This document shows, one piece after another, positions 1 through 64,000 of a stretch of DNA of 64,000 nucleotides (the stretch's first letter is position 1; the number at the start of each line of letters is the position of its first letter). The stretch lies in the IMG/VR virus record IMGVR_UViG_3300034071_001628; one strand, written 5' to 3'. Position numbers and translations under genes: made by a program. The DNA is from an uncultured virus (IMG/VR IMGVR_UViG_3300034071_001628) (lineage: Duplodnaviria > Heunggongvirae > Uroviricota > Caudoviricetes). A model generated the notes under the pieces. That model was not told the DNA's origin. It searched no databases and saw only the letters and a list, made by a program, of their open reading frames with translations.

Positions 1-5
1 AACTT

Positions 6-377
6 ATGAACAAAGACTTAATCTTTTATACAAATGGTAAAGAAACGTCCCGTATTCCTTCTCCAACTCTTGAAAATCTTACTCTTGGAACCAAAACACC
101 AGAAACTAAACTTGAAATAGAAAAAACAATGGATTGCGAACCATACCCAGATGAGATGTTTGAGGAAGCAGAGCGTCGTGAGAAACTGAATGCTGGTTTC
201 AAACAAGATGCTGATGGTAATTGGTATCGTCCCACACTACAAGAACTCACCAGAAATGAGCGTATTGAACTTGCCGAAAAAGAGATTGCTTATATTGTAA
301 TGGGTGGGCAAGATGGACGAGAGTATGCTAACTCGATTGCTTTTATTCTTCAAGTGTTGGATAGTTTGAGAGAATGA
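6..377 (+). CDS. hypothetical phage protein
   Basis: 123-aa ORF in a tightly packed + strand run. Confidence 0.7.
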   Translation: MNKDLIFYTNGKETSRIPSPTLENLTLGTKTPETKLEIEKTMDCEPYPDEMFEEAERREKLNAGFKQDADGNWYRPTLQELTRNERIELAEKEIAYIVMGGQDGREYANSIAFILQVLDSLRE

Positions 378-550
378 ACCTTACATACAATATCAAACAA
401 TTCTGGTTGAGAAGATTGATGTGGAGGTGGGCATATCAAACTTGGACGGACCTTGTGAGTTATGATGGAACTGACCTTGAATGGGACTTTGAAGATTATC
501 ACAATATGTTTTGGGACTATCTGAACTATGGATACATTAGAGACTTATGA
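374..550 (+). CDS. hypothetical Trp-rich protein (58 aa, MNLTYNIKQFW...)
   Basis: Read by hand; ATGA overlaps with both neighbours. Confidence 0.6.
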   Translation: MNLTYNIKQFWLRRLMWRWAYQTWTDLVSYDGTDLEWDFEDYHNMFWDYLNYGYIRDL

Positions 551-741
551 CTAAACTAGTAAGGTGGGAAGAAAACCCAGACGAAATTGTACTGGAAGAG
601 GTGGAAATGTTTCACCTGGAAAGTATGAACGAACGGAGTCTATGGGTGGGCATTTACACACAAGACAAGAAGATTTACCACTTGAATATTCACGCAGATG
701 GTGATAAACTACGTTATTATTGGAGCGACGAAACGCCGTGA
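547..741 (+). CDS. hypothetical phage protein
   Basis: 64-aa ORF, coupled overlaps. Confidence 0.65.
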   Translation: MTKLVRWEENPDEIVLEEVEMFHLESMNERSLWVGIYTQDKKIYHLNIHADGDKLRYYWSDETP

Positions 742-1088
742 GATTTGAAAACCCAACAAAATGGGAAATCTTCCTTGATGGATTTCGTAATGTCCTGTAT
801 ATTCTTGACTGTTATGATGACGGTGATGAATGGGGATATGGTGAGTTCTGGGAGAGTTTGAGTATTGGTTGGTTTCAGGAATACATCTATCCTTATGATG
901 ACCCTTACAATATAACCATCAGTCCAGAACGTAGGTTGAGATTGGGACAAGAACCAGAAAGGATTATTGTATCCGCAGAAGCATATGATGAACTTGTGCG
1001 ACGAATCAATGAACCACAAGATCCTGCTGTGGTGGAAAGAATTAAAGAACTTATGAATCGTAAAGCACCATGGGATGATGAACAATGA
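738..1088 (+). CDS. hypothetical phage protein
   Basis: GTG start overlapping the upstream stop (GTGA). Confidence 0.65.
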   Translation: MRFENPTKWEIFLDGFRNVLYILDCYDDGDEWGYGEFWESLSIGWFQEYIYPYDDPYNITISPERRLRLGQEPERIIVSAEAYDELVRRINEPQDPAVVERIKELMNRKAPWDDEQ

Positions 1089-1366
1089 CTGAAATTGAAA
1101 AGCAATTAGAAAAAATCGCAGAAGAACTTGGTGGAAAGTTGGAACACTATATTTGTTCCGACCTTCATACCGAACACAAAAAGTATGTAATTACCTATGC
1201 TCAACAAAAACGACAAAGTACTTGAGGTTCGTTTGTATTCTCCGCACAAGTGTGACTTTATGTGTGAGCGTGAGGATGGAACACGTTATCTCTTTAGGAG
1301 ACTTGATGGGGATTCTTATTGGGAACTTATTAAAACCGATGCTGGTTGGGTGTATGGGGAACAGAT

Positions 1367-1534
1367 ATGTCTTTAACTGAAAAAGATAGGATATTCTATA
1401 ATGTCTGGTGCTGTGCATATCGTCGTCGATATGCTGCAAAACTCAAACAAGATTGGGAATTGTATGACCGCGAACATCAAACTTTGCTGATGTGCCTTAG
1501 AATAGCAAAGTGGAATAAATTTGACTCAGAATAA
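1367..1534 (+). CDS. hypothetical phage protein
   Basis: ORF MSLTEKDRIFY...; fits gene packing. Confidence 0.6.
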   Translation: MSLTEKDRIFYNVWCCAYRRRYAAKLKQDWELYDREHQTLLMCLRIAKWNKFDSE

Positions 1535-1549
1535 CCAAATCTTTATGCT

Positions 1550-1771
1550 ATGGCTGAACTGACTTTAATAGGACTTCTAAACTTTGTTGCCGCTGACTTT
1601 TGTACTTATCGTATGAAAGGCATAGATTCACTACGTTCCGTTTTACTTTCATATTCCAAAGCAAATGATAAGTTTGGTGGGTCAAATGTGCGAAGAGTTA
1701 TTAATCAATCTTCTATGATTGAAGTTACCGCTTTATCTATTGTTGCTACTAAATGCCCTAATTTATTGTAA
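1550..1771 (+). CDS. hypothetical phage protein
   Basis: 73-aa ORF. Confidence 0.55.
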   Translation: MAELTLIGLLNFVAADFCTYRMKGIDSLRSVLLSYSKANDKFGGSNVRRVINQSSMIEVTALSIVATKCPNLL

Positions 1772-1772
1772 A

Positions 1773-1943
1773 ATGAAAGTCACCGAACACAACCTAACCG
1801 ATTGGAACTTAAACGAAGAAGAACTCAACGCTCTCATTGTTCTCTCCAAAGAAAAGATGAAGTCTTGTGAAGACAAGATGTGTGAATTGTTTTATGGAAT
1901 GCTTGCTGGTAAATTGATTATTATGAAAAATGACCGAACTTAA
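1773..1943 (+). CDS. hypothetical phage protein
   Basis: ORF MKVTEHNL..., starts 1 nt after the upstream stop. Confidence 0.6.
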   Translation: MKVTEHNLTDWNLNEEELNALIVLSKEKMKSCEDKMCELFYGMLAGKLIIMKNDRT

Positions 1944-2127
1944 AGTATTCAAACAAACATCGGATGAACCTTACATTCGTCACGATTATAAGTTAGTGTT
2001 TGAAGATGGTAAAGAGTCTGTGTTTGATAACTATGAAGACGTTCAAGTCTTCTGGTTTCAACGTGGTGGAAACTTTTTAAGTCACATTGAAGTATTAGAT
2101 AAAAAGAAAAGCAAGGGGTTCAAATGA
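1930..2127 (+). CDS. hypothetical phage protein
   Basis: 65-aa ORF ending KSKGFK. Confidence 0.65.
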   Translation: MTELKVFKQTSDEPYIRHDYKLVFEDGKESVFDNYEDVQVFWFQRGGNFLSHIEVLDKKKSKGFK

Positions 2128-2318
2128 TTTCTATTTTTGATTTGATGCACGATGAGCGTCGTTATGGTTGGGTGGTTGATAATCGCTATCAATGGATCAA
2201 CATGCTTACTAAGATGCAAAAGAATAAACCACAAAGGTTTAAGGAATTTCAATATTCACAAGCAACCATTTATCATCACATAGATAGATTGAATCAGGAG
2301 CAAAACACCTACGACTAA
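2124..2318 (+). CDS. hypothetical phage protein
   Basis: 64-aa ORF, ATGA/TAATG coupling. Confidence 0.65.
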   Translation: MISIFDLMHDERRYGWVVDNRYQWINMLTKMQKNKPQRFKEFQYSQATIYHHIDRLNQEQNTYD

Positions 2319-2791
2319 TGAGCGAAGTAACTTTTAAGAAACACAGAGTATTCCGTGAGACTGAAGCAGTTGTCTTCTACGATATCTCTGTAGATGGTTC
2401 TAACGCACAAGACCTTGTGTGTCACACTGGGCCTGCAATCTCTCCACCCGATGATATTGTGGGAGCAAAACAATTTTATATTCACTATCATCAGATAGAT
2501 CACAATCGTGTTCTGTCTGGTCTTCGCACATTTGAACTGGTGAATCCTGAGTGGAGATATCCATACCATATCGTTCATCTCAATCGTTCTTCTGGTGCTC
2601 TTGTGATTCCTAAGATGACCTTCCATCGTTCATATTCAGGTGCTGATGGGTCTATCGTCATCAACCAAGCAATCCGTGATGACGAGTTTCACCCTGAGAC
2701 CGAATTTGTTCCTGTATCAGCAGCAAAGAACCCCGACCTTTATCACATTCTTGCCCACGAAAAACCAGTCATTCATACACTTGGTGAATGA
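2318..2791 (+). CDS. cupin-fold (RmlC-like) protein
   Basis: His pattern YIHYHQIDH...LVIPKMTFHRS typical of cupin barrels; near a nucleotide-sugar dehydratase. Confidence 0.5.
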   Translation: MSEVTFKKHRVFRETEAVVFYDISVDGSNAQDLVCHTGPAISPPDDIVGAKQFYIHYHQIDHNRVLSGLRTFELVNPEWRYPYHIVHLNRSSGALVIPKMTFHRSYSGADGSIVINQAIRDDEFHPETEFVPVSAAKNPDLYHILAHEKPVIHTLGE

Positions 2792-2794
2792 CTC

Positions 2795-2823
2795 TTGACT
2801 TCTAGTGAAGTCTGCCTTATACT
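2795..2823 (+). promoter_or_regulatory. sigma70-type promoter
   Basis: TTGACT-17 bp-TATACT. Confidence 0.7.
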
Positions 2824-2846
2824 GATTATGTTGAGCAACCTACCTG

Positions 2847-3020
2847 ATGGATTACGCTGAAGAATTTCCTTTTGATCAATTTCCTTGGAAGTTGGTGTAT
2901 AAAGACGGGAATGAAACTCGCAAGTGCTATTTTGAGTCTGAGAGTCATCGACAAAAGCACATTGATCGCTACAAACTGAAAAAGAAAGACATTAAATTAA
3001 GTTACAAATTTGAAGAGTGA
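2847..3020 (+). CDS. hypothetical phage protein (57 aa, MDYAEEFPFDQFPWKL...)
   Basis: Read by hand, directly downstream of the promoter. Confidence 0.65.
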   Translation: MDYAEEFPFDQFPWKLVYKDGNETRKCYFESESHRQKHIDRYKLKKKDIKLSYKFEE

Positions 3021-3022
3021 TT

Positions 3023-4051
3023 ATGACTAAAAGAGTTCTTATTACTGGTGGTGCAGGGTTCATTGCCCATCATATGATTGGGCAAATTCTTAGAGAAACT
3101 AATTGGGAAGTTGTCACCCTTGATAGACTGGATTATAGTGGAAACTTAAATCGTCTTCATGACTTGATGCTTTCTTTTGACGCTGAAACTCGCACACGTG
3201 TGAAAGTTGTTCATCATGATTTGAAGGCAGAACTTAATCCTCTTGTTCGTAGTGAAATTGGCTCTGTTGATTACATTCTCCATCTTGCTGCTGGGTCTCA
3301 TGTCGATCGTAGTATCGAGTATCCTATGGAGTTTGTCCTTGATAATGTAGTTGGAACTTGTAACATTCTAGAGTTTGCGCGAGCACAAAAGGGTAACCTT
3401 GAAAGGTTTGTGTATTTCAGCACAGATGAAGTATTTGGTCCTGCTCCAGATGGAATCAAATATAAAGAGAATGACCGATACAATTCAACCAATCCTTATA
3501 GTGCATCAAAAGCAGGTGGCGAAGAACTTGCCGTAGCATATGAGAACACCTATGGTCTTCCCATTTACATTACTCACACAATGAATGTGTTTGGTGAGCG
3601 TCAGCACCCAGAGAAATACATTCCAATGTGCATTAAGAAGATTAGGGATGGAGAAACAGTAACAATTCATAGTGACAAAACCTGCACAATTCCTGGGTCT
3701 CGTCACTACATACATGCAGAAGATGTCTCCTCTGCAATTCTATTTCTTTTAAATTATGAGGGTAAGTTCGAACCTACTTGGGGTGGTGCTAAATGCCCTA
3801 AGTTTAACATTGTTGGAGCGGAAGAACTCAACAACCTGGAGTTGGCACAAATCATTGCCGAAGCCCAAGGAAAAGAATTAAACTACGAATTAATTGACTT
3901 CCATTCTTCACGCCCTGGGCATGACTTGCGTTATGCTTTGGATGGTGATAAAATGAAAAATCTTGGATGGGTTCCTGCAAAATCTGTAAAAGAAAGAATT
4001 GCAGAGGTAACTCAATGGACTCTTAAAAACCAACGTTGGATTACACTATGA
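3023..4051 (+). CDS. NAD-dependent epimerase/dehydratase, dTDP-glucose 4,6-dehydratase-like
   Basis: TGGAGFI, HLAAGSHVDRS, STDEVFG, YSASK, RPGHDLRY motifs. Confidence 0.92.
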   Translation: MTKRVLITGGAGFIAHHMIGQILRETNWEVVTLDRLDYSGNLNRLHDLMLSFDAETRTRVKVVHHDLKAELNPLVRSEIGSVDYILHLAAGSHVDRSIEYPMEFVLDNVVGTCNILEFARAQKGNLERFVYFSTDEVFGPAPDGIKYKENDRYNSTNPYSASKAGGEELAVAYENTYGLPIYITHTMNVFGERQHPEKYIPMCIKKIRDGETVTIHSDKTCTIPGSRHYIHAEDVSSAILFLLNYEGKFEPTWGGAKCPKFNIVGAEELNNLELAQIIAEAQGKELNYELIDFHSSRPGHDLRYALDGDKMKNLGWVPAKSVKERIAEVTQWTLKNQRWITL

Positions 4052-4183
4052 CAACACGCACTTTCACTGACAAAAATGGAAACGAATGGAGTTGGGAAGA
4101 AACTCCAGAAGTGATTCAAGCACTTAAAGAAGTTCATAAGGACTATGATGGTCCTCTTTATGCCCCCCATCCTGAGTTGAAGA

Positions 4184-4390
4184 ATGGAAAAGAAACTAAT
4201 TGATGATGCCTTCTACATTGAACAAAAACGATATGGACTCTGGGATTCTACCGACAAAGATGGTAAAGGATTGGTCACATCTCTTACTGAAGACCAATGT
4301 ATATCAGCGACCCGTTTTATTCTTAAAGGACGGCAGGAAGGTTTCTCTACGTCCAGAACTTATGAAGGCGAAGTAGGTGGAAAACTCTGA
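4184..4390 (+). CDS. hypothetical phage protein
   Basis: 68-aa ORF ending VGGKL. Confidence 0.65.
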   Translation: MEKKLIDDAFYIEQKRYGLWDSTDKDGKGLVTSLTEDQCISATRFILKGRQEGFSTSRTYEGEVGGKL

Positions 4391-4537
4391 TTATCCTTAT
4401 CACGTATTAGATCCTACAACTCCTTGGTATGATTGGCTCTGTTATTGTGAAATCTGCCATCAACTAAAAGTTCCTGGTCAGCCACATTGGCAAAGATATA
4501 AAGCATTTAGTAATTATTTAAAATCTATAGGTGTATC

Positions 4538-4783
4538 ATGATAATTAGAAAATTTATTGATTGGTTTTTTTCTCCTTCCGTAAAACAAGAATTTTTTGAG
4601 GATTTTGACCTTTATGATAGGTTAGTTGAGTTGGAAGAGAAATATAATGCTCTGATTCTCGATGTAAAACGTCTTGAGGAAGAAAATGTAGAAACAACTA
4701 ACGAACTTTATCGTATGGAAAACTCCTTGGATGCCCGTATAGATATTATTGCCGAACGTTGTGGGATTAATTACGATGTATGA
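4538..4783 (+). CDS. hypothetical coiled-coil protein
   Basis: 81-aa ORF with heptad pattern. Confidence 0.65.
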   Translation: MIIRKFIDWFFSPSVKQEFFEDFDLYDRLVELEEKYNALILDVKRLEEENVETTNELYRMENSLDARIDIIAERCGINYDV

Positions 4784-4961
4784 TTTAGATTGTTTTGAAA
4801 AAGCACTCGCACACTTTGGAACCCGAGTAGATATTATTGTTGCCCTTGAAATTGGTGATAAAATTGGAAGTGAAGAAGCATATAAAATGATTAAGGAAGA
4901 ACTTAAGCAACTTAAAAAAATTCGTAAAAAGCATAAGGAAACTGACTGTGATGAGTGCTGA
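4776..4961 (+). CDS. hypothetical phage protein
   Basis: ORF MYDLDCFEKALAHFG... Confidence 0.65.
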   Translation: MYDLDCFEKALAHFGTRVDIIVALEIGDKIGSEEAYKMIKEELKQLKKIRKKHKETDCDEC

Positions 4962-5101
4962 TAGCCTTAAGATAACACAAAATGAAGATGGGTCATTCTC
5001 AATGGATTGGGACAAAGAAGACCCAAATTGGAAGTGGTTGAATGGCTTGACTTCTGCTGAAATTCAGGTTATTATGGAGCAAGCGATCCAAGATTTCCTC
5101 A

Positions 5102-5803
5102 ATGACTTCCAATCTTGATTACAAAAAGTATTCTCTTGAAAAACTTCAAGAGTGGGTGCATGATGCTTTAAGTTCTGGAGAAGCATCACCTCACGAAATT
5201 TATTCTGCGATTCGTGAAGCAGTTCGTGAAGATTATTACTATTACAAAGATCATGCTAGTCGTGCTTATGGTCTTCTAGAACTGTTGAGTGGTCATCGTC
5301 CAGTGAAGGATGAAAGTGTGGATGATGGTATGCGTCCTTGGGGTCATAGTGACCTAGAGTATGCCATTGTAAATAATAAAGAACCTCTGAGTTGTGATAA
5401 AGATGACCCATCACCAGAGTGTCAAAAATCTTGGAATGATTTCTGGGAAGAGAACTATTATCCAGAAGAACATAAAAAATCAAATACAAGTCTTCAAAAA
5501 GAAATAGAGGAAATTCGTAAAGAAGGTGGATATGAATGGACTCCAGGTGCAAAAGAAGATAAAGTAAAAAAGTGGGTTCTTCCAGTTGAAGAAGTCAGAG
5601 ATGAAGATACTGATGAATATATATACTGCGTATCATTTCCTGATGATTTGCTAGAAGCAGCAAATCTGAAAGAAGGTGATCAAGTAGAATGGGTGGATCA
5701 AGGTGATGGTTCTTATCTTATTAAAAAAGTACCAATGACTTATGATGAAATGGTTGCTTCTGGATGGACTATGACTGCTGATGGTTTCTGGATTAAGGAG
5801 TAA
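5102..5803 (+). CDS. multi-segment protein with C-terminal AbrB/MazE-like DNA-binding domain
   Basis: VSFPDDLLEAANLKEGDQVEW...GSYLIKK matches the swapped-hairpin AbrB pattern. Confidence 0.6.
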   Translation: MTSNLDYKKYSLEKLQEWVHDALSSGEASPHEIYSAIREAVREDYYYYKDHASRAYGLLELLSGHRPVKDESVDDGMRPWGHSDLEYAIVNNKEPLSCDKDDPSPECQKSWNDFWEENYYPEEHKKSNTSLQKEIEEIRKEGGYEWTPGAKEDKVKKWVLPVEEVRDEDTDEYIYCVSFPDDLLEAANLKEGDQVEWVDQGDGSYLIKKVPMTYDEMVASGWTMTADGFWIKE

Positions 5804-6054
5804 TGGCAGAACTTTGGTTATGGCAACTAAAAGCAATTGCTCCGATTATAGGGGGATTGTGTTTTTCTAATTTTATGGAAAAACAAGGTGACTTATGTAA
5901 CTTTAGACAACCACCCAATTATGTGTTAAAATACGATAAACAAGATCCAAAAGATGGTTGTTATAAAGACGGCATCTATTATCCCCGTTGTAAAGATTTA
6001 GAGAATCCAGATATTCTTTATTATCATAATTTATTTAAAAGTGAGGTTAAGTAA
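5803..6054 (+). CDS. hypothetical Cys-containing protein
   Basis: 83-aa ORF, TAATG coupling. Confidence 0.6.
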   Translation: MAELWLWQLKAIAPIIGGLCFSNFMEKQGDLCNFRQPPNYVLKYDKQDPKDGCYKDGIYYPRCKDLENPDILYYHNLFKSEVK

Positions 6055-6284
6055 TGGCATTATCACAATCAGTTGAAGAATCCCTAAAGGAAGCAGAAGG
6101 AGCACTGCGTAATGCTCTAGCATACGCTGCACGTCAAGAACGTCCTATGGTTTGTACTGTAATTGCAGATATGATTTCTCGCATTGAGTCACTGCAAACA
6201 ACTGATAGTCTCCTAGATAAACTAGAAAACCGCAAACCAGGAGACTCTGGTTTTTTTGGAACTATTTTTGGGAAAGATGACTGA
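6054..6284 (+). CDS. hypothetical phage protein
   Basis: 76-aa helical ORF. Confidence 0.7.
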   Translation: MALSQSVEESLKEAEGALRNALAYAARQERPMVCTVIADMISRIESLQTTDSLLDKLENRKPGDSGFFGTIFGKDD

Positions 6285-6627
6285 AGAAAAGAAAAATTGG
6301 ATGCAAGAATGGTGGGATTCAGACGCCTACAAAAAACTTCAGAAAGAAACTGAAGAAGCAAAGCAACGTGCAGTAGGAAAGTATTTTATGCTTTCTGAGT
6401 CTGACAAGATTGATATGCTCCAAGCTATCTGCTATATTATGTGTAAAGCAGAAAGTGAAGGAACTAGTCATCGTGGTCTCCAAGATTCTCTGGGTGTTTA
6501 TCCTGCTGGTTTCTGGGTGTCTGAACTTATGGACGTTCATAATGCTCTGTGGTCTTATTATCACGACCAAAAAAGAGAAAAAGAACTCAAGTCTGACCTT
6601 GACGCTCTTGACGATTTCATTAAGTAA
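6277..6627 (+). CDS. hypothetical phage protein
   Basis: ORF MTEEKKNW... Confidence 0.65.
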   Translation: MTEEKKNWMQEWWDSDAYKKLQKETEEAKQRAVGKYFMLSESDKIDMLQAICYIMCKAESEGTSHRGLQDSLGVYPAGFWVSELMDVHNALWSYYHDQKREKELKSDLDALDDFIK

Positions 6628-6711
6628 TGTAACCCGATCCCGAAGAAAACATTAAGTTTCTAGATAGTAATGTATTGAAATGCTAATATTGAGTAACATC
6701 GCAAGAAACTT

Positions 6712-6918
6712 ATGACTCTCGCAAAAACTGGAACCGAAGTTCTTACAAAAGAAGAATGGGACGAACTTGTTGCACTAAAAGATGCAATTACCTATGCTCC
6801 GCAAACAGTTTCTGCAGAAAAGATGGAAAAATTCACCGAACTTATGGTTCGTTCGCTTGAAGGAAAATGTGACCCTCCTGCTCCTAAGAATTGGAGAGGT
6901 TCTACTTTAAGTGAATGA
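6712..6918 (+). CDS. hypothetical phage protein
   Basis: 68-aa ORF. Confidence 0.65.
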   Translation: MTLAKTGTEVLTKEEWDELVALKDAITYAPQTVSAEKMEKFTELMVRSLEGKCDPPAPKNWRGSTLSE

Positions 6919-6949
6919 TAAAATAAATATATCATCACGCTACAAAACT

Positions 6950-7162
6950 ATGGATAACATCGACCAACACATTCAAAAGGATGTGGATCTTTTGAATGAC
7001 CCAACAATTTCTCCGCAGTCCAGAAGACACACAGAAGAAGAATTAGAAGCACTTAAAGTTTATAAAGAACATCATCCAGAAGACTCACACGATCCTACAG
7101 CATTGGAACTCTATTGCGAACTACATCCTGATGCATTGGAATGTAGAGTTTATGATGATTGA
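6950..7162 (+). CDS. cp12: CP12 Calvin-cycle inhibitor (cyanophage type)
   Basis: C-terminal LELYCELHPDALECRVYDD; upstream ATAAATA late-promoter-like box at 6923-6929. Confidence 0.93.
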   Translation: MDNIDQHIQKDVDLLNDPTISPQSRRHTEEELEALKVYKEHHPEDSHDPTALELYCELHPDALECRVYDD

Positions 7163-7167
7163 ATATT

Positions 7168-7192
7168 AGAGGGTTGACAACCCTCTTTTTTT
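7168..7192 (+). terminator. intrinsic terminator after cp12
   Basis: AGAGGGTT-gac-AACCCTCT followed by a T run. Confidence 0.8.
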
Positions 7193-7202
7193 ATGTTATA
7201 CT
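7174..7202 (+). promoter_or_regulatory. sigma70 promoter with extended -10, overlapping the terminator
   Basis: TTGACA-17 bp-TATACT with TGn. Confidence 0.8.
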
Positions 7203-7263
7203 AAATATCACTGACCGCAATTTGTCGTAAAACTACGAATCCCTTCCTTTATGGAGTCTTTAA

Positions 7264-8187
7264 ATGAAGAACTATGTTCCTTTAGTGCAGCTTGCACATA
7301 AATTCAAATCGAAAGCAAAAAAGTTTCGTCCTGGTAGTATTAACGAGTTTCTAGTGTATAAAGAGCTAGAAGTCTATAAGTTAATAGTTCCCGAAAGCTA
7401 TCAAAGAGACCTTTCTTGTGGTGATATTAATACATATGGTCAATTCAACAAGTGGTATTTTGTTCCACTAATTGTTGCCGTTCGTCCTGATGGTAGAATC
7501 GTCGTGATTGACGGGCAGCACAAAGCAGTTATGGCACTGTGGAGTGGTTGTATTGATAAAGTTCCTTGTATGGTGCTTGAACACACCAAAAATAGAAGTG
7601 ATGAAGACTGCGAAAAGATTGAAGCAGAAATCTTTCACGCTCAAAATGCAAAACGTAAAAATCCCACTCACATTGACAAAATGAGAGCAGGGTATGTGTT
7701 TGGTCTGCCAGAGGCAATTGTATATAATGACAATCTCAGTGCCTGTGGCGTTTATGTTGATAGTCTTGGTGATGTTGAAGGACATCAATTAAATGGTGAA
7801 TATCAGTGGAGACAAGCAGTAAAGAATTACGAACTTGTAACCGTTATGAGAGCAGTTTCTTATGCAAAAGACTACTTTGATAAAGTTTCAGGCAAACGTG
7901 AAGTTCGTGGTGATATCGTGTATGGACTATCTTGCTTGATTAGATTTCTTGATAATGCAAGTGAAGTCATCAACGGAAGGAGAGAAAAAGTTCTGAATTT
8001 TGTTTGCTTTGAAATGTCTAAGTCCAAACCAAAAGTTTGGTATGAAGGAATCTCTGGACCAAATACTGATGTTTTGATTGCCAGAAGAATCATTAAGAGT
8101 TATAATGCTCTTTCTACAACTGCAAACAGTCAGTGTATCTCTGAAGACATTCTTGAAAAATACGGATTGAAAGACCCTATTAAATGA
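7264..8187 (+). CDS. ParB-N/DGQHR-like domain protein
   Basis: PESYQRDL...PLIVAVRPDG...VIDGQHK...EAEIF motifs. Confidence 0.7.
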   Translation: MKNYVPLVQLAHKFKSKAKKFRPGSINEFLVYKELEVYKLIVPESYQRDLSCGDINTYGQFNKWYFVPLIVAVRPDGRIVVIDGQHKAVMALWSGCIDKVPCMVLEHTKNRSDEDCEKIEAEIFHAQNAKRKNPTHIDKMRAGYVFGLPEAIVYNDNLSACGVYVDSLGDVEGHQLNGEYQWRQAVKNYELVTVMRAVSYAKDYFDKVSGKREVRGDIVYGLSCLIRFLDNASEVINGRREKVLNFVCFEMSKSKPKVWYEGISGPNTDVLIARRIIKSYNALSTTANSQCISEDILEKYGLKDPIK

Positions 8188-9011
8188 ACAAAACTTTCTT
8201 GAAGTGGGCAGGAAACAAAACACGGGTCCTGCCCCATCTTATTCCCCATATTGGATATCCAAAGCGTTATTGCGAACCCTTTGGTGGTAGTCTTGCTGTT
8301 GCCCTTAACACACCAGCAGAGCAATACATTTTGAATGATGTGAATAAAGATTTGGTGGCAATCTACCAGAATTTGGTTCATCCTGGGGATGATAACTTCA
8401 TCAAATATTGCGAAGAGTTATTCATTCCAGAAAATAATACTAAGGAAGCATATCTAGAGTTGCGGAAGCACTTTAACCAGGCAACAAACACTATAGAGAG
8501 GGCACGACTGTTCATTTACCTGAACCGTCACTGCTTCAATGGACTGTCGAGATATAATAAGAAAGGTGAATTTAATGTTCCCTTTGGTAAGTATGATAAA
8601 CCATCTTGCCCATCGGAAGAGATGATGAACTTTAGAATGTTCTTCCTCACTAAAAAACTTACACGATTCACTTCATTATCTTTTGAAGATCCGTCACTTT
8701 ATGAGGACTTAGAAGCAGGTGATACTGTATATTTTGACCCACCATACATTCCAGCTTCGGAAACTGCATCCTTTACAGATTATGCCACGGATGGATTTAC
8801 TGATGCACAGCAAGTTGAGTTGAGAGATTTGGCAGAACAACTTGCAAACAAAGGAATTACCGTCATTATTTCTAATCACGATGTTCCTGTTGCAAGAGAA
8901 CTTTATAATAATGCTAAAATCTATCCAATTCAGGTGACTAGGACCATTTCTGCCAAGGGTTCTAGTAGGAAGAAAGCAAATGAACTAATTGCTGTTTGGA
9001 ATAATAAATAG
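8184..9011 (+). CDS. dam: DNA adenine methyltransferase, Dam (D12) family
   Basis: LKWAGNK, EPFGGS, FNGLSRYN..GEFNVPFG, DPPY. Confidence 0.93.
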   Translation: MNKTFLKWAGNKTRVLPHLIPHIGYPKRYCEPFGGSLAVALNTPAEQYILNDVNKDLVAIYQNLVHPGDDNFIKYCEELFIPENNTKEAYLELRKHFNQATNTIERARLFIYLNRHCFNGLSRYNKKGEFNVPFGKYDKPSCPSEEMMNFRMFFLTKKLTRFTSLSFEDPSLYEDLEAGDTVYFDPPYIPASETASFTDYATDGFTDAQQVELRDLAEQLANKGITVIISNHDVPVARELYNNAKIYPIQVTRTISAKGSSRKKANELIAVWNNK

Positions 9012-9026
9012 TCAAAAAGTAGGACG

Positions 9027-9518
9027 ATGGGAAGATTTTCTGATCTTGTTTCTTCTGAATCTCAAAAACAACCAGAGAGTGTAGTTCAACCAGAACCAGA
9101 AGTTGTATGTGCTCCTGTTGAAGAAAAGACAGAAGATGTTCCACATGTTGATGTTTATGAAGAAATTCAGAAACAATCATCAATTGTAGAAGAAGATTTA
9201 CCTGCAACTCCTGAAGAAGCAATTGAAAAGAATCTTCTCTTCAGTAAAAAGACATATTTAAAACAATTTGAACCAGATCCAGAACCACCTAAGGAGCTTA
9301 ATCCTGGTCAAACATTGTTCCGCCACAAACTTTTAAAACAACCAAAAAAGACCAAGAAATTTACTTCTAGTCCATCTATTAGAGCAACAAAAGATCCTGA
9401 ACAACCTTTTGTTCCAGTCGAATACACTAAGCCAAAAACCTTGAGAAGTTCCAAGGTTGATGTGCCAGTTGAGGAAGTGGTACAAGAAGATATCCAAGAG
9501 ACAGAAAAAGACGTATAA
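9027..9518 (+). CDS. hypothetical acidic, Pro-rich protein
   Basis: 163-aa low-complexity ORF. Confidence 0.65.
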   Translation: MGRFSDLVSSESQKQPESVVQPEPEVVCAPVEEKTEDVPHVDVYEEIQKQSSIVEEDLPATPEEAIEKNLLFSKKTYLKQFEPDPEPPKELNPGQTLFRHKLLKQPKKTKKFTSSPSIRATKDPEQPFVPVEYTKPKTLRSSKVDVPVEEVVQEDIQETEKDV

Positions 9519-9519
9519 T
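9461..9519 (+). promoter_or_regulatory. dyad-type early promoter, first of about 20 copies
   Basis: TGTGCCAGTTGAGGAAGTGGTACA-29 bp-TATAAT. Confidence 0.8.
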
Positions 9520-9540
9520 ACTAATAGTTTAATCAATTTG

Positions 9541-10143
9541 ATGTTTCCGTCTATTCTTGTTGAAGTTGTTGAGTTTCTCAACAGCATTGTCATCTCTGTC
9601 AGTGAAAAGCATGGCGATGGTCGTGTGAATAGCATTGATGATGAAGATACTATCATTGACCTGTTGGTTGATAAGTATGGTAGTGAGAATGTAGAGAAAC
9701 CTGTAGAGCGTAACTGGTGGGATGTCAAGGTGTTTGGTTATCCTCTCAACATCAAATCTTCCAAGTATGGTAGTGCTGCAGATAATTTTACTTCGAAAGC
9801 AGCGATTCTGTATGCTCTGACTGACTTGCCCGAAGATAAAGTTAATGTTCAGCGTTGGAAGAAGTTTCAAGAACTTTTAAAGAATCATAGCAGCAAAGAT
9901 AATAATCGTGATTATTATATCATCTCATTGAATAAAGTTACTAACGAGGTTCATCTTACTTCTCTTAAAACTCTCAACAAACTCACTTCTAACGGTAACA
10001 ATCTTCCTTTCCAGATTGAATGGCGGGTTAATACTACTCCTGTTCAGCGTACTCATGCTGAAGCGTATGATTTTCTGGTAGGATGTTACAAAGAATCTGT
10101 TCTCAAAAAAATTACTGCCCATGAAGGTTATGATGCCCTTTGA
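9541..10143 (+). CDS. putative type II restriction endonuclease (PD-(D/E)xK-like)
   Basis: E-helix DGRVNSIDDE, then WWD...PLNIKSS; overlaps a methyltransferase gene. Confidence 0.55.
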   Translation: MFPSILVEVVEFLNSIVISVSEKHGDGRVNSIDDEDTIIDLLVDKYGSENVEKPVERNWWDVKVFGYPLNIKSSKYGSAADNFTSKAAILYALTDLPEDKVNVQRWKKFQELLKNHSSKDNNRDYYIISLNKVTNEVHLTSLKTLNKLTSNGNNLPFQIEWRVNTTPVQRTHAEAYDFLVGCYKESVLKKITAHEGYDAL

Positions 10144-10930
10144 CTTACAACTAGGTGACTGTCTGGAACTCATGAAAGAGATTCCAGACAATTCTATTGA
10201 TTTCATCTGCTGCGACCCACCTTATGGGACTACTTCCATCAAGTGGGATGAAGTTTTAGATTTTAACCAAATGTGGCAGCAATATGGGCGTATCATCAAA
10301 CCTAAAGGTGTGATATGTCTATTTGGTTCTCAACCCTTTTCAGCACAACTTATCTGCTCAAAACTAGAATGGTTCAGGTACGAATTAGTATGGAACAAGA
10401 ACAAATGTGGATCGCCTGGACTTGCCAAGTACAGACCAATGAAGACTCACGAGAACGTTCTAATTTTTTACAGGGAAACAGGTGGTACGTACAACCCACA
10501 GATGGAAAAAGGAGAACCGTACTCAAGAACAAGTAAGAATCCAGAGGGATACGTTGGTCGCAAGAATGACCATGGTTATGGTATGAAACCACGTAAATCC
10601 TTCAGTAATGAAGGTGTAAGATATCCCAAGTCTGTTCTTAATATCTCCAGAGACTTTAGTGCTCAACAACAGGTGCATCCCACACAGAAACCTGTTCCAC
10701 TAATGGAATGGTTAATCAAAACGTATTCTAATGAAGGTGAGATTGTTCTTGATAACTGTATGGGTTCTGGTTCTACTGGTGTTGCTGCAGTTAAATTAAA
10801 TCGAAAGTTTATTGGGATGGAATTTGAACAAGAATATTATGAGATTGCTAAGCAACGCATAGAGGATGCTATGCCAGTTGAGGAAGTGGCACAGGAACCC
10901 CAGAATCCGCTGCTAGAGGCATTATACTAA
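10133..10930 (+). CDS. site-specific DNA methyltransferase (N6-A/N4-C, beta class)
   Basis: GDCLELM, DPPY, HPTQKP, VLDNCMGSGSTG order. Confidence 0.93.
   Translation: MPFDLQLGDCLELMKEIPDNSIDFICCDPPYGTTSIKWDEVLDFNQMWQQYGRIIKPKGVICLFGSQPFSAQLICSKLEWFRYELVWNKNKCGSPGLAKYRPMKTHENVLIFYRETGGTYNPQMEKGEPYSRTSKNPEGYVGRKNDHGYGMKPRKSFSNEGVRYPKSVLNISRDFSAQQQVHPTQKPVPLMEWLIKTYSNEGEIVLDNCMGSGSTGVAAVKLNRKFIGMEFEQEYYEIAKQRIEDAMPVEEVAQEPQNPLLEALY
10870..10928 (+). promoter_or_regulatory. dyad-type early promoter
   Basis: TATGCCAGTTGAGGAAGTGGCACA-29 bp-TATACT. Confidence 0.8.
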
Positions 10931-10953
10931 CAAGGTAATCAACAAACGCCCCA

Positions 10954-11355
10954 ATGGCAACTCGCGGAAGAATCGGAATCGAACTTTCTGATGGCAGCAT
11001 TCTGAGCAGCTATCATCATTGGGACTCGTATCCCGAATGGTTGGGTCGCATCCTGAAGACGCATTACAATAGCAAAGAACTCGCTGCCGAACTGATTGAC
11101 GGTGGTGATATGTCTTCCTGCTGGACTAAGAATGACTATGAGAACGCATATCACCCCGAATACTACTCTCAGCGTGGTGAGAATTGCCCTCCTCGCCTTG
11201 ATGCTGACCTGTGCGAGTATCTTCTTCCTGATAACAGTGAAGAGTATGCTTATGTCTTCCGTGGTGGCGAATGGGTCTGCTACAATATGCACCAGTTTGA
11301 TGACAGCAAACTGCCTGAAGTTGTAGAGATTCCTTCTGCAGCACTGGCGGTTTGA
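10954..11355 (+). CDS. conserved hypothetical phage protein
   Basis: MATRGRIG...YHHWDSYP..LG motif seen in many phages. Confidence 0.75.
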   Translation: MATRGRIGIELSDGSILSSYHHWDSYPEWLGRILKTHYNSKELAAELIDGGDMSSCWTKNDYENAYHPEYYSQRGENCPPRLDADLCEYLLPDNSEEYAYVFRGGEWVCYNMHQFDDSKLPEVVEIPSAALAV

Positions 11356-11395
11356 TCCGCTTTCTGTTATAATACCCAAGTAGTTGAGGATCATT

Positions 11396-11521
11396 ATGGA
11401 CCTGTCTGAACTGATTGACGAACTGCGGGAAATCGCAATGTATGAGTCTGACCCTCAAGATTGGATGGGATACCTGGGTGATGACGAACCCTGGGTGCCA
11501 GATTCAGAACTGGCATACTGA
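11396..11521 (+). CDS. small acidic protein (41 aa, MDLSELIDEL...)
   Basis: Read by hand; GAGGA RBS and upstream TGTTATAAT. Confidence 0.6.
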   Translation: MDLSELIDELREIAMYESDPQDWMGYLGDDEPWVPDSELAY

Positions 11522-11552
11522 CCTCCCAGACCCCTCTGGGATGCCCTATAAT
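11494..11552 (+). promoter_or_regulatory. dyad-type early promoter
   Basis: GGTGCCAGATTCAGAACTGGCATA-29 bp-TATAAT. Confidence 0.75.
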
Positions 11553-11573
11553 ACGTTCATACGCAACCAAGCA

Positions 11574-12005
11574 ATGACCACCACCTTCGCTGACTACGCC
11601 GCCGCTGCTGAGGCACGGAAAGACATCGCTGCTGCTGTTCTGGGGCACACCTATGCCCTCTGTGAGGCACTGCGTCAGAACTACATTGATTATTCCATCC
11701 GTATGCATGAGCGTTGTGATGATAACCTGGAATATCATCAGGCACAGATTGCTAAACTGAAGGAAGGTACTTGTGATTATGACTTCTACCCCGAAACGGG
11801 TCGTAAGTATCACAAAATCATTATGAACGCTGCTGGTTCTCGTTCAGTTCATGCTTTTATAGATAAAAAGACTGGTGAAGTCTATAAGTCTGCCAGTTTC
11901 AAAGCACCTGCCAAAGGTGTTCGCTTCGACCTTCGCATCATTGAGCAACGTGAGTGGTTGCTGCAACACGCCGACTGGGCAGGTGGTTATCTCTATCTTC
12001 GCTGA
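11574..12005 (+). CDS. conserved hypothetical phage protein
   Basis: GRKYHKI...SVHAFIDKKTGEVYKSASFKAPAKGVR; start set by the promoter position. Confidence 0.75.
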   Translation: MTTTFADYAAAAEARKDIAAAVLGHTYALCEALRQNYIDYSIRMHERCDDNLEYHQAQIAKLKEGTCDYDFYPETGRKYHKIIMNAAGSRSVHAFIDKKTGEVYKSASFKAPAKGVRFDLRIIEQREWLLQHADWAGGYLYLR

Positions 12006-12008
12006 GCA

Positions 12009-12386
12009 ATGAAACAACTATTCCTACTACTCTCCCTTACTTTTCTCTCCATTCCAGTTCAGGCACAGCAAGTGACTGAATTTCAGGAATGCACCAGAAC
12101 TCGTGAGGTTTATGTCCCAGGATATTATGATGGGTATGGCAACTATCAACAGGGATACGTGAATACCGAACGTTATAATGTTCCATGTAATGGTGGATAT
12201 GGTAGGTATAATCGGTATAATTCCGATTATCGTCCTAATAGAGGTGTTTATTGTGATCCAACAAAAACTGCTTTAGGTGGTATTCTAGGTGGTGGTATTG
12301 CTGCTAGCATGAGTCGTGGAGATGGTTATAAATGGTCTGTTCCACTTGGAGTGTTTCTTGGAGGTGCCGCTTTCGGATGTAACTGA
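12009..12386 (+). CDS. secreted protein with C-terminal glycine zipper
   Basis: Signal peptide; GGILGGGIAA...LGVFLGGAAFG. Confidence 0.7.
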   Translation: MKQLFLLLSLTFLSIPVQAQQVTEFQECTRTREVYVPGYYDGYGNYQQGYVNTERYNVPCNGGYGRYNRYNSDYRPNRGVYCDPTKTALGGILGGGIAASMSRGDGYKWSVPLGVFLGGAAFGCN

Positions 12387-12447
12387 TGACTGCTAAAGAC
12401 AAACTCATCTTCATTTCTTCGTTCATTTGGTTTTTGCATTGGGGGCA

Positions 12448-12924
12448 ATGTCTTACATCACGTATTCTGGATACGGTTATTCTAAACTCCTCTGTGAGGA
12501 CGTTACCACTTGGTTTCTGAATAAGTTTCTTCCCCGTCATAAGATTGAGGTGGAGATTCTTCACCGTGGTCTGCGTCGTGAGCAGGTTTATGGATATTGT
12601 GACTATGTGGGTGAATCACGTCGCCCACGTGAGTTTCTGATTGAACTTAACACCCACATGTCCGAGGAGTTGTATATAAAAACTCTTTTGCATGAGCTGG
12701 TCCATCTGCGACAGTGGGTAGTCGGTTCGCTGCGGTTCCGATACGGAAAATTGTGTTATTCTAAAGAACCTGTCGAAAAGTACGACTATTGGCATCAACC
12801 ACACGAAATAGAGGCACGGGAGCAAGAAGAAACCCTATATCTGGAGTACCTGTTTGAGAAGAACGGATGGACAGATCATCAAGTGGCACAGTTCTTCCCG
12901 AATCGCCTGATGAGTGCCCTATAA
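12448..12924 (+). CDS. HExxH zincin-like metallopeptidase domain protein
   Basis: TLLHELVHLRQ...PHEIEA. Confidence 0.7.
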   Translation: MSYITYSGYGYSKLLCEDVTTWFLNKFLPRHKIEVEILHRGLRREQVYGYCDYVGESRRPREFLIELNTHMSEELYIKTLLHELVHLRQWVVGSLRFRYGKLCYSKEPVEKYDYWHQPHEIEAREQEETLYLEYLFEKNGWTDHQVAQFFPNRLMSAL

Positions 12925-12925
12925 T
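12867..12925 (+). promoter_or_regulatory. dyad-type early promoter
   Basis: ATGGACAGATCATCAAGTGGCACA-29 bp-TATAAT. Confidence 0.7.
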
Positions 12926-12949
12926 TACAAGGTAATCAAGGGAACCGCA

Positions 12950-13111
12950 ATGGTCACCGACACCACCCAGGACGCCCAACTGCGCCGCACCATTCAGAAA
13001 AAGATTGAGAATGAAATGCCTCTTCAACTTCTGAAGCGGATTGTTTATGAGGTTCGTTGTGAAGAAATGGGCATCCGCCCTGATGGTTGGAAACTCTACC
13101 CCGAAGAATGA
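12950..13111 (+). CDS. hypothetical phage protein
   Basis: ORF MVTDTTQDAQLRR... directly after the promoter. Confidence 0.65.
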   Translation: MVTDTTQDAQLRRTIQKKIENEMPLQLLKRIVYEVRCEEMGIRPDGWKLYPEE

Positions 13112-13404
13112 TGGACAAACCAATTCTTATTAAACAATTTGCAAACCGTTGGTATTTGCACTGGGCAGATAATGGTCGAACCATTGCATCATTCCCATCA
13201 GAATTTGAGGCTTACGCTGCACGACGTTCTATGATAGAATACAATAAGAAAGGAGAAATTTAATGACCTATTGGACTACTAAACTGAATACTGCTACAAA
13301 TCGTCGCCTGGAAAAACTTGAAAGTGAGGGTGTAAAGATTGATACTGCAACTCATCAAGGACGCCAAGTGATTGGTTATAATTATCTGGAAGTTGTAGGA
13401 GAAG

Positions 13405-13635
13405 ATGATGAGACTGAGTGAAGAACGACTTGAGCAAGTGATTGGGTGGGCAATTGTTGTTGGCATCGCAGGTAATCTTCTTCTATGCCTGAATCTCTAT
13501 CGTCAAATGGGAAACCTTGAGTATAAGGTGAATCAGTTGGATAGCAATTTGTATTCTGCAATTCAATCACTGAGTGTTGAAGTGTATTCATTGAAAAATT
13601 CTAAACCAAACAACCGTAATGGAGAGTTTGAATGA
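13405..13635 (+). CDS. single-TM coiled-coil protein
   Basis: Hydrophobic segment VIGWAIVVGIAGNLLLCL. Confidence 0.6.
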   Translation: MMRLSEERLEQVIGWAIVVGIAGNLLLCLNLYRQMGNLEYKVNQLDSNLYSAIQSLSVEVYSLKNSKPNNRNGEFE

Positions 13636-14021
13636 AAAAACTACTTCTACTTGTAACTCTGTTGCTGACTTCTCCTGCATTTGCACAGACGGCACCAACT
13701 GTCGCTAAACCGAAAGTTTATCGTCCATTTGTGTATGAAACTCCTTGTGCTCTGGATGTAGGTCTTCAGGCTCAGTTTGATACCTGTAAAGTAGTTGAAA
13801 CCCGTGAAACTGGCGGAGCACTGCGAACCCGCAATATTTACTCTAATCGATTTGGTCTGACCATTAAGTCTTGGTTTGATAAGGAGAAGGGGTTTATGAC
13901 TTGGGACAGTCATAACAAGTTTGCCTATAAATGGGAATATAAAGTTAGTGGCACTGGTGACCAGGGTGCTTGGTCACTGGTGATGCCTGGTTTCTTACTT
14001 CAAAACGTATCTTGGGACTGA
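13632..14021 (+). CDS. secreted hypothetical protein
   Basis: Signal peptide MKKLLLLVTLLLTSPAFA. Confidence 0.7.
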   Translation: MKKLLLLVTLLLTSPAFAQTAPTVAKPKVYRPFVYETPCALDVGLQAQFDTCKVVETRETGGALRTRNIYSNRFGLTIKSWFDKEKGFMTWDSHNKFAYKWEYKVSGTGDQGAWSLVMPGFLLQNVSWD

Positions 14022-14027
14022 TAACAA

Positions 14028-14230
14028 TGACTGAAGCAACTGTACAACTGAATGTTCATGAAATTGGTGTGATTCTATCTGCACTTCAAAATCTTGAGAA
14101 TGCTGATGAAAATAGAATTGCAAGAGAATATGGAAGTGCTCCAGCACTGTATAACAAACTTTATTCCTACTGGGAACAGATGGATAGGTCTGAGACTGGG
14201 CTTAGGAATGATGTAGTTCCCTCTTTTTGA
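14028..14230 (+). CDS. hypothetical phage protein
   Basis: ORF MTEATVQLNVHEIG...; start approximate. Confidence 0.55.
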
Positions 14231-14261
14231 TGCTATAATTACTAAAGATTAAAAAATATAC

Positions 14262-15884
14262 ATGAGTAAAGAAATAAAAAAGATTGTGGTTGTCGGTGGT
14301 GGTTCGGCAGGATGGATGTCTGCTGCCACCATTGCAACTCAAATTCCTGAAATTGATCTAACTGTCATCGAAAGTCCAGACTTTGCTATTCTTGGTGTGG
14401 GTGAAAGCACCTTGGGTGGTATTAAGCACTGGACTTCTTTGCTTGGATTGAATGATAGAGATTTCTTGCATAAAACTGATGGAATATACAAATTAAGCAT
14501 TAAATTTACTGATTTTGAAGGAAAGGGGACTGGTTCCTTTCACTATCCATTTGGGATGTCTACGGTTCCTCATGAACAACTGAGTAGAAATGATTGGTAC
14601 TTAGTTAAACAACTAAGACCTGATGTTCTGGATAAGAACTCATATGCCCGTTGTTTTTATCCAATCACTGCTGTTGCTGAACAAAGAAAAATATCAACAG
14701 ATGGTACTGGAAAGACTCCAGGATTTAATTTTAACTTTGATGCTGCTTATCATTTTGATGCAACAGCATTTGGACAATACTTGAAGACTGCAGTTTGTCT
14801 CCCTAGAGGAGTCAAGTTGATTCATTCAACTGTAGATGGTGTAGTTACAAATGAGAACGGAGTTGATTATCTTAAACTCAAAGATGGATCAACAATTACC
14901 GCAGACTTGTTCATTGATTGTACAGGATTTAAGAGTATGCTCTTGGGTGGCGCTCTTGAAGAGAAGTTCAATTCGATTTCTCACATCATTCCAAACAATA
15001 AAGCATGGGCGACACATATTCCATATAAAGATAAAAAGAAACAATTAGAGCCATTTACAAACTGCACTGCTCTGACAAATGGTTGGGTATGGAATATTCC
15101 TTTGTGGTCTCGCATTGGTGGTGGATATGTCTATAGTGATAAGTACATTTCTTCAGAAGATGCTCTGAAAGAATTCAAGAATCACATTAAGCACACTCAT
15201 CGTGTTGATCCTGAAGAATTGGAATATAGACCAATTGATATGAAGTTGGGTTTGCATAATCAGATTTGGAAAAAGAATGTGATTGGTATTGGTCTTGCTG
15301 CTGGATTTATTGAACCACTGGAAAGCACAGGATTGCTAACAACATATGAATTCCTTCTTCCTCTTGCCCATACTCTCCGCAGAAATAGGATTGTTAATCA
15401 GTGGGATAGAGATGCTTATAATTTTTCAATGAGTCAGACCTACTATCAATTAGCACAATTTGTAGCATTGCATTATGCAATCAGTCCAAGACATGACTCT
15501 GACTATTGGATGGATATTACTGAGAGATGTAGAATCTCTGCAGATGTTAATTCAACAATAGCAGATACTTTATCCATGCAAAGTAAGGTTGGGGATATTG
15601 TTGCAACCAGTGAGTTTATGTTCACTGCAAATGCCCGATACAAGTTTGGGGAATATCAACCAGGGGCAGGATTTCAATGTATTGCTGCAGGTATGGATTA
15701 TTCTCCTGTGGATGCACATCTACATTTGGCAATGGGTAAGTTAAAAGGATTAGATTGTGATGCATATTTGGATTACCTATCAGATGTTTTTACTGGTTGT
15801 CAAAAACACTATCAGTCCTATGCATCACAATGCCAGTCAATGTATGACTATTTGAGACAAAACATTCACAGAGGGTCCACTTGA
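14262..15884 (+). CDS. flavin-dependent halogenase, tryptophan halogenase (PrnA) family
   Basis: GGGSAG, GVGEST, catalytic-position Lys in YKLSIKF, FIDCTGF, GWVWNIP, FIEPLESTG. Confidence 0.92.
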   Translation: MSKEIKKIVVVGGGSAGWMSAATIATQIPEIDLTVIESPDFAILGVGESTLGGIKHWTSLLGLNDRDFLHKTDGIYKLSIKFTDFEGKGTGSFHYPFGMSTVPHEQLSRNDWYLVKQLRPDVLDKNSYARCFYPITAVAEQRKISTDGTGKTPGFNFNFDAAYHFDATAFGQYLKTAVCLPRGVKLIHSTVDGVVTNENGVDYLKLKDGSTITADLFIDCTGFKSMLLGGALEEKFNSISHIIPNNKAWATHIPYKDKKKQLEPFTNCTALTNGWVWNIPLWSRIGGGYVYSDKYISSEDALKEFKNHIKHTHRVDPEELEYRPIDMKLGLHNQIWKKNVIGIGLAAGFIEPLESTGLLTTYEFLLPLAHTLRRNRIVNQWDRDAYNFSMSQTYYQLAQFVALHYAISPRHDSDYWMDITERCRISADVNSTIADTLSMQSKVGDIVATSEFMFTANARYKFGEYQPGAGFQCIAAGMDYSPVDAHLHLAMGKLKGLDCDAYLDYLSDVFTGCQKHYQSYASQCQSMYDYLRQNIHRGST

Positions 15885-15932
15885 TGAACTGGCATACTCT
15901 GCCCTGACTCTGCCCTGACTCTGCCCTATAAT
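15873..15932 (+). promoter_or_regulatory. dyad-type early promoter with 11-bp tandem repeat in the spacer
   Basis: GGGTCCACTTGATGAACTGGCATA-30 bp-TATAAT; ACTCTGCCCT(G) x3. Confidence 0.7.
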
Positions 15933-15956
15933 ACTAAGGTAATCGAGGGACACCCA

Positions 15957-16220
15957 ATGACCACCTTCCCCACTCTCCAGTCTGCAGACGGCACGATGCT
16001 GGTTGGTTACTATCCTGTCAAGACGCCTTATGGTGATATTAGTCAGGAATGGTGCCTGCAGGTTCTGTCTTGGAAAGGTGTGGATCAAATCTCCAAGAAG
16101 TTTCTGAATCGTGTTGAGAAGACTCTTGCGATTCGTGAGCGTCTGGCACTGGGTTATGTCGAAACTGGTGACAACTCCGACCTGCCTCAACTTGGTAATC
16201 CTTTTCATGGTGCTTGCTGA
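15957..16220 (+). CDS. hypothetical phage protein
   Basis: 87-aa ORF after the promoter. Confidence 0.7.
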   Translation: MTTFPTLQSADGTMLVGYYPVKTPYGDISQEWCLQVLSWKGVDQISKKFLNRVEKTLAIRERLALGYVETGDNSDLPQLGNPFHGAC

Positions 16221-16538
16221 TGGCATTTACAACTGATGAACTAAGTGCGATGCTCAACATTCTTATGAAACATCCTGATTGGGTTGATCTTTCGGAAAAG
16301 ATTGGTTATGATGTACATAACTTGAACCGAAAGATTCTTTCTGAAATGTCTGCTGCTATTCTCTACGACCTTGATTGCGGATGAAACTCTATTTTTATGC
16401 TCTACTCGCAGTTGGCGTTATCTTTGGTTGGAATTTGTTTCTAATCCAACGTGATAACAAAATGTTTGAAGGTTACAAGAATCGCCAAGCACAAATCTGC
16501 GAACAAATGAAATCTTTTCACCCTGATTGTCACATAGA

Positions 16539-16844
16539 ATGATTATTGCCGCTTTGATGTGTGGTATCGCTACATATTACGGTGTTGGCGATGGTTTCCA
16601 TGGACAAAAAACCGCCAATGGTGAACGGTTTGATGCTTATCGTTGGACTGCAGCTCATCCTCATTTGCCTATGGGCAGTAAGATCAGGGTGACAAACCAA
16701 GATAACATGAAGCAGGTGATTGTTCGCGTCAATGATCGCGGACCTTACTCTCATGCAGACTTAGATTTATCTTATGCTGCATTTGCCCATATTGCATCAC
16801 CTCAAAAAGGTAATGCAACTGTCTGTTATCGTATTATTGGATGA
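16539..16844 (+). CDS. RlpA-like double-psi beta-barrel (lytic transglycosylase family)
   Basis: ATYYG..FHGQKTANGERFD...TAAH..LPMG...VRVNDRGP...DLSYAAF. Confidence 0.9.
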   Translation: MIIAALMCGIATYYGVGDGFHGQKTANGERFDAYRWTAAHPHLPMGSKIRVTNQDNMKQVIVRVNDRGPYSHADLDLSYAAFAHIASPQKGNATVCYRIIG

Positions 16845-16846
16845 TT

Positions 16847-17047
16847 ATGAACGACGAAGACATTAGGCAGTTTATGACCGCATTTGAGGATTTTATGAAA
16901 CACGCAGAAACTGAAATTGATGCCCACAAAAAATGGCAGGAAGCACGTAATTATGTAACAGGGGGCAATCATCGTCTCAATTTCATTGAGAAAAAAGCAG
17001 CAGAACTGAATGTTTCTGTTGATTATTATCTTCAGGAGTTTGTGTAA
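16847..17047 (+). CDS. hypothetical protein ending KAAEL..DYYLQEF
   Basis: Shares its C-terminal motif with 23418-23564. Confidence 0.7.
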   Translation: MNDEDIRQFMTAFEDFMKHAETEIDAHKKWQEARNYVTGGNHRLNFIEKKAAELNVSVDYYLQEFV

Positions 17048-17239
17048 TGGATCAAAAAACAAAATTGATTCTGGCACAGATTCAGGTTGAAAATCTTCAT
17101 AAACTTCTGAGTGATGGGCAATATGCTGGATTTTTTTCTTCGCATTTGCTTCCAATTAAGTTTGAGATTGAGCGACAATTGAACTGCTTGACAGGAAGCA
17201 ACAAATACACTAAAATTAAGGAGTAATTTACACACAACA

Positions 17240-17473
17240 ATGAAGTATCTTTATCTGGTTGATTATTGGGTTCCGTTTCCTTCTTCTGAATATGGTGGCG
17301 TAGTTAGTGTCATCGCAGAAAATGATAACGAGTGCCATGATGTTCTTCTGGACTGGCGTGATGAGTATGAGAATGCACACGATTCTCGGATTATGGAACG
17401 TGTTGTTAATGCCCATAAATTTGCTCTTGCCAATGATGAAGACTCCCGCATTGTTGATTCATTCACGACATGA
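17240..17473 (+). CDS. conserved hypothetical phage protein
   Basis: YLVDYWVPFPSSEYGG; upstream TTGACA-17-TAAAAT. Confidence 0.7.
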   Translation: MKYLYLVDYWVPFPSSEYGGVVSVIAENDNECHDVLLDWRDEYENAHDSRIMERVVNAHKFALANDEDSRIVDSFTT

Positions 17474-18120
17474 GTATCAAACTAATTGATCGCACAATTT
17501 GGCCAACATTCCCATCAATGGTCTTTTCCTCAAAGATTGAGAGTAAAAGTTTGTTGAACCAGGTTGCATCTGATGTCATGAAACTGACCAAAGATGAAAC
17601 TATGGGGAATAAAGCAGGAACTGTTGGTTGGCATAGCAATCACAACCTGCATAATCTACCTCAGTTTGAAGAACTTGCCGACCTTTTTCTTCAGGAAGCA
17701 GTATCCGTCATGGATTATATGACGGTCATTCGTGATGAATCCTATCTTACAAGTATGTGGGCAAACGTAGGTTATCGCCCTGAATATTCGCATCAGAATC
17801 ATATTCACCCCAATTCATTGCTGAGTGGTGTTTTGCACGTTTCAATGCCTCCAAGTTGTTCAGGAACTGCATTTTCCGATCCACGCCCAGGAGCACGAAT
17901 CTTTGAACCCAATCACAATGAATTAAATGCAACGAACTCAGGTGTATTCATTCCTAAATTTGAAGAGGGTACGTTGTTGATATTCCCATCTTATCTTCCC
18001 CATGGTGTTCCCCAAACATATACATCCTATGGTAAGGGTAAGAATCGTATTACAATCAGTTTTAATGCAATGATTCTGGGAGATATTACGACACGAACTG
18101 CACCACTTTCACTGAGGTAA
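17470..18120 (+). CDS. 2OG-Fe(II) oxygenase-like protein
   Basis: WAN...HIHPNSLLSGV...DPRP...FPSYLPHGV...RITISFN. Confidence 0.85.
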   Translation: MSIKLIDRTIWPTFPSMVFSSKIESKSLLNQVASDVMKLTKDETMGNKAGTVGWHSNHNLHNLPQFEELADLFLQEAVSVMDYMTVIRDESYLTSMWANVGYRPEYSHQNHIHPNSLLSGVLHVSMPPSCSGTAFSDPRPGARIFEPNHNELNATNSGVFIPKFEEGTLLIFPSYLPHGVPQTYTSYGKGKNRITISFNAMILGDITTRTAPLSLR

Positions 18121-18123
18121 TTC

Positions 18124-18288
18124 ATGGACCAACTGTATAAAATTGTTGAATTAGAAACCACAGGTTGGGAAGATATTGACCCCCAATATCACAAACTGAC
18201 CAGAGAACAAGCAATGCAATGTATTCTAACTCTGATTGAGGATGGATACAATCCCAATCGTATTCGTGCCGTTGTTGATAACGACTGA
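18124..18288 (+). CDS. hypothetical phage protein (54 aa, MDQLYKIVELETTGW...)
   Basis: Read by hand; GAGGT RBS. Confidence 0.6.
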   Translation: MDQLYKIVELETTGWEDIDPQYHKLTREQAMQCILTLIEDGYNPNRIRAVVDND

Positions 18289-18302
18289 ATTGGGATATAA
18301 CG

Positions 18303-18584
18303 ATGAACATTGATTTTCCACACAATGCACCAGAGGGAATGTATTATGAGCAGACAGAGTTTAAACGCAATGTTGTTGCTATCTGGATTCATTACGACCG
18401 TAGGTTTGATTACAATCTGGGTGATGCCGTTCGTTGTATCTGGGGGTTCTACAACACCAAAACAAGAACATATTATTCCCCCATCAACTCCAAAAGTGTT
18501 GGACAGTCGGTGGATATAAGGAAAACAACTCCTTATTCTGCGATGATTCCTAAGCAAACACCACTTGAATCTGCATTTGTATGA
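18303..18584 (+). CDS. conserved hypothetical phage protein
   Basis: 93-aa ORF. Confidence 0.7.
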   Translation: MNIDFPHNAPEGMYYEQTEFKRNVVAIWIHYDRRFDYNLGDAVRCIWGFYNTKTRTYYSPINSKSVGQSVDIRKTTPYSAMIPKQTPLESAFV

Positions 18585-18886
18585 GTTACATTCCTGAAGT
18601 CAATGATTATGTCACCTGGACCAAAGGTGTTGAGGGTTGGGTGTATTTCAAGGATGTAGAGTACATCACAATTGAAGTCAATGTCAAGCCCAAGGATAAG
18701 ACTAACTATGCTGCCTGTAAGTTGCATTCCAATGAGCGATTGCTAGTTCTGTGCTATAATAATCAGTGGAAAGAACTCACCTATGTAAGGTCAAGACAAT
18801 CTGTTTATGATAATGAAGAAAAGGAAGAGGACAAAACTTTGGCGATGGTGGGCGAAAGCACTTGGGGAGAAAGCGACGAAAAATGA
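18581..18886 (+). CDS. hypothetical phage protein
   Basis: 101-aa ORF, ATGA coupling. Confidence 0.7.
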   Translation: MSYIPEVNDYVTWTKGVEGWVYFKDVEYITIEVNVKPKDKTNYAACKLHSNERLLVLCYNNQWKELTYVRSRQSVYDNEEKEEDKTLAMVGESTWGESDEK

Positions 18887-19061
18887 CAGAGAAGCAGACC
18901 ACATTGCTCATATACGGACTGTTATATTCGGTACTTATCTCATTACTAATCTATTCATTATCGCAGGGGTCGTAAGACATTGGAATGACAATGAAATACC
19001 AAGTTGTATATTACAAATCGAAGAAGAACAAAACAACCAAACAAACCGCAGTTTTCTTTAA
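18813..19061 (+). CDS. small membrane protein
   Basis: WRWWAKALGEKA...READ then a TM segment. Confidence 0.6.
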   Translation: MKKRKRTKLWRWWAKALGEKATKNDREADHIAHIRTVIFGTYLITNLFIIAGVVRHWNDNEIPSCILQIEEEQNNQTNRSFL

Positions 19062-19079
19062 CATTGAGGATGCTACATT

Positions 19080-19364
19080 ATGGGAACAACACGTACAGAA
19101 ACAGGGCTACCTGAACAGCGAAATCGTACCCCTTTTTCAGTAAAGAGAAAGGTTATCTATTATCCTGCCCTTGTATTGACAGGTATGATTGGATTTGCTC
19201 TAGGGTCAAATGCATACACTGAATCAACCATCAATCAAACTCTGAAACTGTGCAATCAGAAACCTCTGGAATGCAAGTTCAAGTATGATATGGTGATGTA
19301 TCAAGAAACAGGACGAGTGCCTTATACTGCTGAAACTGCAAAAGTGGATTCCAAAACTAAATAA
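19080..19364 (+). CDS. membrane-anchored hypothetical protein
   Basis: 94-aa ORF with one hydrophobic segment. Confidence 0.55.
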   Translation: MGTTRTETGLPEQRNRTPFSVKRKVIYYPALVLTGMIGFALGSNAYTESTINQTLKLCNQKPLECKFKYDMVMYQETGRVPYTAETAKVDSKTK

Positions 19365-19393
19365 CAGTACGTTAAGGAATTCTTAGTTGTCTA

Positions 19394-20548
19394 ATGGCAA
19401 TATCGACAAGTAATACGTTTTTATTTTCATCAGGTCCAATTAAGTTTGGAGATCTAAGAAACTCTTTTAAGGAAGTTGCATCAGGTCCAATTAAGGCATC
19501 TGAATTGCTGAGAAATACAACGGTTACAACCTCTGCAGAAACAGATCCAATTGTACCCGATGCTGTTGAAAACTCACAGATTGCAAACAGCACGACAAAG
19601 AATCTCAAGAGTTCGCAGTTTCGCAATAGTCTGAAGTATTATAATTTGGTTCAGACAGGAACGGATGATAACTCTGCCAACTTTAGCAATCCTGGTGTTG
19701 ATGTTGGAGCACAGAATTGGTTTGGTAATCTACCCAAGAACATCAAGAAGAGATTCTATGTTCAGGGAACGATTGGATCCATCAACACATCTTCACCTGC
19801 GGCAAGGTTTGATTCATTGGCCTACAATCTGTCTTTGATTGTTCAAAATGGTGGAAAGATTCATGGTGCAGGTGGATCAGGTGGAACTGTTTATAGTACG
19901 CCTGGTGCTGTAGGTGGATCTGCGATTTATTCAACTTCAACAGGATATGCTGTTAAAGTTGTAATTGATGCAGGTTCTCAGGTTTATGCAGGTGGATCAG
20001 GTGGAGCCAGAGGTTCTCAAGGTACATCAGGCAATCCTGGAACTTGTAACTATCAGTATTGGACTGGTGGTTATTGTGGTGGTGGTCCAAACAATAACTG
20101 TCCTGGTGGATATAAAGTAGGTGGTAAAGGTGGTGGTGATGGCAACTGCTGTGAATTTAACCGTGGATGCAATGTAGGACGTTGGTATAATCTTTGTCAA
20201 GTTGATTATGCTGTGCCTGCTGCTCCTGGTGGTGATGGTGGTGCAGGTGGAATCGGTCAAGGATACAATCAACCAAGCACTACAGGTGTTGCTGGTGGAG
20301 CAGGAGCGCCTGGTGGATGTGGAGCAAGTCCTCAATATGGACAACCCAGTGGAAATCCTGGAGAGCCAGGTTCATCAGGTGCTCTATTTGGATCAGGGTC
20401 AGCAGCAACCACAACATCACCAACATCGACACTTGTAGGTAATGGTGGTATTGCAGGAAATGCAGGACGTGCCATTGCCCCTGCCCTAGGAAATTACATA
20501 TATACAGGTGAATTAACTTCTGAAACCATTAAAGGATTGTACCAATGA
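19394..20548 (+). CDS. Gly-rich fibre/adhesin-like protein with Cys-rich insert
   Basis: SSGPIKFGDL N-terminus, GAGGSGG/GGSAI/GGDGGAGG glycine motifs; late-type CTAAATA upstream. Confidence 0.65.
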   Translation: MAISTSNTFLFSSGPIKFGDLRNSFKEVASGPIKASELLRNTTVTTSAETDPIVPDAVENSQIANSTTKNLKSSQFRNSLKYYNLVQTGTDDNSANFSNPGVDVGAQNWFGNLPKNIKKRFYVQGTIGSINTSSPAARFDSLAYNLSLIVQNGGKIHGAGGSGGTVYSTPGAVGGSAIYSTSTGYAVKVVIDAGSQVYAGGSGGARGSQGTSGNPGTCNYQYWTGGYCGGGPNNNCPGGYKVGGKGGGDGNCCEFNRGCNVGRWYNLCQVDYAVPAAPGGDGGAGGIGQGYNQPSTTGVAGGAGAPGGCGASPQYGQPSGNPGEPGSSGALFGSGSAATTTSPTSTLVGNGGIAGNAGRAIAPALGNYIYTGELTSETIKGLYQ

Positions 20549-20889
20549 GTGATTATCCATCGTTACCACAGCAAGCAAAAAATCTTGCAAAGTTTGCATT
20601 TGATGTGCTCAAGTACGCACAAGCAAGTGATAGTTTGTTTTGTTCCAATGAAGTTGTATTAAAGAGAAAGGCAATTTGTGAAGCCTGTGATCGCCGCGAC
20701 CCAATTCCCAATCGTTGTAAGGAATGTGGTTGTTATTTGGATTCAAAAGTTCGTTTTGCTCTTGATGCCTGCCCATTGGGTAAATGGAGAGAATCTGATG
20801 AAGATTGGATGAATGGAGAGTTTGATAAGTTCATGGAGTCAAGAAAAGATTGTTGTCCTGACGATCATATTCCAGAACCTCCTCAGTGA
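20545..20889 (+). CDS. Cys-rich putative metal-binding protein
   Basis: R..ICEAC...RCKECGC...CPLGKW. Confidence 0.7.
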   Translation: MSDYPSLPQQAKNLAKFAFDVLKYAQASDSLFCSNEVVLKRKAICEACDRRDPIPNRCKECGCYLDSKVRFALDACPLGKWRESDEDWMNGEFDKFMESRKDCCPDDHIPEPPQ

Positions 20890-20914
20890 TTAAATCAGCA
20901 CAACAATCAAAGAA

Positions 20915-21451
20915 ATGAACGTACTTGTTATTGATGACTTCTTTGAGAATCCAGAAGAAGTCATAGAGATGTCCTTGGAGCAGAATTATAACTGCTCTAA
21001 GGATATTGATTCTGGATGGCAAGGATACCGCACGGGTCCATTGTATTGTCCTGAAATACAAGAGAATGTTCTTCATACTGTATCGGAGCATTTCAAGATT
21101 CAGAATTATCTGATTGAGTCTTATTTTCATATTCTTCCCACTGAGGTTATCGACTGGGATATCCAAAGCGATAGAAACACAAGAATCAAAGATTATCATC
21201 ATTACAAGTATCATGCTGATCCTGTGCCTTATGCAGGGGTCATCTATTTGTCTGATGCACCAGAATCCTGTGGCACATCAATTGTCAATGGAGAGAAGAA
21301 TGAGATAGTATCGTATGCTCATAAGTATAATCGATTGATTGCCTATCCTGGGTATTATGTTCATGCTCCTACATCACCTTATGGTAATGATATTACAGAT
21401 GGTCGATTGACTTATAATTTCTTTATCTCACAATCATTCTATGGTTTCTAA
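20915..21451 (+). CDS. 2OG-Fe(II) oxygenase-like protein
   Basis: VIDDFFENP, HAD..YAGVIYL, YNRLIAY...H, RLT..FF. Confidence 0.8.
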   Translation: MNVLVIDDFFENPEEVIEMSLEQNYNCSKDIDSGWQGYRTGPLYCPEIQENVLHTVSEHFKIQNYLIESYFHILPTEVIDWDIQSDRNTRIKDYHHYKYHADPVPYAGVIYLSDAPESCGTSIVNGEKNEIVSYAHKYNRLIAYPGYYVHAPTSPYGNDITDGRLTYNFFISQSFYGF

Positions 21452-21497
21452 GATCGAGGTTTGCGACGCCATAAATACTCAAAAAGTCAGAGGATAA

Positions 21498-21686
21498 ATG
21501 AAGACGTTCTTTCAGTTCATGGAACAGATTCTCACAACACCACAGGCAAAGGTTGATGCTGCAAAAGCCAAGGAAAGTGGAATCATAACACGTCAGCACA
21601 ATCGCTATGCGAATCTACAACGTCTTCATACGACTATGCATTTGCAGCAGACGGCGAATCAAGAGAAAAGAGATAAAGGACTCTGA
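21498..21686 (+). CDS. small late protein (MKTFFQFME N-terminus)
   Basis: ATAAATA at 21471 and GAGGA RBS; MKTF..F..E start typical of T4-like head-internal proteins. Confidence 0.6.
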   Translation: MKTFFQFMEQILTTPQAKVDAAKAKESGIITRQHNRYANLQRLHTTMHLQQTANQEKRDKGL

Positions 21687-22520
21687 TTAACGTACATAGA
21701 ACCAGTAATAACCTTTCCAACTATAACGCCCTGGATTCTTCAGACTCTTGAGAATTCCGTTTTTATCGGTGCCTTCAAAAAAATGAACAGCAGCATTAAT
21801 ACTTTCACAACGGGGACCAATTATCTCCGTTTTTTTATCGACACCAAACACCGCCTTTTTCTTTTCCTTTTCTTCTAAGATCTGCCAACGATGACCATAG
21901 GCAATGCGGTAATGCCTGGCAGCAGATAGAATGTTTGCACGGTTATTCGGATTGCCTGTCACTTGTGTTGCTGCTTCTCTGGCTGATTCATAATCAGTGC
22001 ATACACCAGTTTCTAAGTTCTTGCATCTTATTTTAAGACCTGTCTTCTTACCATCTCCACGGGTATTCTCATTCCATTGCATTAAGTGTGAGGTATTAAC
22101 TTTTCTTTTTTCTTTTGGTTTTGGTTTAGCAAGTTCTTGTAGTGCTGCGCTTGCGGCGCTTGCGCTTATGCCTTCGGCACTTATGCCTTCGGCAGGCCTG
22201 CCTTCGGCAGGTTTATACTCTTCTATTGCCTTCTTAGCAATCTCTATGGCGCTAATGGCAGGATTGTATTCAGGTTTGTATTGCTCTATCCAATAGTTTG
22301 TTTTCTCATTAAACTCTAATTCATCGCATTCATCTAACTCTCTAATCATAAAGTTATGGACACCATGTTCTCTGAATGCCTTGTGTAAGGGTTCTCGGGA
22401 CATTCTTTTAGCACGGTCTATCTGGTGTGCCCATTCTTTATTCATTGCAAGTGTGGTGTTTCCGACGTATTTTTCACCAGTTTGCTTGTTGATGATGAGA
22501 TAAATGATGCCTCTTGCCAT
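21687..22520 (-). CDS. GIY-YIG (Seg-like) protein with NUMOD1-like C-terminal repeats, apparently degenerate active site
   Basis: GIIY...YVG N-terminus; YESAREAA...AYGHRW and ESINAA...WKGYYW repeats; only clear - strand gene in the window. Confidence 0.8.
   Translation of the reverse strand: MARGIIYLIINKQTGEKYVGNTTLAMNKEWAHQIDRAKRMSREPLHKAFREHGVHNFMIRELDECDELEFNEKTNYWIEQYKPEYNPAISAIEIAKKAIEEYKPAEGRPAEGISAEGISASAASAALQELAKPKPKEKRKVNTSHLMQWNENTRGDGKKTGLKIRCKNLETGVCTDYESAREAATQVTGNPNNRANILSAARHYRIAYGHRWQILEEKEKKKAVFGVDKKTEIIGPRCESINAAVHFFEGTDKNGILKSLKNPGRYSWKGYYWFYVR
22169..22209. repeat. three TGCCTTCGGCA mini-palindromes at 15-bp period inside the GIY-YIG gene
   Basis: Copies at 22169, 22184, 22199. 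Confidence 0.9.
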
Positions 22521-22737
22521 TGTTTATAACACGGTGTGTACTGTGGATTTATAACAGTGTATGTATAATTAATAACACGGTATAATGAATTTGGTGTTGT
22601 GTATTATGGTGAGGTATGGAAGGTTAATATTAAATTAAATATATGTCAGTGATTTGTAACATTCTCAATAAAAATGAATAATTGAGAATCAATTGAGTTA
22701 ATTGATGAGAATAGGTCTAAGTCTTGTGACCTAAGCA

Positions 22738-22766
22738 GGTATAGCATAAGACGCGCAGTTTGTCAA
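22738..22766 (-). promoter_or_regulatory. leftward sigma70 promoter for the GIY-YIG gene
   Basis: Minus strand TTGACA-17 bp-TATACC with TGn. Confidence 0.7.
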
Positions 22767-22815
22767 GCCACGCCCCGCCGAAAATCCCCAGACCCACACA
22801 TAAGGCTCACAGACC

Positions 22816-22844
22816 TTGACATTCTTATAAGGGTATGGTAGAAT
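22816..22844 (+). promoter_or_regulatory. rightward sigma70 promoter
   Basis: TTGACA-17 bp-TAGAAT with TGn. Confidence 0.8.
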
Positions 22845-22995
22845 CTAGTCGAGAAATATAAGCATATCTTAACATTTCTCGACGAGAGTGCATATATACT
22901 AGCATGAATCTCGACGAGACGGTGCATCATAAGGCTTGCAATCTCGTCGAGTTTTATGCTACAATTCATAAGCGTTCAACAAATCTCGACGAGCT

Positions 22996-23148
22996 ATGTA
23001 CGACGACTACGATCTCGACTATACATTCAGCAACGATTACGGACAAGATCTCGACGAGTATTATGCACAGGATGCACTAGATCTCGACGAGGATTATGCA
23101 CGAGATGGGCAAGATTACGAATCGCTTGCATATCGTCATTATGCATGA
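22996..23148 (+). CDS. Asp/Tyr-rich 50-aa peptide (MYDDYDLDY...)
   Basis: Read by hand; follows TTGCAA-18-TACAAT. Confidence 0.55.
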   Translation: MYDDYDLDYTFSNDYGQDLDEYYAQDALDLDEDYARDGQDYESLAYRHYA

Positions 23149-23180
23149 TATAATCTAGTACACATACACATCTAGACCTC

Positions 23181-23333
23181 ATGTTAGCACAGAAGCGTAT
23201 CGTACAGGTTACACTAGATATCATGTGTTATGATGATCTGGACCTGGATAACATCGATTGGCGGGAGTTATTGCAACTCGAACCTAACGAAGATGTTCAT
23301 TGTAGGGTAAAAGAATTCGACCCGTTCGAGTAA
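23181..23333 (+). CDS. small acidic protein (50 aa, MLAQKRIVQV...)
   Basis: Read by hand; TATAAT upstream. Confidence 0.6.
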   Translation: MLAQKRIVQVTLDIMCYDDLDLDNIDWRELLQLEPNEDVHCRVKEFDPFE

Positions 23334-23393
23334 TGTGACAGTTTGAGAACTGGCACAAGACCCCTTGATATCTGCCACCAGGTGGGATATTCT
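23334..23393 (+). promoter_or_regulatory. dyad-type early promoter
   Basis: TGTGACAGTTTGAGAACTGGCACA, TTGATA-17-TATTCT. Confidence 0.8.
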
Positions 23394-23417
23394 ACCTTCG
23401 TCGTCGCAATTAATCCA

Positions 23418-23564
23418 ATGTGTGGTCCAGTTTTTGATTATACTTTCGAAGATTTTCTGAATGATGCTTCCCAGGAAGAATGGGATGCTTGGGAACAGAA
23501 AGCGGCTGAACTTGAGCTGCCATTGGATTACTATCTCCAAGAGTTCGTTGCATGTGACAGTTGA
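23418..23564 (+). CDS. small acidic protein ending KAAEL..DYYLQEF
   Basis: Start after the promoter; motif shared with 16847-17047. Confidence 0.65.
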   Translation: MCGPVFDYTFEDFLNDASQEEWDAWEQKAAELELPLDYYLQEFVACDS

Positions 23565-23649
23565 GGTAGTGGCACACTGATTCCCCACTGGGTCCTCTGG
23601 CCACTGGGTCCTCTGGTGGGGTAATATTCATTTGTCGCTGAGAAATCCA

Positions 23650-23859
23650 ATGGTTTTCGCCATCTCCAAACTCAACAATTGCACTTACACTTTGGATGCA
23701 AACAATCAGCGGGTTCTGATGTATGCTAACCTGCTGCCTGATGGTTCTTATGAGACTGCACTTTCTGCCTATGATTGGGTAGAGTGGGACCGTCTGGATG
23801 GTGATATCTTAGAGGAAGCAGACCGCATTCACAAACTGCTGCTGGCGGAGGTGAAGTGA
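23650..23859 (+). CDS. hypothetical phage protein
   Basis: ORF MVFAISKL... after the dyad at 23553. Confidence 0.65.
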   Translation: MVFAISKLNNCTYTLDANNQRVLMYANLLPDGSYETALSAYDWVEWDRLDGDILEEADRIHKLLLAEVK

Positions 23860-24053
23860 TGGTGGAATTCATTCGTTACGTAAAGTCCTTCTATGGTCCT
23901 GGTGGCATTTATGATATGGGTGCCACTGATGATGATATCATTGAGGCAACGTTTAAATACATTCATTCAGGTGCTGATTTCTGTGGTGATAGTTTCGACC
24001 GTGAAAGTGTGCGGGATATTATGATTGATGAGATGGGGCTTGTGCCAGTCTGA
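23856..24053 (+). CDS. hypothetical phage protein
   Basis: YVKSFYGPGGIYDMGAT...GDSFDRE. Confidence 0.7.
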   Translation: MMVEFIRYVKSFYGPGGIYDMGATDDDIIEATFKYIHSGADFCGDSFDRESVRDIMIDEMGLVPV

Positions 24054-24124
24054 TAAGTGGCACACACCCCCTTGCGTTCCTGACCAATCCGATCTACATT
24101 ACATTCGTTCCTGAGACACCGACC

Positions 24125-24598
24125 ATGCTGACTGGTTCTTCCCTGCTGAACAAAGTGAATGAAATGCAGGCACAAAACCCGCCTGCTAAGATGTCTGAAA
24201 TCGTTCGTGCCTGTGGGTATGAGCGTGATGGCAAACTCAAATACACTGAATTCTACACTGAGTTGCTGACTGTCAAGGGTATCCTGAACAATGATACTCT
24301 GGAGGATGAGATCTCCGAAGAGTATCAGGAACTGTATCAGACTCTGTGTAGTTCTTATGGTAAGGGTGCTGTGAATGCATTCCTGGAACTCTATGATGAG
24401 GCGGATCTTCAGTCTTTCGAAGATGCCTATCAGGGTCCTTATGATTCTGAGGCAGCATTTGCCGAAGAATTTACCACTGACATCTATGGGTTTGATGCAC
24501 CTTCGTTCGTGGTAGTTGATTGGGATGCTACCTGGAACTGTAATCTTCGTTATGATTTTGATTTCGAAGATGGGTTCGTGTTCAATAAGAACTGGTAG
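24125..24598 (+). CDS. cyanobacterial AbrB-like N-domain fused to ArdA-like acidic C-domain
   Basis: MLTGSSLLNKV...ACGY...FYTELL..KG; FEDAYQGPYDSEAAFAEEF...VDWDATW...DGFVF. Confidence 0.7.
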   Translation: MLTGSSLLNKVNEMQAQNPPAKMSEIVRACGYERDGKLKYTEFYTELLTVKGILNNDTLEDEISEEYQELYQTLCSSYGKGAVNAFLELYDEADLQSFEDAYQGPYDSEAAFAEEFTTDIYGFDAPSFVVVDWDATWNCNLRYDFDFEDGFVFNKNW

Positions 24599-24599
24599 A

Positions 24600-24900
24600 A
24601 TCTCGTCGAGACGTGCGTGTGTGGTCTCGACTAGATCGCACACGCATTCATTATATCTCGTCGAGACGCACACATCATACATCATCTAGATACACACATA
24701 CACATCTAGATCTCATTCTCAATAACTAGTTTCTTATTGAGAATCGCGGCTGGTGAGTTCTAGATACCCACGCGGCACACATAGCCCGCCTTATGTGCAA
24801 GAATATGTGCTTCACCCCACTCACCCCTTCCCACACCATCTAAATGTGCTTTATTATAATTCTCAATAAGACCTTTCTTATTGAGAATGATATCTAGAAA
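24600..24900. repeat. repeat-rich non-coding locus B
   Basis: TCTCGTCGAGA at 24601 and about 24656, variant about 24625; 30-bp inverted repeats at 24715-24744 and 24859-24888; CATCTAGA repeats. Confidence 0.85.
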
Positions 24901-25067
24901 TATGAATTCTTATAGATACCTTTGGTATCGATGTCCGTAGGGTATAAGTACTTTAAAGACCCAGAGGGCAGATATCAAGAGCAATTGTGCCAGTTCGTGA
25001 AGTGGCACACAGTTTTACCATAACCCCACCACGTGGGTTATTATACATTCGTTCCTGAGATTCAACC

Positions 25068-25226
25068 GTGACTGAAGTTAAAGTTCGGGTCGAAACTTAC
25101 GATGGTTGCGTTACCTTCTGGTATGAGAAGTCCAGAGTAAAGAACCCCACCGAAGTTGTCTGCAATCGTGTCACAAACCAGTTGATGGGTCTTAACATCA
25201 AAGAGGTGAGTGTGACAGTTGAGTAA
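25068..25226 (+). CDS. hypothetical protein (52 aa, GTG start)
   Basis: Between the dyads at 24986 and 25211. Confidence 0.6.
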   Translation: MTEVKVRVETYDGCVTFWYEKSRVKNPTEVVCNRVTNQLMGLNIKEVSVTVE

Positions 25227-25294
25227 GTGTCACAAGGGGGGTTGCAATGCCCCCCAGACCCTGATACATTACATTCGTCCCTGAGAGACACGCC

Positions 25295-25420
25295 ATGTTT
25301 GATGAACTCTGGTCTGAGATTCAAGATGCTCCTGGTGAGATCTTTGACCTTGACATTCCTGAACTCAAAGATGAAAAGTTCGATGTCAATGAGTATCTGA
25401 ACTCTAACTACGATTACTGA
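25295..25420 (+). CDS. small acidic protein (41 aa, MFDELWSEIQD...)
   Basis: Read by hand after the dyad promoter. Confidence 0.6.
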   Translation: MFDELWSEIQDAPGEIFDLDIPELKDEKFDVNEYLNSNYDY

Positions 25421-25617
25421 TGCAGTTCCAAATCCTCTACATTGAGTTTGATACTGATGACGATGATGAGATGACTGCTTATGACAAAGACCTTCTAAAT
25501 GCAGAATACATTGGTCAAATCTGGGAGGCAGATGATGAAGATGATTTAGTTGAAGAGATCACTTGTGCATCTGGTTGGTGCATCAAATCCATTGATTATC
25601 GTCACGTTCTGAACTGA
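25420..25617 (+). CDS. small acidic protein
   Basis: WEADDEDDLVEEIT..SGWCIKSIDY. Confidence 0.7.
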   Translation: MQFQILYIEFDTDDDDEMTAYDKDLLNAEYIGQIWEADDEDDLVEEITCASGWCIKSIDYRHVLN

Positions 25618-25621
25618 AACC

Positions 25622-25825
25622 ATGACTGACACTTTCGATCGTGAAGCACTGGTTGAAGCATACATCGACCGTTTGCTTGATAACATGAGCACCAAAGATT
25701 TGCTGCAGATTGTTGGTGACCAGATGGAAGAAAATCTCACCAGTTATACTGATGAGGAACTGATTTCAGAGGTTGAGTCTTACTATCCCGACCTGCTGGA
25801 TCCAGACCTCCTGGGTGACAGTTGA
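25622..25825 (+). CDS. small acidic protein
   Basis: 67-aa ORF, D/E-rich. Confidence 0.7.
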   Translation: MTDTFDREALVEAYIDRLLDNMSTKDLLQIVGDQMEENLTSYTDEELISEVESYYPDLLDPDLLGDS

Positions 25826-25894
25826 ACAAGTGGCACAGGGGGGGTTGCGGTCCCCCCTGGTTCGTGCCATACTGATTCCATCAACAGAGAACCG

Positions 25895-26794
25895 ATGCAG
25901 AACAAGCACCAAGAGCACCCCGAAGATACCATCCTCACGGGCGACCTGAGCGTCCTGGACTGGTTCGTGACCCCTGGTGCCCTGAGCGTCAAGATCGACG
26001 GTGCCCCTGCCATCGTGTGGGGGATTGACCCTGCTTGCGGTGAGTTCTTTGTAGGAACCAAGGCAGTGTTCAACAAAAAGAAGATTCGTATTGCTCACAA
26101 TCATGAGGACATTGATCAACACTACGAAGGCAACGTAGCAGACATTCTTCACGCTTGCTTCGATTATCTGCCGCGTTTCGAAACCATCTATCAGGGTGAT
26201 TTCATTGGGTTCGGTGGTGATACCGAATACAATCCTAACACCATCACGTATAAGTTCGGTGAGGTAGTTTCCCAGAAAATTATCATCGCCCCGCACACTT
26301 GCTATTATGCTGAGAGCGATCTTCGTGACGCCCAGGCATTCCCTGACCGTAGCATCTGGACTGATACCGAAACGGTGAAGTTCGTGAAACCGAATGCATA
26401 CATCCTGCACAATCAGGAGTCGTTCGCTGATGTTGAAGAGGTGTGCAAGTTCGCCCGTCAGATGGCACAAACTGCCACCTTTGTGAGTGAGAAGGAAGCG
26501 GCAAAGATCAAACAACAGATCAATGCCTGCATTCGTGCTGGTGAAGAGGTGAATCCTGAGGACTTTGATTGTGATGCTAACCTGCTGCGTCTGTGGGCAT
26601 TGGTGAAGTCTATCAAAGATGACTGCCTGTTCCTCTGCCGCAATGATGGTCCTGCTGCTTATCTGTACGGTAACAGAATCGACGCTGAGGGTTACGTTCT
26701 GGTGAATCAGTTTGGTATGTTCAAACTGGTGAATCGTGAGGTCTTTTCTAACGCTAACTTCAACAGCGGTCGCTTCCAGTGTGCCAATCGTTGA
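25895..26794 (+). CDS. ligase/nucleotidyltransferase-fold protein (DUF6267-like)
   Basis: KIDGAP (motif I-like), YQGDF, EGYVL, FKLVNR. Confidence 0.65.
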   Translation: MQNKHQEHPEDTILTGDLSVLDWFVTPGALSVKIDGAPAIVWGIDPACGEFFVGTKAVFNKKKIRIAHNHEDIDQHYEGNVADILHACFDYLPRFETIYQGDFIGFGGDTEYNPNTITYKFGEVVSQKIIIAPHTCYYAESDLRDAQAFPDRSIWTDTETVKFVKPNAYILHNQESFADVEEVCKFARQMAQTATFVSEKEAAKIKQQINACIRAGEEVNPEDFDCDANLLRLWALVKSIKDDCLFLCRNDGPAAYLYGNRIDAEGYVLVNQFGMFKLVNREVFSNANFNSGRFQCANR

Positions 26795-26860
26795 AGTGGC
26801 ACAGACCCCCTTGTGGGGTGCCCCTGGTGCCCTATACTAATCTCATCAGCAACGCACCCG

Positions 26861-27445
26861 ATGCTCAACACCCTGCAAGTCGCTGCCCAACTGAAGGTAA
26901 CTAACTTCGCTGCGTTCGCCAAACCTGGGAAGAACAAAGGATCCCGTGGGCAACTGATTGAAACTGCCCTGGGCATTCCTAACAGTTCCAACCTGAAAGA
27001 TCTGGTGGATGGAGAACTGAAGACCTTCACGGTTGGTGAGTCTATCGCTGTCACCCAACTGAAGCATTGCCTCTCTGAGATTCTGGAGGATAGTGTTAGT
27101 TTCGCTGACAGCAAAGTCGGTGAGAAACTCTCTCAAACCATCTACGTTGGTTTCACCCGCTCCAACGATTATGTGGGCACTGAGGTTCTGAACCCTGAAA
27201 CTCACCCCGAACACTATCAGGAACTGGCGGAGGATTACAACCACATTTGTGATACCATTCGTGCTAAGTTCAATGCTGGTGAGCAACTGAGCACCATCAC
27301 TGGTCCTAACGGACTGCTGCAAATTCGCACCAAAGCATCTAAAACTAACGGCGCCTATGTTCCTCTCACCTTTGCAGGTTGCACCCTGAAAGATAAAGGA
27401 ATGGCATTCTACCTGTGTGGCAAGTTCGGCAAAGAGGTGCTGTGA
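26861..27445 (+). CDS. MutH/Sau3AI-family endonuclease
   Basis: NKG..GQLIE..LG...D...ELKT, LLQIRTKA, AFYL. Confidence 0.8.
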   Translation: MLNTLQVAAQLKVTNFAAFAKPGKNKGSRGQLIETALGIPNSSNLKDLVDGELKTFTVGESIAVTQLKHCLSEILEDSVSFADSKVGEKLSQTIYVGFTRSNDYVGTEVLNPETHPEHYQELAEDYNHICDTIRAKFNAGEQLSTITGPNGLLQIRTKASKTNGAYVPLTFAGCTLKDKGMAFYLCGKFGKEVL

Positions 27446-27602
27446 CAGTTCAGAATGTGGCACACACCCCATAGACCTGCCCCCTCTGCCGTGCCATACT
27501 ATGTTCAACAAGGGGAGGAACGGCGGGGGCAACCCCACAGACCCCTTGACCCCGTAGGCGGGAGGTCACGGACCCGCCACCCCAAAGTCTTTCAACTGAC
27601 CC

Positions 27603-27746
27603 ATGGCACTGACCCGCTACGAAGTCCGCTACCAGGTCCCCTACAACCACTGTGAGTGGCGGTCGCAATGGTTCCCCACCCTGGCAGAGGCGGAACGTAT
27701 GGTAGAATTCTACCGTTCCTGTGGTTCCCCTGCTCACATCGCATGA
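27603..27746 (+). CDS. hypothetical protein (47 aa, MALTRYEVRYQ...)
   Basis: Read by hand after the structured leader. Confidence 0.6.
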   Translation: MALTRYEVRYQVPYNHCEWRSQWFPTLAEAERMVEFYRSCGSPAHIA

Positions 27747-27910
27747 TCCGCTCCCTGACCCGTTCCCGTTCCCCTGAGTTCCACCGTGCTACCATGCTTC
27801 GCCTGACCGTTGCCGCTCTGCTGCTCTGGATACTATGGGAACCGATTCGCCCCGTCCGCCATGTGACAGCTCAGGCACTGTACACTGCAGGCGACCTGAT
27901 CGCCCGCTGA
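27743..27910 (+). CDS. small membrane protein
   Basis: ATGA coupling; LTVAALLLWILW segment. Confidence 0.55.
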   Translation: MIRSLTRSRSPEFHRATMLRLTVAALLLWILWEPIRPVRHVTAQALYTAGDLIAR

Positions 27911-27943
27911 CCCGCTACAATACTCTCAGTTCAAAGGAACCCC

Positions 27944-28102
27944 ATGACCGAACTGCTTGCCATTCTCATCCCTGGAGCCCTGGTGATCGGTTTGCCCTTT
28001 GCAATCGCCAAACTTCTTAAGATCCGCCTGTTCACCAAAGATGACGGATACACAGCAGGATGGGTTGATGGGTTCATTCTGGGGGAGGATGAGGACACCT
28101 GA
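27944..28102 (+). CDS. small membrane protein (52 aa)
   Basis: Own promoter; hydrophobic N-terminus. Confidence 0.6.
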   Translation: MTELLAILIPGALVIGLPFAIAKLLKIRLFTKDDGYTAGWVDGFILGEDEDT

Positions 28103-28171
28103 GGCACTGTCCACTCCCTGCCCCAAAGGGCACCGCTGACCCCTTACAATACTCTCAACCGCAAGGCACCC

Positions 28172-28387
28172 ATGAGCAAGCGTTACCCCTGGATTGAGGA
28201 CCTCAGCACCCCGCAGATGGTGGCTCTGGCAGGTATCCTGATCGTTGGCGTCGCTGGCGTCGTTGCCCTGAAAGCGTGGCTCCTGGTGCTGGTGCTGGGG
28301 TGGTTTGGAATCACCGCCCTGGGCTTTTGGAAGGCGGTTGTGGCAGTTGTCCTACTGGACCTGCTGCTAGCCGCTGCCCGCCGCTGA
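28172..28387 (+). CDS. hydrophobic membrane protein
   Basis: Own promoter; two to three hydrophobic segments. Confidence 0.7.
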   Translation: MSKRYPWIEDLSTPQMVALAGILIVGVAGVVALKAWLLVLVLGWFGITALGFWKAVVAVVLLDLLLAAARR

Positions 28388-28420
28388 CCTGCTACAATAC
28401 TCTCAGTTCGAAGGAACCCC

Positions 28421-28660
28421 ATGATCGTTCAACAGATCGGCAGCAACCAGACTGAGGTTCAACTGGCAGACGGGACCTGCATCCTGTTCTCCTACGTGAC
28501 TCCCGTTGCCGCCCTGGTGCCTGGCAAGGGTTGGATCCGCACCGCCCAGCAGTGGAGCGCCACCACCAGCAAGCACATCAACGCATGGTTGCGGAAGAAC
28601 TGCGGGGGCACCGTCCAGACTGTGCCACAATGGGATCTGGACCAACTGGTGGCATTCTGA
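28421..28660 (+). CDS. conserved hypothetical phage protein
   Basis: LFSY.TPVAA...WSATTSKHINAWL. Confidence 0.75.
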   Translation: MIVQQIGSNQTEVQLADGTCILFSYVTPVAALVPGKGWIRTAQQWSATTSKHINAWLRKNCGGTVQTVPQWDLDQLVAF

Positions 28661-28702
28661 GGGGTGCCACCCCCTATAATAGGATCAACCGCAACGGACC
28701 CT

Positions 28703-28891
28703 ATGGAGATCACCATCAGCCAGGAGACCTACGCCGTGATCCACCGCCTGATGAGCATTGGCATGGATCAGGTCCTGGACGACCCCCAGACTGGTCCTGA
28801 GACGATGGGCCGCGTCCTGGATCACGTTACCCTGTTCAGTGCCTGGAACCGTGTGACACTTGAGGAACTGGAACAGCAGGCAGGATTCTGA
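28703..28891 (+). CDS. hypothetical protein
   Basis: Start after promoter -10 at 28675. Confidence 0.65.
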   Translation: MEITISQETYAVIHRLMSIGMDQVLDDPQTGPETMGRVLDHVTLFSAWNRVTLEELEQQAGF

Positions 28892-28931
28892 CCCCCTGAC
28901 CCCCTACAATACTCTCAGTTCAGACAACCCC

Positions 28932-29108
28932 ATGACCTACGCCCAGATCACCGCCTCCGAACTCTCCGCCTCTGAGGCACGGGTCGCCATCTTTGACCTG
29001 GCAGACGACTTCTCCTGGGAGACCGTCGCCCGTGAGATGATCTCCCGCATGTCAGGCGATGAGGCGCGGGAGTTTGTGGAGGACTTCATCTCCCTCTATG
29101 CCGATTGA
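28932..29108 (+). CDS. small acidic protein
   Basis: Start after promoter -10 at 28905. Confidence 0.65.
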   Translation: MTYAQITASELSASEARVAIFDLADDFSWETVAREMISRMSGDEAREFVEDFISLYAD

Positions 29109-29181
29109 GGCACTGGCACACGGGGGGCACCAACCCCCCACCTCCATCCCCTACAATACTCTCAGTTCAAACGACCCGCCC

Positions 29182-29364
29182 ATGAAAGTCTATGCTGTGA
29201 TCGGTGGTTGGGATTATGAAGGCACCGACTTCGATTCCCTGCGCCTGTTCGATTGCCGCTCCACCGCTGAGGATTATGAACTGGAGCTGCAGCGGGGTCT
29301 CTATGATTACTCCCGCCTGGAAGTGCGGGAGGTCTGCCTGGAATCCGCCCTCTGTGCCGCCTGA
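29182..29364 (+). CDS. small acidic protein
   Basis: MKVYAVIGGWDYEG...; -10 at 29152. Confidence 0.65.
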   Translation: MKVYAVIGGWDYEGTDFDSLRLFDCRSTAEDYELELQRGLYDYSRLEVREVCLESALCAA

Positions 29365-29433
29365 GGCACTGGCACAATGTCCTGAGCACCGACCCTAAAC
29401 TGCTCTACAATATTCTCAGTTCAAACGAACCCC

Positions 29434-29610
29434 ATGCGCTACAACCCCGCCACCGACCGCGCCCTGAGCATTGATGAGATTGCCGCCCAGTGCCGCGCTG
29501 CCATCCTGAAAGCGGATGAGCGCCGCTACGTTGATCAGGTTGCCGATCGGATCTACGATGAGATTCTGACCACTGCCCGCTGGGAGGATGACCTGCTGAT
29601 CGCTGCCTGA
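29434..29610 (+). CDS. hypothetical protein (58 aa, MRYNPATDRAL...)
   Basis: Read by hand; -10 at 29406. Confidence 0.6.
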   Translation: MRYNPATDRALSIDEIAAQCRAAILKADERRYVDQVADRIYDEILTTARWEDDLLIAA

Positions 29611-29673
29611 TACAATGGGAGCGGGTGCGCCCTGAAAGACACCCACACCAAACCACACTGATTCAAACGACCC

Positions 29674-29817
29674 ATGACCCTTGACCTTGCCCTCTCCCTG
29701 CTCCGCCAGGGTCGCAACGGTTCCCAGATTCTGAGCATCCTGGACGGACTGGCAGACGGCCAACGCATCGCCCAGGAGGGTGACGCCGAACCGACTGCCG
29801 AACCCATCCAATTCTGA
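29674..29817 (+). CDS. hypothetical protein (47 aa, MTLDLALSLLRQG...)
   Basis: Read by hand; same CAAACGACCCATG leader as neighbours. Confidence 0.6.
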   Translation: MTLDLALSLLRQGRNGSQILSILDGLADGQRIAQEGDAEPTAEPIQF

Positions 29818-29885
29818 ATCTGACCACTGCCCCCCACGGTTCGCCGCTGGGGGTCTTATACTATGGGGACACAAGCAAACGACCC

Positions 29886-30053
29886 ATGACCCGCTACGAC
29901 GTGATCTGCCCCTCCGCTCCCTGGGAGAACACCACCACCGATGAGGACCGCGCCTGGGACCTCTGCCTCTCCCTGTCTGAGGAATTCGGTTACGCCCAGG
30001 TCCGCCACAATGAGACGGGCATCATCATCGGAGACTACACCAACGGGCAGTGA
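29886..30053 (+). CDS. hypothetical protein (55 aa, MTRYDVICPSAPWE...)
   Basis: Read by hand; TATACT at 29857. Confidence 0.6.
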   Translation: MTRYDVICPSAPWENTTTDEDRAWDLCLSLSEEFGYAQVRHNETGIIIGDYTNGQ

Positions 30054-30093
30054 GCCCCCGACCTGCTACAATACTCTCAAAGCAACCGACCCG

Positions 30094-30300
30094 ATGCGCT
30101 ACCCCATCAACTGCAACGATTCCACCAGCGTCTGGAGCCTGAGCGCCAACCCCATCACGGGCAGCGTTCGCGTCCGCTGGTTCAACAGCCCCACGACCTG
30201 CTACCGCTACGTGGCATCGCGCCGTGAGATTCTGTCGCTCCTGTGGAACAGCAAGGGCAGCAAGGGTCAATGGATCAACTGGCACTGCCTGCCCGCCTGA
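30094..30300 (+). CDS. KTSC-like domain protein
   Basis: ST.V..L.......V.V.W.....Y.Y......L......SKG.WIN pattern. Confidence 0.5.
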   Translation: MRYPINCNDSTSVWSLSANPITGSVRVRWFNSPTTCYRYVASRREILSLLWNSKGSKGQWINWHCLPA

Positions 30301-30344
30301 TGGCCGCGGCGACCCTGTAGAATACTCTCAACCGCAACGGACCC

Positions 30345-30692
30345 ATGCTGCTCACCTCAGGACAGAAGCAACGCCCCCGCCTCGCCCAGCAGGTCTATCG
30401 CTTCATGCTGGATCAGGAACCGCTCCTGGGCGCTGCTACCGTCACCGTCCATCATCGCCGCCTGAACGCTGAGGGTGTGGTGGGGTGGCAGCAGCAGGAG
30501 GATGCTCATGAGTTCCTGATTGATGTTGAGCGCGACCTGCCCCATCTGGAGTATGTCACCACCCTGATCCATGAGTTGATTCACTGCCGCCAATCCCTGG
30601 AGGGCAACCACGACGACGACGCCCGCGAATCCGAAGCGTACCGCCTGGAGCAGGTCTACGCCGACCGCTACTGTGCCTGGTGTGCCGTCTGA
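30345..30692 (+). CDS. HExxH zincin-like protein
   Basis: TTLIHELIHCRQ...RESEAYRLE. Confidence 0.7.
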   Translation: MLLTSGQKQRPRLAQQVYRFMLDQEPLLGAATVTVHHRRLNAEGVVGWQQQEDAHEFLIDVERDLPHLEYVTTLIHELIHCRQSLEGNHDDDARESEAYRLEQVYADRYCAWCAV

Positions 30693-30731
30693 CCCCGTGC
30701 TACAATTCTCTCAGTTCAACCAACCGACCCG

Positions 30732-30920
30732 ATGAACGCCACATTCTCCGACATCCTCTGGAACTGCACCGACCCCAGCAACGGGACCATCCCCTGGAGC
30801 ACCGCCTGCCAGGCAGCAAAGGAGCACGGTCTGTGGGATGACTTCCGCACCGACTATGGGGTGACCGCCCGCTTCGGTCCTGTCGATACGGGTGAGTTCC
30901 TGGTGTGGTTGGGGTATTGA
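30732..30920 (+). CDS. hypothetical protein ending WLGY
   Basis: Own promoter (TACAAT 30701). Confidence 0.65.
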   Translation: MNATFSDILWNCTDPSNGTIPWSTACQAAKEHGLWDDFRTDYGVTARFGPVDTGEFLVWLGY

Positions 30921-30981
30921 CCCCTACCCCGTTCGTGTGCCACGGTACGTGCTACACTATCAGCAGTTCAACCGACACCCC

Positions 30982-31173
30982 ATGACCATCTTCCCGCTCG
31001 CCATGTGCTCTGACCTGGAGACCCGCCAAATCAAATGGATCTCCCGCGCTGACCAGTTGAAGAACGGTTCCCGCCCCTCCTCCTACATTCACTGGGGACT
31101 GCCCGCCACCACCATCGCCGCCCAGTACGCTGAGGCACACGCTGATGAGGGGCGGGGGGTGCAGTGGCGGTGA
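30982..31173 (+). CDS. hypothetical protein
   Basis: Start after TACACT at 30953. Confidence 0.6.
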   Translation: MTIFPLAMCSDLETRQIKWISRADQLKNGSRPSSYIHWGLPATTIAAQYAEAHADEGRGVQWR

Positions 31174-31260
31174 CGCCCCCCTGTGCGTTCGTGCGTGGGG
31201 CAGCAGTCCCCCTGCGCGGGGGGTGCGCCCTCGCGGGCGCGTTAAGCGTTACCCCCCCCC
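31149..31260. other. GC-rich multi-hairpin element at the composition boundary
   Basis: Stems at 31175-31201, 31208-31223, 31225-31240; C9 run at 31252-31260. Confidence 0.7.
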
Positions 31261-31360
31261 TATATAAAATCAATGGGTCCCCCTAACCTACAAAACTTTG
31301 AAAACGCGAGAGATCTATCGATTCCTATATAAATGAAAATTAGGAATCAATTTACATGAG

Positions 31361-31540
31361 ATGAAAAAAAATTTCGCGGAAAATTTTCAGTCTGTACAGG
31401 TCGATCCAATTACGGGAGAATATTATATCACTTTACCAGAATCTGTAGTTAATGAATTGGAGTGGTATGAAGATACTTCTGTAAGATTAACTATCGAAGG
31501 GAATGAGTTAATCATTACAGAAGACGCAAAAAATGGCTAA
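31361..31540 (+). CDS. small AbrB/SpoVT-like DNA-binding protein (59 aa)
   Basis: Read by hand: GEYYITLPESVVNELEWYEDTSVRLTIEGNELII. Confidence 0.65.
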   Translation: MKKNFAENFQSVQVDPITGEYYITLPESVVNELEWYEDTSVRLTIEGNELIITEDAKNG

Positions 31541-31709
31541 TCTAAAAAGATATCGTATCTACGCTAAGGATAAGTGTTTGTTTGATTCGGTGGCGGAAGA
31601 GGACTTTTCTTCAACTTGGAGTACCTTAACACATATGGTCGGATTGATTCAAACAGAGTATAATGTAGAGGACTTAAGTTATGAAGAATTCACAATCTCT
31701 TCTCATTGA
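31533..31709 (+). CDS. hypothetical protein (58 aa, MANLKRYRIYAKDKCLF...)
   Basis: Read by hand; resembles 32518-32721. Confidence 0.6.
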   Translation: MANLKRYRIYAKDKCLFDSVAEEDFSSTWSTLTHMVGLIQTEYNVEDLSYEEFTISSH

Positions 31710-31734
31710 CAGTCTCTATATAATATGTTATGAT
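31706..31734 (+). promoter_or_regulatory. sigma70 promoter
   Basis: TTGACA-17 bp-TATGAT with TGn. Confidence 0.75.
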
Positions 31735-31757
31735 TCGATTGAAAACTCAACACAATT

Positions 31758-32513
31758 ATGGCTAAAGGATTCACAGTAAAAGCAAAAACACCTGTTAAGT
31801 CTCAAGAACCTGAGTGGGATTATGATAAGGCAAAAGAACTAGTCAGAGGTAAAACCGTAGTCTTTTGTCTGCCTGGACGTGGGGTATCTTATATCTTTCT
31901 GAAAGCATTTGTACAACTCTGTTTCGATCTTGTACAAGCAGGTGCAAGTATTCAAATTTCCCAAGACTACAGTTCAATGGTGAATTTCGCCCGCTGTAAG
32001 TGTCTTGGTGCAAACGTTCTTCGTGGTCCAGACCAACTTCCTTGGGATGGAAAACTACAATATGATTGGCAACTTTGGATTGACTCTGATATTGTCTTCA
32101 ATACAGAGAAGTTCTATCAACTCGTTCTGATGGAGCAAGATATCGCTGCTGGTTGGTATTGTACTGAAGATGGTCACACTACATCAGTTGCACATTGGCT
32201 GGAAGAAGATGACTTCCGCTCCAATGGTGGCGTGATGAATCATGAAACTCTTGACAGCATTCAAAAGCGTCGTAGTCCCTTCACTGTTGATTACACTGGT
32301 TTCGGATGGTTGCTGATTAAGCACGGTGTCTTTGAGCACCCTGAAATGAAGTATCCCTGGTTCGCACCCAAGATGCAAGTCTTCGAATCAGGAGAAGTGC
32401 AGGATATGTGCGGTGAGGACGTTTCATTCTGTCTAGATGCAAAAGAGGCAGGATTTGAAATCTGGTGTGATCCTCGTATTCGTGTTGGCCATGAAAAATC
32501 CCGCATCATCTGA
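31758..32513 (+). CDS. GT-A fold glycosyltransferase-like protein
   Basis: WIDSDIVF (DxD), TGFGWLLIK, GEDVSFC, RVGHEK. Confidence 0.75.
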   Translation: MAKGFTVKAKTPVKSQEPEWDYDKAKELVRGKTVVFCLPGRGVSYIFLKAFVQLCFDLVQAGASIQISQDYSSMVNFARCKCLGANVLRGPDQLPWDGKLQYDWQLWIDSDIVFNTEKFYQLVLMEQDIAAGWYCTEDGHTTSVAHWLEEDDFRSNGGVMNHETLDSIQKRRSPFTVDYTGFGWLLIKHGVFEHPEMKYPWFAPKMQVFESGEVQDMCGEDVSFCLDAKEAGFEIWCDPRIRVGHEKSRII

Positions 32514-32517
32514 TACA

Positions 32518-32721
32518 ATGGAAGAAACTTACGAAACTTACAATATACTTTGTAAAGGTCGTAAGATTTACTCAGACCTCACAGAGGAAGAGTACTTCGA
32601 TATTATGGAGGGCCTGGCGATTCAATTCTATCAGACAGGTTCTCCAAGTCCCGACGAACTTGAAACTGAAATTATAGGAGTCACACGATATGGCAAAACC
32701 CAAAGTAGGCGGATTAAGTAA
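32518..32721 (+). CDS. hypothetical phage protein
   Basis: ORF MEETYETYNILCKG... Confidence 0.65.
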   Translation: MEETYETYNILCKGRKIYSDLTEEEYFDIMEGLAIQFYQTGSPSPDELETEIIGVTRYGKTQSRRIK

Positions 32722-32845
32722 AGGTAAGACTTATATTCCAGGTCCTCCTAAAAGATCTCGGCAAGGACAAGGTGGAGGAACTAAATATGCCGCTACCTCG
32801 CGTAACTCGGCTCGTAAAAAGTATAGAGGACAAGGAAAAGGATGA
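32690..32845 (+). CDS. small basic protein ending KKYRGQGKG (51 aa)
   Basis: Read by hand; AGGAG RBS. Confidence 0.7.
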   Translation: MAKPKVGGLSKGKTYIPGPPKRSRQGQGGGTKYAATSRNSARKKYRGQGKG

Positions 32846-33348
32846 AACAACTCCTCTTTATCTCGGAAGATAAGGAAAAGTCTTTAATTCAGGAGATGAC
32901 CTATAGACTCAAAATGGCAAATTTAGACATTCATCCGTCTAATACTTGCTTTCTAATGGTCTCTCCTGACTACTCAGCAATCGTTACACAACATCTCTCT
33001 CATTCATTGACCATGGATGGGGAGATTTTTCATATTGAAGCAGTTAATGTACCTTTCCCTGATGAAGAGGTACGTGATTATAAGTTAGAATTTACTCAAA
33101 ACTTCATGAAATGGCAGACAAGATGGGATAATTTCGTCTTGATTGAAGCAGGAGTCATTCGTGGAGGTAATTATACCTGGATTACAGAGATCATGAGTCG
33201 TATGACAGGTGGAAACATCTATACAGTTGCCCTCTGTGAGAACGTTCATAGTGCTTTCAAGAGTGATTTTGTCAGTTTGTACTATGACGACACTGTAGAG
33301 GACCTTCATTTTTGGTGGGAGCAACCAAATAACCACTGGAAATCGTAA
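32842..33348 (+). CDS. hypothetical protein, possibly phosphoribosyltransferase-like fold
   Basis: FVLIEAGVIRGGN resembles a degenerate PRPP-binding loop; fold call weak. Confidence 0.5.
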   Translation: MKQLLFISEDKEKSLIQEMTYRLKMANLDIHPSNTCFLMVSPDYSAIVTQHLSHSLTMDGEIFHIEAVNVPFPDEEVRDYKLEFTQNFMKWQTRWDNFVLIEAGVIRGGNYTWITEIMSRMTGGNIYTVALCENVHSAFKSDFVSLYYDDTVEDLHFWWEQPNNHWKS

Positions 33349-33393
33349 ATAAATACATTTTTTGTTGCTAAAACTGAATTGGAACACTTTTCG

Positions 33394-33720
33394 ATGGGCA
33401 AGCACCTGCTGTTAGAGGTGCATGGTGTTGATTTCTCTCTTTTAAATGATGTTACTTCACTCCAAAATGCGATGGAGAGTGGAGTAAAGAGAGCAAAAAT
33501 GACAATTTTAAACATTTTTTCACATTGTTTCCTTCCACAAGGATGTACGGTCGTGATTGCCCTATCAGAAAGTCATGTTTCTTGCCATACTTGGCCAGAA
33601 AATGGGTGCATTGCTGTAGATGTCTATACTTGTGGTGAAGGAAACCCAAAATTAATTGCTTTAGAGATTTTAAAATACTTAAATTCGGATGATTATAAGA
33701 TTAGAGAGATAGATCGTTAA
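33394..33720 (+). CDS. speD: S-adenosylmethionine decarboxylase proenzyme
   Basis: MGKHLL...LSESHVSCHTWPE...DVYTCG. Confidence 0.92.
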   Translation: MGKHLLLEVHGVDFSLLNDVTSLQNAMESGVKRAKMTILNIFSHCFLPQGCTVVIALSESHVSCHTWPENGCIAVDVYTCGEGNPKLIALEILKYLNSDDYKIREIDR

Positions 33721-33787
33721 ATAAAAACAAGGAGATAGCAACCTCCTTTATAAAAGTTCTGTTTTATTCATTAAAACAGGAGCTAAA

Positions 33788-34033
33788 ATGTCAAATCTAC
33801 CAGTAGATAGAGACGAAAATTACATGTACCACATGTGGGGTACAACTAAATTGGTTACAGATTATTCTTCAACTGAAAAACCAAAAGTCATTCAAGAAAT
33901 TATGCATGATGAACTTGGAAAAAAACATCATCTTAAAGAACAGAGTGATTTACATAAGAAAATTCGAAATGATGAAAGTTACGATGATTGGGAATATGGA
34001 ACAGAACCAAACTATGGTTCTCCCTGGCAATAG
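33788..34033 (+). CDS. hypothetical phage protein
   Basis: 81-aa ORF, AGGAG RBS. Confidence 0.7.
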   Translation: MSNLPVDRDENYMYHMWGTTKLVTDYSSTEKPKVIQEIMHDELGKKHHLKEQSDLHKKIRNDESYDDWEYGTEPNYGSPWQ

Positions 34034-34034
34034 G

Positions 34035-34042
34035 TATAAATA
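34035..34042 (+). promoter_or_regulatory. T4-type late promoter
   Basis: TATAAATA upstream of gp25. Confidence 0.8.
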
Positions 34043-34063
34043 AAGTGAAGAAATAATCATTAA

Positions 34064-34465
34064 ATGGCAGTTCAACGCATTTCACGCGGATTTAAAGATA
34101 TAAGTTTGTCCTTTGAACCTCACCCTGTTACAAAGGACTTGCCTGTATTGAAAAATGAAGCTGCTATTCGTCGCTCAGTGAGAAATATTGTTGAAACGAT
34201 CCAAGGAGAGAGATTTTTTGACTCTCTCTTTGGATCTGACGTTTATTCTACATTATTTGAATTTGTTGATGCAGGTACAGCATCAGTTCTTGAAAATGAA
34301 ATTGCAGAAGCAATTTCTAATTATGAACCAAGAATTTCTAATTTAGTTGTTATTGTAGAAGCAAGACCAGATGATAATGCTTTTGAAGTAACCGTTAATT
34401 TTGATATTATTGGTCAAGAAATACCAACACAAGAATACACATTTATATTAGAGGCAGCAAGATAA
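34064..34465 (+). CDS. gp25: baseplate wedge subunit gp25
   Basis: FKDISLSF..HPVT.D...AIRRSVRNIV.T..GERFF...FGS, YEPRI. Confidence 0.93.
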   Translation: MAVQRISRGFKDISLSFEPHPVTKDLPVLKNEAAIRRSVRNIVETIQGERFFDSLFGSDVYSTLFEFVDAGTASVLENEIAEAISNYEPRISNLVVIVEARPDDNAFEVTVNFDIIGQEIPTQEYTFILEAAR

Positions 34466-34466
34466 A

Positions 34467-36374
34467 ATGCCTTTCACTAAATTTACGAATCTAGACTTCG
34501 ATCAAATCAAGACTTCAATCAAGGATTATCTCCGTGCGAACAGCAACTTCACGGACTTTGATTTTGAAGGTTCTAATTTCTCTGTCTTGTTAAATGCCCT
34601 AGCATATAACACTTATATTAATGCATTTAACACGAATATGGCAGCCAATGAGGCATTTCTTGACTCAGCAACTCTTCGTGAAAACGTCGTATCTCTTGCC
34701 AGAACGATAGGATATGTTCCTCGCTCTAGGACATGCTCCAGAGCGTCTGTAACGCTTCAGGTGGGCGTTAGTAGTTCATTCACCAGCCCTACCCTAACTC
34801 TTGAAGCAAGGGGTCCTGTGTGCGTTGGAACGGCATCAAATGAGAATTCATATATCTTTTCAATCCCAGAAAATATAACTACCACAGTCACAAATCAGAC
34901 AGCAACTTTTGGAACTGCTGACGAACCAATTGAGATTTACCAAGGAACTTTACTGAAAAAGACCTTTACAGTTGATGGTAGTTTAGACCAAAGATTTATC
35001 TTAGATAACTCATATATTGATACTCAGACTATTATAGTTAAAGTAAAAGGTACATCAGATACAGGGGTAGGTAGAGAATATCAAAGAGTTGATAATATTC
35101 TGAGCATTAATTCAACTTCTGAAATTTATTTAATTCAAGAGATACAGGATGAGAAGTATGAATTACTTTTTGGTGATGGTTACTTTGGTAAAAAACTTGA
35201 AAATGGCACAATCATCACAGTAACTTATATTGTTACTGATGGTGAAGAGGGGAATGGAGCTACAAATTTTGCTTTTGCAGGTACATTTGTTGATTCTCTA
35301 GGAGGATCTGCAACGGTATCTTCTACAACCTTAACTACAGTTAATAAGTCTTCTAATGGAACAAGCATTGAACCAGTAGAATCAATTAAATATTTTGCAC
35401 CAAGATTGTACTCAGCACAATATAGGGCAGTAACAGCTAGAGATTATGAAGCGATTATTCAATCAATCTATCCAAATACAGAATCAGTATCTGTTGTTGG
35501 GGGTGAAGAATTAAATCCACCTCAATTTGGAACAGTTCAGATAAGTATTAAACCAAAAAATGGAGATTTTATATCTGACTTCGATAAAGATTTTATTTTA
35601 AGTCGATTAAAAAATTATTCACTGACAGGTATCAATCAAAAAATTATAGATCTGAAGGTTCTTTATGTTGAGATTGATTCATATGTCTATTATAATTCTT
35701 CACAAGTTAATAATGTCAATGATTTAAAAACTAATATTACCAATTCACTACAATCTTATTCTAATTCTGTTGAGGTTAATAAGTTTGGTGGTAGATTTAA
35801 GTATAGTAAAATTTTGAATGTAATTGATAATGTAGATAGATCAATTACTTCAAATATTACCCGAGTAAGAATTAGAAGGAATTTAAAAGCATTAGTTAAT
35901 CAATCTGCTCAATATGAACTTTGCTTTGGAAATGCTTTCCATGTGGATTCTGCTGGATTTAATATTAAATCCACTGGATTTAAAATTTCTGGAGAATTGG
36001 AAACAGTTTATTTAACAGATGTTCCAAATGCAGATAAGAAGACTGGAATTTTATCAATCGTAAAGCAAATCAAAGAAAATAATACAAATAGAGTAATTAT
36101 TAAATCTGCTGGAACTGTTGATTATGTTACTGGAGAAATAATGCTTTCAACTACAGTTATTACAGAAACTGAACTAGAAAACAATATTATTGAGATTCAA
36201 GCATATCCAGAATCGAATGATGTTATTGGATTAAAAGATTTGTATTTGGATTTTGATGTTTCAAAGAGCACCATAAATATGGTAAAGGATACTATTTCTT
36301 CTGGTGAGAAGATTTCAGGAGTAGGATTTAAAGTAACTTCAAGTTATTCAAACGGAGAGCTAAAGAGAGGATAA
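34467..36374 (+). CDS. gp6: baseplate wedge subunit gp6
   Basis: LDFDQIK...FTDFDFEGS...FLDSATLRENVVSLA; RAVTARDYE. Confidence 0.95.
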   Translation: MPFTKFTNLDFDQIKTSIKDYLRANSNFTDFDFEGSNFSVLLNALAYNTYINAFNTNMAANEAFLDSATLRENVVSLARTIGYVPRSRTCSRASVTLQVGVSSSFTSPTLTLEARGPVCVGTASNENSYIFSIPENITTTVTNQTATFGTADEPIEIYQGTLLKKTFTVDGSLDQRFILDNSYIDTQTIIVKVKGTSDTGVGREYQRVDNILSINSTSEIYLIQEIQDEKYELLFGDGYFGKKLENGTIITVTYIVTDGEEGNGATNFAFAGTFVDSLGGSATVSSTTLTTVNKSSNGTSIEPVESIKYFAPRLYSAQYRAVTARDYEAIIQSIYPNTESVSVVGGEELNPPQFGTVQISIKPKNGDFISDFDKDFILSRLKNYSLTGINQKIIDLKVLYVEIDSYVYYNSSQVNNVNDLKTNITNSLQSYSNSVEVNKFGGRFKYSKILNVIDNVDRSITSNITRVRIRRNLKALVNQSAQYELCFGNAFHVDSAGFNIKSTGFKISGELETVYLTDVPNADKKTGILSIVKQIKENNTNRVIIKSAGTVDYVTGEIMLSTTVITETELENNIIEIQAYPESNDVIGLKDLYLDFDVSKSTINMVKDTISSGEKISGVGFKVTSSYSNGELKRG

Positions 36375-36375
36375 T

Positions 36376-39300
36376 ATGATTCAAACTGGTATCGAATCAA
36401 AGGTAAAGGCATATCAAATTATTGAAAATCAGTTACCTGCATTCATATTAGATGAAAGCCCAAAGGCATCTGAATTTTTAAAACAATATTATATTTCTCA
36501 AGAATATCCAAGTGGTCCATCGGATATTTCTGAGAATTTTAATTCTTACATTAATCTTGACAACTTAACTCCAGAAGTTATTGTTGGATTCACTTCAATA
36601 ACTTCTTCAATCACCTCTACTAGCTCAACAATCAATGTTTTGAGTACAAAGGGATTTCCCCAATATTATGGTTTGCTAAAGATTGATGATGAAATTATTA
36701 CATATACTGGAATTACAACAAACTCTTTCACTGGATGTGTTAGAGGATTTAGTGGAATTACTAGTTATAGAGATTCAAATAATCCAGAAGAATTAGTTTT
36801 TTCAGAAACAACCGCATCTTCACATACGCAATATTCTTCTGTACAAAATCTAAGCTCTCTATTTTTAAAAGAATTTTATAATAAAATCAAATATTCTATT
36901 GCTCCAGGTTTGGAAAATGTTGATTTTGTTTCCGATTTAAATGTTGGCAATTTTCTAAAAGAAGCAAGATCATTCTATCAGTCAAAAGGTACTGAAGAAT
37001 CTTTTAAAATCCTCTATAAAGTTTTGTATGGAGTTACTCCAAAAGTAATTGACCTAGAGCAATTTCTTTTTAAACCATCTGATTCAGAGTACATTAGAAG
37101 AGTTATTATTTTAACCGAAGCAATTTCTGGAAATCCAAATAATTTAGTTGGGCAAACAATTTATAGTTCTTTAGATACTAAAACAAGTGCAGCTGTATCT
37201 GAAGTAGAAATTTTAACCAGAAAAAATAAAGTATATTATAAACTAGGTTTATTCATTGGGTATAGCGATCAAGACTTAATTGAAGGTGACCTTACAGTAA
37301 CAGCAAATACTAAAGTAATTGGTGATGTTTCAATAGGATCTTCAATTATTACTGTAGATTCGACAATTGGATTTGAGAAATCTGGGACAGCAATATCTGG
37401 AAATAATACTATTGTATATACAGATAAAACTGTAAATCAACTTTTAAATTGTTCAGGTATATCTGAAAATATTTCGAACAAAGATTCGATAAGATCAAAT
37501 CAGACAATTTTTGGATTTGAAAATGGAAATTTAGATAAGAAAGTAGAATTAAAAGTATGTTCCATAATTTCAAATTTACAGATGATTGAAGATAAAGCTT
37601 TAAATCTTGAAAATGAAAAAATTTATATCAAACACCTAGGTGACTTAATAAAAAATCCAAGCAACCCCAACGACAGAACTTATAAGCAAATTTTTGCAAA
37701 TTCTTGGGTATATAATACTAGCTGTACTTTTGAAGTTGATTCTTTTAATCTATCATCTAAAGTTTTTACTTTAAAATCTGATATAGATTCTTCTAGTTTA
37801 AAGGTTAATGATAGAGTTGATATTATTAATGCTGTTACTGGTTCTGTTAGAATTTCCAATGCAAAAGTAACAGGTATTGATGGGGGAACAAAAGAAGTTA
37901 CCTTAAGTTATGTTGGATATACCACTTCGACTTCGATACCACATCTATTAAGAAGAATCATTAAGAAAACATCTAGTGAATTAGTACCGTTGAAGTATGG
38001 TAATGATACTTTATTTGCAGATGTTCAGAATGTGTATTCCGATGATGCAAATGAATTTATGTATGTGGCATCGAATTCTTTGCCATCATACACTTTCAGA
38101 CTTGATGCAACACCATCCAAACCATCAATAAGAGTTGGTACAGCTTCGACTTTTATTGGCGCAGCAACTACTCAAAGCGGTGCAATTCAAAAAGAACTAT
38201 CAGATGATGATTATTCTATTATTTCATTCCCAACTTCTATACCATTTTTGACAGGAGATGCTGTAATCTATAGTCCAGAAACAACACCAATATCTGGACT
38301 TGCTACAGGGAAATATTTTGTAAAAGTATTAACTGATCCAAAACAAATAAAATTATATGCATCAAATTCATTTATTCAAATAGATGATTATATTACATTC
38401 AATCCTCTTTCTCCTGGAGTTGGTGGAAAGCATAGTTTTGTAGTGGAATCTAAATTTAATAAAAATATTGAACCACAAAAATTATTAAGGAAATTTCCAC
38501 TTAGAGAAGTCATCAAAGATAATGATGGAGTAGAGAATGATAAAGAGTTTATTGGAATGTTGGTCAATGGTGTCGAAATAAAAAATTATAAATCTCAAGA
38601 TAAGATTTATTATGGACCATTAAAATCTATAAGCATTTTAAACTCTGGAATTGATTATGATGTAGTTAATCCACCACAAATAATTGTATCTGGACCACCA
38701 ACTGGATCTGGTACAACTTCACTTGTTCAACCAGTTATAAGTGGTTCTGTTAAAGAAGTACTAGTAGATCCGCAAAATATTGAACTTGAAAAAGTTATTT
38801 CATTAAGTATTCAAGGTGGTAATGGTAGTGGATGTTTATTAGAACCTATTGTAGAAAAAACTTTTAGAGAAGTTGATTTTGATGCGAGACTTCTGAGTAA
38901 TTTTGGTGGCGTTGGCGAAACTGCAGAAACAATAACATTTCTATCGAATCACGAATTTTCAAATGGTGAAGCTGTAGTATATAAATCTAACGGAAATTCT
39001 CCAGTTAGTATCGGAACATATCTTGGTTCAAATGCTGATCAAAATAGATTCCTGCTGGAAAATGCAACTTATTTTGTAAGGGTTTTAAATAATAAAACTG
39101 TTAGATTGTATCCATCTTTTAATGATTACATAACTGGAATTAATACAGTTGGATTCACAACAGCGTCAAATACAGGAATCCATAAGTTTAGAACTTATCT
39201 CGGTAAAAAGACTTTAAAGTCAATTAAAGTCTTAGATTCTGGGTCTGGATATCAAAATAGAAAACTATATGTTAAACCAGTAGGAATTTCTACAATAGAG

Positions 39301-42300
39301 CATACAATTAGTTTTACTGATCATAATTTTAAAGAGGGTGATATTGTTGAATATCAATATACTGGCACCCCAATTTCTGGTCTATCAACATCAAACAGAT
39401 ACTATATTATAAAGAAAGATAATGATTCCTTTAGATTGGCAGATGCTGGAATAGGTGCAACAATATCAACAAATTATACTAGAAATATTTTTACTAAATT
39501 TTCAAATACTGGAAGTGGATATCATATTTTTAAATATCCAGATGTCAGTGTCACAGTTAATGTTGCATATGGATCGACGAATGTTGGTGTAATTACATGC
39601 ACACCCATTGTTCGTGGTAGTATTGTTGATTTGTACCTATATGAATCTGGTAGTGGATATGGTAGTACAGTTTTAAACTTTGAAAGAAAACCCAACATAT
39701 CAATTAAAAATGGTAAAGATGCTACTCTTTATCCAGTTGTTCTTGCAGGAAAAATTGTCAGAGTAGATATAAGAAATAAGGGAACTGAGTATTATTCAAC
39801 CCCATCATTAACGGTAGTTGGTGAAGGTAGTGGAGCAGTCTTACGCCCAATAATTAATAATGGTCAAATTGTTAATGTTGTTGTAATTAATTCTGGAATA
39901 GGATATACACAATCAACAACATCTATCAAGGTAGTTTCTGCTGGAAGAAATGTAAAACTAGAAACAAAGGTTAGAGATTTAACTTTAAATGATGCAAAGA
40001 GATATGGATCTGAATATCTACATCCAAAATTAAACACTGGGTTAGAATATTGCAATATTTCCTACTTAAATGAACTTGCAACAAATGAATTCAATGATAA
40101 CGGGTCTTCTCATTCACCAATTATTGGGTGGGCATATGATGGAAATCCAATATATGGACCATATGGATATAGAAATCCAATTAATTCAGCACAAGGTATA
40201 GTCATATTAAAACCAGGATATGTTGAAGATACTTCAGTTATCGTTGATAGACCATCTGGATTTGTGCCAGGATTCTTTGTTGAAGACTATAAATTTGATA
40301 ATTCTGGAGACTTAGATATACACAATGGAAGATTTTGCAAAACTCCAGACTTTCCAAATGGAACATATGCATATTTTGCTGGAATAACAACGGATGGATT
40401 ATATCAACCAAAATTCCCATATTTTATTGGCAATAGATTTAGGTCTCTATATGCTGAAAATAATTTAGATCAAGACTTTGATTTTTCAAAATCAGATCTA
40501 GTTAGAAATACTTATCCATATAAAATTTCAGATGAATACTCTCAAAATGATTTTATTATTGAAGATGACTCACAATTTAATCAAGAGTCGATAATTACAT
40601 CTATTGAAAAGGGTCAAATAAAAACAGTTGAGGTTACAAAAAACGGCATTGACTATAAATTAAATGATGCATTAGTATTTGATAATTCGAATTCAAATGC
40701 TGAAGGTGCATCAGCTGTAGTTTCTTCTCTAAAGGGTAAGACAATAACATCTATTGCATCATCAACTATAGAATATTCTAATGCGGTTCTAACCTGGGAA
40801 GATAAAAATAAAGCAAGAGTTTATATTACACCATTCCATGTATTAAATAATCGTGATATTGTATCAATATCTGGTCTATCAACATTTGTTCCAAAAATAG
40901 CTGGAAATAGACAGGTATCAATATCAACAGATAGATTTACCGTATTTAAAGATATTCCATCAAATCCAGTTACTCAATCTGGTTTAGTAACAGACATTTA
41001 TATTTCTACTATACCAAATACCCTTTCTATAGGTTCAAGTATAGGAATAGGTACTGAAATAATGTCAGTACTAAATATTTTTTCGGAAAGAAAATTATTA
41101 AGAGTTAAAAGGGGTGTAAGTGGGACTTCTCACACAACTAGCACTTTGGGATTTGTATATCCCAACTTTATTGAAATTGGATTACCATTACAATATTTTG
41201 ATTCGGATTTAAATTCAAAGGTATATTTCAATCCAAATCAGTCTGTTGGTGTTGGTACAACATCTGGAGTTGGAGTAGCAGTTACTTATTCTCTAGGAGA
41301 ATTAAATTATCAAATAGATATTCCTACACAAAGCATTTATTTACCAGATCACCCATTTAAAACAAATCAAAGACTTATCATTAGGAAGAAGAGTGGAGAT
41401 CCTATTTCTGTTTCAAATACAGAAACTTCATCACCATTTAATTTGCTAAACTCTTCATTTGAATATGTCTATGCTATTAACAAATCAAAAGACTACATTG
41501 GTATAGTAACTCAAGTTGGTCTAACGACAAATACTAAGGGTTTGTTCTTTAGAACAAATGGTTCTAATAATTTTGAATATTCATTTGAACCAACATATAA
41601 TCAAATAACATGCACCATTCAAAAAAATGATGCCGTTGTATCAGTATCCACAGCACATGGACTTATTCCAGGTGATTCAGTTACTTTAAATGTTGTTCCT
41701 AACCAATCTGTAGGTATTGGAACTTCTACTGCGGTTAAATTAAAATTTGCGTCAGATATTCAAAAGTTATTGGTTAATCCAGTAGGTTTCAATTCATATC
41801 GTGTTAATCCAGCATTAGATACAATAAACATAACATCACATTCATATAAAACTGGTGATAAAGTTTATTATTCAGCATCTGATTTAGTATCTTCTGGGCT
41901 ATCGACGGGAGTTTATTATGTTTATAGAGTAGATAAAGACAATATCAAATTAACAATAACTTATGAAGACTCCGTATCCAACCCACCAGTAATAGTTTCA
42001 ATTGCATCTACTGGTGGTTCTAATCAAGCATTGTCCTTAGTTAATCCAAAATTACAACCAATCAAAGGAAATAATTTAGTATTTGATCTAAGCGATTCTT
42101 CATTGAGTGGTTACAATTTTAATCTATACTCAGATAAAGACTTTAATAACAAATTTGTATCAATAGCAAATACTTCAATCATATCAACAATTGGTGTTGG
42201 AACAGTTGGGGTGACTAGCACTGCTAAACTTACTTTAAATTATTCAGAGTTACTTCCAAATTCTCTATTTTATAATATTGAAAAATCTGGATATATTTCT

Positions 42301-45300
42301 ACAGCTGATGTTAGTGTAAGAAATTATTGTGAGATTTCTTTCATTAATAGTTACTATAATCAAAATTATTCTGTTGTTGGTGTAGGAACAACTACGTTTA
42401 TTGTCTCACTATCATCACAACCAGAAAATACTTTATATAACCAAAATAATACTTCTGCTCTAGAGTATTCTACCACCTCAAAAACAGCATCTGGACCTAT
42501 TGACAAAATTTCTGTTAATTTTAGTACAAAAACTTATAAAACTTTACCTGGCATAACAAGTATCATCACTGATAATGGAAGAGATGCTAATTTATTTGTA
42601 AAATCTAATGAAATAGGTAAAGTAAGAGATATAAGAATTATAGAACAATCTTTTGAATATCCTTCTGATAATACTCTTAGACCTGAAGCAAATATTCCAC
42701 CAACGATTAAATTAAAAGATTCATTAACAATTGATAGCATTGAAGTTATTGATGGTGGTAGAAATTATAGCTCCGCACCAGAAATTGTGATTGTTGATGA
42801 CGAAACTGGGGAAAAGGTTAATAGTGGAATATTAGTTCCAAAAATAAATTCAAATTCAATATCATCTGTTGAAATTTTTGAATCTCCAACTGGACTTAGT
42901 TTCAACTCAAAAACTTTATTTACGACTAATAACTCAAATGGAGTCGGTATTTCCACCATACAATCATCTGCTTCTGGCATAGTAACTTGTTTCTTAACTA
43001 CACCTCTAGTTGGATTTACGACTAACGTGTTTAATGCGGGAGACTTAATTTTTGTAGAGGGTATTACAAAAAATGGAGTAGGTGGATCTGGATTTAATTC
43101 CGAAGATTATGGATATACATTCTTCACTGTTTCTTCTTATGAAAATCTTATACCAGCTATAGTTAGATTTAATCTATCTGGATATACAGCAAATCCAGGA
43201 ATTGCTGATACAATACAAGGTTCTTATGCGACAATTACAAAATACTCAAACTATCCAAAATTCAAAGTAAATCAAAAGAGAACTGAATTTTTAGTAGGGG
43301 AGAATTTATATTTAAATAATCTACCTTCAGATCTTTACATTTCTGCAGTTCTAAAAGATTATATCAAAATATCTGGTAGAGATTCATTTAAAGAATCTGA
43401 CATTGTTAGGGGAACAGAATCTGGTTCTGTGGGAACTATTTCGGAAATTATCCATAGTAGAGGTAAATTCAATGTTGGATATGGAGTAACTGCTTCTCTT
43501 GGTTGGAAAACAAATAGTGGGCAATTAAATAATGATATTCAGGTTTTACCAGATAATGACTATTACCAAAATCTCTCATATTCTGTAAAGAGTACAATCC
43601 AATATAAAGACTCAATTGATACAATCAATAGACTTTTACATACAACTGGACTTAAAAACTTTGTAGATACTGAAATTATATCTAATAAAAAAGTCTCGAT
43701 CGGATCTACTTCTGTAGATGGTCTAATAATTTATGATGTAAGTGAAGATAAGAGAGTTGATACAATCTACGGATTTGCATTATCAAAAGATACTTCTACT
43801 CAAAATGGGACATCTAAGTTCTTAAAGACTTTTAATAAAAAGTTTGTAGATGGTTTGATTTGCAAAACAAATAGAGTTCTATCAATAGATGATGTTAGCG
43901 ATCAATTTACAAATAAAGAAAATGTATCAGATACATTTATTGATTTGGATGAATATACAGATTCCTTTGCAAGATTCTTAGTTCAGATTAGAAATACCTC
44001 AGGAACTCAAATAGCACTATATGAATTATTGCTGATGTATGATAATAACCAGGAATCAGTATTTACTCTAAGAAAGGGATATTTATCAAATACTGGACTT
44101 GGTATAACATTCTCTCCTGGATTCGAAACTGATGCATTAACTACTATATGGAAAGAAGAGGAATTTGCTGATGTAACTGGAAATATTGATACATTTGATG
44201 TTCTTTCCCTGAGATTTACACCAAATGATCCATATGATACTGATTATGACATAAAATTTATTAAGGAAGTTTTAAATCCAAATGTTGTTGGAGTTGCATC
44301 AACTTCTATTGGTCTGGTTAAAAACCTATCTACAAATACTTTAGTTTCTGCTGGTTCTACTGCAACTATTTTTGAATATCCAGCTAATCAATATGATGCT
44401 GTCCATTCAATGTTCCATATTTCTAACTTGAATGATAATACAATGAATTTTGTGGAAGTTTATTTGAGTCATGATGGAACAAATACTTATCTAGCAGATT
44501 ATTACTTTGATTCTAATTCTTCTGAAGGAATATCTTTTAATGATTTTGGAGAATTTGATGCTTCTTTAGTGGGTGGGACATTAACATTAAAATATACAAA
44601 TCCAACTACGTCTCAAGTTAGAGTATTAACTAATGCAGTTGGATTTGGTTCAACATCTGCTGGAATTGGAACAATTAGATTTATAAATGATTTCCAACCA
44701 GAAGGTACGGAGAGAAGTGCAAAATACCAATCCAATTATGTTGTTGGTACTGGTGTTACAACTATCCTAACATGTACATCCTCAGAGATTACATCAATCA
44801 AATCTTTAGTTAGTGTTAGCTATGGTTCAACATATGCACTACATCAGATACTAACAATCAATGCCGATGGAACCGATGTATTTTCTACACAGTATCCTTT
44901 CTTATCGGTTGGAAGTACCACGGGTATTGGTACTTTTGGTGCAGATATTTCATCTGGCAATGTTCGAGTAAGATTTTTCCCAGATGCATCAGTAACTGGT
45001 ATAGTTACTATTAAGTCATATAATGAAATAATTTATACCGATTTAGATTTAGAAAATTCTTACCCAGAAATAACCTATGGATTTAATAGAACACAAAGTA
45101 TCGGAATAGGATTATTTGATTCATTTAATAGTAAGAGAATCAATAAAACGGAATTTGAACTAGAGTATAATAACACTCCAATTTTTACAAAAGAATTTAA
45201 TCCTCAAGATAGTTCAATTTTAAACCCAGCAACAGGTAAATTCACAATTCCAAATCACTTCTTTAGTACTGGAGAAGCTTTAATTTATAAACCTGGTTCT

Positions 45301-48300
45301 ACTATTGCTGGAGTTTCTTCTGCGCCTGTTGGCATTGGTTTAACTGCAGATTCTGTTGGAGTAGTGACAAACAGACTTCCATATAGAGTGTGGGCTATTA
45401 AAGATAATAACACCGAATTTAGAATTGCAACAAGACCAGAATATGCAACCGCTGGAATTTCTGTAACTTTCACGACTTTAGGTAGTGGAAATGCACATAT
45501 ATTTGAGATGGTTAAGAAAAATGAAAAAACCATAATTGCAGTTGATGATGTCATTCAGTCTCCACTCGCTTGGACCCCAATAGTATATACAGTTGATGGT
45601 AATGGTGGTTTCATTGGAACAGGAGAAACTGTTTTCTCAATCAGTGGAATTTCTTCAATTGTGACTGGTGATATTATTAGAGTTGAAGATGAGTATATGA
45701 AAGTCGCTGGAGTTGGACTAGGAACTACCAGCACTGGTCCAATATCTACGGGCATGATTAAATTAGTCAATGTTGAAAGGGGATTTGTTGGTACAGTAGC
45801 TACCAGTCATATGGATGCTTCAACAGCTAGAGTTTATAAAGGTTCTTACAACATTGTTGGAAACAAAGTATTCTTTACAGATCCACCAAAAGGAAGTGGA
45901 TTAGTAACTTTAGATGATAGCGGACTTCCAAGACCATTTTCTAAATTTAATGGTAGAGTTTTCTTAAGACAAAATTATGAAAATAATTTAATATATGATG
46001 ATATTTCCCAAGACTTCACTGGTATTGGGCAGACTTTTAGACTTACTATTGCTGGCGTCAATACTAGTGGTATTGAGACTGGAAGTGGATTAGTTTTAAT
46101 CAATGGATTATTCCAGACACCAACAACTGTAAATAATGCGGGTAATAATTTCTTATATGGAGAAAGTGCTGGAATATCCAGTATAACATTTACTGGTATT
46201 ACATCTACTGATGGAACAAAAGTTACATCTATTTCGGATGTAAATCAAAATCAATTCCCAAGAGGCGGTTTGATTGTTTCTCTTGGATCAACAAATGGAT
46301 TAGGTTTTGCACCCCTTGTTGGTGCTTCTGTGACTGCTGTGGTTGGTGCAGGTGGTTCGATTGTATCTGTTGGATTGGGTAGTACAGATATTCTTGGATC
46401 TGGATATAATGGACTTACAGCAATTGGTGTTAGTGTTTATCAACCTGGACATACTGGAGTAGCAGCTTCAATTAGAGCCAATGTTGGAGCTGGTGGAAGT
46501 CTATCATTTACTGTTATTGTTGGTGGAAATGGATATACAGCAAATCCTGATATTTTAGTTTCCGAACCAACTTATGAAAATCTACAAATCACTGGGGTTT
46601 CTAGATTAGGAATTGGATCTACTACCACTACTGGACTAAATGCATTAATTTCTTTAGAAGTCGGTCCAAATTCAAATCCAATAACTTCTGGAAGAAATGC
46701 AGATGCTGCAAGATTGATTCTTGCAAATAAGACGTTAATTGGTGAAGTTGCTGTAGGTAGAATGTTAGCGGCATTCCCAGCATTTACAGTTCCAGGTGGA
46801 AATCAAAATTGTATTGATGATATTGTTGATGTTTTAGAGTGTATTACATACAATCTCCAATATGGTGGTAATGACTCAGTATATGATGCTGGTAAGATTT
46901 ATATCGACAATGCGTACCTTGCTGGAGAGGAAGCAGAATCAATCTATGCATTCCAACAAGCAAGAGATATGGCAATTCAAGCCATGAGAAATGAGTCTAT
47001 AACCATTGGTGGGTACTCTAGTGAAACTCAAGTCTTTGATTATACTATTGAAGGTGATATTTCTGAATTACCTGGAGTATATAACCCTGGAGATTGTGCT
47101 GATGTTGCCTCAGCAATCACAACATTTGTTGGTATTGTAACATATGCTGTCGGTCTAGGAACAATACCTGGTTCAAGAACTATCGCGCCAGGATCACTAT
47201 TTGAAGTTTCCAAATTCATTATTAATAGACCTGGATATGCATTTGAAATTGGAGATGTATTTAAACCAGTTGGTCTAGTTACCGCGAAAGGTTTGGTTTC
47301 TCCAGTAGCAGATTTTCAATTAACAGTCCTTGATGTTTATTATGATAAATTTGCATCATGGCAATTTGGACAATTAGACTTTATTGATTCAATTAAACCA
47401 CTTCAAAATGGAACTCGCTCCGTATTCCCACTCAGATACAATTCCGAGCTAGTGAGTTTTGAAAAAGATGAGAAAAATAATGATTCCGCACTCATAGATT
47501 TAGATGCTGTCTTACTAGTATTCTTAAATGGTGTATTACAAGAACCAAAATCTGCTTATATATTTGATGGTGGTTCTTCAATTCAGTTTATTTCAGCACC
47601 TAAAGTTGAAGATAATATTTCCATATTCTTCTATAATGGAACTAGAGGTGTTGATAGCGAACAGACTGATATTTTAGAGACGATAAAAATTGGAGATTCA
47701 GTATTTGTTAATAGGGCAAATGGAATTTCAACGTCATTGTCTCAAATTTCTCAAAGAACTGTTTATGATATCCCAACTTCAGATACACTAGAGACAGATC
47801 TTTATCAAAATATTGGAATTGATGAATTTAATTATCGCTCTATAGATTGGTCTAAGCAGAAAAGAGACTTAATTATTAATGGTGATATTGTTTATAAAGA
47901 TAGGGATTCTTTAGAGGGTCAAATTTATCCAACAGCAAGAGTTATTAAAACAATTCAATCTGGAGATAATGAAATATTTGTCGATAACGCTAGATTCTTT
48001 AATTATGAAGAGGATGAATCCAGTATTAACATTCCATCATTTGATGCATTAATAATTGAAGATAAGTCTCCAGTTGCTGCTGCAATTTCTGCAACAGTAT
48101 CAGTCGCTGGTACTATATCTGGATTAACGATAACCAATGCGGGATTTGGATACACAACTGCAACAGTTTCTGTTAAGTTTTCAGCTCCTAAGAGATCTTC
48201 AGTTGGTGTTGGCACAACTGCTGGACCACAAAATTCTACTTCAATTGCAAGTGCTACTGCAACAATTGTAAATGGTTCTGTGTCTTCAGTAACTTTGGTA

Positions 48301-48885
48301 AAACCTGGATTTGGTTATACAAGCACGAATCCACCACAAATTCTCGTTGAACAACCAAAAGTAATTTCAGAACTAGTAAAAGATATTTCTATAGTTCAAG
48401 GTTTCTCTGGAATCATAACTGGAATTACAACTACCGCTGGAATTGGAACTGCCCTTGCACTCAAGTTCTTTGTTAATGCATATACTGATCTTCAAGTTGG
48501 ATATCATATATTTGTATCTGGTACAAATGTTGGTAGTGGAGTTACATCAATTTATTCAAATAATAATGATGTTATTGGTGTAGGAACTCAATACGTTGAT
48601 AACATTTACAGAGTAAGTGCTTTACCAGCATTGAATGAAATTGTTTGTAATATCAGATCTAATACAGTGACAACTGGAATCCAAACATTAGGAACATCAA
48701 TTTATAATCCTAATGGATATTATTCATGGGGTAGATTATCTTCTCTATCCAGAGCAAGTAATCCAATATCTATTGGTGTATCTGGAAGAACAATTAATTC
48801 TGGACTATCAACGTTCCCAACAATTCAAAGAAGAGGGTATGGATTGAGAGATAATGGAGCTATTAGAAAAATTCTACCAGATTAA
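36376..48885 (+). CDS. gp7: baseplate wedge initiator gp7, 4169 aa, multi-domain
   Basis: Between gp6 and gp8; FYQSKGT...LF/LY, DNDYYQNLSYSVKS...LHTTG motifs. Confidence 0.85.
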   Translation: MIQTGIESKVKAYQIIENQLPAFILDESPKASEFLKQYYISQEYPSGPSDISENFNSYINLDNLTPEVIVGFTSITSSITSTSSTINVLSTKGFPQYYGLLKIDDEIITYTGITTNSFTGCVRGFSGITSYRDSNNPEELVFSETTASSHTQYSSVQNLSSLFLKEFYNKIKYSIAPGLENVDFVSDLNVGNFLKEARSFYQSKGTEESFKILYKVLYGVTPKVIDLEQFLFKPSDSEYIRRVIILTEAISGNPNNLVGQTIYSSLDTKTSAAVSEVEILTRKNKVYYKLGLFIGYSDQDLIEGDLTVTANTKVIGDVSIGSSIITVDSTIGFEKSGTAISGNNTIVYTDKTVNQLLNCSGISENISNKDSIRSNQTIFGFENGNLDKKVELKVCSIISNLQMIEDKALNLENEKIYIKHLGDLIKNPSNPNDRTYKQIFANSWVYNTSCTFEVDSFNLSSKVFTLKSDIDSSSLKVNDRVDIINAVTGSVRISNAKVTGIDGGTKEVTLSYVGYTTSTSIPHLLRRIIKKTSSELVPLKYGNDTLFADVQNVYSDDANEFMYVASNSLPSYTFRLDATPSKPSIRVGTASTFIGAATTQSGAIQKELSDDDYSIISFPTSIPFLTGDAVIYSPETTPISGLATGKYFVKVLTDPKQIKLYASNSFIQIDDYITFNPLSPGVGGKHSFVVESKFNKNIEPQKLLRKFPLREVIKDNDGVENDKEFIGMLVNGVEIKNYKSQDKIYYGPLKSISILNSGIDYDVVNPPQIIVSGPPTGSGTTSLVQPVISGSVKEVLVDPQNIELEKVISLSIQGGNGSGCLLEPIVEKTFREVDFDARLLSNFGGVGETAETITFLSNHEFSNGEAVVYKSNGNSPVSIGTYLGSNADQNRFLLENATYFVRVLNNKTVRLYPSFNDYITGINTVGFTTASNTGIHKFRTYLGKKTLKSIKVLDSGSGYQNRKLYVKPVGISTIEHTISFTDHNFKEGDIVEYQYTGTPISGLSTSNRYYIIKKDNDSFRLADAGIGATISTNYTRNIFTKFSNTGSGYHIFKYPDVSVTVNVAYGSTNVGVITCTPIVRGSIVDLYLYESGSGYGSTVLNFERKPNISIKNGKDATLYPVVLAGKIVRVDIRNKGTEYYSTPSLTVVGEGSGAVLRPIINNGQIVNVVVINSGIGYTQSTTSIKVVSAGRNVKLETKVRDLTLNDAKRYGSEYLHPKLNTGLEYCNISYLNELATNEFNDNGSSHSPIIGWAYDGNPIYGPYGYRNPINSAQGIVILKPGYVEDTSVIVDRPSGFVPGFFVEDYKFDNSGDLDIHNGRFCKTPDFPNGTYAYFAGITTDGLYQPKFPYFIGNRFRSLYAENNLDQDFDFSKSDLVRNTYPYKISDEYSQNDFIIEDDSQFNQESIITSIEKGQIKTVEVTKNGIDYKLNDALVFDNSNSNAEGASAVVSSLKGKTITSIASSTIEYSNAVLTWEDKNKARVYITPFHVLNNRDIVSISGLSTFVPKIAGNRQVSISTDRFTVFKDIPSNPVTQSGLVTDIYISTIPNTLSIGSSIGIGTEIMSVLNIFSERKLLRVKRGVSGTSHTTSTLGFVYPNFIEIGLPLQYFDSDLNSKVYFNPNQSVGVGTTSGVGVAVTYSLGELNYQIDIPTQSIYLPDHPFKTNQRLIIRKKSGDPISVSNTETSSPFNLLNSSFEYVYAINKSKDYIGIVTQVGLTTNTKGLFFRTNGSNNFEYSFEPTYNQITCTIQKNDAVVSVSTAHGLIPGDSVTLNVVPNQSVGIGTSTAVKLKFASDIQKLLVNPVGFNSYRVNPALDTINITSHSYKTGDKVYYSASDLVSSGLSTGVYYVYRVDKDNIKLTITYEDSVSNPPVIVSIASTGGSNQALSLVNPKLQPIKGNNLVFDLSDSSLSGYNFNLYSDKDFNNKFVSIANTSIISTIGVGTVGVTSTAKLTLNYSELLPNSLFYNIEKSGYISTADVSVRNYCEISFINSYYNQNYSVVGVGTTTFIVSLSSQPENTLYNQNNTSALEYSTTSKTASGPIDKISVNFSTKTYKTLPGITSIITDNGRDANLFVKSNEIGKVRDIRIIEQSFEYPSDNTLRPEANIPPTIKLKDSLTIDSIEVIDGGRNYSSAPEIVIVDDETGEKVNSGILVPKINSNSISSVEIFESPTGLSFNSKTLFTTNNSNGVGISTIQSSASGIVTCFLTTPLVGFTTNVFNAGDLIFVEGITKNGVGGSGFNSEDYGYTFFTVSSYENLIPAIVRFNLSGYTANPGIADTIQGSYATITKYSNYPKFKVNQKRTEFLVGENLYLNNLPSDLYISAVLKDYIKISGRDSFKESDIVRGTESGSVGTISEIIHSRGKFNVGYGVTASLGWKTNSGQLNNDIQVLPDNDYYQNLSYSVKSTIQYKDSIDTINRLLHTTGLKNFVDTEIISNKKVSIGSTSVDGLIIYDVSEDKRVDTIYGFALSKDTSTQNGTSKFLKTFNKKFVDGLICKTNRVLSIDDVSDQFTNKENVSDTFIDLDEYTDSFARFLVQIRNTSGTQIALYELLLMYDNNQESVFTLRKGYLSNTGLGITFSPGFETDALTTIWKEEEFADVTGNIDTFDVLSLRFTPNDPYDTDYDIKFIKEVLNPNVVGVASTSIGLVKNLSTNTLVSAGSTATIFEYPANQYDAVHSMFHISNLNDNTMNFVEVYLSHDGTNTYLADYYFDSNSSEGISFNDFGEFDASLVGGTLTLKYTNPTTSQVRVLTNAVGFGSTSAGIGTIRFINDFQPEGTERSAKYQSNYVVGTGVTTILTCTSSEITSIKSLVSVSYGSTYALHQILTINADGTDVFSTQYPFLSVGSTTGIGTFGADISSGNVRVRFFPDASVTGIVTIKSYNEIIYTDLDLENSYPEITYGFNRTQSIGIGLFDSFNSKRINKTEFELEYNNTPIFTKEFNPQDSSILNPATGKFTIPNHFFSTGEALIYKPGSTIAGVSSAPVGIGLTADSVGVVTNRLPYRVWAIKDNNTEFRIATRPEYATAGISVTFTTLGSGNAHIFEMVKKNEKTIIAVDDVIQSPLAWTPIVYTVDGNGGFIGTGETVFSISGISSIVTGDIIRVEDEYMKVAGVGLGTTSTGPISTGMIKLVNVERGFVGTVATSHMDASTARVYKGSYNIVGNKVFFTDPPKGSGLVTLDDSGLPRPFSKFNGRVFLRQNYENNLIYDDISQDFTGIGQTFRLTIAGVNTSGIETGSGLVLINGLFQTPTTVNNAGNNFLYGESAGISSITFTGITSTDGTKVTSISDVNQNQFPRGGLIVSLGSTNGLGFAPLVGASVTAVVGAGGSIVSVGLGSTDILGSGYNGLTAIGVSVYQPGHTGVAASIRANVGAGGSLSFTVIVGGNGYTANPDILVSEPTYENLQITGVSRLGIGSTTTTGLNALISLEVGPNSNPITSGRNADAARLILANKTLIGEVAVGRMLAAFPAFTVPGGNQNCIDDIVDVLECITYNLQYGGNDSVYDAGKIYIDNAYLAGEEAESIYAFQQARDMAIQAMRNESITIGGYSSETQVFDYTIEGDISELPGVYNPGDCADVASAITTFVGIVTYAVGLGTIPGSRTIAPGSLFEVSKFIINRPGYAFEIGDVFKPVGLVTAKGLVSPVADFQLTVLDVYYDKFASWQFGQLDFIDSIKPLQNGTRSVFPLRYNSELVSFEKDEKNNDSALIDLDAVLLVFLNGVLQEPKSAYIFDGGSSIQFISAPKVEDNISIFFYNGTRGVDSEQTDILETIKIGDSVFVNRANGISTSLSQISQRTVYDIPTSDTLETDLYQNIGIDEFNYRSIDWSKQKRDLIINGDIVYKDRDSLEGQIYPTARVIKTIQSGDNEIFVDNARFFNYEEDESSINIPSFDALIIEDKSPVAAAISATVSVAGTISGLTITNAGFGYTTATVSVKFSAPKRSSVGVGTTAGPQNSTSIASATATIVNGSVSSVTLVKPGFGYTSTNPPQILVEQPKVISELVKDISIVQGFSGIITGITTTAGIGTALALKFFVNAYTDLQVGYHIFVSGTNVGSGVTSIYSNNNDVIGVGTQYVDNIYRVSALPALNEIVCNIRSNTVTTGIQTLGTSIYNPNGYYSWGRLSSLSRASNPISIGVSGRTINSGLSTFPTIQRRGYGLRDNGAIRKILPD

Positions 48886-48916
48886 CCTTAATAAATAGAA
48901 AGAAAACCGTTTAAAA

Positions 48917-50491
48917 ATGTCGGCAATTATAACTGATCAATTTAGAATATTAAATGCAAACAATTTTGTTGAATCGGTAGATAGTACCAATAATTCCTAT
49001 TACATTGTTGTTGGACTGCCAAACCCAACACAAGTCGGTTTTGGTAGAGTGACTAACTGGAATGATAATGTAGAAACCCCAACAGATAATTTTAGTTATT
49101 TGTCCCATGTTCAAGATACTTCTCTCTTTGGGAAAAAAGTTACTTCTTCAAATGTTAGGAGATTGGTAAGGAGAATTGATTGGACTAGAGGAAGCAGATA
49201 TGAAATCTACAGACATGATTATAGCACAACAAACCTATCTCCAGTAACTTCATCAAGTCGTTTATACGATGCAAATTATTATGTAATGAATAGTGATTAT
49301 AGAGTCTATATTTGCATTGATAATGGATCGAGTGGAATCAATACAACTGGAAATGCATCTCAAGATGAACCACTTTTTACTGATTTAGAACCATCAGTAG
49401 CTGGAAATAGTGGTGATGGATATACCTGGAAATACTTATTTACTGTATCCCCAAGTGATATTATAAAATTTGATTCTACAGAATATATTTCTGTTCCTTC
49501 AAATTGGAGCACCAGTACAGATTCCCAAATCCAATCTGTCAGAGAAAACGGTGATTCCACTGTTAATGAAAATCAAATTAAAAAAATCTATATCGATAAC
49601 CCTGGACAAAATTATAGTTCAGGTGAAGTAAATATAGTTGGAGATGGAACTGGTGGTAAAGCAGTTATTTCAGTAGATAGTGGTGGAAAAATAACTTCTG
49701 CTGTTGTATCTGCTGGAGGAAAGAATTATACTTATGCTATGGTAGATTTGGGACCTCTACAACCAGCAGGTAATATCAGCAACCCAGCAAAACTAATTCC
49801 AATTATTCCACCATCTAGAGGTCATGGATATGATATCTATAAGGAATTAGGGACTGATAGAGTATTGCTTTATGCTAGATTTGATGATTCAAATAAAGAT
49901 TTTCCAACTGATACTGCATTTGCCCAAGTTTCAGTTGTAAAAAATCCATTAAGAGTCAATTCAACTAATGTTTATGATGAAAGTCAATTTTCTGCAACAA
50001 ATGCGATTAAGTTGAGAAATGATGGTACTATCAGTGGTGAAAATTATTTAACGATTGGAAAAGAAATATCCCAAAGTGTAGTTGTTGATGGTAATAATGT
50101 TACTGCGGTTGGTTATGTTGCTTCATATGATGAAGAGACTAAAGTAATCAAATACTTTACAGATAGATCTTTATTCTACCACCCATCAACTTATGATCAG
50201 CAGGATTATGTTGGAGTTAGTAGCTTAGGTAGAAGATACGAATTCTCATCATCTGGAGGAACAATAACCACTACTGATGGGTTCTCTGGTTCTGTTGATA
50301 CTGGATATACTGGAATCACTACAAATCCAACTGGAAATAAAAATATAAATCTTGGAATACAATTTACAAATGGTCTTGCAGCATCTGAGATAAATAAAGG
50401 AACAGGGGATATTATTTACTTAGATAATAGACCTCTTGTTTCAAGAAATTCTAGACAAAAAGAAGACGTTAAAATTATCCTGGAATTTTAA
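48917..50491 (+). CDS. gp8: baseplate wedge subunit gp8
   Basis: MSAIITDQFRI.NA..F, YYVMNSDYRVYIC, DGYTWKYLF, KEDVKIILEF. Confidence 0.93.
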   Translation: MSAIITDQFRILNANNFVESVDSTNNSYYIVVGLPNPTQVGFGRVTNWNDNVETPTDNFSYLSHVQDTSLFGKKVTSSNVRRLVRRIDWTRGSRYEIYRHDYSTTNLSPVTSSSRLYDANYYVMNSDYRVYICIDNGSSGINTTGNASQDEPLFTDLEPSVAGNSGDGYTWKYLFTVSPSDIIKFDSTEYISVPSNWSTSTDSQIQSVRENGDSTVNENQIKKIYIDNPGQNYSSGEVNIVGDGTGGKAVISVDSGGKITSAVVSAGGKNYTYAMVDLGPLQPAGNISNPAKLIPIIPPSRGHGYDIYKELGTDRVLLYARFDDSNKDFPTDTAFAQVSVVKNPLRVNSTNVYDESQFSATNAIKLRNDGTISGENYLTIGKEISQSVVVDGNNVTAVGYVASYDEETKVIKYFTDRSLFYHPSTYDQQDYVGVSSLGRRYEFSSSGGTITTTDGFSGSVDTGYTGITTNPTGNKNINLGIQFTNGLAASEINKGTGDIIYLDNRPLVSRNSRQKEDVKIILEF

Positions 50492-50493
50492 AG

Positions 50494-53400
50494 ATGCCAC
50501 AAAAAACTAATTTAAATATCAATCCATATTATGATGATTTTGATAAGAATGATAATTTTTATCGTGTCTTATTTAAACCAGGATATCCTGTACAAGCTAG
50601 AGAATTAACGACTCTACAGTCTATTCTACAGAATCAAATTGAATCTTTTGGTAGTCATATTTTCAAAGATGGATCAATGGTGATTCCTGGTGGAGTCACA
50701 TATGATAGACTTTACAATGCAGTCAAATTAAACCCACAACATTTTGGAATTGATATTTCAATTTATTTGAATAGTATTGTTGGTAAAAAAATCACAGGTG
50801 CTGAATCTGGAGTAACTGCATCTGTACAAAAGATTCTACTTCCACCAGATTTAGATATTGAATATCCTACAATATATGTAAAATATATAAACGCAAATAT
50901 AGATTTAGAACCAGCACCATTTAATGATGGGGAAACTCTAATTCTTCAAGAATCTATAACATATGGCAATACAACTCTCCAGGTTGGTGATAGTTTTGCT
51001 TCTTGCGTAGATAGCAGTGCAACTTCAGTATCCTCAGCCGTTCATGTTAGTGAGGGTGTTTATTTTATTAGAGGAACTTTTGTACAAGTACAAAAAGACA
51101 CTATTATATTAGATCCATACTCAAATTCATCTTCATATAGAGTTGGATTTAATATTTCTGAAGAATTAATTTCTTCTGGCGATGATTCTTCCCTTTATGA
51201 TAATGCTCGTGGATTTTCCAACTATGCCGCTCCTGGAGCAGATAGATTAAAAATTTCAACTGTTTTAGCAAAAAAAGTATTAACAGATTTTGATGATAAG
51301 AATTTTATTGAACTAGTAAGAATTGATAATGGTGAAATTAAAAAACTGCAGGATAAATCAACATATTCAATAATCAAAGATTATTTCGCAAAGAGAACTT
51401 TTGAAGAATCTGGAGATTATTCCGTTGGGGCTTTTGGCGTTGAATTAGCAGAATCTTTAAATGATAGGTTATCCAATGGTGGAATTTATAATTCTGATCA
51501 AAAAACAGAGCAAAATAATACCCCATCTGATGACTTAGTTTGCGTAAAAATTTCTCCAGGAAAAGCTTATGTTAGAGGATATGATATTGATTTTCCAGGA
51601 ACAACAATCTTAGATGTAGAAAAACCTAGAGATTTAGAAACAGTAACATCTGCTTCAATCCCATTTGAAATGGGAAATCTAGTAAAAGTCAATAACGTTC
51701 GTGGATGCCCATTTGTTGGATTAAATAATAATAATAACTATGTTGATCTACAAACATATAGAAAAACTTCTAATAATGCAGCATCTGGTGAAACAATTGG
51801 TAGAGCGAGAGTTTATTCATTTTCAGCAAATTCAGATTATGTAAATGAAAGCTCAGCATTTAATCTATATCTTTTTGATATCCAAACTTATACAAAAATA
51901 ACTTTAAATGAACTTGTATTTTCTGGATTTTGTCCAGCGACAAGTTATATTAGAGGTTTAAGTAGTGGAGCTTCAGGTTATCTTGTACAAGCTCCAGGAC
52001 CATCTGGGACCACAGGAATCTATCTTTCTCAAACTTCTGGAAACTTTATTGTTGGAGAGCAAGTTTTAATTAATGAATCTTCTGAATATAGAAGATCCAT
52101 TGTTGCTGTAGAAACAAATAGTATTAAGGACATAAAATCGGTTTATCAATCATATACAACTGCATCTGGAATAACCACAGATTTTTCTGCAGATACTATT
52201 TTAGATAGAAAAATCCCAACAGGATTTTCAATAACTGATACAATTACTGTTAATTCCATTGGTATTGCAACATGTGCTGGAAAAACCTTCAGTGGAATAT
52301 CAACCAATACGATAATTAGATATCAAAGACCTGGATTCACAACTGAAACATATAATAGAGTAACAGCAGTATCAACAGATTTACAATATTTGTATCTGAC
52401 TGGAGTTAGCACAGTTTTTGGAGTATGTGATGGTGGAGTTCCAGGATCGGGAACAGTTGATGCTACTTTTACCATCGGACTTCCAAAAGTTCAAAATGAA
52501 GATAACGCATTTTTATATGCTAAATTATCTTCTCCAAATGTTTCCACTGTAGATTTAAATTCATCTACGGTAACAATTGTAAAGCAAGTAAATGGACAAT
52601 CTACAAGCCCCTCTGGAAATTTAAGTCTCAATACAAATACTTTAGGATTTAGTAGTGCATTTTTTGAACCTTATGATAGCGATAGATATTCGATAATTTA
52701 TAATGATGGTGCAGTTGAACAACTAACTTCAGACCAAGTATCGTTATCTGCAAATAATTCACAAATAAACTTTACTGGATTAAGATCTGGAATTGGTAGC
52801 GTAACAGTTAATACAACAATCAAGAGGCAGGCTGTAAAAAGTAAAAGAAAGGATTATATTAGAAGTGCTCAGATAATCGTAAGTTCTACTTCTTCTGGAG
52901 TTTCAACATCAATTTCTGGACTATCAACGAGTCCTTATTATGGTCTAAGAGTTGAAGATAGAGAAATATCACTGAATGTCCCAGACGCTGTAAAACTGAT
53001 TGCAGTTTATGAGTCTTTATCAACTTCAACACCAACTTTAGATACTTTACAATTTGTTAGTGGGTTAGGACTTGACATTAATGCAATTATTGGTGAAAAA
53101 ATTACAGGTTCTGAAAGTGGATCTGTTGCTCAAATTGTAAATAAACCATCTTCAACAGATATTCAATTTGTTTATCTAAACTCAAATAAATTTGTTGTCG
53201 GTGAGTTAGTTACTTTTAGTGAATCAAATATTCAATCATCAATTCAAGCAATTACATCTGGAAGTTATTTAAACATTACAGATAGATATTCTCTAGATAA
53301 GGGTCAAAAAGAGCAATATTACGATTACTCTAGAATTGTTAGAAATAGAGGTACTGTATCACCTTCCAGAAAGCTACTGATTATATTTGATAAGTATGTT

Positions 53401-56400
53401 GTCCCATCAAACGATACTGGTGACTTCTACACAGTAAATTCTTATGATAAAGAAAGATATACAAAAGATATTCCAATACTAGCAAATAATACAAGAGCTT
53501 CTGATGTAATTGACTTTAGACCAAGGGTTTCCGATTTTACTTCAACTTCAAGTTCCCCATTTGATTTTTCTAGTCGCACATTTGGTTCGTCATCAGTAAA
53601 TACCAATTTGGTTGTTTCTCCAAATGAAAGTTCCATTTTAGGATATAAGTATTATCTATCAAGAGTTGATAAAGTTGTTTTAGATAAACAAGGAAATATC
53701 AGTGTAGTTAAAGGAACTTCTTCAACTCCACCTAAAGAACCAGTAAATGTTGAAGAAGCGATGACAATCGCTACAATATCTTACCCACCATACTTATACA
53801 ATGTAAAAGATGCTTCTATTAATTTAATTGATAATAGAAGATATACGATGAGAGATATTGGAAAACTAGAGGACAGAATAGAAACCTTAGAAACAGTAAC
53901 ATCTTTAAGTTTGTTAGAACTTAATACAAAGAGTCTTCAAATACAAGATGCTGATGGACTATCAAGGTTTAAGTCAGGATTCTTTGTAGATGATTTTTCT
54001 GATAATGGAAGAATGGATTTGACAAACTTTGATTCAAAGTCTGATGTTGATACTGAAAGCAAAGAATTAAAGACACCAACTGATTTCTATTCATTAAAAT
54101 TAGAACCAGCATTATCAGATTCCATTAACTCCGATACTGCAGACTTTAGCAGCAATTTGGCACTTCTAGATCCAAATGTCAAGAAGACTGGAGATTTAAT
54201 CACTCTCAATTATGAAGAAAAGGAATGGATTCAGCAACCATTAGCTTCAAGAGTTGAAAATGTAAATCCATTCCAAATGGTTGAATATATTGGAAGAGTT
54301 ATTCTCTCACCAGCTTCGGATAACTGGGTTAGAAACGTATATGTCCCTGGTGGAACTAGAACAATAACTGGTGGATGGAATGGTTCCTACATCGATAATG
54401 TTCTAATTAGTTCAGAACCAGACACGTACATGCGTTCTAGAAACGTACAATTTGCATCTGGTGGATTAAAACCATTAGGAAGATACTACCCATTCCTTGA
54501 TGGAATATCGGGTATTGATGTTGTTCCCAAACTACTTGAAATTGAAATGCAATCTGGAACTTTCTCAGTCGGAGAGACTGTAGATGGGTTTGTAGGTGCA
54601 TCTAAACTCATTACTTTTAGAACATCTAGACCCGATCACAAATCTGGACCATATTTAACACCAACAACAACGTACAATTCAAATCCATATAATACCTCAT
54701 TATCATTAAGTACTCAATATTCAGCATCTGCAACGGTTTTAAATATTGATATTGCTTCACTCTCGGAAGAAGTTCTAGGCAAATATAGTGGTTATGTTAC
54801 AAGTGGAATGACTCTTGTTGGACAAACTAGTGGTGCCACCTGCATAGTTTCGAATATTAGATTAGTAGCTGACACTTTTGGTGATTTAATTGGTTCATTC
54901 TTCATTAGAGATCCACTAACAACTCCTCCACCATCAATAAGAATTCAAACTGGTAGTAGAACATTTAAACTAACAACTAGCTCAACAAATGCAACTCCAC
55001 TTCCTGGTAGTTTGCTGATCAGTAGTGGTGAAACAACATATTCTGCTAGCGGAATAGTAGATACTTACAGACAAGATACTGTTATTGTAAGAACTCCACC
55101 CCCACCACCACCTAATAGAGGTGGTGGAAAGGATCCACTTGCACAATCATTCACTGTTGATGAGACGGGTGCTTTCTTAACTGCAGTAGATTTATACTTT
55201 GCAAGCAAAGATGAAAATGAAAAATGCTATGTTGAAGTTAGAGATGTTGAACTTGGAACACCTACTGATAGACTTGTACAAGATTTTGCGAGAGTAATTT
55301 TAGAACCAAGTCAAATTGGAATATCTTCAGATGCATCTGTTGCAACAAAAGTAACTTTCCCATCACCAATATACTTACAACCACAAAGAGAATATGCAAT
55401 TGTTGTTCTTGCACCTACAACGAATAATTATGAACTTTGGGTTGCGAGAATGGGTGAAAAGACTGTAAATGGGCAGAATTTACCAGATGCAGAGTCTGTA
55501 ATGGTAACGAAACAATATATTGGAGGAAGTCTATTTAAATCCCAAAATGGTACTATTTGGACAGCGAGCCAATTTGAAGATTTGAAATTCAAACTTTATA
55601 AAGCGAAATTTACTTCCCAATCTGGATCTGCATTCTTCTACAATCCAAAGTTAGAAGTTGGTGACTCCAATATTCAAAAATTAATTCCAGATTCAATAAG
55701 AATCTTCCCAAGAAAAATTAATGTTGGTATTACAACTGTTTATTTAAACTCTATCAAACAACAATTAGTACCTGGTAAGAGAGTTAAGGCAAGCACTTCT
55801 CTGGCTAATGGATACATTGAAAGAGTTGGAGGTGGTGTTTCATTCACTGGAATTACAACGATTTCTACTGGTGCTGGTTATTCTGGCGGTTCATATCCAA
55901 ATGTTCGCCTATACCCAATTACAGGAAATGGTAGTGATTTAATTGCACAATCAGTTTCATTCTTCAATACAGGAAAACTTAATCAAGTCGTAATCAATAC
56001 AACTGGTATTGCAACTGGAAAAGGATTTTCTGTTGGTGATGTTGTTGGAGTTGTTACAGCAGATGTTGGCAATTCTGGTACAGGTGCTAGACTGTCTATC
56101 AGTGGAATTGATGGATATGATACACTATATTTGACTAATGTACAGGGTGACAATTTCCTTTTAGGTGGCAGTCTTCAAGTTTATACTAATGATACAACTC
56201 AAGTTTCATATGCGAATACTGTAGTTATTACATCAACAGCTGTTGGTGGTCAATATTCTGGAAATGTTCTAGAAGTTACTCAGTTTAATCATGGCATGAC
56301 TTCCAATAATAATAAAGTTACTATTAGTGGAGTTAAACCAAATACAAATCCAACTTCCCTAACCGTTGATTTAGATATAACAGATACTACAATTTCATTA

Positions 56401-57582
56401 GCTAATACCACTGGATTTTCAAGATTTGAAGGAATAACTACAGCATTTGGATATCTAAAAGTTAATAATGAAGTTATCTACTATAATAGCATTGGCAGTG
56501 GCGTACTTGGAATTGCAACCAGAGGTGTTGATGGAACTGCTATTAGAAAACACTATGTAAATGACCCTGTTTATAAGTATGAAATTGGAGATGTTTCTTT
56601 AACAAGAGTAAATAAAACCCATGACATGTCCTCTGATGCAACGTTAAGAAGTCTCAATGATATCGATAGTTATAATATTGAAATTGATAGGGGTTCTCGT
56701 TCCACTGGAGAATCGCAATTGAACTTCTCACTTGAGTCTCAAGTTGGTGGAGATGATATTTCGGTTTCTCAAAATATTCAGTATAATTCTATTATCCCAC
56801 AATTCAATGTAATTACACCAGGTCAGTCTTCATCAGTTTCTGGTTCAATTAGAACAGTTTCTGGCACAAGTGCAGGTGGTTCAGAGGTATCATTCTTGGA
56901 TAATGGATTTGAAGCAGTTCAACTCAATCAAATTAATGACCTTTCATCTCCAAGAATTGTATGTTCAAGAATCAATGAGACAACAAGATTAACCACACTT
57001 CCAAAGAACAGATCTCTAACTGTTAATGTTTCAATGAAGTCTAATGATCCAAATCTTTCCCCTGCGATCGATACTCAGACAGCATTTGTTGCTCTTGGAA
57101 GAAATCGTCTCAATAATCCAATACTTGACTATGCAAATGACTCTAGAGTTAATCAACTAAGCGGAGACCCTCATTCTGCTATCTATGTGTCTCAGAGAGT
57201 TAATTTATCTCAACCAGCAACTTCACTTAAAGTCTTTGTTTCAGCATACAGAGACTCCTCTGCAGATTTTAGAGTTCTTTATAGACTCTTTAAAGCAGAC
57301 TCTAGTGAAATTGCACAATCATATAATCTGTTCCCTGGTTATGATAACTTAACTGATACAAATAACGATGGTTTTGGGGATACTATTGTTAATGAAGCAA
57401 ACAATAATGGAAAACCAGATAAACTAGTTCGCTCTAGTAGGGAAAATGAATTCATTGAATATCAATTCAGTGTTGATGATTTAGAGCAATTTACTGGATA
57501 TTCTATTAAAATTGTTATGAGTGGAACCAATGAGGCAAAATCTCCTAAATTTAAGGATATTCGTGCTATTGCATTGGCTTAA
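50494..57582 (+). CDS. large virion structural protein (VrlC/DUF4815-like)
   Basis: NLNINPYYDDFD...VLFKPG.PVQARELT; GFFVDDF; DPLAQSF. Confidence 0.85.
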   Translation: MPQKTNLNINPYYDDFDKNDNFYRVLFKPGYPVQARELTTLQSILQNQIESFGSHIFKDGSMVIPGGVTYDRLYNAVKLNPQHFGIDISIYLNSIVGKKITGAESGVTASVQKILLPPDLDIEYPTIYVKYINANIDLEPAPFNDGETLILQESITYGNTTLQVGDSFASCVDSSATSVSSAVHVSEGVYFIRGTFVQVQKDTIILDPYSNSSSYRVGFNISEELISSGDDSSLYDNARGFSNYAAPGADRLKISTVLAKKVLTDFDDKNFIELVRIDNGEIKKLQDKSTYSIIKDYFAKRTFEESGDYSVGAFGVELAESLNDRLSNGGIYNSDQKTEQNNTPSDDLVCVKISPGKAYVRGYDIDFPGTTILDVEKPRDLETVTSASIPFEMGNLVKVNNVRGCPFVGLNNNNNYVDLQTYRKTSNNAASGETIGRARVYSFSANSDYVNESSAFNLYLFDIQTYTKITLNELVFSGFCPATSYIRGLSSGASGYLVQAPGPSGTTGIYLSQTSGNFIVGEQVLINESSEYRRSIVAVETNSIKDIKSVYQSYTTASGITTDFSADTILDRKIPTGFSITDTITVNSIGIATCAGKTFSGISTNTIIRYQRPGFTTETYNRVTAVSTDLQYLYLTGVSTVFGVCDGGVPGSGTVDATFTIGLPKVQNEDNAFLYAKLSSPNVSTVDLNSSTVTIVKQVNGQSTSPSGNLSLNTNTLGFSSAFFEPYDSDRYSIIYNDGAVEQLTSDQVSLSANNSQINFTGLRSGIGSVTVNTTIKRQAVKSKRKDYIRSAQIIVSSTSSGVSTSISGLSTSPYYGLRVEDREISLNVPDAVKLIAVYESLSTSTPTLDTLQFVSGLGLDINAIIGEKITGSESGSVAQIVNKPSSTDIQFVYLNSNKFVVGELVTFSESNIQSSIQAITSGSYLNITDRYSLDKGQKEQYYDYSRIVRNRGTVSPSRKLLIIFDKYVVPSNDTGDFYTVNSYDKERYTKDIPILANNTRASDVIDFRPRVSDFTSTSSSPFDFSSRTFGSSSVNTNLVVSPNESSILGYKYYLSRVDKVVLDKQGNISVVKGTSSTPPKEPVNVEEAMTIATISYPPYLYNVKDASINLIDNRRYTMRDIGKLEDRIETLETVTSLSLLELNTKSLQIQDADGLSRFKSGFFVDDFSDNGRMDLTNFDSKSDVDTESKELKTPTDFYSLKLEPALSDSINSDTADFSSNLALLDPNVKKTGDLITLNYEEKEWIQQPLASRVENVNPFQMVEYIGRVILSPASDNWVRNVYVPGGTRTITGGWNGSYIDNVLISSEPDTYMRSRNVQFASGGLKPLGRYYPFLDGISGIDVVPKLLEIEMQSGTFSVGETVDGFVGASKLITFRTSRPDHKSGPYLTPTTTYNSNPYNTSLSLSTQYSASATVLNIDIASLSEEVLGKYSGYVTSGMTLVGQTSGATCIVSNIRLVADTFGDLIGSFFIRDPLTTPPPSIRIQTGSRTFKLTTSSTNATPLPGSLLISSGETTYSASGIVDTYRQDTVIVRTPPPPPPNRGGGKDPLAQSFTVDETGAFLTAVDLYFASKDENEKCYVEVRDVELGTPTDRLVQDFARVILEPSQIGISSDASVATKVTFPSPIYLQPQREYAIVVLAPTTNNYELWVARMGEKTVNGQNLPDAESVMVTKQYIGGSLFKSQNGTIWTASQFEDLKFKLYKAKFTSQSGSAFFYNPKLEVGDSNIQKLIPDSIRIFPRKINVGITTVYLNSIKQQLVPGKRVKASTSLANGYIERVGGGVSFTGITTISTGAGYSGGSYPNVRLYPITGNGSDLIAQSVSFFNTGKLNQVVINTTGIATGKGFSVGDVVGVVTADVGNSGTGARLSISGIDGYDTLYLTNVQGDNFLLGGSLQVYTNDTTQVSYANTVVITSTAVGGQYSGNVLEVTQFNHGMTSNNNKVTISGVKPNTNPTSLTVDLDITDTTISLANTTGFSRFEGITTAFGYLKVNNEVIYYNSIGSGVLGIATRGVDGTAIRKHYVNDPVYKYEIGDVSLTRVNKTHDMSSDATLRSLNDIDSYNIEIDRGSRSTGESQLNFSLESQVGGDDISVSQNIQYNSIIPQFNVITPGQSSSVSGSIRTVSGTSAGGSEVSFLDNGFEAVQLNQINDLSSPRIVCSRINETTRLTTLPKNRSLTVNVSMKSNDPNLSPAIDTQTAFVALGRNRLNNPILDYANDSRVNQLSGDPHSAIYVSQRVNLSQPATSLKVFVSAYRDSSADFRVLYRLFKADSSEIAQSYNLFPGYDNLTDTNNDGFGDTIVNEANNNGKPDKLVRSSRENEFIEYQFSVDDLEQFTGYSIKIVMSGTNEAKSPKFKDIRAIALA

Positions 57583-57583
57583 T

Positions 57584-57793
57584 ATGAAAAAAATGATTCG
57601 TGTTGAAGGCGAAAAGAACTTGTACAGAGATACAAGTTCTGGTGCAATAATTAATACAGATGAATATGAATATTCGCAGTATATTAAACAAAGGGAAAGA
57701 AGGAATAAAGAAAAACAAGAAATATTGGAATTGAAAAATGAATTAAGTGAAATTAAAACTCTATTAGTACAACTTTTAAAAAATGAATCCTGA
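57584..57793 (+). CDS. small coiled-coil phage protein
   Basis: VEG..NLYRD.SSGAIINT. Confidence 0.75.
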   Translation: MKKMIRVEGEKNLYRDTSSGAIINTDEYEYSQYIKQRERRNKEKQEILELKNELSEIKTLLVQLLKNES

Positions 57794-57965
57794 CGAAATT
57801 ACTTTAGAAAATCTAAACAAAAATTTTGAATATGCAAAAATCTCAAGAGAAATTGATGCGTGTAATGATTTAGAGAAAATGCGAGATGTTGCAAAATGCT
57901 ATGTCAAATTATTTTTGAAAACCCAGGAGACTATTATTTCTTTAGAGTCTATCGGAACTAAATAA
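57783..57965 (+). CDS. hypothetical phage protein
   Basis: 60-aa ORF. Confidence 0.7.
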   Translation: MNPDEITLENLNKNFEYAKISREIDACNDLEKMRDVAKCYVKLFLKTQETIISLESIGTK

Positions 57966-57993
57966 TAACATGAGATGTTATTTCAAAAAGTAG

Positions 57994-58332
57994 ATGGCAG
58001 TATATGTATCAAATTTAGTGATTAATTGTGGTACTGACTTTTTCCAAACATTTAATCTGACTAACACTCAAGGTGATACTTCTTTTAATCTGACAAATTA
58101 TTCCATAGCATCCAAACTTAAAAAACATCCTGCCAGTTCTTCTTCTACAGCATTTACAGCAACAATAAGTAATGCTGCTAATGGTACAGTTGGAATTGCC
58201 TTAACTTCTGGTCAAACCGCAGATTTAAAACCAGGTAGATATGTTTACGATATAGTAATTACTAGCTCTACTGGATACAAAACAAGGGTTATCGAAGGAA
58301 ACGCTTTAGTCAGAGAAGGAGTAACAACTTAA
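57994..58332 (+). CDS. virion structural protein (Ig-like adaptor)
   Basis: NL.I..G.DF...LKPGRYVYD...RVIEG.A.V..GVT. Confidence 0.75.
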   Translation: MAVYVSNLVINCGTDFFQTFNLTNTQGDTSFNLTNYSIASKLKKHPASSSSTAFTATISNAANGTVGIALTSGQTADLKPGRYVYDIVITSSTGYKTRVIEGNALVREGVTT

Positions 58333-58646
58333 TGACATCTATAAAGGCTAGAGTAGGACAACAAAACACAATTAGAGTAATTGCATCCAACTCATTTGCT
58401 GGATCTGGAATTAAATTATCTGATATATCAGATATAGATATCTCGGGTAGAGCTGATAAGTTTGTTATGGTTTATAATGCTGCTCTGAACAAATATGTAT
58501 TTGTAGATCCAGATCAAATTTTAGTAGCAGCCGCTGCAACGGTAAATACAGCTTCTGCTGCTGGATTACCAGGTTCTTTTATCGATGCTTTGGATACAGA
58601 TCAATCTAGAGCAAATAATATTGATTTAGATGGTGGAACTTGGTAA
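58332..58646 (+). CDS. virion structural protein ending LDGGTW
   Basis: L.D.SD.D repeat and DGG terminus typical of fibre-associated proteins. Confidence 0.65.
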   Translation: MTSIKARVGQQNTIRVIASNSFAGSGIKLSDISDIDISGRADKFVMVYNAALNKYVFVDPDQILVAAAATVNTASAAGLPGSFIDALDTDQSRANNIDLDGGTW

Positions 58647-58650
58647 AAAA

Positions 58651-58658
58651 TATAAATA
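58651..58658 (+). promoter_or_regulatory. T4-type late promoter
   Basis: TATAAATA. Confidence 0.75.
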
Positions 58659-58694
58659 CCTAAAGGAAAGAGTATCAAAAGCGAGGCAATCTAG

Positions 58695-60818
58695 ATGACA
58701 GCCGCCGTAATTCAGTTTAAAAGAGGTAATTACGCTGGATTGCCAGCACTTGGAGCGGGGGAACCAGGATTTACAACTGACTTTTATGATTTCTACATTG
58801 GTCTTGATGATACGATTGGTAATAATAAATTCTTCGGAAGTCAAAGATATTGGACTAGAGAAGACGGAATTGAGTCTGCATATTTAAACTTAGTAGATAG
58901 AAACGGTTCGAACAGAATAAGTCTTAAGGCACCCAATGTACTAGCAGGTGTAACTACTTATGTACTACCAGCAACACCAGTAGCTGGTGGTCTGCTGCAA
59001 TCTGATGCAAATGGTCAGTTATCCTGGTCAAGTGCATTAACACAAGTTAATTTATCAAGTCTATATGTTACTGGATTTAGTACATTCCAGTCTGCAGTTT
59101 ATGTTTCGGATACTACAGATTCATTTAATAAAGATACTGGTTCTTTAGTTGTAGATGGTGGTCTTGGAGTAGAAAAGAATACAAATATCGGTGGTCAGAT
59201 TCAAGTTTCTGGGTTAGGAACTTTTGTATCTGGTCTTAGAGTCACAAGCACCACAGACTCGACTTCTACGAGCACTGGAGCAGTTGTTATTAACGGTGGG
59301 GTAGGATTAGCGAGAAATCTTTTCGTTGGTGCTGGTGCTTCTATTACAGGTGTTACAACGATTGCTAGCACTGCCAACACAACAAACCTTGGTCAAGGTG
59401 CGTTAGATGTTAAGGGTGGTGCTAGTATTGCACAAAACCTTTATGTTGGTGCTGCTCTAAGTGTATCTCAAGCATCGACTTTTGAGGGTAATGCAGTTTT
59501 CAATGGTGACATTACTCTTGGAAATGCTGAGACAGATAATATTATTGTTAATGCTGATGTAGAAGGAAACTGGCTTCCAAATATCGACAATGCTTATAAT
59601 ATTGGTGATGCAACTCAGGGAAAAACCTGGTTAAATGGTAGCTTTAGTGGAATTGTATCGGCTACTAGTGGATTAAGGGGTGCCAATGTTACTATTGGTA
59701 TTACTTCAGCGAGAACCATTAATACAACATCAGGGTCTCTATTCTTAACAGGTGCAGATTCAAGAGTAGTAACAGTTGGTGATGCTAGTGTATTAGGAAA
59801 TCTTGATGTTCAAGGTAATTCTACGATTGTTGGTAGCGAGACCGTCAAAAATATTCAAATAGGAGTTAATAGTACAACTCAAATTGATACATCTTCAGGT
59901 AATCTAAGACTTGATGCTGCAACAAATACAGTTGATATTACTGCACAGACAAATACAACTGGATTTGCAACATTTACTTCTGGTATCAAGGTAACATCTG
60001 GTGGTGCATTAATTGGTAATATTGGTGTTGGAACTGAAGGTACTAATATTATTAGTACAAACTCTGGAAACTTAATCCTTAAGTCTGGAGAAGTTGCAAC
60101 TACAGTTCGTGTTGAAGATGACCTTGTAGTCACTGGTACAATCACTGGTACAATTACAGGTACAATTTCAACAGCAACTAGATCATCATCAATTGATGTC
60201 TCATCCGTAGTTGATTCCAATACAAGATATCTAACCTTTGTTGATTCATCAACCGCTGGAGCAGGACAAACTGCATATGTAGATCCAACTCTATCATATA
60301 ATGCAAATACAACTACATTATCAGCTCCCATTATTAGAACAGGAACTATTAATGCTGCTGATGGGTCTCCTTCAATCACAGTTTCAAATACTACTGGTAA
60401 TGTAAGTTTTGCAAGTAGTGTCACAATCACAGGCGATATTACTGTACTTGGAACCCAAACAATTGTTAATACTGAACAACTTAAAGTTGAAGATAGTATT
60501 ATTGAACTTGGATTAGTTAATAGTGGAGGCAGCTTAGTACCACCATCAACCGATCAAAATATTGATGTTGGTGTTGTAATGCATTATTACACAACATCAG
60601 CGAAAAAAGCTGCAATTTATTGGGATGAATCTGTAAATAGAGTTGCTGTTGCATCATCTGTAACAGAAACTTCAAGCGTTATGTCGGATGTTGTTTATGC
60701 ACCGATTGAAATTGGTTCTCTTTGGGTTAATGATTGTGCTGGTCAATCTCAAGTTATTACATGCGTAGGTGGAGAAAGATTCCTTCAAAATATCACAATC
60801 GATGGTGGTGCATTCTGA
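58695..60818 (+). CDS. tail fibre-like protein
   Basis: IQFKRG...L.AGEPGF N-terminus; repeated TGA.V..GG.G...NL.VG units. Confidence 0.8.
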   Translation: MTAAVIQFKRGNYAGLPALGAGEPGFTTDFYDFYIGLDDTIGNNKFFGSQRYWTREDGIESAYLNLVDRNGSNRISLKAPNVLAGVTTYVLPATPVAGGLLQSDANGQLSWSSALTQVNLSSLYVTGFSTFQSAVYVSDTTDSFNKDTGSLVVDGGLGVEKNTNIGGQIQVSGLGTFVSGLRVTSTTDSTSTSTGAVVINGGVGLARNLFVGAGASITGVTTIASTANTTNLGQGALDVKGGASIAQNLYVGAALSVSQASTFEGNAVFNGDITLGNAETDNIIVNADVEGNWLPNIDNAYNIGDATQGKTWLNGSFSGIVSATSGLRGANVTIGITSARTINTTSGSLFLTGADSRVVTVGDASVLGNLDVQGNSTIVGSETVKNIQIGVNSTTQIDTSSGNLRLDAATNTVDITAQTNTTGFATFTSGIKVTSGGALIGNIGVGTEGTNIISTNSGNLILKSGEVATTVRVEDDLVVTGTITGTITGTISTATRSSSIDVSSVVDSNTRYLTFVDSSTAGAGQTAYVDPTLSYNANTTTLSAPIIRTGTINAADGSPSITVSNTTGNVSFASSVTITGDITVLGTQTIVNTEQLKVEDSIIELGLVNSGGSLVPPSTDQNIDVGVVMHYYTTSAKKAAIYWDESVNRVAVASSVTETSSVMSDVVYAPIEIGSLWVNDCAGQSQVITCVGGERFLQNITIDGGAF

Positions 60819-60850
60819 TAGATAAATAACTTTATTATGGAATCATTAAT

Positions 60851-61216
60851 ATGGCTTCAGACGTAGATTATAAAATTTTATTAGGTTCTTATCAACAGAA
60901 ATCTTTTGATTTATTAAATCAAGTGATTGCTTTAGAAGCTCGTGTTTCTTCTAGTAATCAAATTATTGATGGATTAAATAAAAGAGTTCAAGATTTAATT
61001 GCTGAATTGGAAAAGGCAAAAGCAATTATTGCCGAATTGAAAATTGCTGAAATGGAAAGATTAGAGGAGGAAGAAAGGAAGTTATTAGAAACTGTAGAGT
61101 CAGAAATGCAATTTGGATTGGTTTCTATGCCACCAAAGAAAAAGATCAAAAAGACAGTTACGAGTGAGGATGTTGAGTTGATAGAAGATACTAAACCTAA
61201 TGAGGGAGAACTCTAA
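60851..61216 (+). CDS. coiled-coil hypothetical protein
   Basis: 121-aa ORF. Confidence 0.7.
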   Translation: MASDVDYKILLGSYQQKSFDLLNQVIALEARVSSSNQIIDGLNKRVQDLIAELEKAKAIIAELKIAEMERLEEEERKLLETVESEMQFGLVSMPPKKKIKKTVTSEDVELIEDTKPNEGEL

Positions 61217-62058
61217 TGGCAAAACCATCAACACGCCAACAATTGATTGACTATTGTTTAAGAAAATTAGGAGCTCCTGTTTTAGAAATAAACGTAGATG
61301 ATGATCAGATTGATGATCTGGTTGATGATGCAATTCAATTTTTTAATGAGCGTCATTTTGATGGTGTTGAAAGAATGTACTTAAAGTACAAGATAACGCA
61401 AGCGGATATTGATAGAGGAAGAGCAAAAAATGACAATGGTGTTGGAATTGTAACTACAACTGCGAGTTCTACAATTACGGGTTATGGATCCACATCTTTT
61501 AACTTTTACGAAAATTCAAACTATATTCAAGTTCCAGACTCTGTAATTGGGATTGAAAAAATATATAAGTTTGATACGAGTTCCGTTTCATCTGGAATGT
61601 GGAGTATTAAGTATCAACTATTCTTGAATGATTTATACTACTTTAATTCAGTTGAACTCTTACAGTATGCAATGGTAAAAACATATCTAGAAGATATTGA
61701 TTTTTTACTTTCAACAGATAAGCAAATAAGATTTAATAAAAGGCAAAATAGATTATATTTAGATATTGATTGGGGGGCAAAAACAGTTGATACTTGGTTA
61801 GTTATGGATTGTTATAGAGCACTTGACCCAACAGATTTTTCTAAAGTATATAATGATAGTTTTGTTAAAAGATACTTAACTGCATTGATCAAAAGACAAT
61901 GGGGACAAAATCTAATCAAGTTCCGTGGCGTTAAGTTACCTGGTGGAATTGAATTAAATGGTAGAGAGATTTATGAAGATGCAGAAAGAGAAATTGATGA
62001 AATAACAAAGAGAATGTCAATGGATTACGAACTTCCACCTTACGACTTTATTGGATAA
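61216..62058 (+). CDS. gp13: neck protein gp13
   Basis: LIDYCLRKLGAPVLEINV...QWGQNL.KF.GVKLPGG. Confidence 0.95.
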   Translation: MAKPSTRQQLIDYCLRKLGAPVLEINVDDDQIDDLVDDAIQFFNERHFDGVERMYLKYKITQADIDRGRAKNDNGVGIVTTTASSTITGYGSTSFNFYENSNYIQVPDSVIGIEKIYKFDTSSVSSGMWSIKYQLFLNDLYYFNSVELLQYAMVKTYLEDIDFLLSTDKQIRFNKRQNRLYLDIDWGAKTVDTWLVMDCYRALDPTDFSKVYNDSFVKRYLTALIKRQWGQNLIKFRGVKLPGGIELNGREIYEDAEREIDEITKRMSMDYELPPYDFIG

Positions 62059-64000
62059 TGGCATTAAATCCCTTTTTCTTACAAGGATCCGCTGCTGAAC
62101 AAAGACTTGTTCAGGATTTAATCAATGAACAGTTAAGAATGTATGGTGTTGAAGTTGTATATGTTCCTAGATTTTTTGTTAATAAAAAAACAATTATCGA
62201 AGAAGTTCAAACTTCAAAATTCGATGATTCTTATTTACTAGAAGCATATGTAAATAATTATGAGGGATATACTGGTGCTGGAGATATTTTAACTAAATTT
62301 GGGATGAGTTTAAAGGATGAATTGAATTTAGTTATTTCAAGAGAAAGATTTGAAGAATTTATTAGTCCATTTTTACAGGAAGAAGATGCATATGAAGTAG
62401 AAGTAGCTTTAAGACCTAGAGAAGGTGATGTAATTTATTTTCCACTTGGTCAAAGATTATTTGAAGTTAAATTTGTTGAGCATGAAAAACCATTTTATCA
62501 ACTTGGAAAAGGTTATGTGTATGAGTTATCATGCGAACTCTTTGAATATGAGAATGAAGTCTTTGATACTGGTAATGAAGATGTAGATGCTGTAATCGCA
62601 AATCAAGGAGAAATTCTATCACTCAGATTAGTGGGTTATGGTCAAACAGCAGTTCTTGGTGCAGATATAAACAGCAATTATGTTAGAAAAATCTATTTGA
62701 ATAATGATGGATATGGATATACATCGACTCCAACTGTAACATTTTCTAATGCTCCTGCATTCGGAAGAACTGCACAAGCAGTTGCAATTACAACTTCAGT
62801 TGCTGGAGTCCGTTCAATCAAAGAAATTGTATTAAAAGACGCTGGTTGGGGATATACTTCAATACCTACTATAACAATTAGCGGTGGAGGTGGTACGGGT
62901 GCGGCAGCAACTTGCTCTATAGATGTTTATCGAAAGGGGGTATCTTTTGTGCCTGTAACTTCTGGTGGGCAAGGATACACCACATCACCAAGTGTTACTT
63001 TCTCTGGTCCCACATTTATTGGTGCAGCAGGAACCGCAGTTATAGCAGACACAGCGTTAGATAGAGTAGTAATTAATAATGGTGGTTCTAGTTACTCTCC
63101 AAAACTAAGTATAGGAGTTACTTTTAGTCCCCCAAATCCAATTGGTTTTGTAACGGCAATTGCCACTGCAAATATTCAAAATGAGCAGTTATCCTCATTT
63201 AATATTGCAAATATTGGTATAGGATATAGTCAGGCTCCAACTATTACAATTGATAGTCCAACAGGAGTTGGATCAACTGCAACAGTTATCGCAGTTGGTG
63301 GGCTAGTTTATGGAGAGACTGTCTCTAGCATTTCGATAGCATCTTCTGGACAATTCTACATCACAAATCCAACATTAACCTTTGATAACCCTACAGGTAT
63401 AGCATCAACTGCCAGAGTATCTTCTTCACTAGTCTCATCTGGTGGTATATCTACAATTTCATATTCACTATTGAGCTCAGGTAGGTACTATACAACTGAG
63501 CCATCATTAAATATTGATTTCTTAGTATTAAGTCCTGGATTTGTCAATCAACCAAAATTTGGTTCAAATTCTTGGAAAATAATTTCAACAGAACCGAATA
63601 GAAATATTACTAGACCAGCAATTTCTGGAGCAGGTGTCGTCTCTATTGGAATAACTGGTTCTATTCAAATGTTTGTTAAAGTTCCATCTACATTATCAGG
63701 TGTTTCAACTTTCATAGAACTGAACAGATTATCCAATGGTGGGTATGCTAACAATGTTGATATGAGAGTTAATTCTTCAGGATATTTTGAAGTTGGTATC
63801 GGAACAATATCATTAACTTCAAATGTCTATGCTCTTGACGATACTTGGCATTATCTATACTTATCATCTGACTATGATCCACCTCCAGTACAGACAGTTA
63901 CACTTACCGTTGATGGAACAGATACTAGCGGATACTCATTCCCAACAGTAACTGTTATTGAACTGGTAACAAATGCAGATATAACTCCACCCGTTATTAA
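62058..64000 (+). CDS. gp14: neck protein gp14, extended, runs off the window end
   Basis: MALNPFFLQGS..EQRLVQDLINEQLRMYG...RPREGD.IYFP...FVEHEKPFYQLG; absent from the ORF track, consistent with no in-window stop. Confidence 0.9.
   Translation, partial: MALNPFFLQGSAAEQRLVQDLINEQLRMYGVEVVYVPRFFVNKKTIIEEVQTSKFDDSYLLEAYVNNYEGYTGAGDILTKFGMSLKDELNLVISRERFEEFISPFLQEEDAYEVEVALRPREGDVIYFPLGQRLFEVKFVEHEKPFYQLGKGYVYELSCELFEYENEVFDTGNEDVDAVIANQGEILSLRLVGYGQTAVLGADINSNYVRKIYLNNDGYGYTSTPTVTFSNAPAFGRTAQAVAITTSVAGVRSIKEIVLKDAGWGYTSIPTITISGGGGTGAAATCSIDVYRKGVSFVPVTSGGQGYTTSPSVTFSGPTFIGAAGTAVIADTALDRVVINNGGSSYSPKLSIGVTFSPPNPIGFVTAIATANIQNEQLSSFNIANIGIGYSQAPTITIDSPTGVGSTATVIAVGGLVYGETVSSISIASSGQFYITNPTLTFDNPTGIASTARVSSSLVSSGGISTISYSLLSSGRYYTTEPSLNIDFLVLSPGFVNQPKFGSNSWKIISTEPNRNITRPAISGAGVVSIGITGSIQMFVKVPSTLSGVSTFIELNRLSNGGYANNVDMRVNSSGYFEVGIGTISLTSNVYALDDTWHYLYLSSDYDPPPVQTVTLTVDGTDTSGYSFPTVTVIELVTNADITPPVI

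Follow-up and report, generated by a model that had tools for sequence, protein, structure and literature searches.

A conserved palindrome array overlaps early promoters and a tiny acidic gene at one place in the genome of a T4-like freshwater cyanophage

The stretch of DNA analysed here (the window, 64,000 nucleotides) is part of the 205,009 bp genome of a T4-like freshwater cyanophage from lake metagenomes, and carries two repeat loci, A and B, whose features are collected in Table 1. The first-pass annotation had described three motif types shared by both loci: a short palindrome (motif i), the sequence ACACATACACATCTAGA (motif ii) and inverted repeats of the form ATTCTCAAT(AA)...ATTGAGAAT (motif iii), the last of which were recovered at the three hairpin positions in the table. 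All three motif types are real, well above chance and, in the whole 205-kb genome, limited to loci A and B. Locus A forms the central part of a module roughly 0.75 kb long, and the earlier suggestion to look for conservation in related phages was borne out, as the module was recovered from at least 120 viral contigs as well as from the phages S-SRM01 and S-T4. The module consists of a hairpin, a conserved leftward sigma70 promoter, five to seven phased copies of TCTCGWCGAGA, a 50-aa acidic ORF (ORF1) and a second small acidic ORF (ORF2), frequently with a second hairpin. Its position and internal order are unchanged in 40/40 loci; downstream of it, small gene families are shuffled. As far as the literature could be searched, no description of the palindrome array was found.

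Table 1. Positions of the features of loci A and B and their surroundings, in window coordinates.
Feature	Position	Strand	Details
GIY-YIG/HNH-type homing-endonuclease-like ORF	21687-22520	-	277 aa; phrog_3404 at 5e-32, also phrog_314, phrog_5123
AT-rich leader	22521-22660		three direct repeats TTTATAACACGGT at 22523, 22548, 22569 (repeat family D13)
IR-L, left hairpin	22661-22689		ATTCTCAAT, 11 nt, ATTGAGAAT
Pleft, leftward sigma70-type promoter	22738-22766	-	TTGACA, 17 nt ending in TGc, TATACC
P1	22816-22844	+	TTGACA-17-TGgTAGAAT; 11/12 consensus positions plus TG
Five non-coding 11-bp palindromes	22844-22994		at 22844 (TCTAG variant), 22877, 22909, 22942, 22984
P2	22936-22965	+	TTGCAA-18-TGcTACAAT; palindrome between -35 and -10
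ORF1	22996-23148	+	50 aa, pI 4.05, 16 Asp/Glu, 10 Tyr
P3	23126-23154	+	TTGCAT-17-TGaTATAAT; overlaps final ORF1 codons (LAYRHYA, stop)
Motif (ii) copy 1	23160-23176	+	CA-rich leader, P3 to ORF2 start
ORF2	23181-23333	+	50 aa, pI 4.24, family phrog_12516
Locus B start	24593-24666	+	copy of P1 -10 and site (TGGTAGAATCTCGTCGAGA), then sites 24601, 24625, 24656
Motif (ii) copy 2	24694-24710	+	joined directly to hairpin
Hairpin 2	24715-24744		ATTCTCAATAA, 8 nt, TTATTGAGAAT (repeat families D10, I1)
Hairpin 3	24859-24888		starts right after TATAAT (24853-24858) of promoter-like site

For motif (i), at least six copies had been reported in locus A and two or three in locus B, together with TCTAG variants, and exact coordinates could be given to all of these. 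TCTCGWCGAG lies in locus A at the last four positions of the non-coding row in Table 1 and at 23049 and 23082 (successive spacings of 32, 33, 42, 65 and 33), and in locus B at 24601 and 24656; the TCTAG variants are those at 22844 and 24625. The count for motif (i) is 12, because four sites were counted on both strands, against 0.05 expected, and 0/100 shuffles reached this number. With up to one mismatch, the 11-mer TCTCGNCGAGA has 14 sites in the 205,009 bp, 10 of which (the TCTAG variants included) fall within 22844-24666, and the other 4 are at the level of chance (3.0 in shuffles). The genome-wide count also extended the earlier remark that the motifs were not noticed elsewhere in the window, as 8/8 exact 10-mers belong to loci A and B, and the palindrome is likewise unique to its loci in five other phage genomes (G001, G002, G003, S-SRM01 and S-T4). 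Among 86 unique loci, 69 have 5-7 palindromes, with spacing peaks at 21-24, 31-33, 42 and 62-66 bp. The core is symmetric with A (59%) or T (40%) as the centre base, which is the shape expected of a dimer site. In relatives the cores are conserved but the intervening spacers are variable, and the upstream copies stand in differing frames, outside any conserved ORF.

The palindromes sit in the strongest early promoters of the phage and in a tiny acidic gene, at one place of the genome only. The divergent promoters proposed earlier for locus A are present as Pleft, read leftward from 22766, and P1. At the place of Pleft, TTGACA-N17-TAnnnT is found in 55/59 unique loci, nearly all with the TG, as well as in S-SRM01 and S-T4, and the promoter points toward the hairpin and the AT tract at 22520-22700. 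The -10 element of P1 runs directly into the first palindrome. A TTGACA-type promoter occupies this place in 27/62 rows, as counted from alignment rows, and the fusion of a P1-type -10 element with a site (TGnTAnAAT-CTmGWC) is seen in 16/62 loci and again at the start of locus B. The palindrome in the P2 spacer is that at 22942; an extended -10 promoter before ORF1 with an upstream site is found in 46/62 unique loci, with the site centred 13-14 nt before the hexamer in 41 of them. The next palindrome, at 22984, ends 1 nt before the ATG of ORF1, and 57/62 loci have a site centred 5-15 nt, mostly 7-11 nt, before this codon. At the place of P3, TTGCAT-17-TATAAT with TG is present in most of the 62 rows, and TGnTAnAAT-CTmG follows ORF1 in 45/62 loci; in L019 and L029, where a promoter precedes a tRNA-like sequence, its TTGACA is followed by a site. 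In many of the 62 loci and in locus B, a symmetric site overlaps a promoter core or start at a fixed distance, as in an operator array, and such a constant placement relative to the promoter cores and the ribosome site suggests control of transcription in the first place. ORF1 is spanned (22936-23194) by contigs of relatives from RNA libraries, obtained in two runs filed under different studies, which is weak evidence because such libraries can contain DNA.

ORF1 occurs as 79 different protein variants, between which insertions and deletions come in multiples of 3, and has codon-position entropies of 0.49, 0.40 and 0.76. It belongs to no PHROG or Pfam family, and its AF2 model has a pLDDT of 58. 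Its palindromes at 23049 and 23082 are in frame (GAT CTC GAC GAG, translated as DLDE), and a half-like copy lies at 23013. Leaving aside the anchor, ORF1 has 49 xLDE motifs, in which CTC encodes Leu in 49/49 (vs 43% elsewhere in ORF1), GAC encodes Asp in 49/49 and GAG encodes Glu in 47/49. The motif copies within ORF1 are under selection at the DNA level, and their synonymous positions are frozen. ORF2 is paired with ORF1 in 40/40 unique loci having 2-kb flanks and has a clear coding signature (entropies of 0.81, 0.49 and 1.28); its AF2 model (pLDDT 82.5) contains one short helix only according to DSSP, and a fold search with this model returned no match. Neither ORF1 nor ORF2 matches a DNA-binding family or fold.

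On the left side of the module, an inverted repeat is found in 24/59 unique loci. The sequence of the hairpin arms is kept in relatives with loops of 4 to 13 nt, and the half-sites of ATTCTCAAT/ATTGAGAAT found elsewhere in the genome are unpaired. The AT-rich stretch at 22520-22700 pointed out earlier does have a very low duplex stability, ranking with the 0.08-0.25% least stable windows of the genome, although more than 15 other places are equally or more unstable. It is mostly the leader of the GIY-YIG endonuclease gene, which is divergent from the module and downstream of Pleft. The 277-aa product has no Pfam match; full-length homologues with 37-67% identity occupy the same place in 22/47 unique related loci, and loci without the gene still carry the palindromes.

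Locus B repeats parts of locus A. Motif (ii) was said to occur in both, and exact ACACATACACATCTAGA is indeed found at 23160 and 24694 and nowhere else (0.02 expected), within a shared stretch of 23 nt with 96% identity (repeat family D16). The start of locus B includes 19 nt that are 95% identical to 22836-22854 (repeat family D6), and its TGGTAGAATCTCGTCGAGA overlaps the stop codon of an ArdA-like ORF (24125-24598, matching phrog_36653 at 2.6e-13). Sites likewise follow directly after the stop codon of the ArdA-like gene in relatives, and a B-like second cluster exists in 17/53 of them. Hairpins of the type of hairpin 2 are placed directly after ORF2 in relatives (22/59 loci, +270 to +340 from the anchor), and a promoter call, TTCCCA-18-TATTAT at 24828-24857, lies near hairpin 3.

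Arrays of operators are well known from lambda OR/OL with CI and Cro, from P22 with Arc and Mnt, and from R1 parC with ParR. The present array resembles them in having multiple short symmetric sites in or beside the promoter cores of first-expressed genes, and a second cluster 1-2.5 kb away that could cooperate by looping; it differs in that no repressor gene was found here, the sites extend into coding sequence and there are 5-8 copies. For lytic T4-type phages such as this one, the literature, as far as it could be searched, contains no report of a comparable operator-repressor system. Iteron replicons such as P1 oriR-repA-incA, F and pSC101, and the lambda ori located inside gene O, offer another comparison. 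Like them, the module has phased candidate sites that overlap both a promoter and a small gene, an adjoining AT-rich tract and, further downstream, a second cluster; the modules of some relatives are also flanked by host DnaA boxes on one or both sides. Unlike in these replicons, no Rep-like initiator is seen here, ORF1 and ORF2 being acidic proteins of 50 aa, and there are no DnaA boxes in the window. Iteron initiators are not known from T4-type phages. Perfect DnaA boxes in 9/59 relatives are a likeness to cyanobacterial oriC, from which the locus of the window itself differs in having none. DnaA can also serve as a transcription factor or roadblock.

Amongst T4 origins, oriE has regularly spaced repeats and a pair of tiny ORFs alongside an early promoter of host type (PMC3016281; NC_000866), and at oriF and oriG a promoter fires into an AT-rich element (PMC3016281), both of which have counterparts here. 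The oriE ORFs are repEA (50 aa) and repEB (45 aa), antisense inside gene 5 according to the T4 record (NC_000866). The position upstream of the block of baseplate gene 6, with a GIY-YIG gene nearby, is also reminiscent of the T4 origin region, but ORF1 and ORF2 have no sequence similarity to RepEA and RepEB, and the repeats of T4 belong to the coding sequence of gene 5, with a unit of 24 nt. A different comparison concerns the hairpins. Their arm ATTCTCAATAA is identical over 11 nt to the core of the FurA box consensus of Anabaena, given as AAATAAATTCTCAATAAAT, and of the furA promoter box, and a variant arm, ATTCTCAATTA, has the core sequence of the second box of furA (PMC4005646). The core alone matches, not the flanks, and two cores face apart across a loop of 4-13 nt; the consensus is that of Anabaena, and this phage has a picocyanobacterium as its host. 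That the hairpin arms may be Fur-box cores is a lead only.

The palindromes are most likely docking sites of a putative regulator, and may also mark the place where replication of the phage starts. As our preferred explanation, to which we give slightly less than an even chance, we propose a multi-site operator platform for a putative dimeric DNA-binding protein that would control the first early genes; we infer protein binding, repression and cooperation of the clusters. Locus A would be the control region for the first unit of the early hyperplastic gene block, and TCTCGWCGAGA would be bound in a sequence-specific way by the dimer. Seven or eight roughly helix-phased copies would extend from the P1 start over the spacer between the P2 -35 and -10 elements and over the ribosome site, reaching 100 bp into ORF1, and their occupancy would therefore close both tandem host-type promoters. 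The immediate-early unit of ORF1 and ORF2, both tiny and acidic, which the ATTCTCAAT hairpins would bracket, would thereby be silenced or put under feedback control. The smaller cluster of locus B, 1.75 kb downstream, where the P1 -10 element recurs, could act independently or by looping with locus A. The nucleoprotein site considered in the first-pass annotation agrees with the uniqueness of the palindrome, with its conservation at the DNA level in both coding and non-coding copies, with the approximate helix phasing and with the arrangement in two clusters, also seen in the 17/53 relatives. What counts against an operator platform is that no protein binding the palindrome was found and that the sole genes always linked to it, ORF1 and ORF2, are acidic; the B-type clusters of relatives often follow stop codons without a clear promoter, and the copies in ORF1 are partly explained by the DLDE repeat and a 33-bp tandem duplication (D9). 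Of two candidate binders, the ParB-like protein of the window is absent from 5/5 other module-bearing genomes and the MazE/AbrB-domain protein is present in only 3/5.

The unique array, the second cluster, the AT tract and the DnaA boxes of relatives also look like an origin, and our main alternative, which we consider rather unlikely, is an iteron-type or R-loop origin in which the palindromes would be iterons bound by an origin-binding protein and Pleft would transcribe through the hairpin or box into the AT tract, priming or opening the DNA; this role and that of an operator may coexist. Several phased copies of one candidate site, unique in the replicon and followed by a second cluster, are what an iteron origin displays. 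The near-universal Pleft, whose transcript is predicted to enter the AT-rich element in the manner of oriF and oriG, is in line with it, and 20/47 loci have no minus-strand ORF of at least 100 aa starting within 600 nt downstream of this promoter. The boxes of the 9/59 relatives are 1-4 perfect copies of TTTTCCACA, described as the cyanobacterial DnaA box at oriC (PMC4674748), at the hairpin position beside the AT tract; L052 and L301 have box clusters on both flanks of the module and nowhere else in those contigs, and some relatives have, between Pleft and the boxes, a maximum of about 300 bp of 11-nt tandem repeats. The likeness to oriE adds to this, yet its supposed iterons are coding sequence of gene 5, and a review reports no established link of these repeats to origin activity (PMC3016281); BLASTP of ORF1 and ORF2 against RepEA and RepEB gave no match at E up to 100. 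The origin proposed by the first-pass annotation gains Pleft and the boxes of relatives but lacks boxes and an initiator of its own: the window has no DnaA-box cluster, the 6 single boxes of the genome are scattered with none at the locus, and no Rep- or O-like gene was found beside the two small acidic ORFs. Cumulative GC skew, which had been recommended as a check, climbs steadily with no switch at the locus, coverage by contigs likewise gave no signal, and the AT tract, here the GIY-YIG gene leader, is not uniquely unstable. Pairs of DnaA boxes are furthermore frequent among viral contigs, with at least 119 stretches, and only 6/119 have two or more palindromes nearby.

The promoter-stem-loop (PeSL) cassettes of T4-type phages, intergenic repeats of the hyperplastic region in which a stem-loop is combined with a sigma70-type promoter, are tied to gene shuffling (PMC4122927), and the motifs of loci A and B could act like these, the block between them being excised, duplicated or swapped, which we regard as improbable. 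Three pieces of sequence do recur in both loci without a change of order (D6, D16 and D10/D15), the region downstream of the module is shuffled, and an RNA-library contig of a relative has 491 other letters in place of 23360-25230, locus B included (joint at 23359/25231). PeSL-like TGTGnCAG...GTGGCACA units are found at 23333, 23552, 24040 and 24985 (D3, D4, D8), but neither the palindromes nor motif (ii) nor the ATTCTCAAT hairpins are of this type, as they are found at one genome place and not before every small gene. A further study, listed as PMC2839356, is reportedly also on the PeSL cassettes of T4-type phages. The borders of the observed swap lie in the TGTGnCAG...GTGGCACA repeats (23333-23376 and 24967-25009) and not in palindromes, and no joint between A and B was seen, so that the excision suggested earlier finds no backing; the constant place and inner order of the module speak against it as well, and recombination alone leaves the fixed promoter register and the frozen synonymous sites unexplained. 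Less probable still, the array could be a by-product without function as DNA sites, made of relics of a 33-bp coding repeat (DLDE-x-YA) whose likeness gene conversion would maintain, perhaps driven by the homing endonuclease. In each unit TTATGCA comes after the site, the two tandem units in ORF1 are 85% identical to each other (D9, D12), some upstream copies in relatives can be read as NLDE or NLVE, and the GIY-YIG gene often adjoins the module. However, the upstream copies are in different frames outside conserved ORFs, cores are kept between variable spacers, B- and C-type clusters occupy other intergenic gaps far from ORF1, and the sites are retained in loci without the endonuclease gene. 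Least of all do we expect an RNA element, in which A- and T-centred copies would pair in the P1 transcript and alternative hairpins would control translation or stability. The -55 copy is mostly T-centred with A-centred neighbours, and 22900-22919 pairs with 22942-22961 (20 nt, 90%; I4), but 58 unique leaders have no conserved structure or covariation (alifold energy -1.3), the start points of P1 and P2 would put several copies outside their transcripts, and the centre base is mixed at most positions.

It is also conceivable, though we consider it unlikely, that the module is at once the primary replication origin of the lineage and the switch of its first early genes. If so, the palindromes, as iterons, would both shut the early promoters and organise the origin, and the flanking elements would be interchangeable docks for host proteins, DnaA boxes in some phages and Fur-box-like ATTCTCAATAA pairs in the present one, coupling phage replication and early expression to the replication or iron state of the host; ORF1 would be a tiny gene overprinted on an iteron-promoter repeat. 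T4-like cyanophages are reported to be without the T4 regulators MotA and AsiA, and a single predicted replication origin, that of Syn9, is given for them in the same source (PMC2984593). For this group of phages, the module is a compact and widely conserved candidate for the timing of early genes and the start of replication, in which a small gene and promoters use the same bases. The DnaA boxes of relatives would tie a lytic phage to the host initiator DnaA. The defined 11-bp palindrome can serve as bait for the regulator, and since the cultured relatives S-SRM01 and S-T4 carry the module, experiments are feasible.

The three motif types that the first-pass annotation had described in two related loci, A (22.66-23.18 kb) and the smaller B (24.60-24.90 kb), were borne out by counts far over expectation. 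The window has 8 occurrences of the palindrome TCTCGWCGAG where 0.05 are expected, the CA-rich shared stretch (motif ii) has exactly two occurrences, and the three ATTCTCAAT hairpins are the sole paired copies of the inverted repeat (motif iii). The proposed confinement to these loci also held in a genome-wide count, all eight exact palindromes falling within loci A and B. With up to one mismatch allowed, 10 of the 14 genome sites of the 11-mer TCTCGNCGAGA lie within 22844-24666, and the remaining four are at chance level (3.0). The palindrome is likewise confined to the module region in two other phage genomes (G001, which is complete, and G003) and in the named relative S-T4, while G002 carries one stray copy besides the module and S-SRM01 has three clusters within 5.5 kb. 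In the S-T4 record the module appears two times, at a distance of 171,569 bp; this is read as terminal redundancy of the record and not as a second locus. Since CTCGWCGAG is found 0, 0, 1 and 2 times in the marine model phages Syn9, S-PM2, P-SSM2 and S-SKS1, respectively, the exact site is considered lineage-restricted. A scan of prokaryote genomes with a two-site pattern gave at least 121 stretches from unrelated taxa, mostly of high GC and with no cyanobacterium among the matches listed, and carries no information on a host regulon.

The window belongs to a virus record of 205,009 bp and differs from the genome record (G000:C1:26414-90413) at 21 of 64,000 positions. By gene content this is a T4-like cyanomyovirus, with tryptophan halogenase, 2OG-Fe(II) oxygenase, baseplate genes of the gp25, gp6 and gp7 type and giant structural ORFs; its gp6 homologue shares 64% identity with the one in Synechococcus phage S-SRM01. 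The full 22500-25000 stretch is present in 14 lake or freshwater metagenome runs, and a megablast search of 22300-25200 against phage records gave no match. Coordinates of the main features are collected in the table.

Table. Features of the window, in window positions.
Feature	Position	Strand	Remarks
MazE-domain protein	5102-5803		233 aa; MazE/AbrB-like domain just below the Pfam cut-off
ParB-like protein	7264-8187
GIY-YIG-type ORF	21687-22520		277 aa, divergent
Direct repeats TTTATAACACGGT	within 22523-22581		three, just before the GIY-YIG-type ORF start
Pleft	22766-22738	minus	TTGACA-N17-TAnnnT in 55/59 unique loci; spacer conserved too
P1	22816-22844		11/12 consensus positions matched
P2	22936-22965		predicted sigma70-type
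P3	23126-23154		-35 and -10 written into the last ORF1 codons (LAYRHYA-stop)
Second repeat family	23333-23376, 23552-23587, 24040-24066, 24985-25020; also 23627, 24100, 25044		before small genes
GC-rich island	26000-31000		GC up to 0.61 vs genome 0.38; many small ORFs of unknown PHROG families; GC skew negative
Giant ORF, 4169 aa	36376-48885		baseplate/tail region, ~30% GC
Giant ORF, 2362 aa	50494-57582		baseplate/tail region, ~30% GC

Sequence comparison indicates that locus A is a conserved module rather than a private repeat. Conservation in related phages, which had been suggested as a check, was found in S-SRM01 (76% identity over locus A by BLASTN), S-T4 (70%) and at least 120 IMG/VR stretches retrieved with a 20-nt pattern from ORF1, the first of the two 50-aa acidic ORFs of the module; as all related loci were collected with this pattern, every count among relatives depends on it. 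The parts follow one order throughout: AT-rich tract, hairpin/box element, leftward promoter, palindromes, ORF1, ORF2. Most loci (69 of 86 unique ones) hold 5-7 palindromes, with a range of 2-9, and a second ATTCTCAAT hairpin stands directly 3' of ORF2 in 22 of 59. ORF1 and ORF2 occur together in all 40 unique loci with 2-kb flanks. The upstream genes are syntenic within one clade, and as those downstream are shuffled small gene families, the module is seen to head a hyperplastic early block, ~11 kb upstream of gp25/gp6.

A second cluster resembling locus B was found in 17 of the 53 loci with enough flank, often directly after a stop codon and with CA-rich spacers resembling motif (ii). In two related loci (L019 and L029, at ~+1250 to +1600 from the anchor) it lies in promoters (TTGACA, then the site) ahead of tRNA-like sequences. 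Downstream of the second cluster in four others (L001, at ~6850-7020, L022, L040 and L059) there is a conserved, structured-looking element, gaggaaagggtttgcctc ... aaagttaccc ... gtgggtg ... followed by a GC stem and T-run, which is absent from the window and may be a small RNA. A tRNA scan was negative, and Rfam (E up to 1, 21500-26000) gave one chance lncRNA match only.

Four sigma70-type promoters, each with TG at the extended -10 position, lie within 420 bp, and the divergent promoters attributed to locus A were identified as Pleft and P1. A TTGACA-type promoter at the P1 position was counted in 27 of 62 rows. The palindromes keep a fixed register on these elements: of 62 unique loci, 57 have one with its centre shortly before the ORF1 ATG, 46 have one on the upstream side of the P2 -10 hexamer (in 41 of those 46 its centre is 13-14 nt before the hexamer, between -35 and -10), and 16 have a P1-type -10 element fused with one. 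The start of locus B is a 95% identical copy of this fusion, TGGTAGAATCTCGTCGAGA, overlapping an ArdA-like gene at its stop codon. RNA-library contigs cover neither 22000-22935 nor 24691-25041, from which no inference is drawn.

ORF1 reads as a real coding sequence: among its 79 variants, indels come in multiples of three and third positions vary most. Codon choice indicates that the palindromes within it are selected as DNA as well. In the 49 ORF1 motif copies lying outside the search pattern, to which the test was limited, Leu is always CTC (49/49, against 43% in the rest of ORF1), Asp always GAC (49/49) and Glu nearly always GAG (47/49). Non-coding palindromes keep their core while the spacers vary, a conservation partly forced by the site definition, which allows no more than one mismatch. 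Around a central A or T the core is symmetric, and site spacings peak at 21-24, 31-33, 42 and 62-66 bp, close to whole helical turns, with some contribution from the coding frame. No conserved fold of the leader RNA was found. The ORF1 product is acidic (pI 4.05, 16 Asp/Glu, 10 Tyr) with a low-confidence structure model; that of ORF2 (pI 4.24) is modelled at pLDDT 82.5 with a single short helix by DSSP. Searches with ORF2 gave one chance match to PDB sequences by profile (E 1.1), unnamed clusters only in the protein atlas, 0 Foldseek matches in the PDB and a best Z of 2.3 in a wide VIA-align search; a ribbon-helix-helix or AbrB-like fold, for which neither structural search gave a match, is unsupported.

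Left of Pleft, the AT-rich stretch serves in this phage as the leader of the GIY-YIG-type ORF. It melts easily, as had been supposed, ranking within the lowest 0.08-0.25% of windows, although other places in the genome are less stable still. A late-promoter-like TATAAATC on the minus strand also lies just before the ORF start. A homologue of the ORF (37-67% identity) occupies the same position in 22 of 47 unique loci, which looks like a long association with the module, not a recent insertion; in 20 of 47, no minus-strand ORF of at least 100 aa starts within 600 nt downstream of Pleft. The hairpin arms, sometimes 12-16 nt long, are conserved in sequence while the loops vary (4-13 nt), which argues that both the stem and its sequence matter. 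None of the three hairpins is followed by a U-run. The Anabaena FurA consensus derived from footprints, AAATAAATTCTCAATAAAT, has a core identical to the 11-nt arm ATTCTCAATAA, and a variant arm is identical to the core of the second furA-promoter box (both as given in PMC4005646); this likeness is taken as a lead only.

At the hairpin position, adjoining the AT tract, 9 of 59 related loci carry 1-4 perfect copies of TTTTCCACA/TGTGGAAAA, described as the cyanobacterial DnaA box in PMC4674748. In one relative (L052), inverted pairs stand on either side of the module, at -388/-377 and +300/+311 relative to the ORF1 search-pattern match; another (L301) has the module between clusters of 5 and 2 boxes, and 11-nt tandem repeats take up ~300 bp between Pleft and the boxes. 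On both contigs, box clusters occur at the module only. DnaA-box pairs as such are common in viral contigs; of 119 stretches sampled, just 6 have the palindromes as well. In relatives, the interval that separates the leftward promoter from the hairpin or from the DnaA boxes contains 0 to ~25 11-nt tandem units of the GGTTTATAAGA type (seen in L301 at 1850-2120, L013, L039 and L063), of which the window has almost none.

We tentatively read the locus A palindromes as an operator platform for transcription control, a reading given somewhat less than an even chance and preferred because no other finding is as specific as the way the sites keep register with promoter cores and the ribosome site. 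The main alternative, that the module is a replication origin as had been proposed, is less likely. In its favour, the array is unique in the genome, a second cluster exists, a conserved promoter is aimed at the box/hairpin and AT tract, and relatives have DnaA boxes. Against it, no initiator gene was found, this phage has no DnaA boxes at the locus (its genome has 6 scattered single ones), and no replication signal was seen: cumulative GC skew, raw and detrended, is flat with no switch there, coverage having been examined with contigs only. By layout, the nearest T4 analogue is oriE (PMC3016281), whose repeats belong to gene 5 as a coding repeat and whose small proteins are unrelated to ORF1 and ORF2. 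The suggested excision of the block between loci A and B found no support, the single swap seen having its borders in another repeat family. This swap is on one RNA-library contig of a relative, in which 491 other letters connect 23359 with 25231, so that the ArdA-like gene and locus B are removed. In the second family, which is PeSL-like, a sigma70-like promoter and the shared leader TACATTCGTTCCTGAGA come after a dyad, TGTG(A/C)CAG...GTGGCACA.

As to what binds the palindromes, the ParB-like protein is excluded, being present in 0 of 5 other module-bearing genomes, and the MazE-domain protein is found in only 3 of the 5; the binder may be a host protein. In the main texts searched, no description of the palindrome array or of DnaA boxes in cyanophages was found, and neither 'palindrom' nor 'promoter' occurs in the text of the S-SRM01 paper. 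In iteron replicons, the same sites serve operator and origin roles, so that an operator platform at locus A and an origin would not be mutually exclusive.
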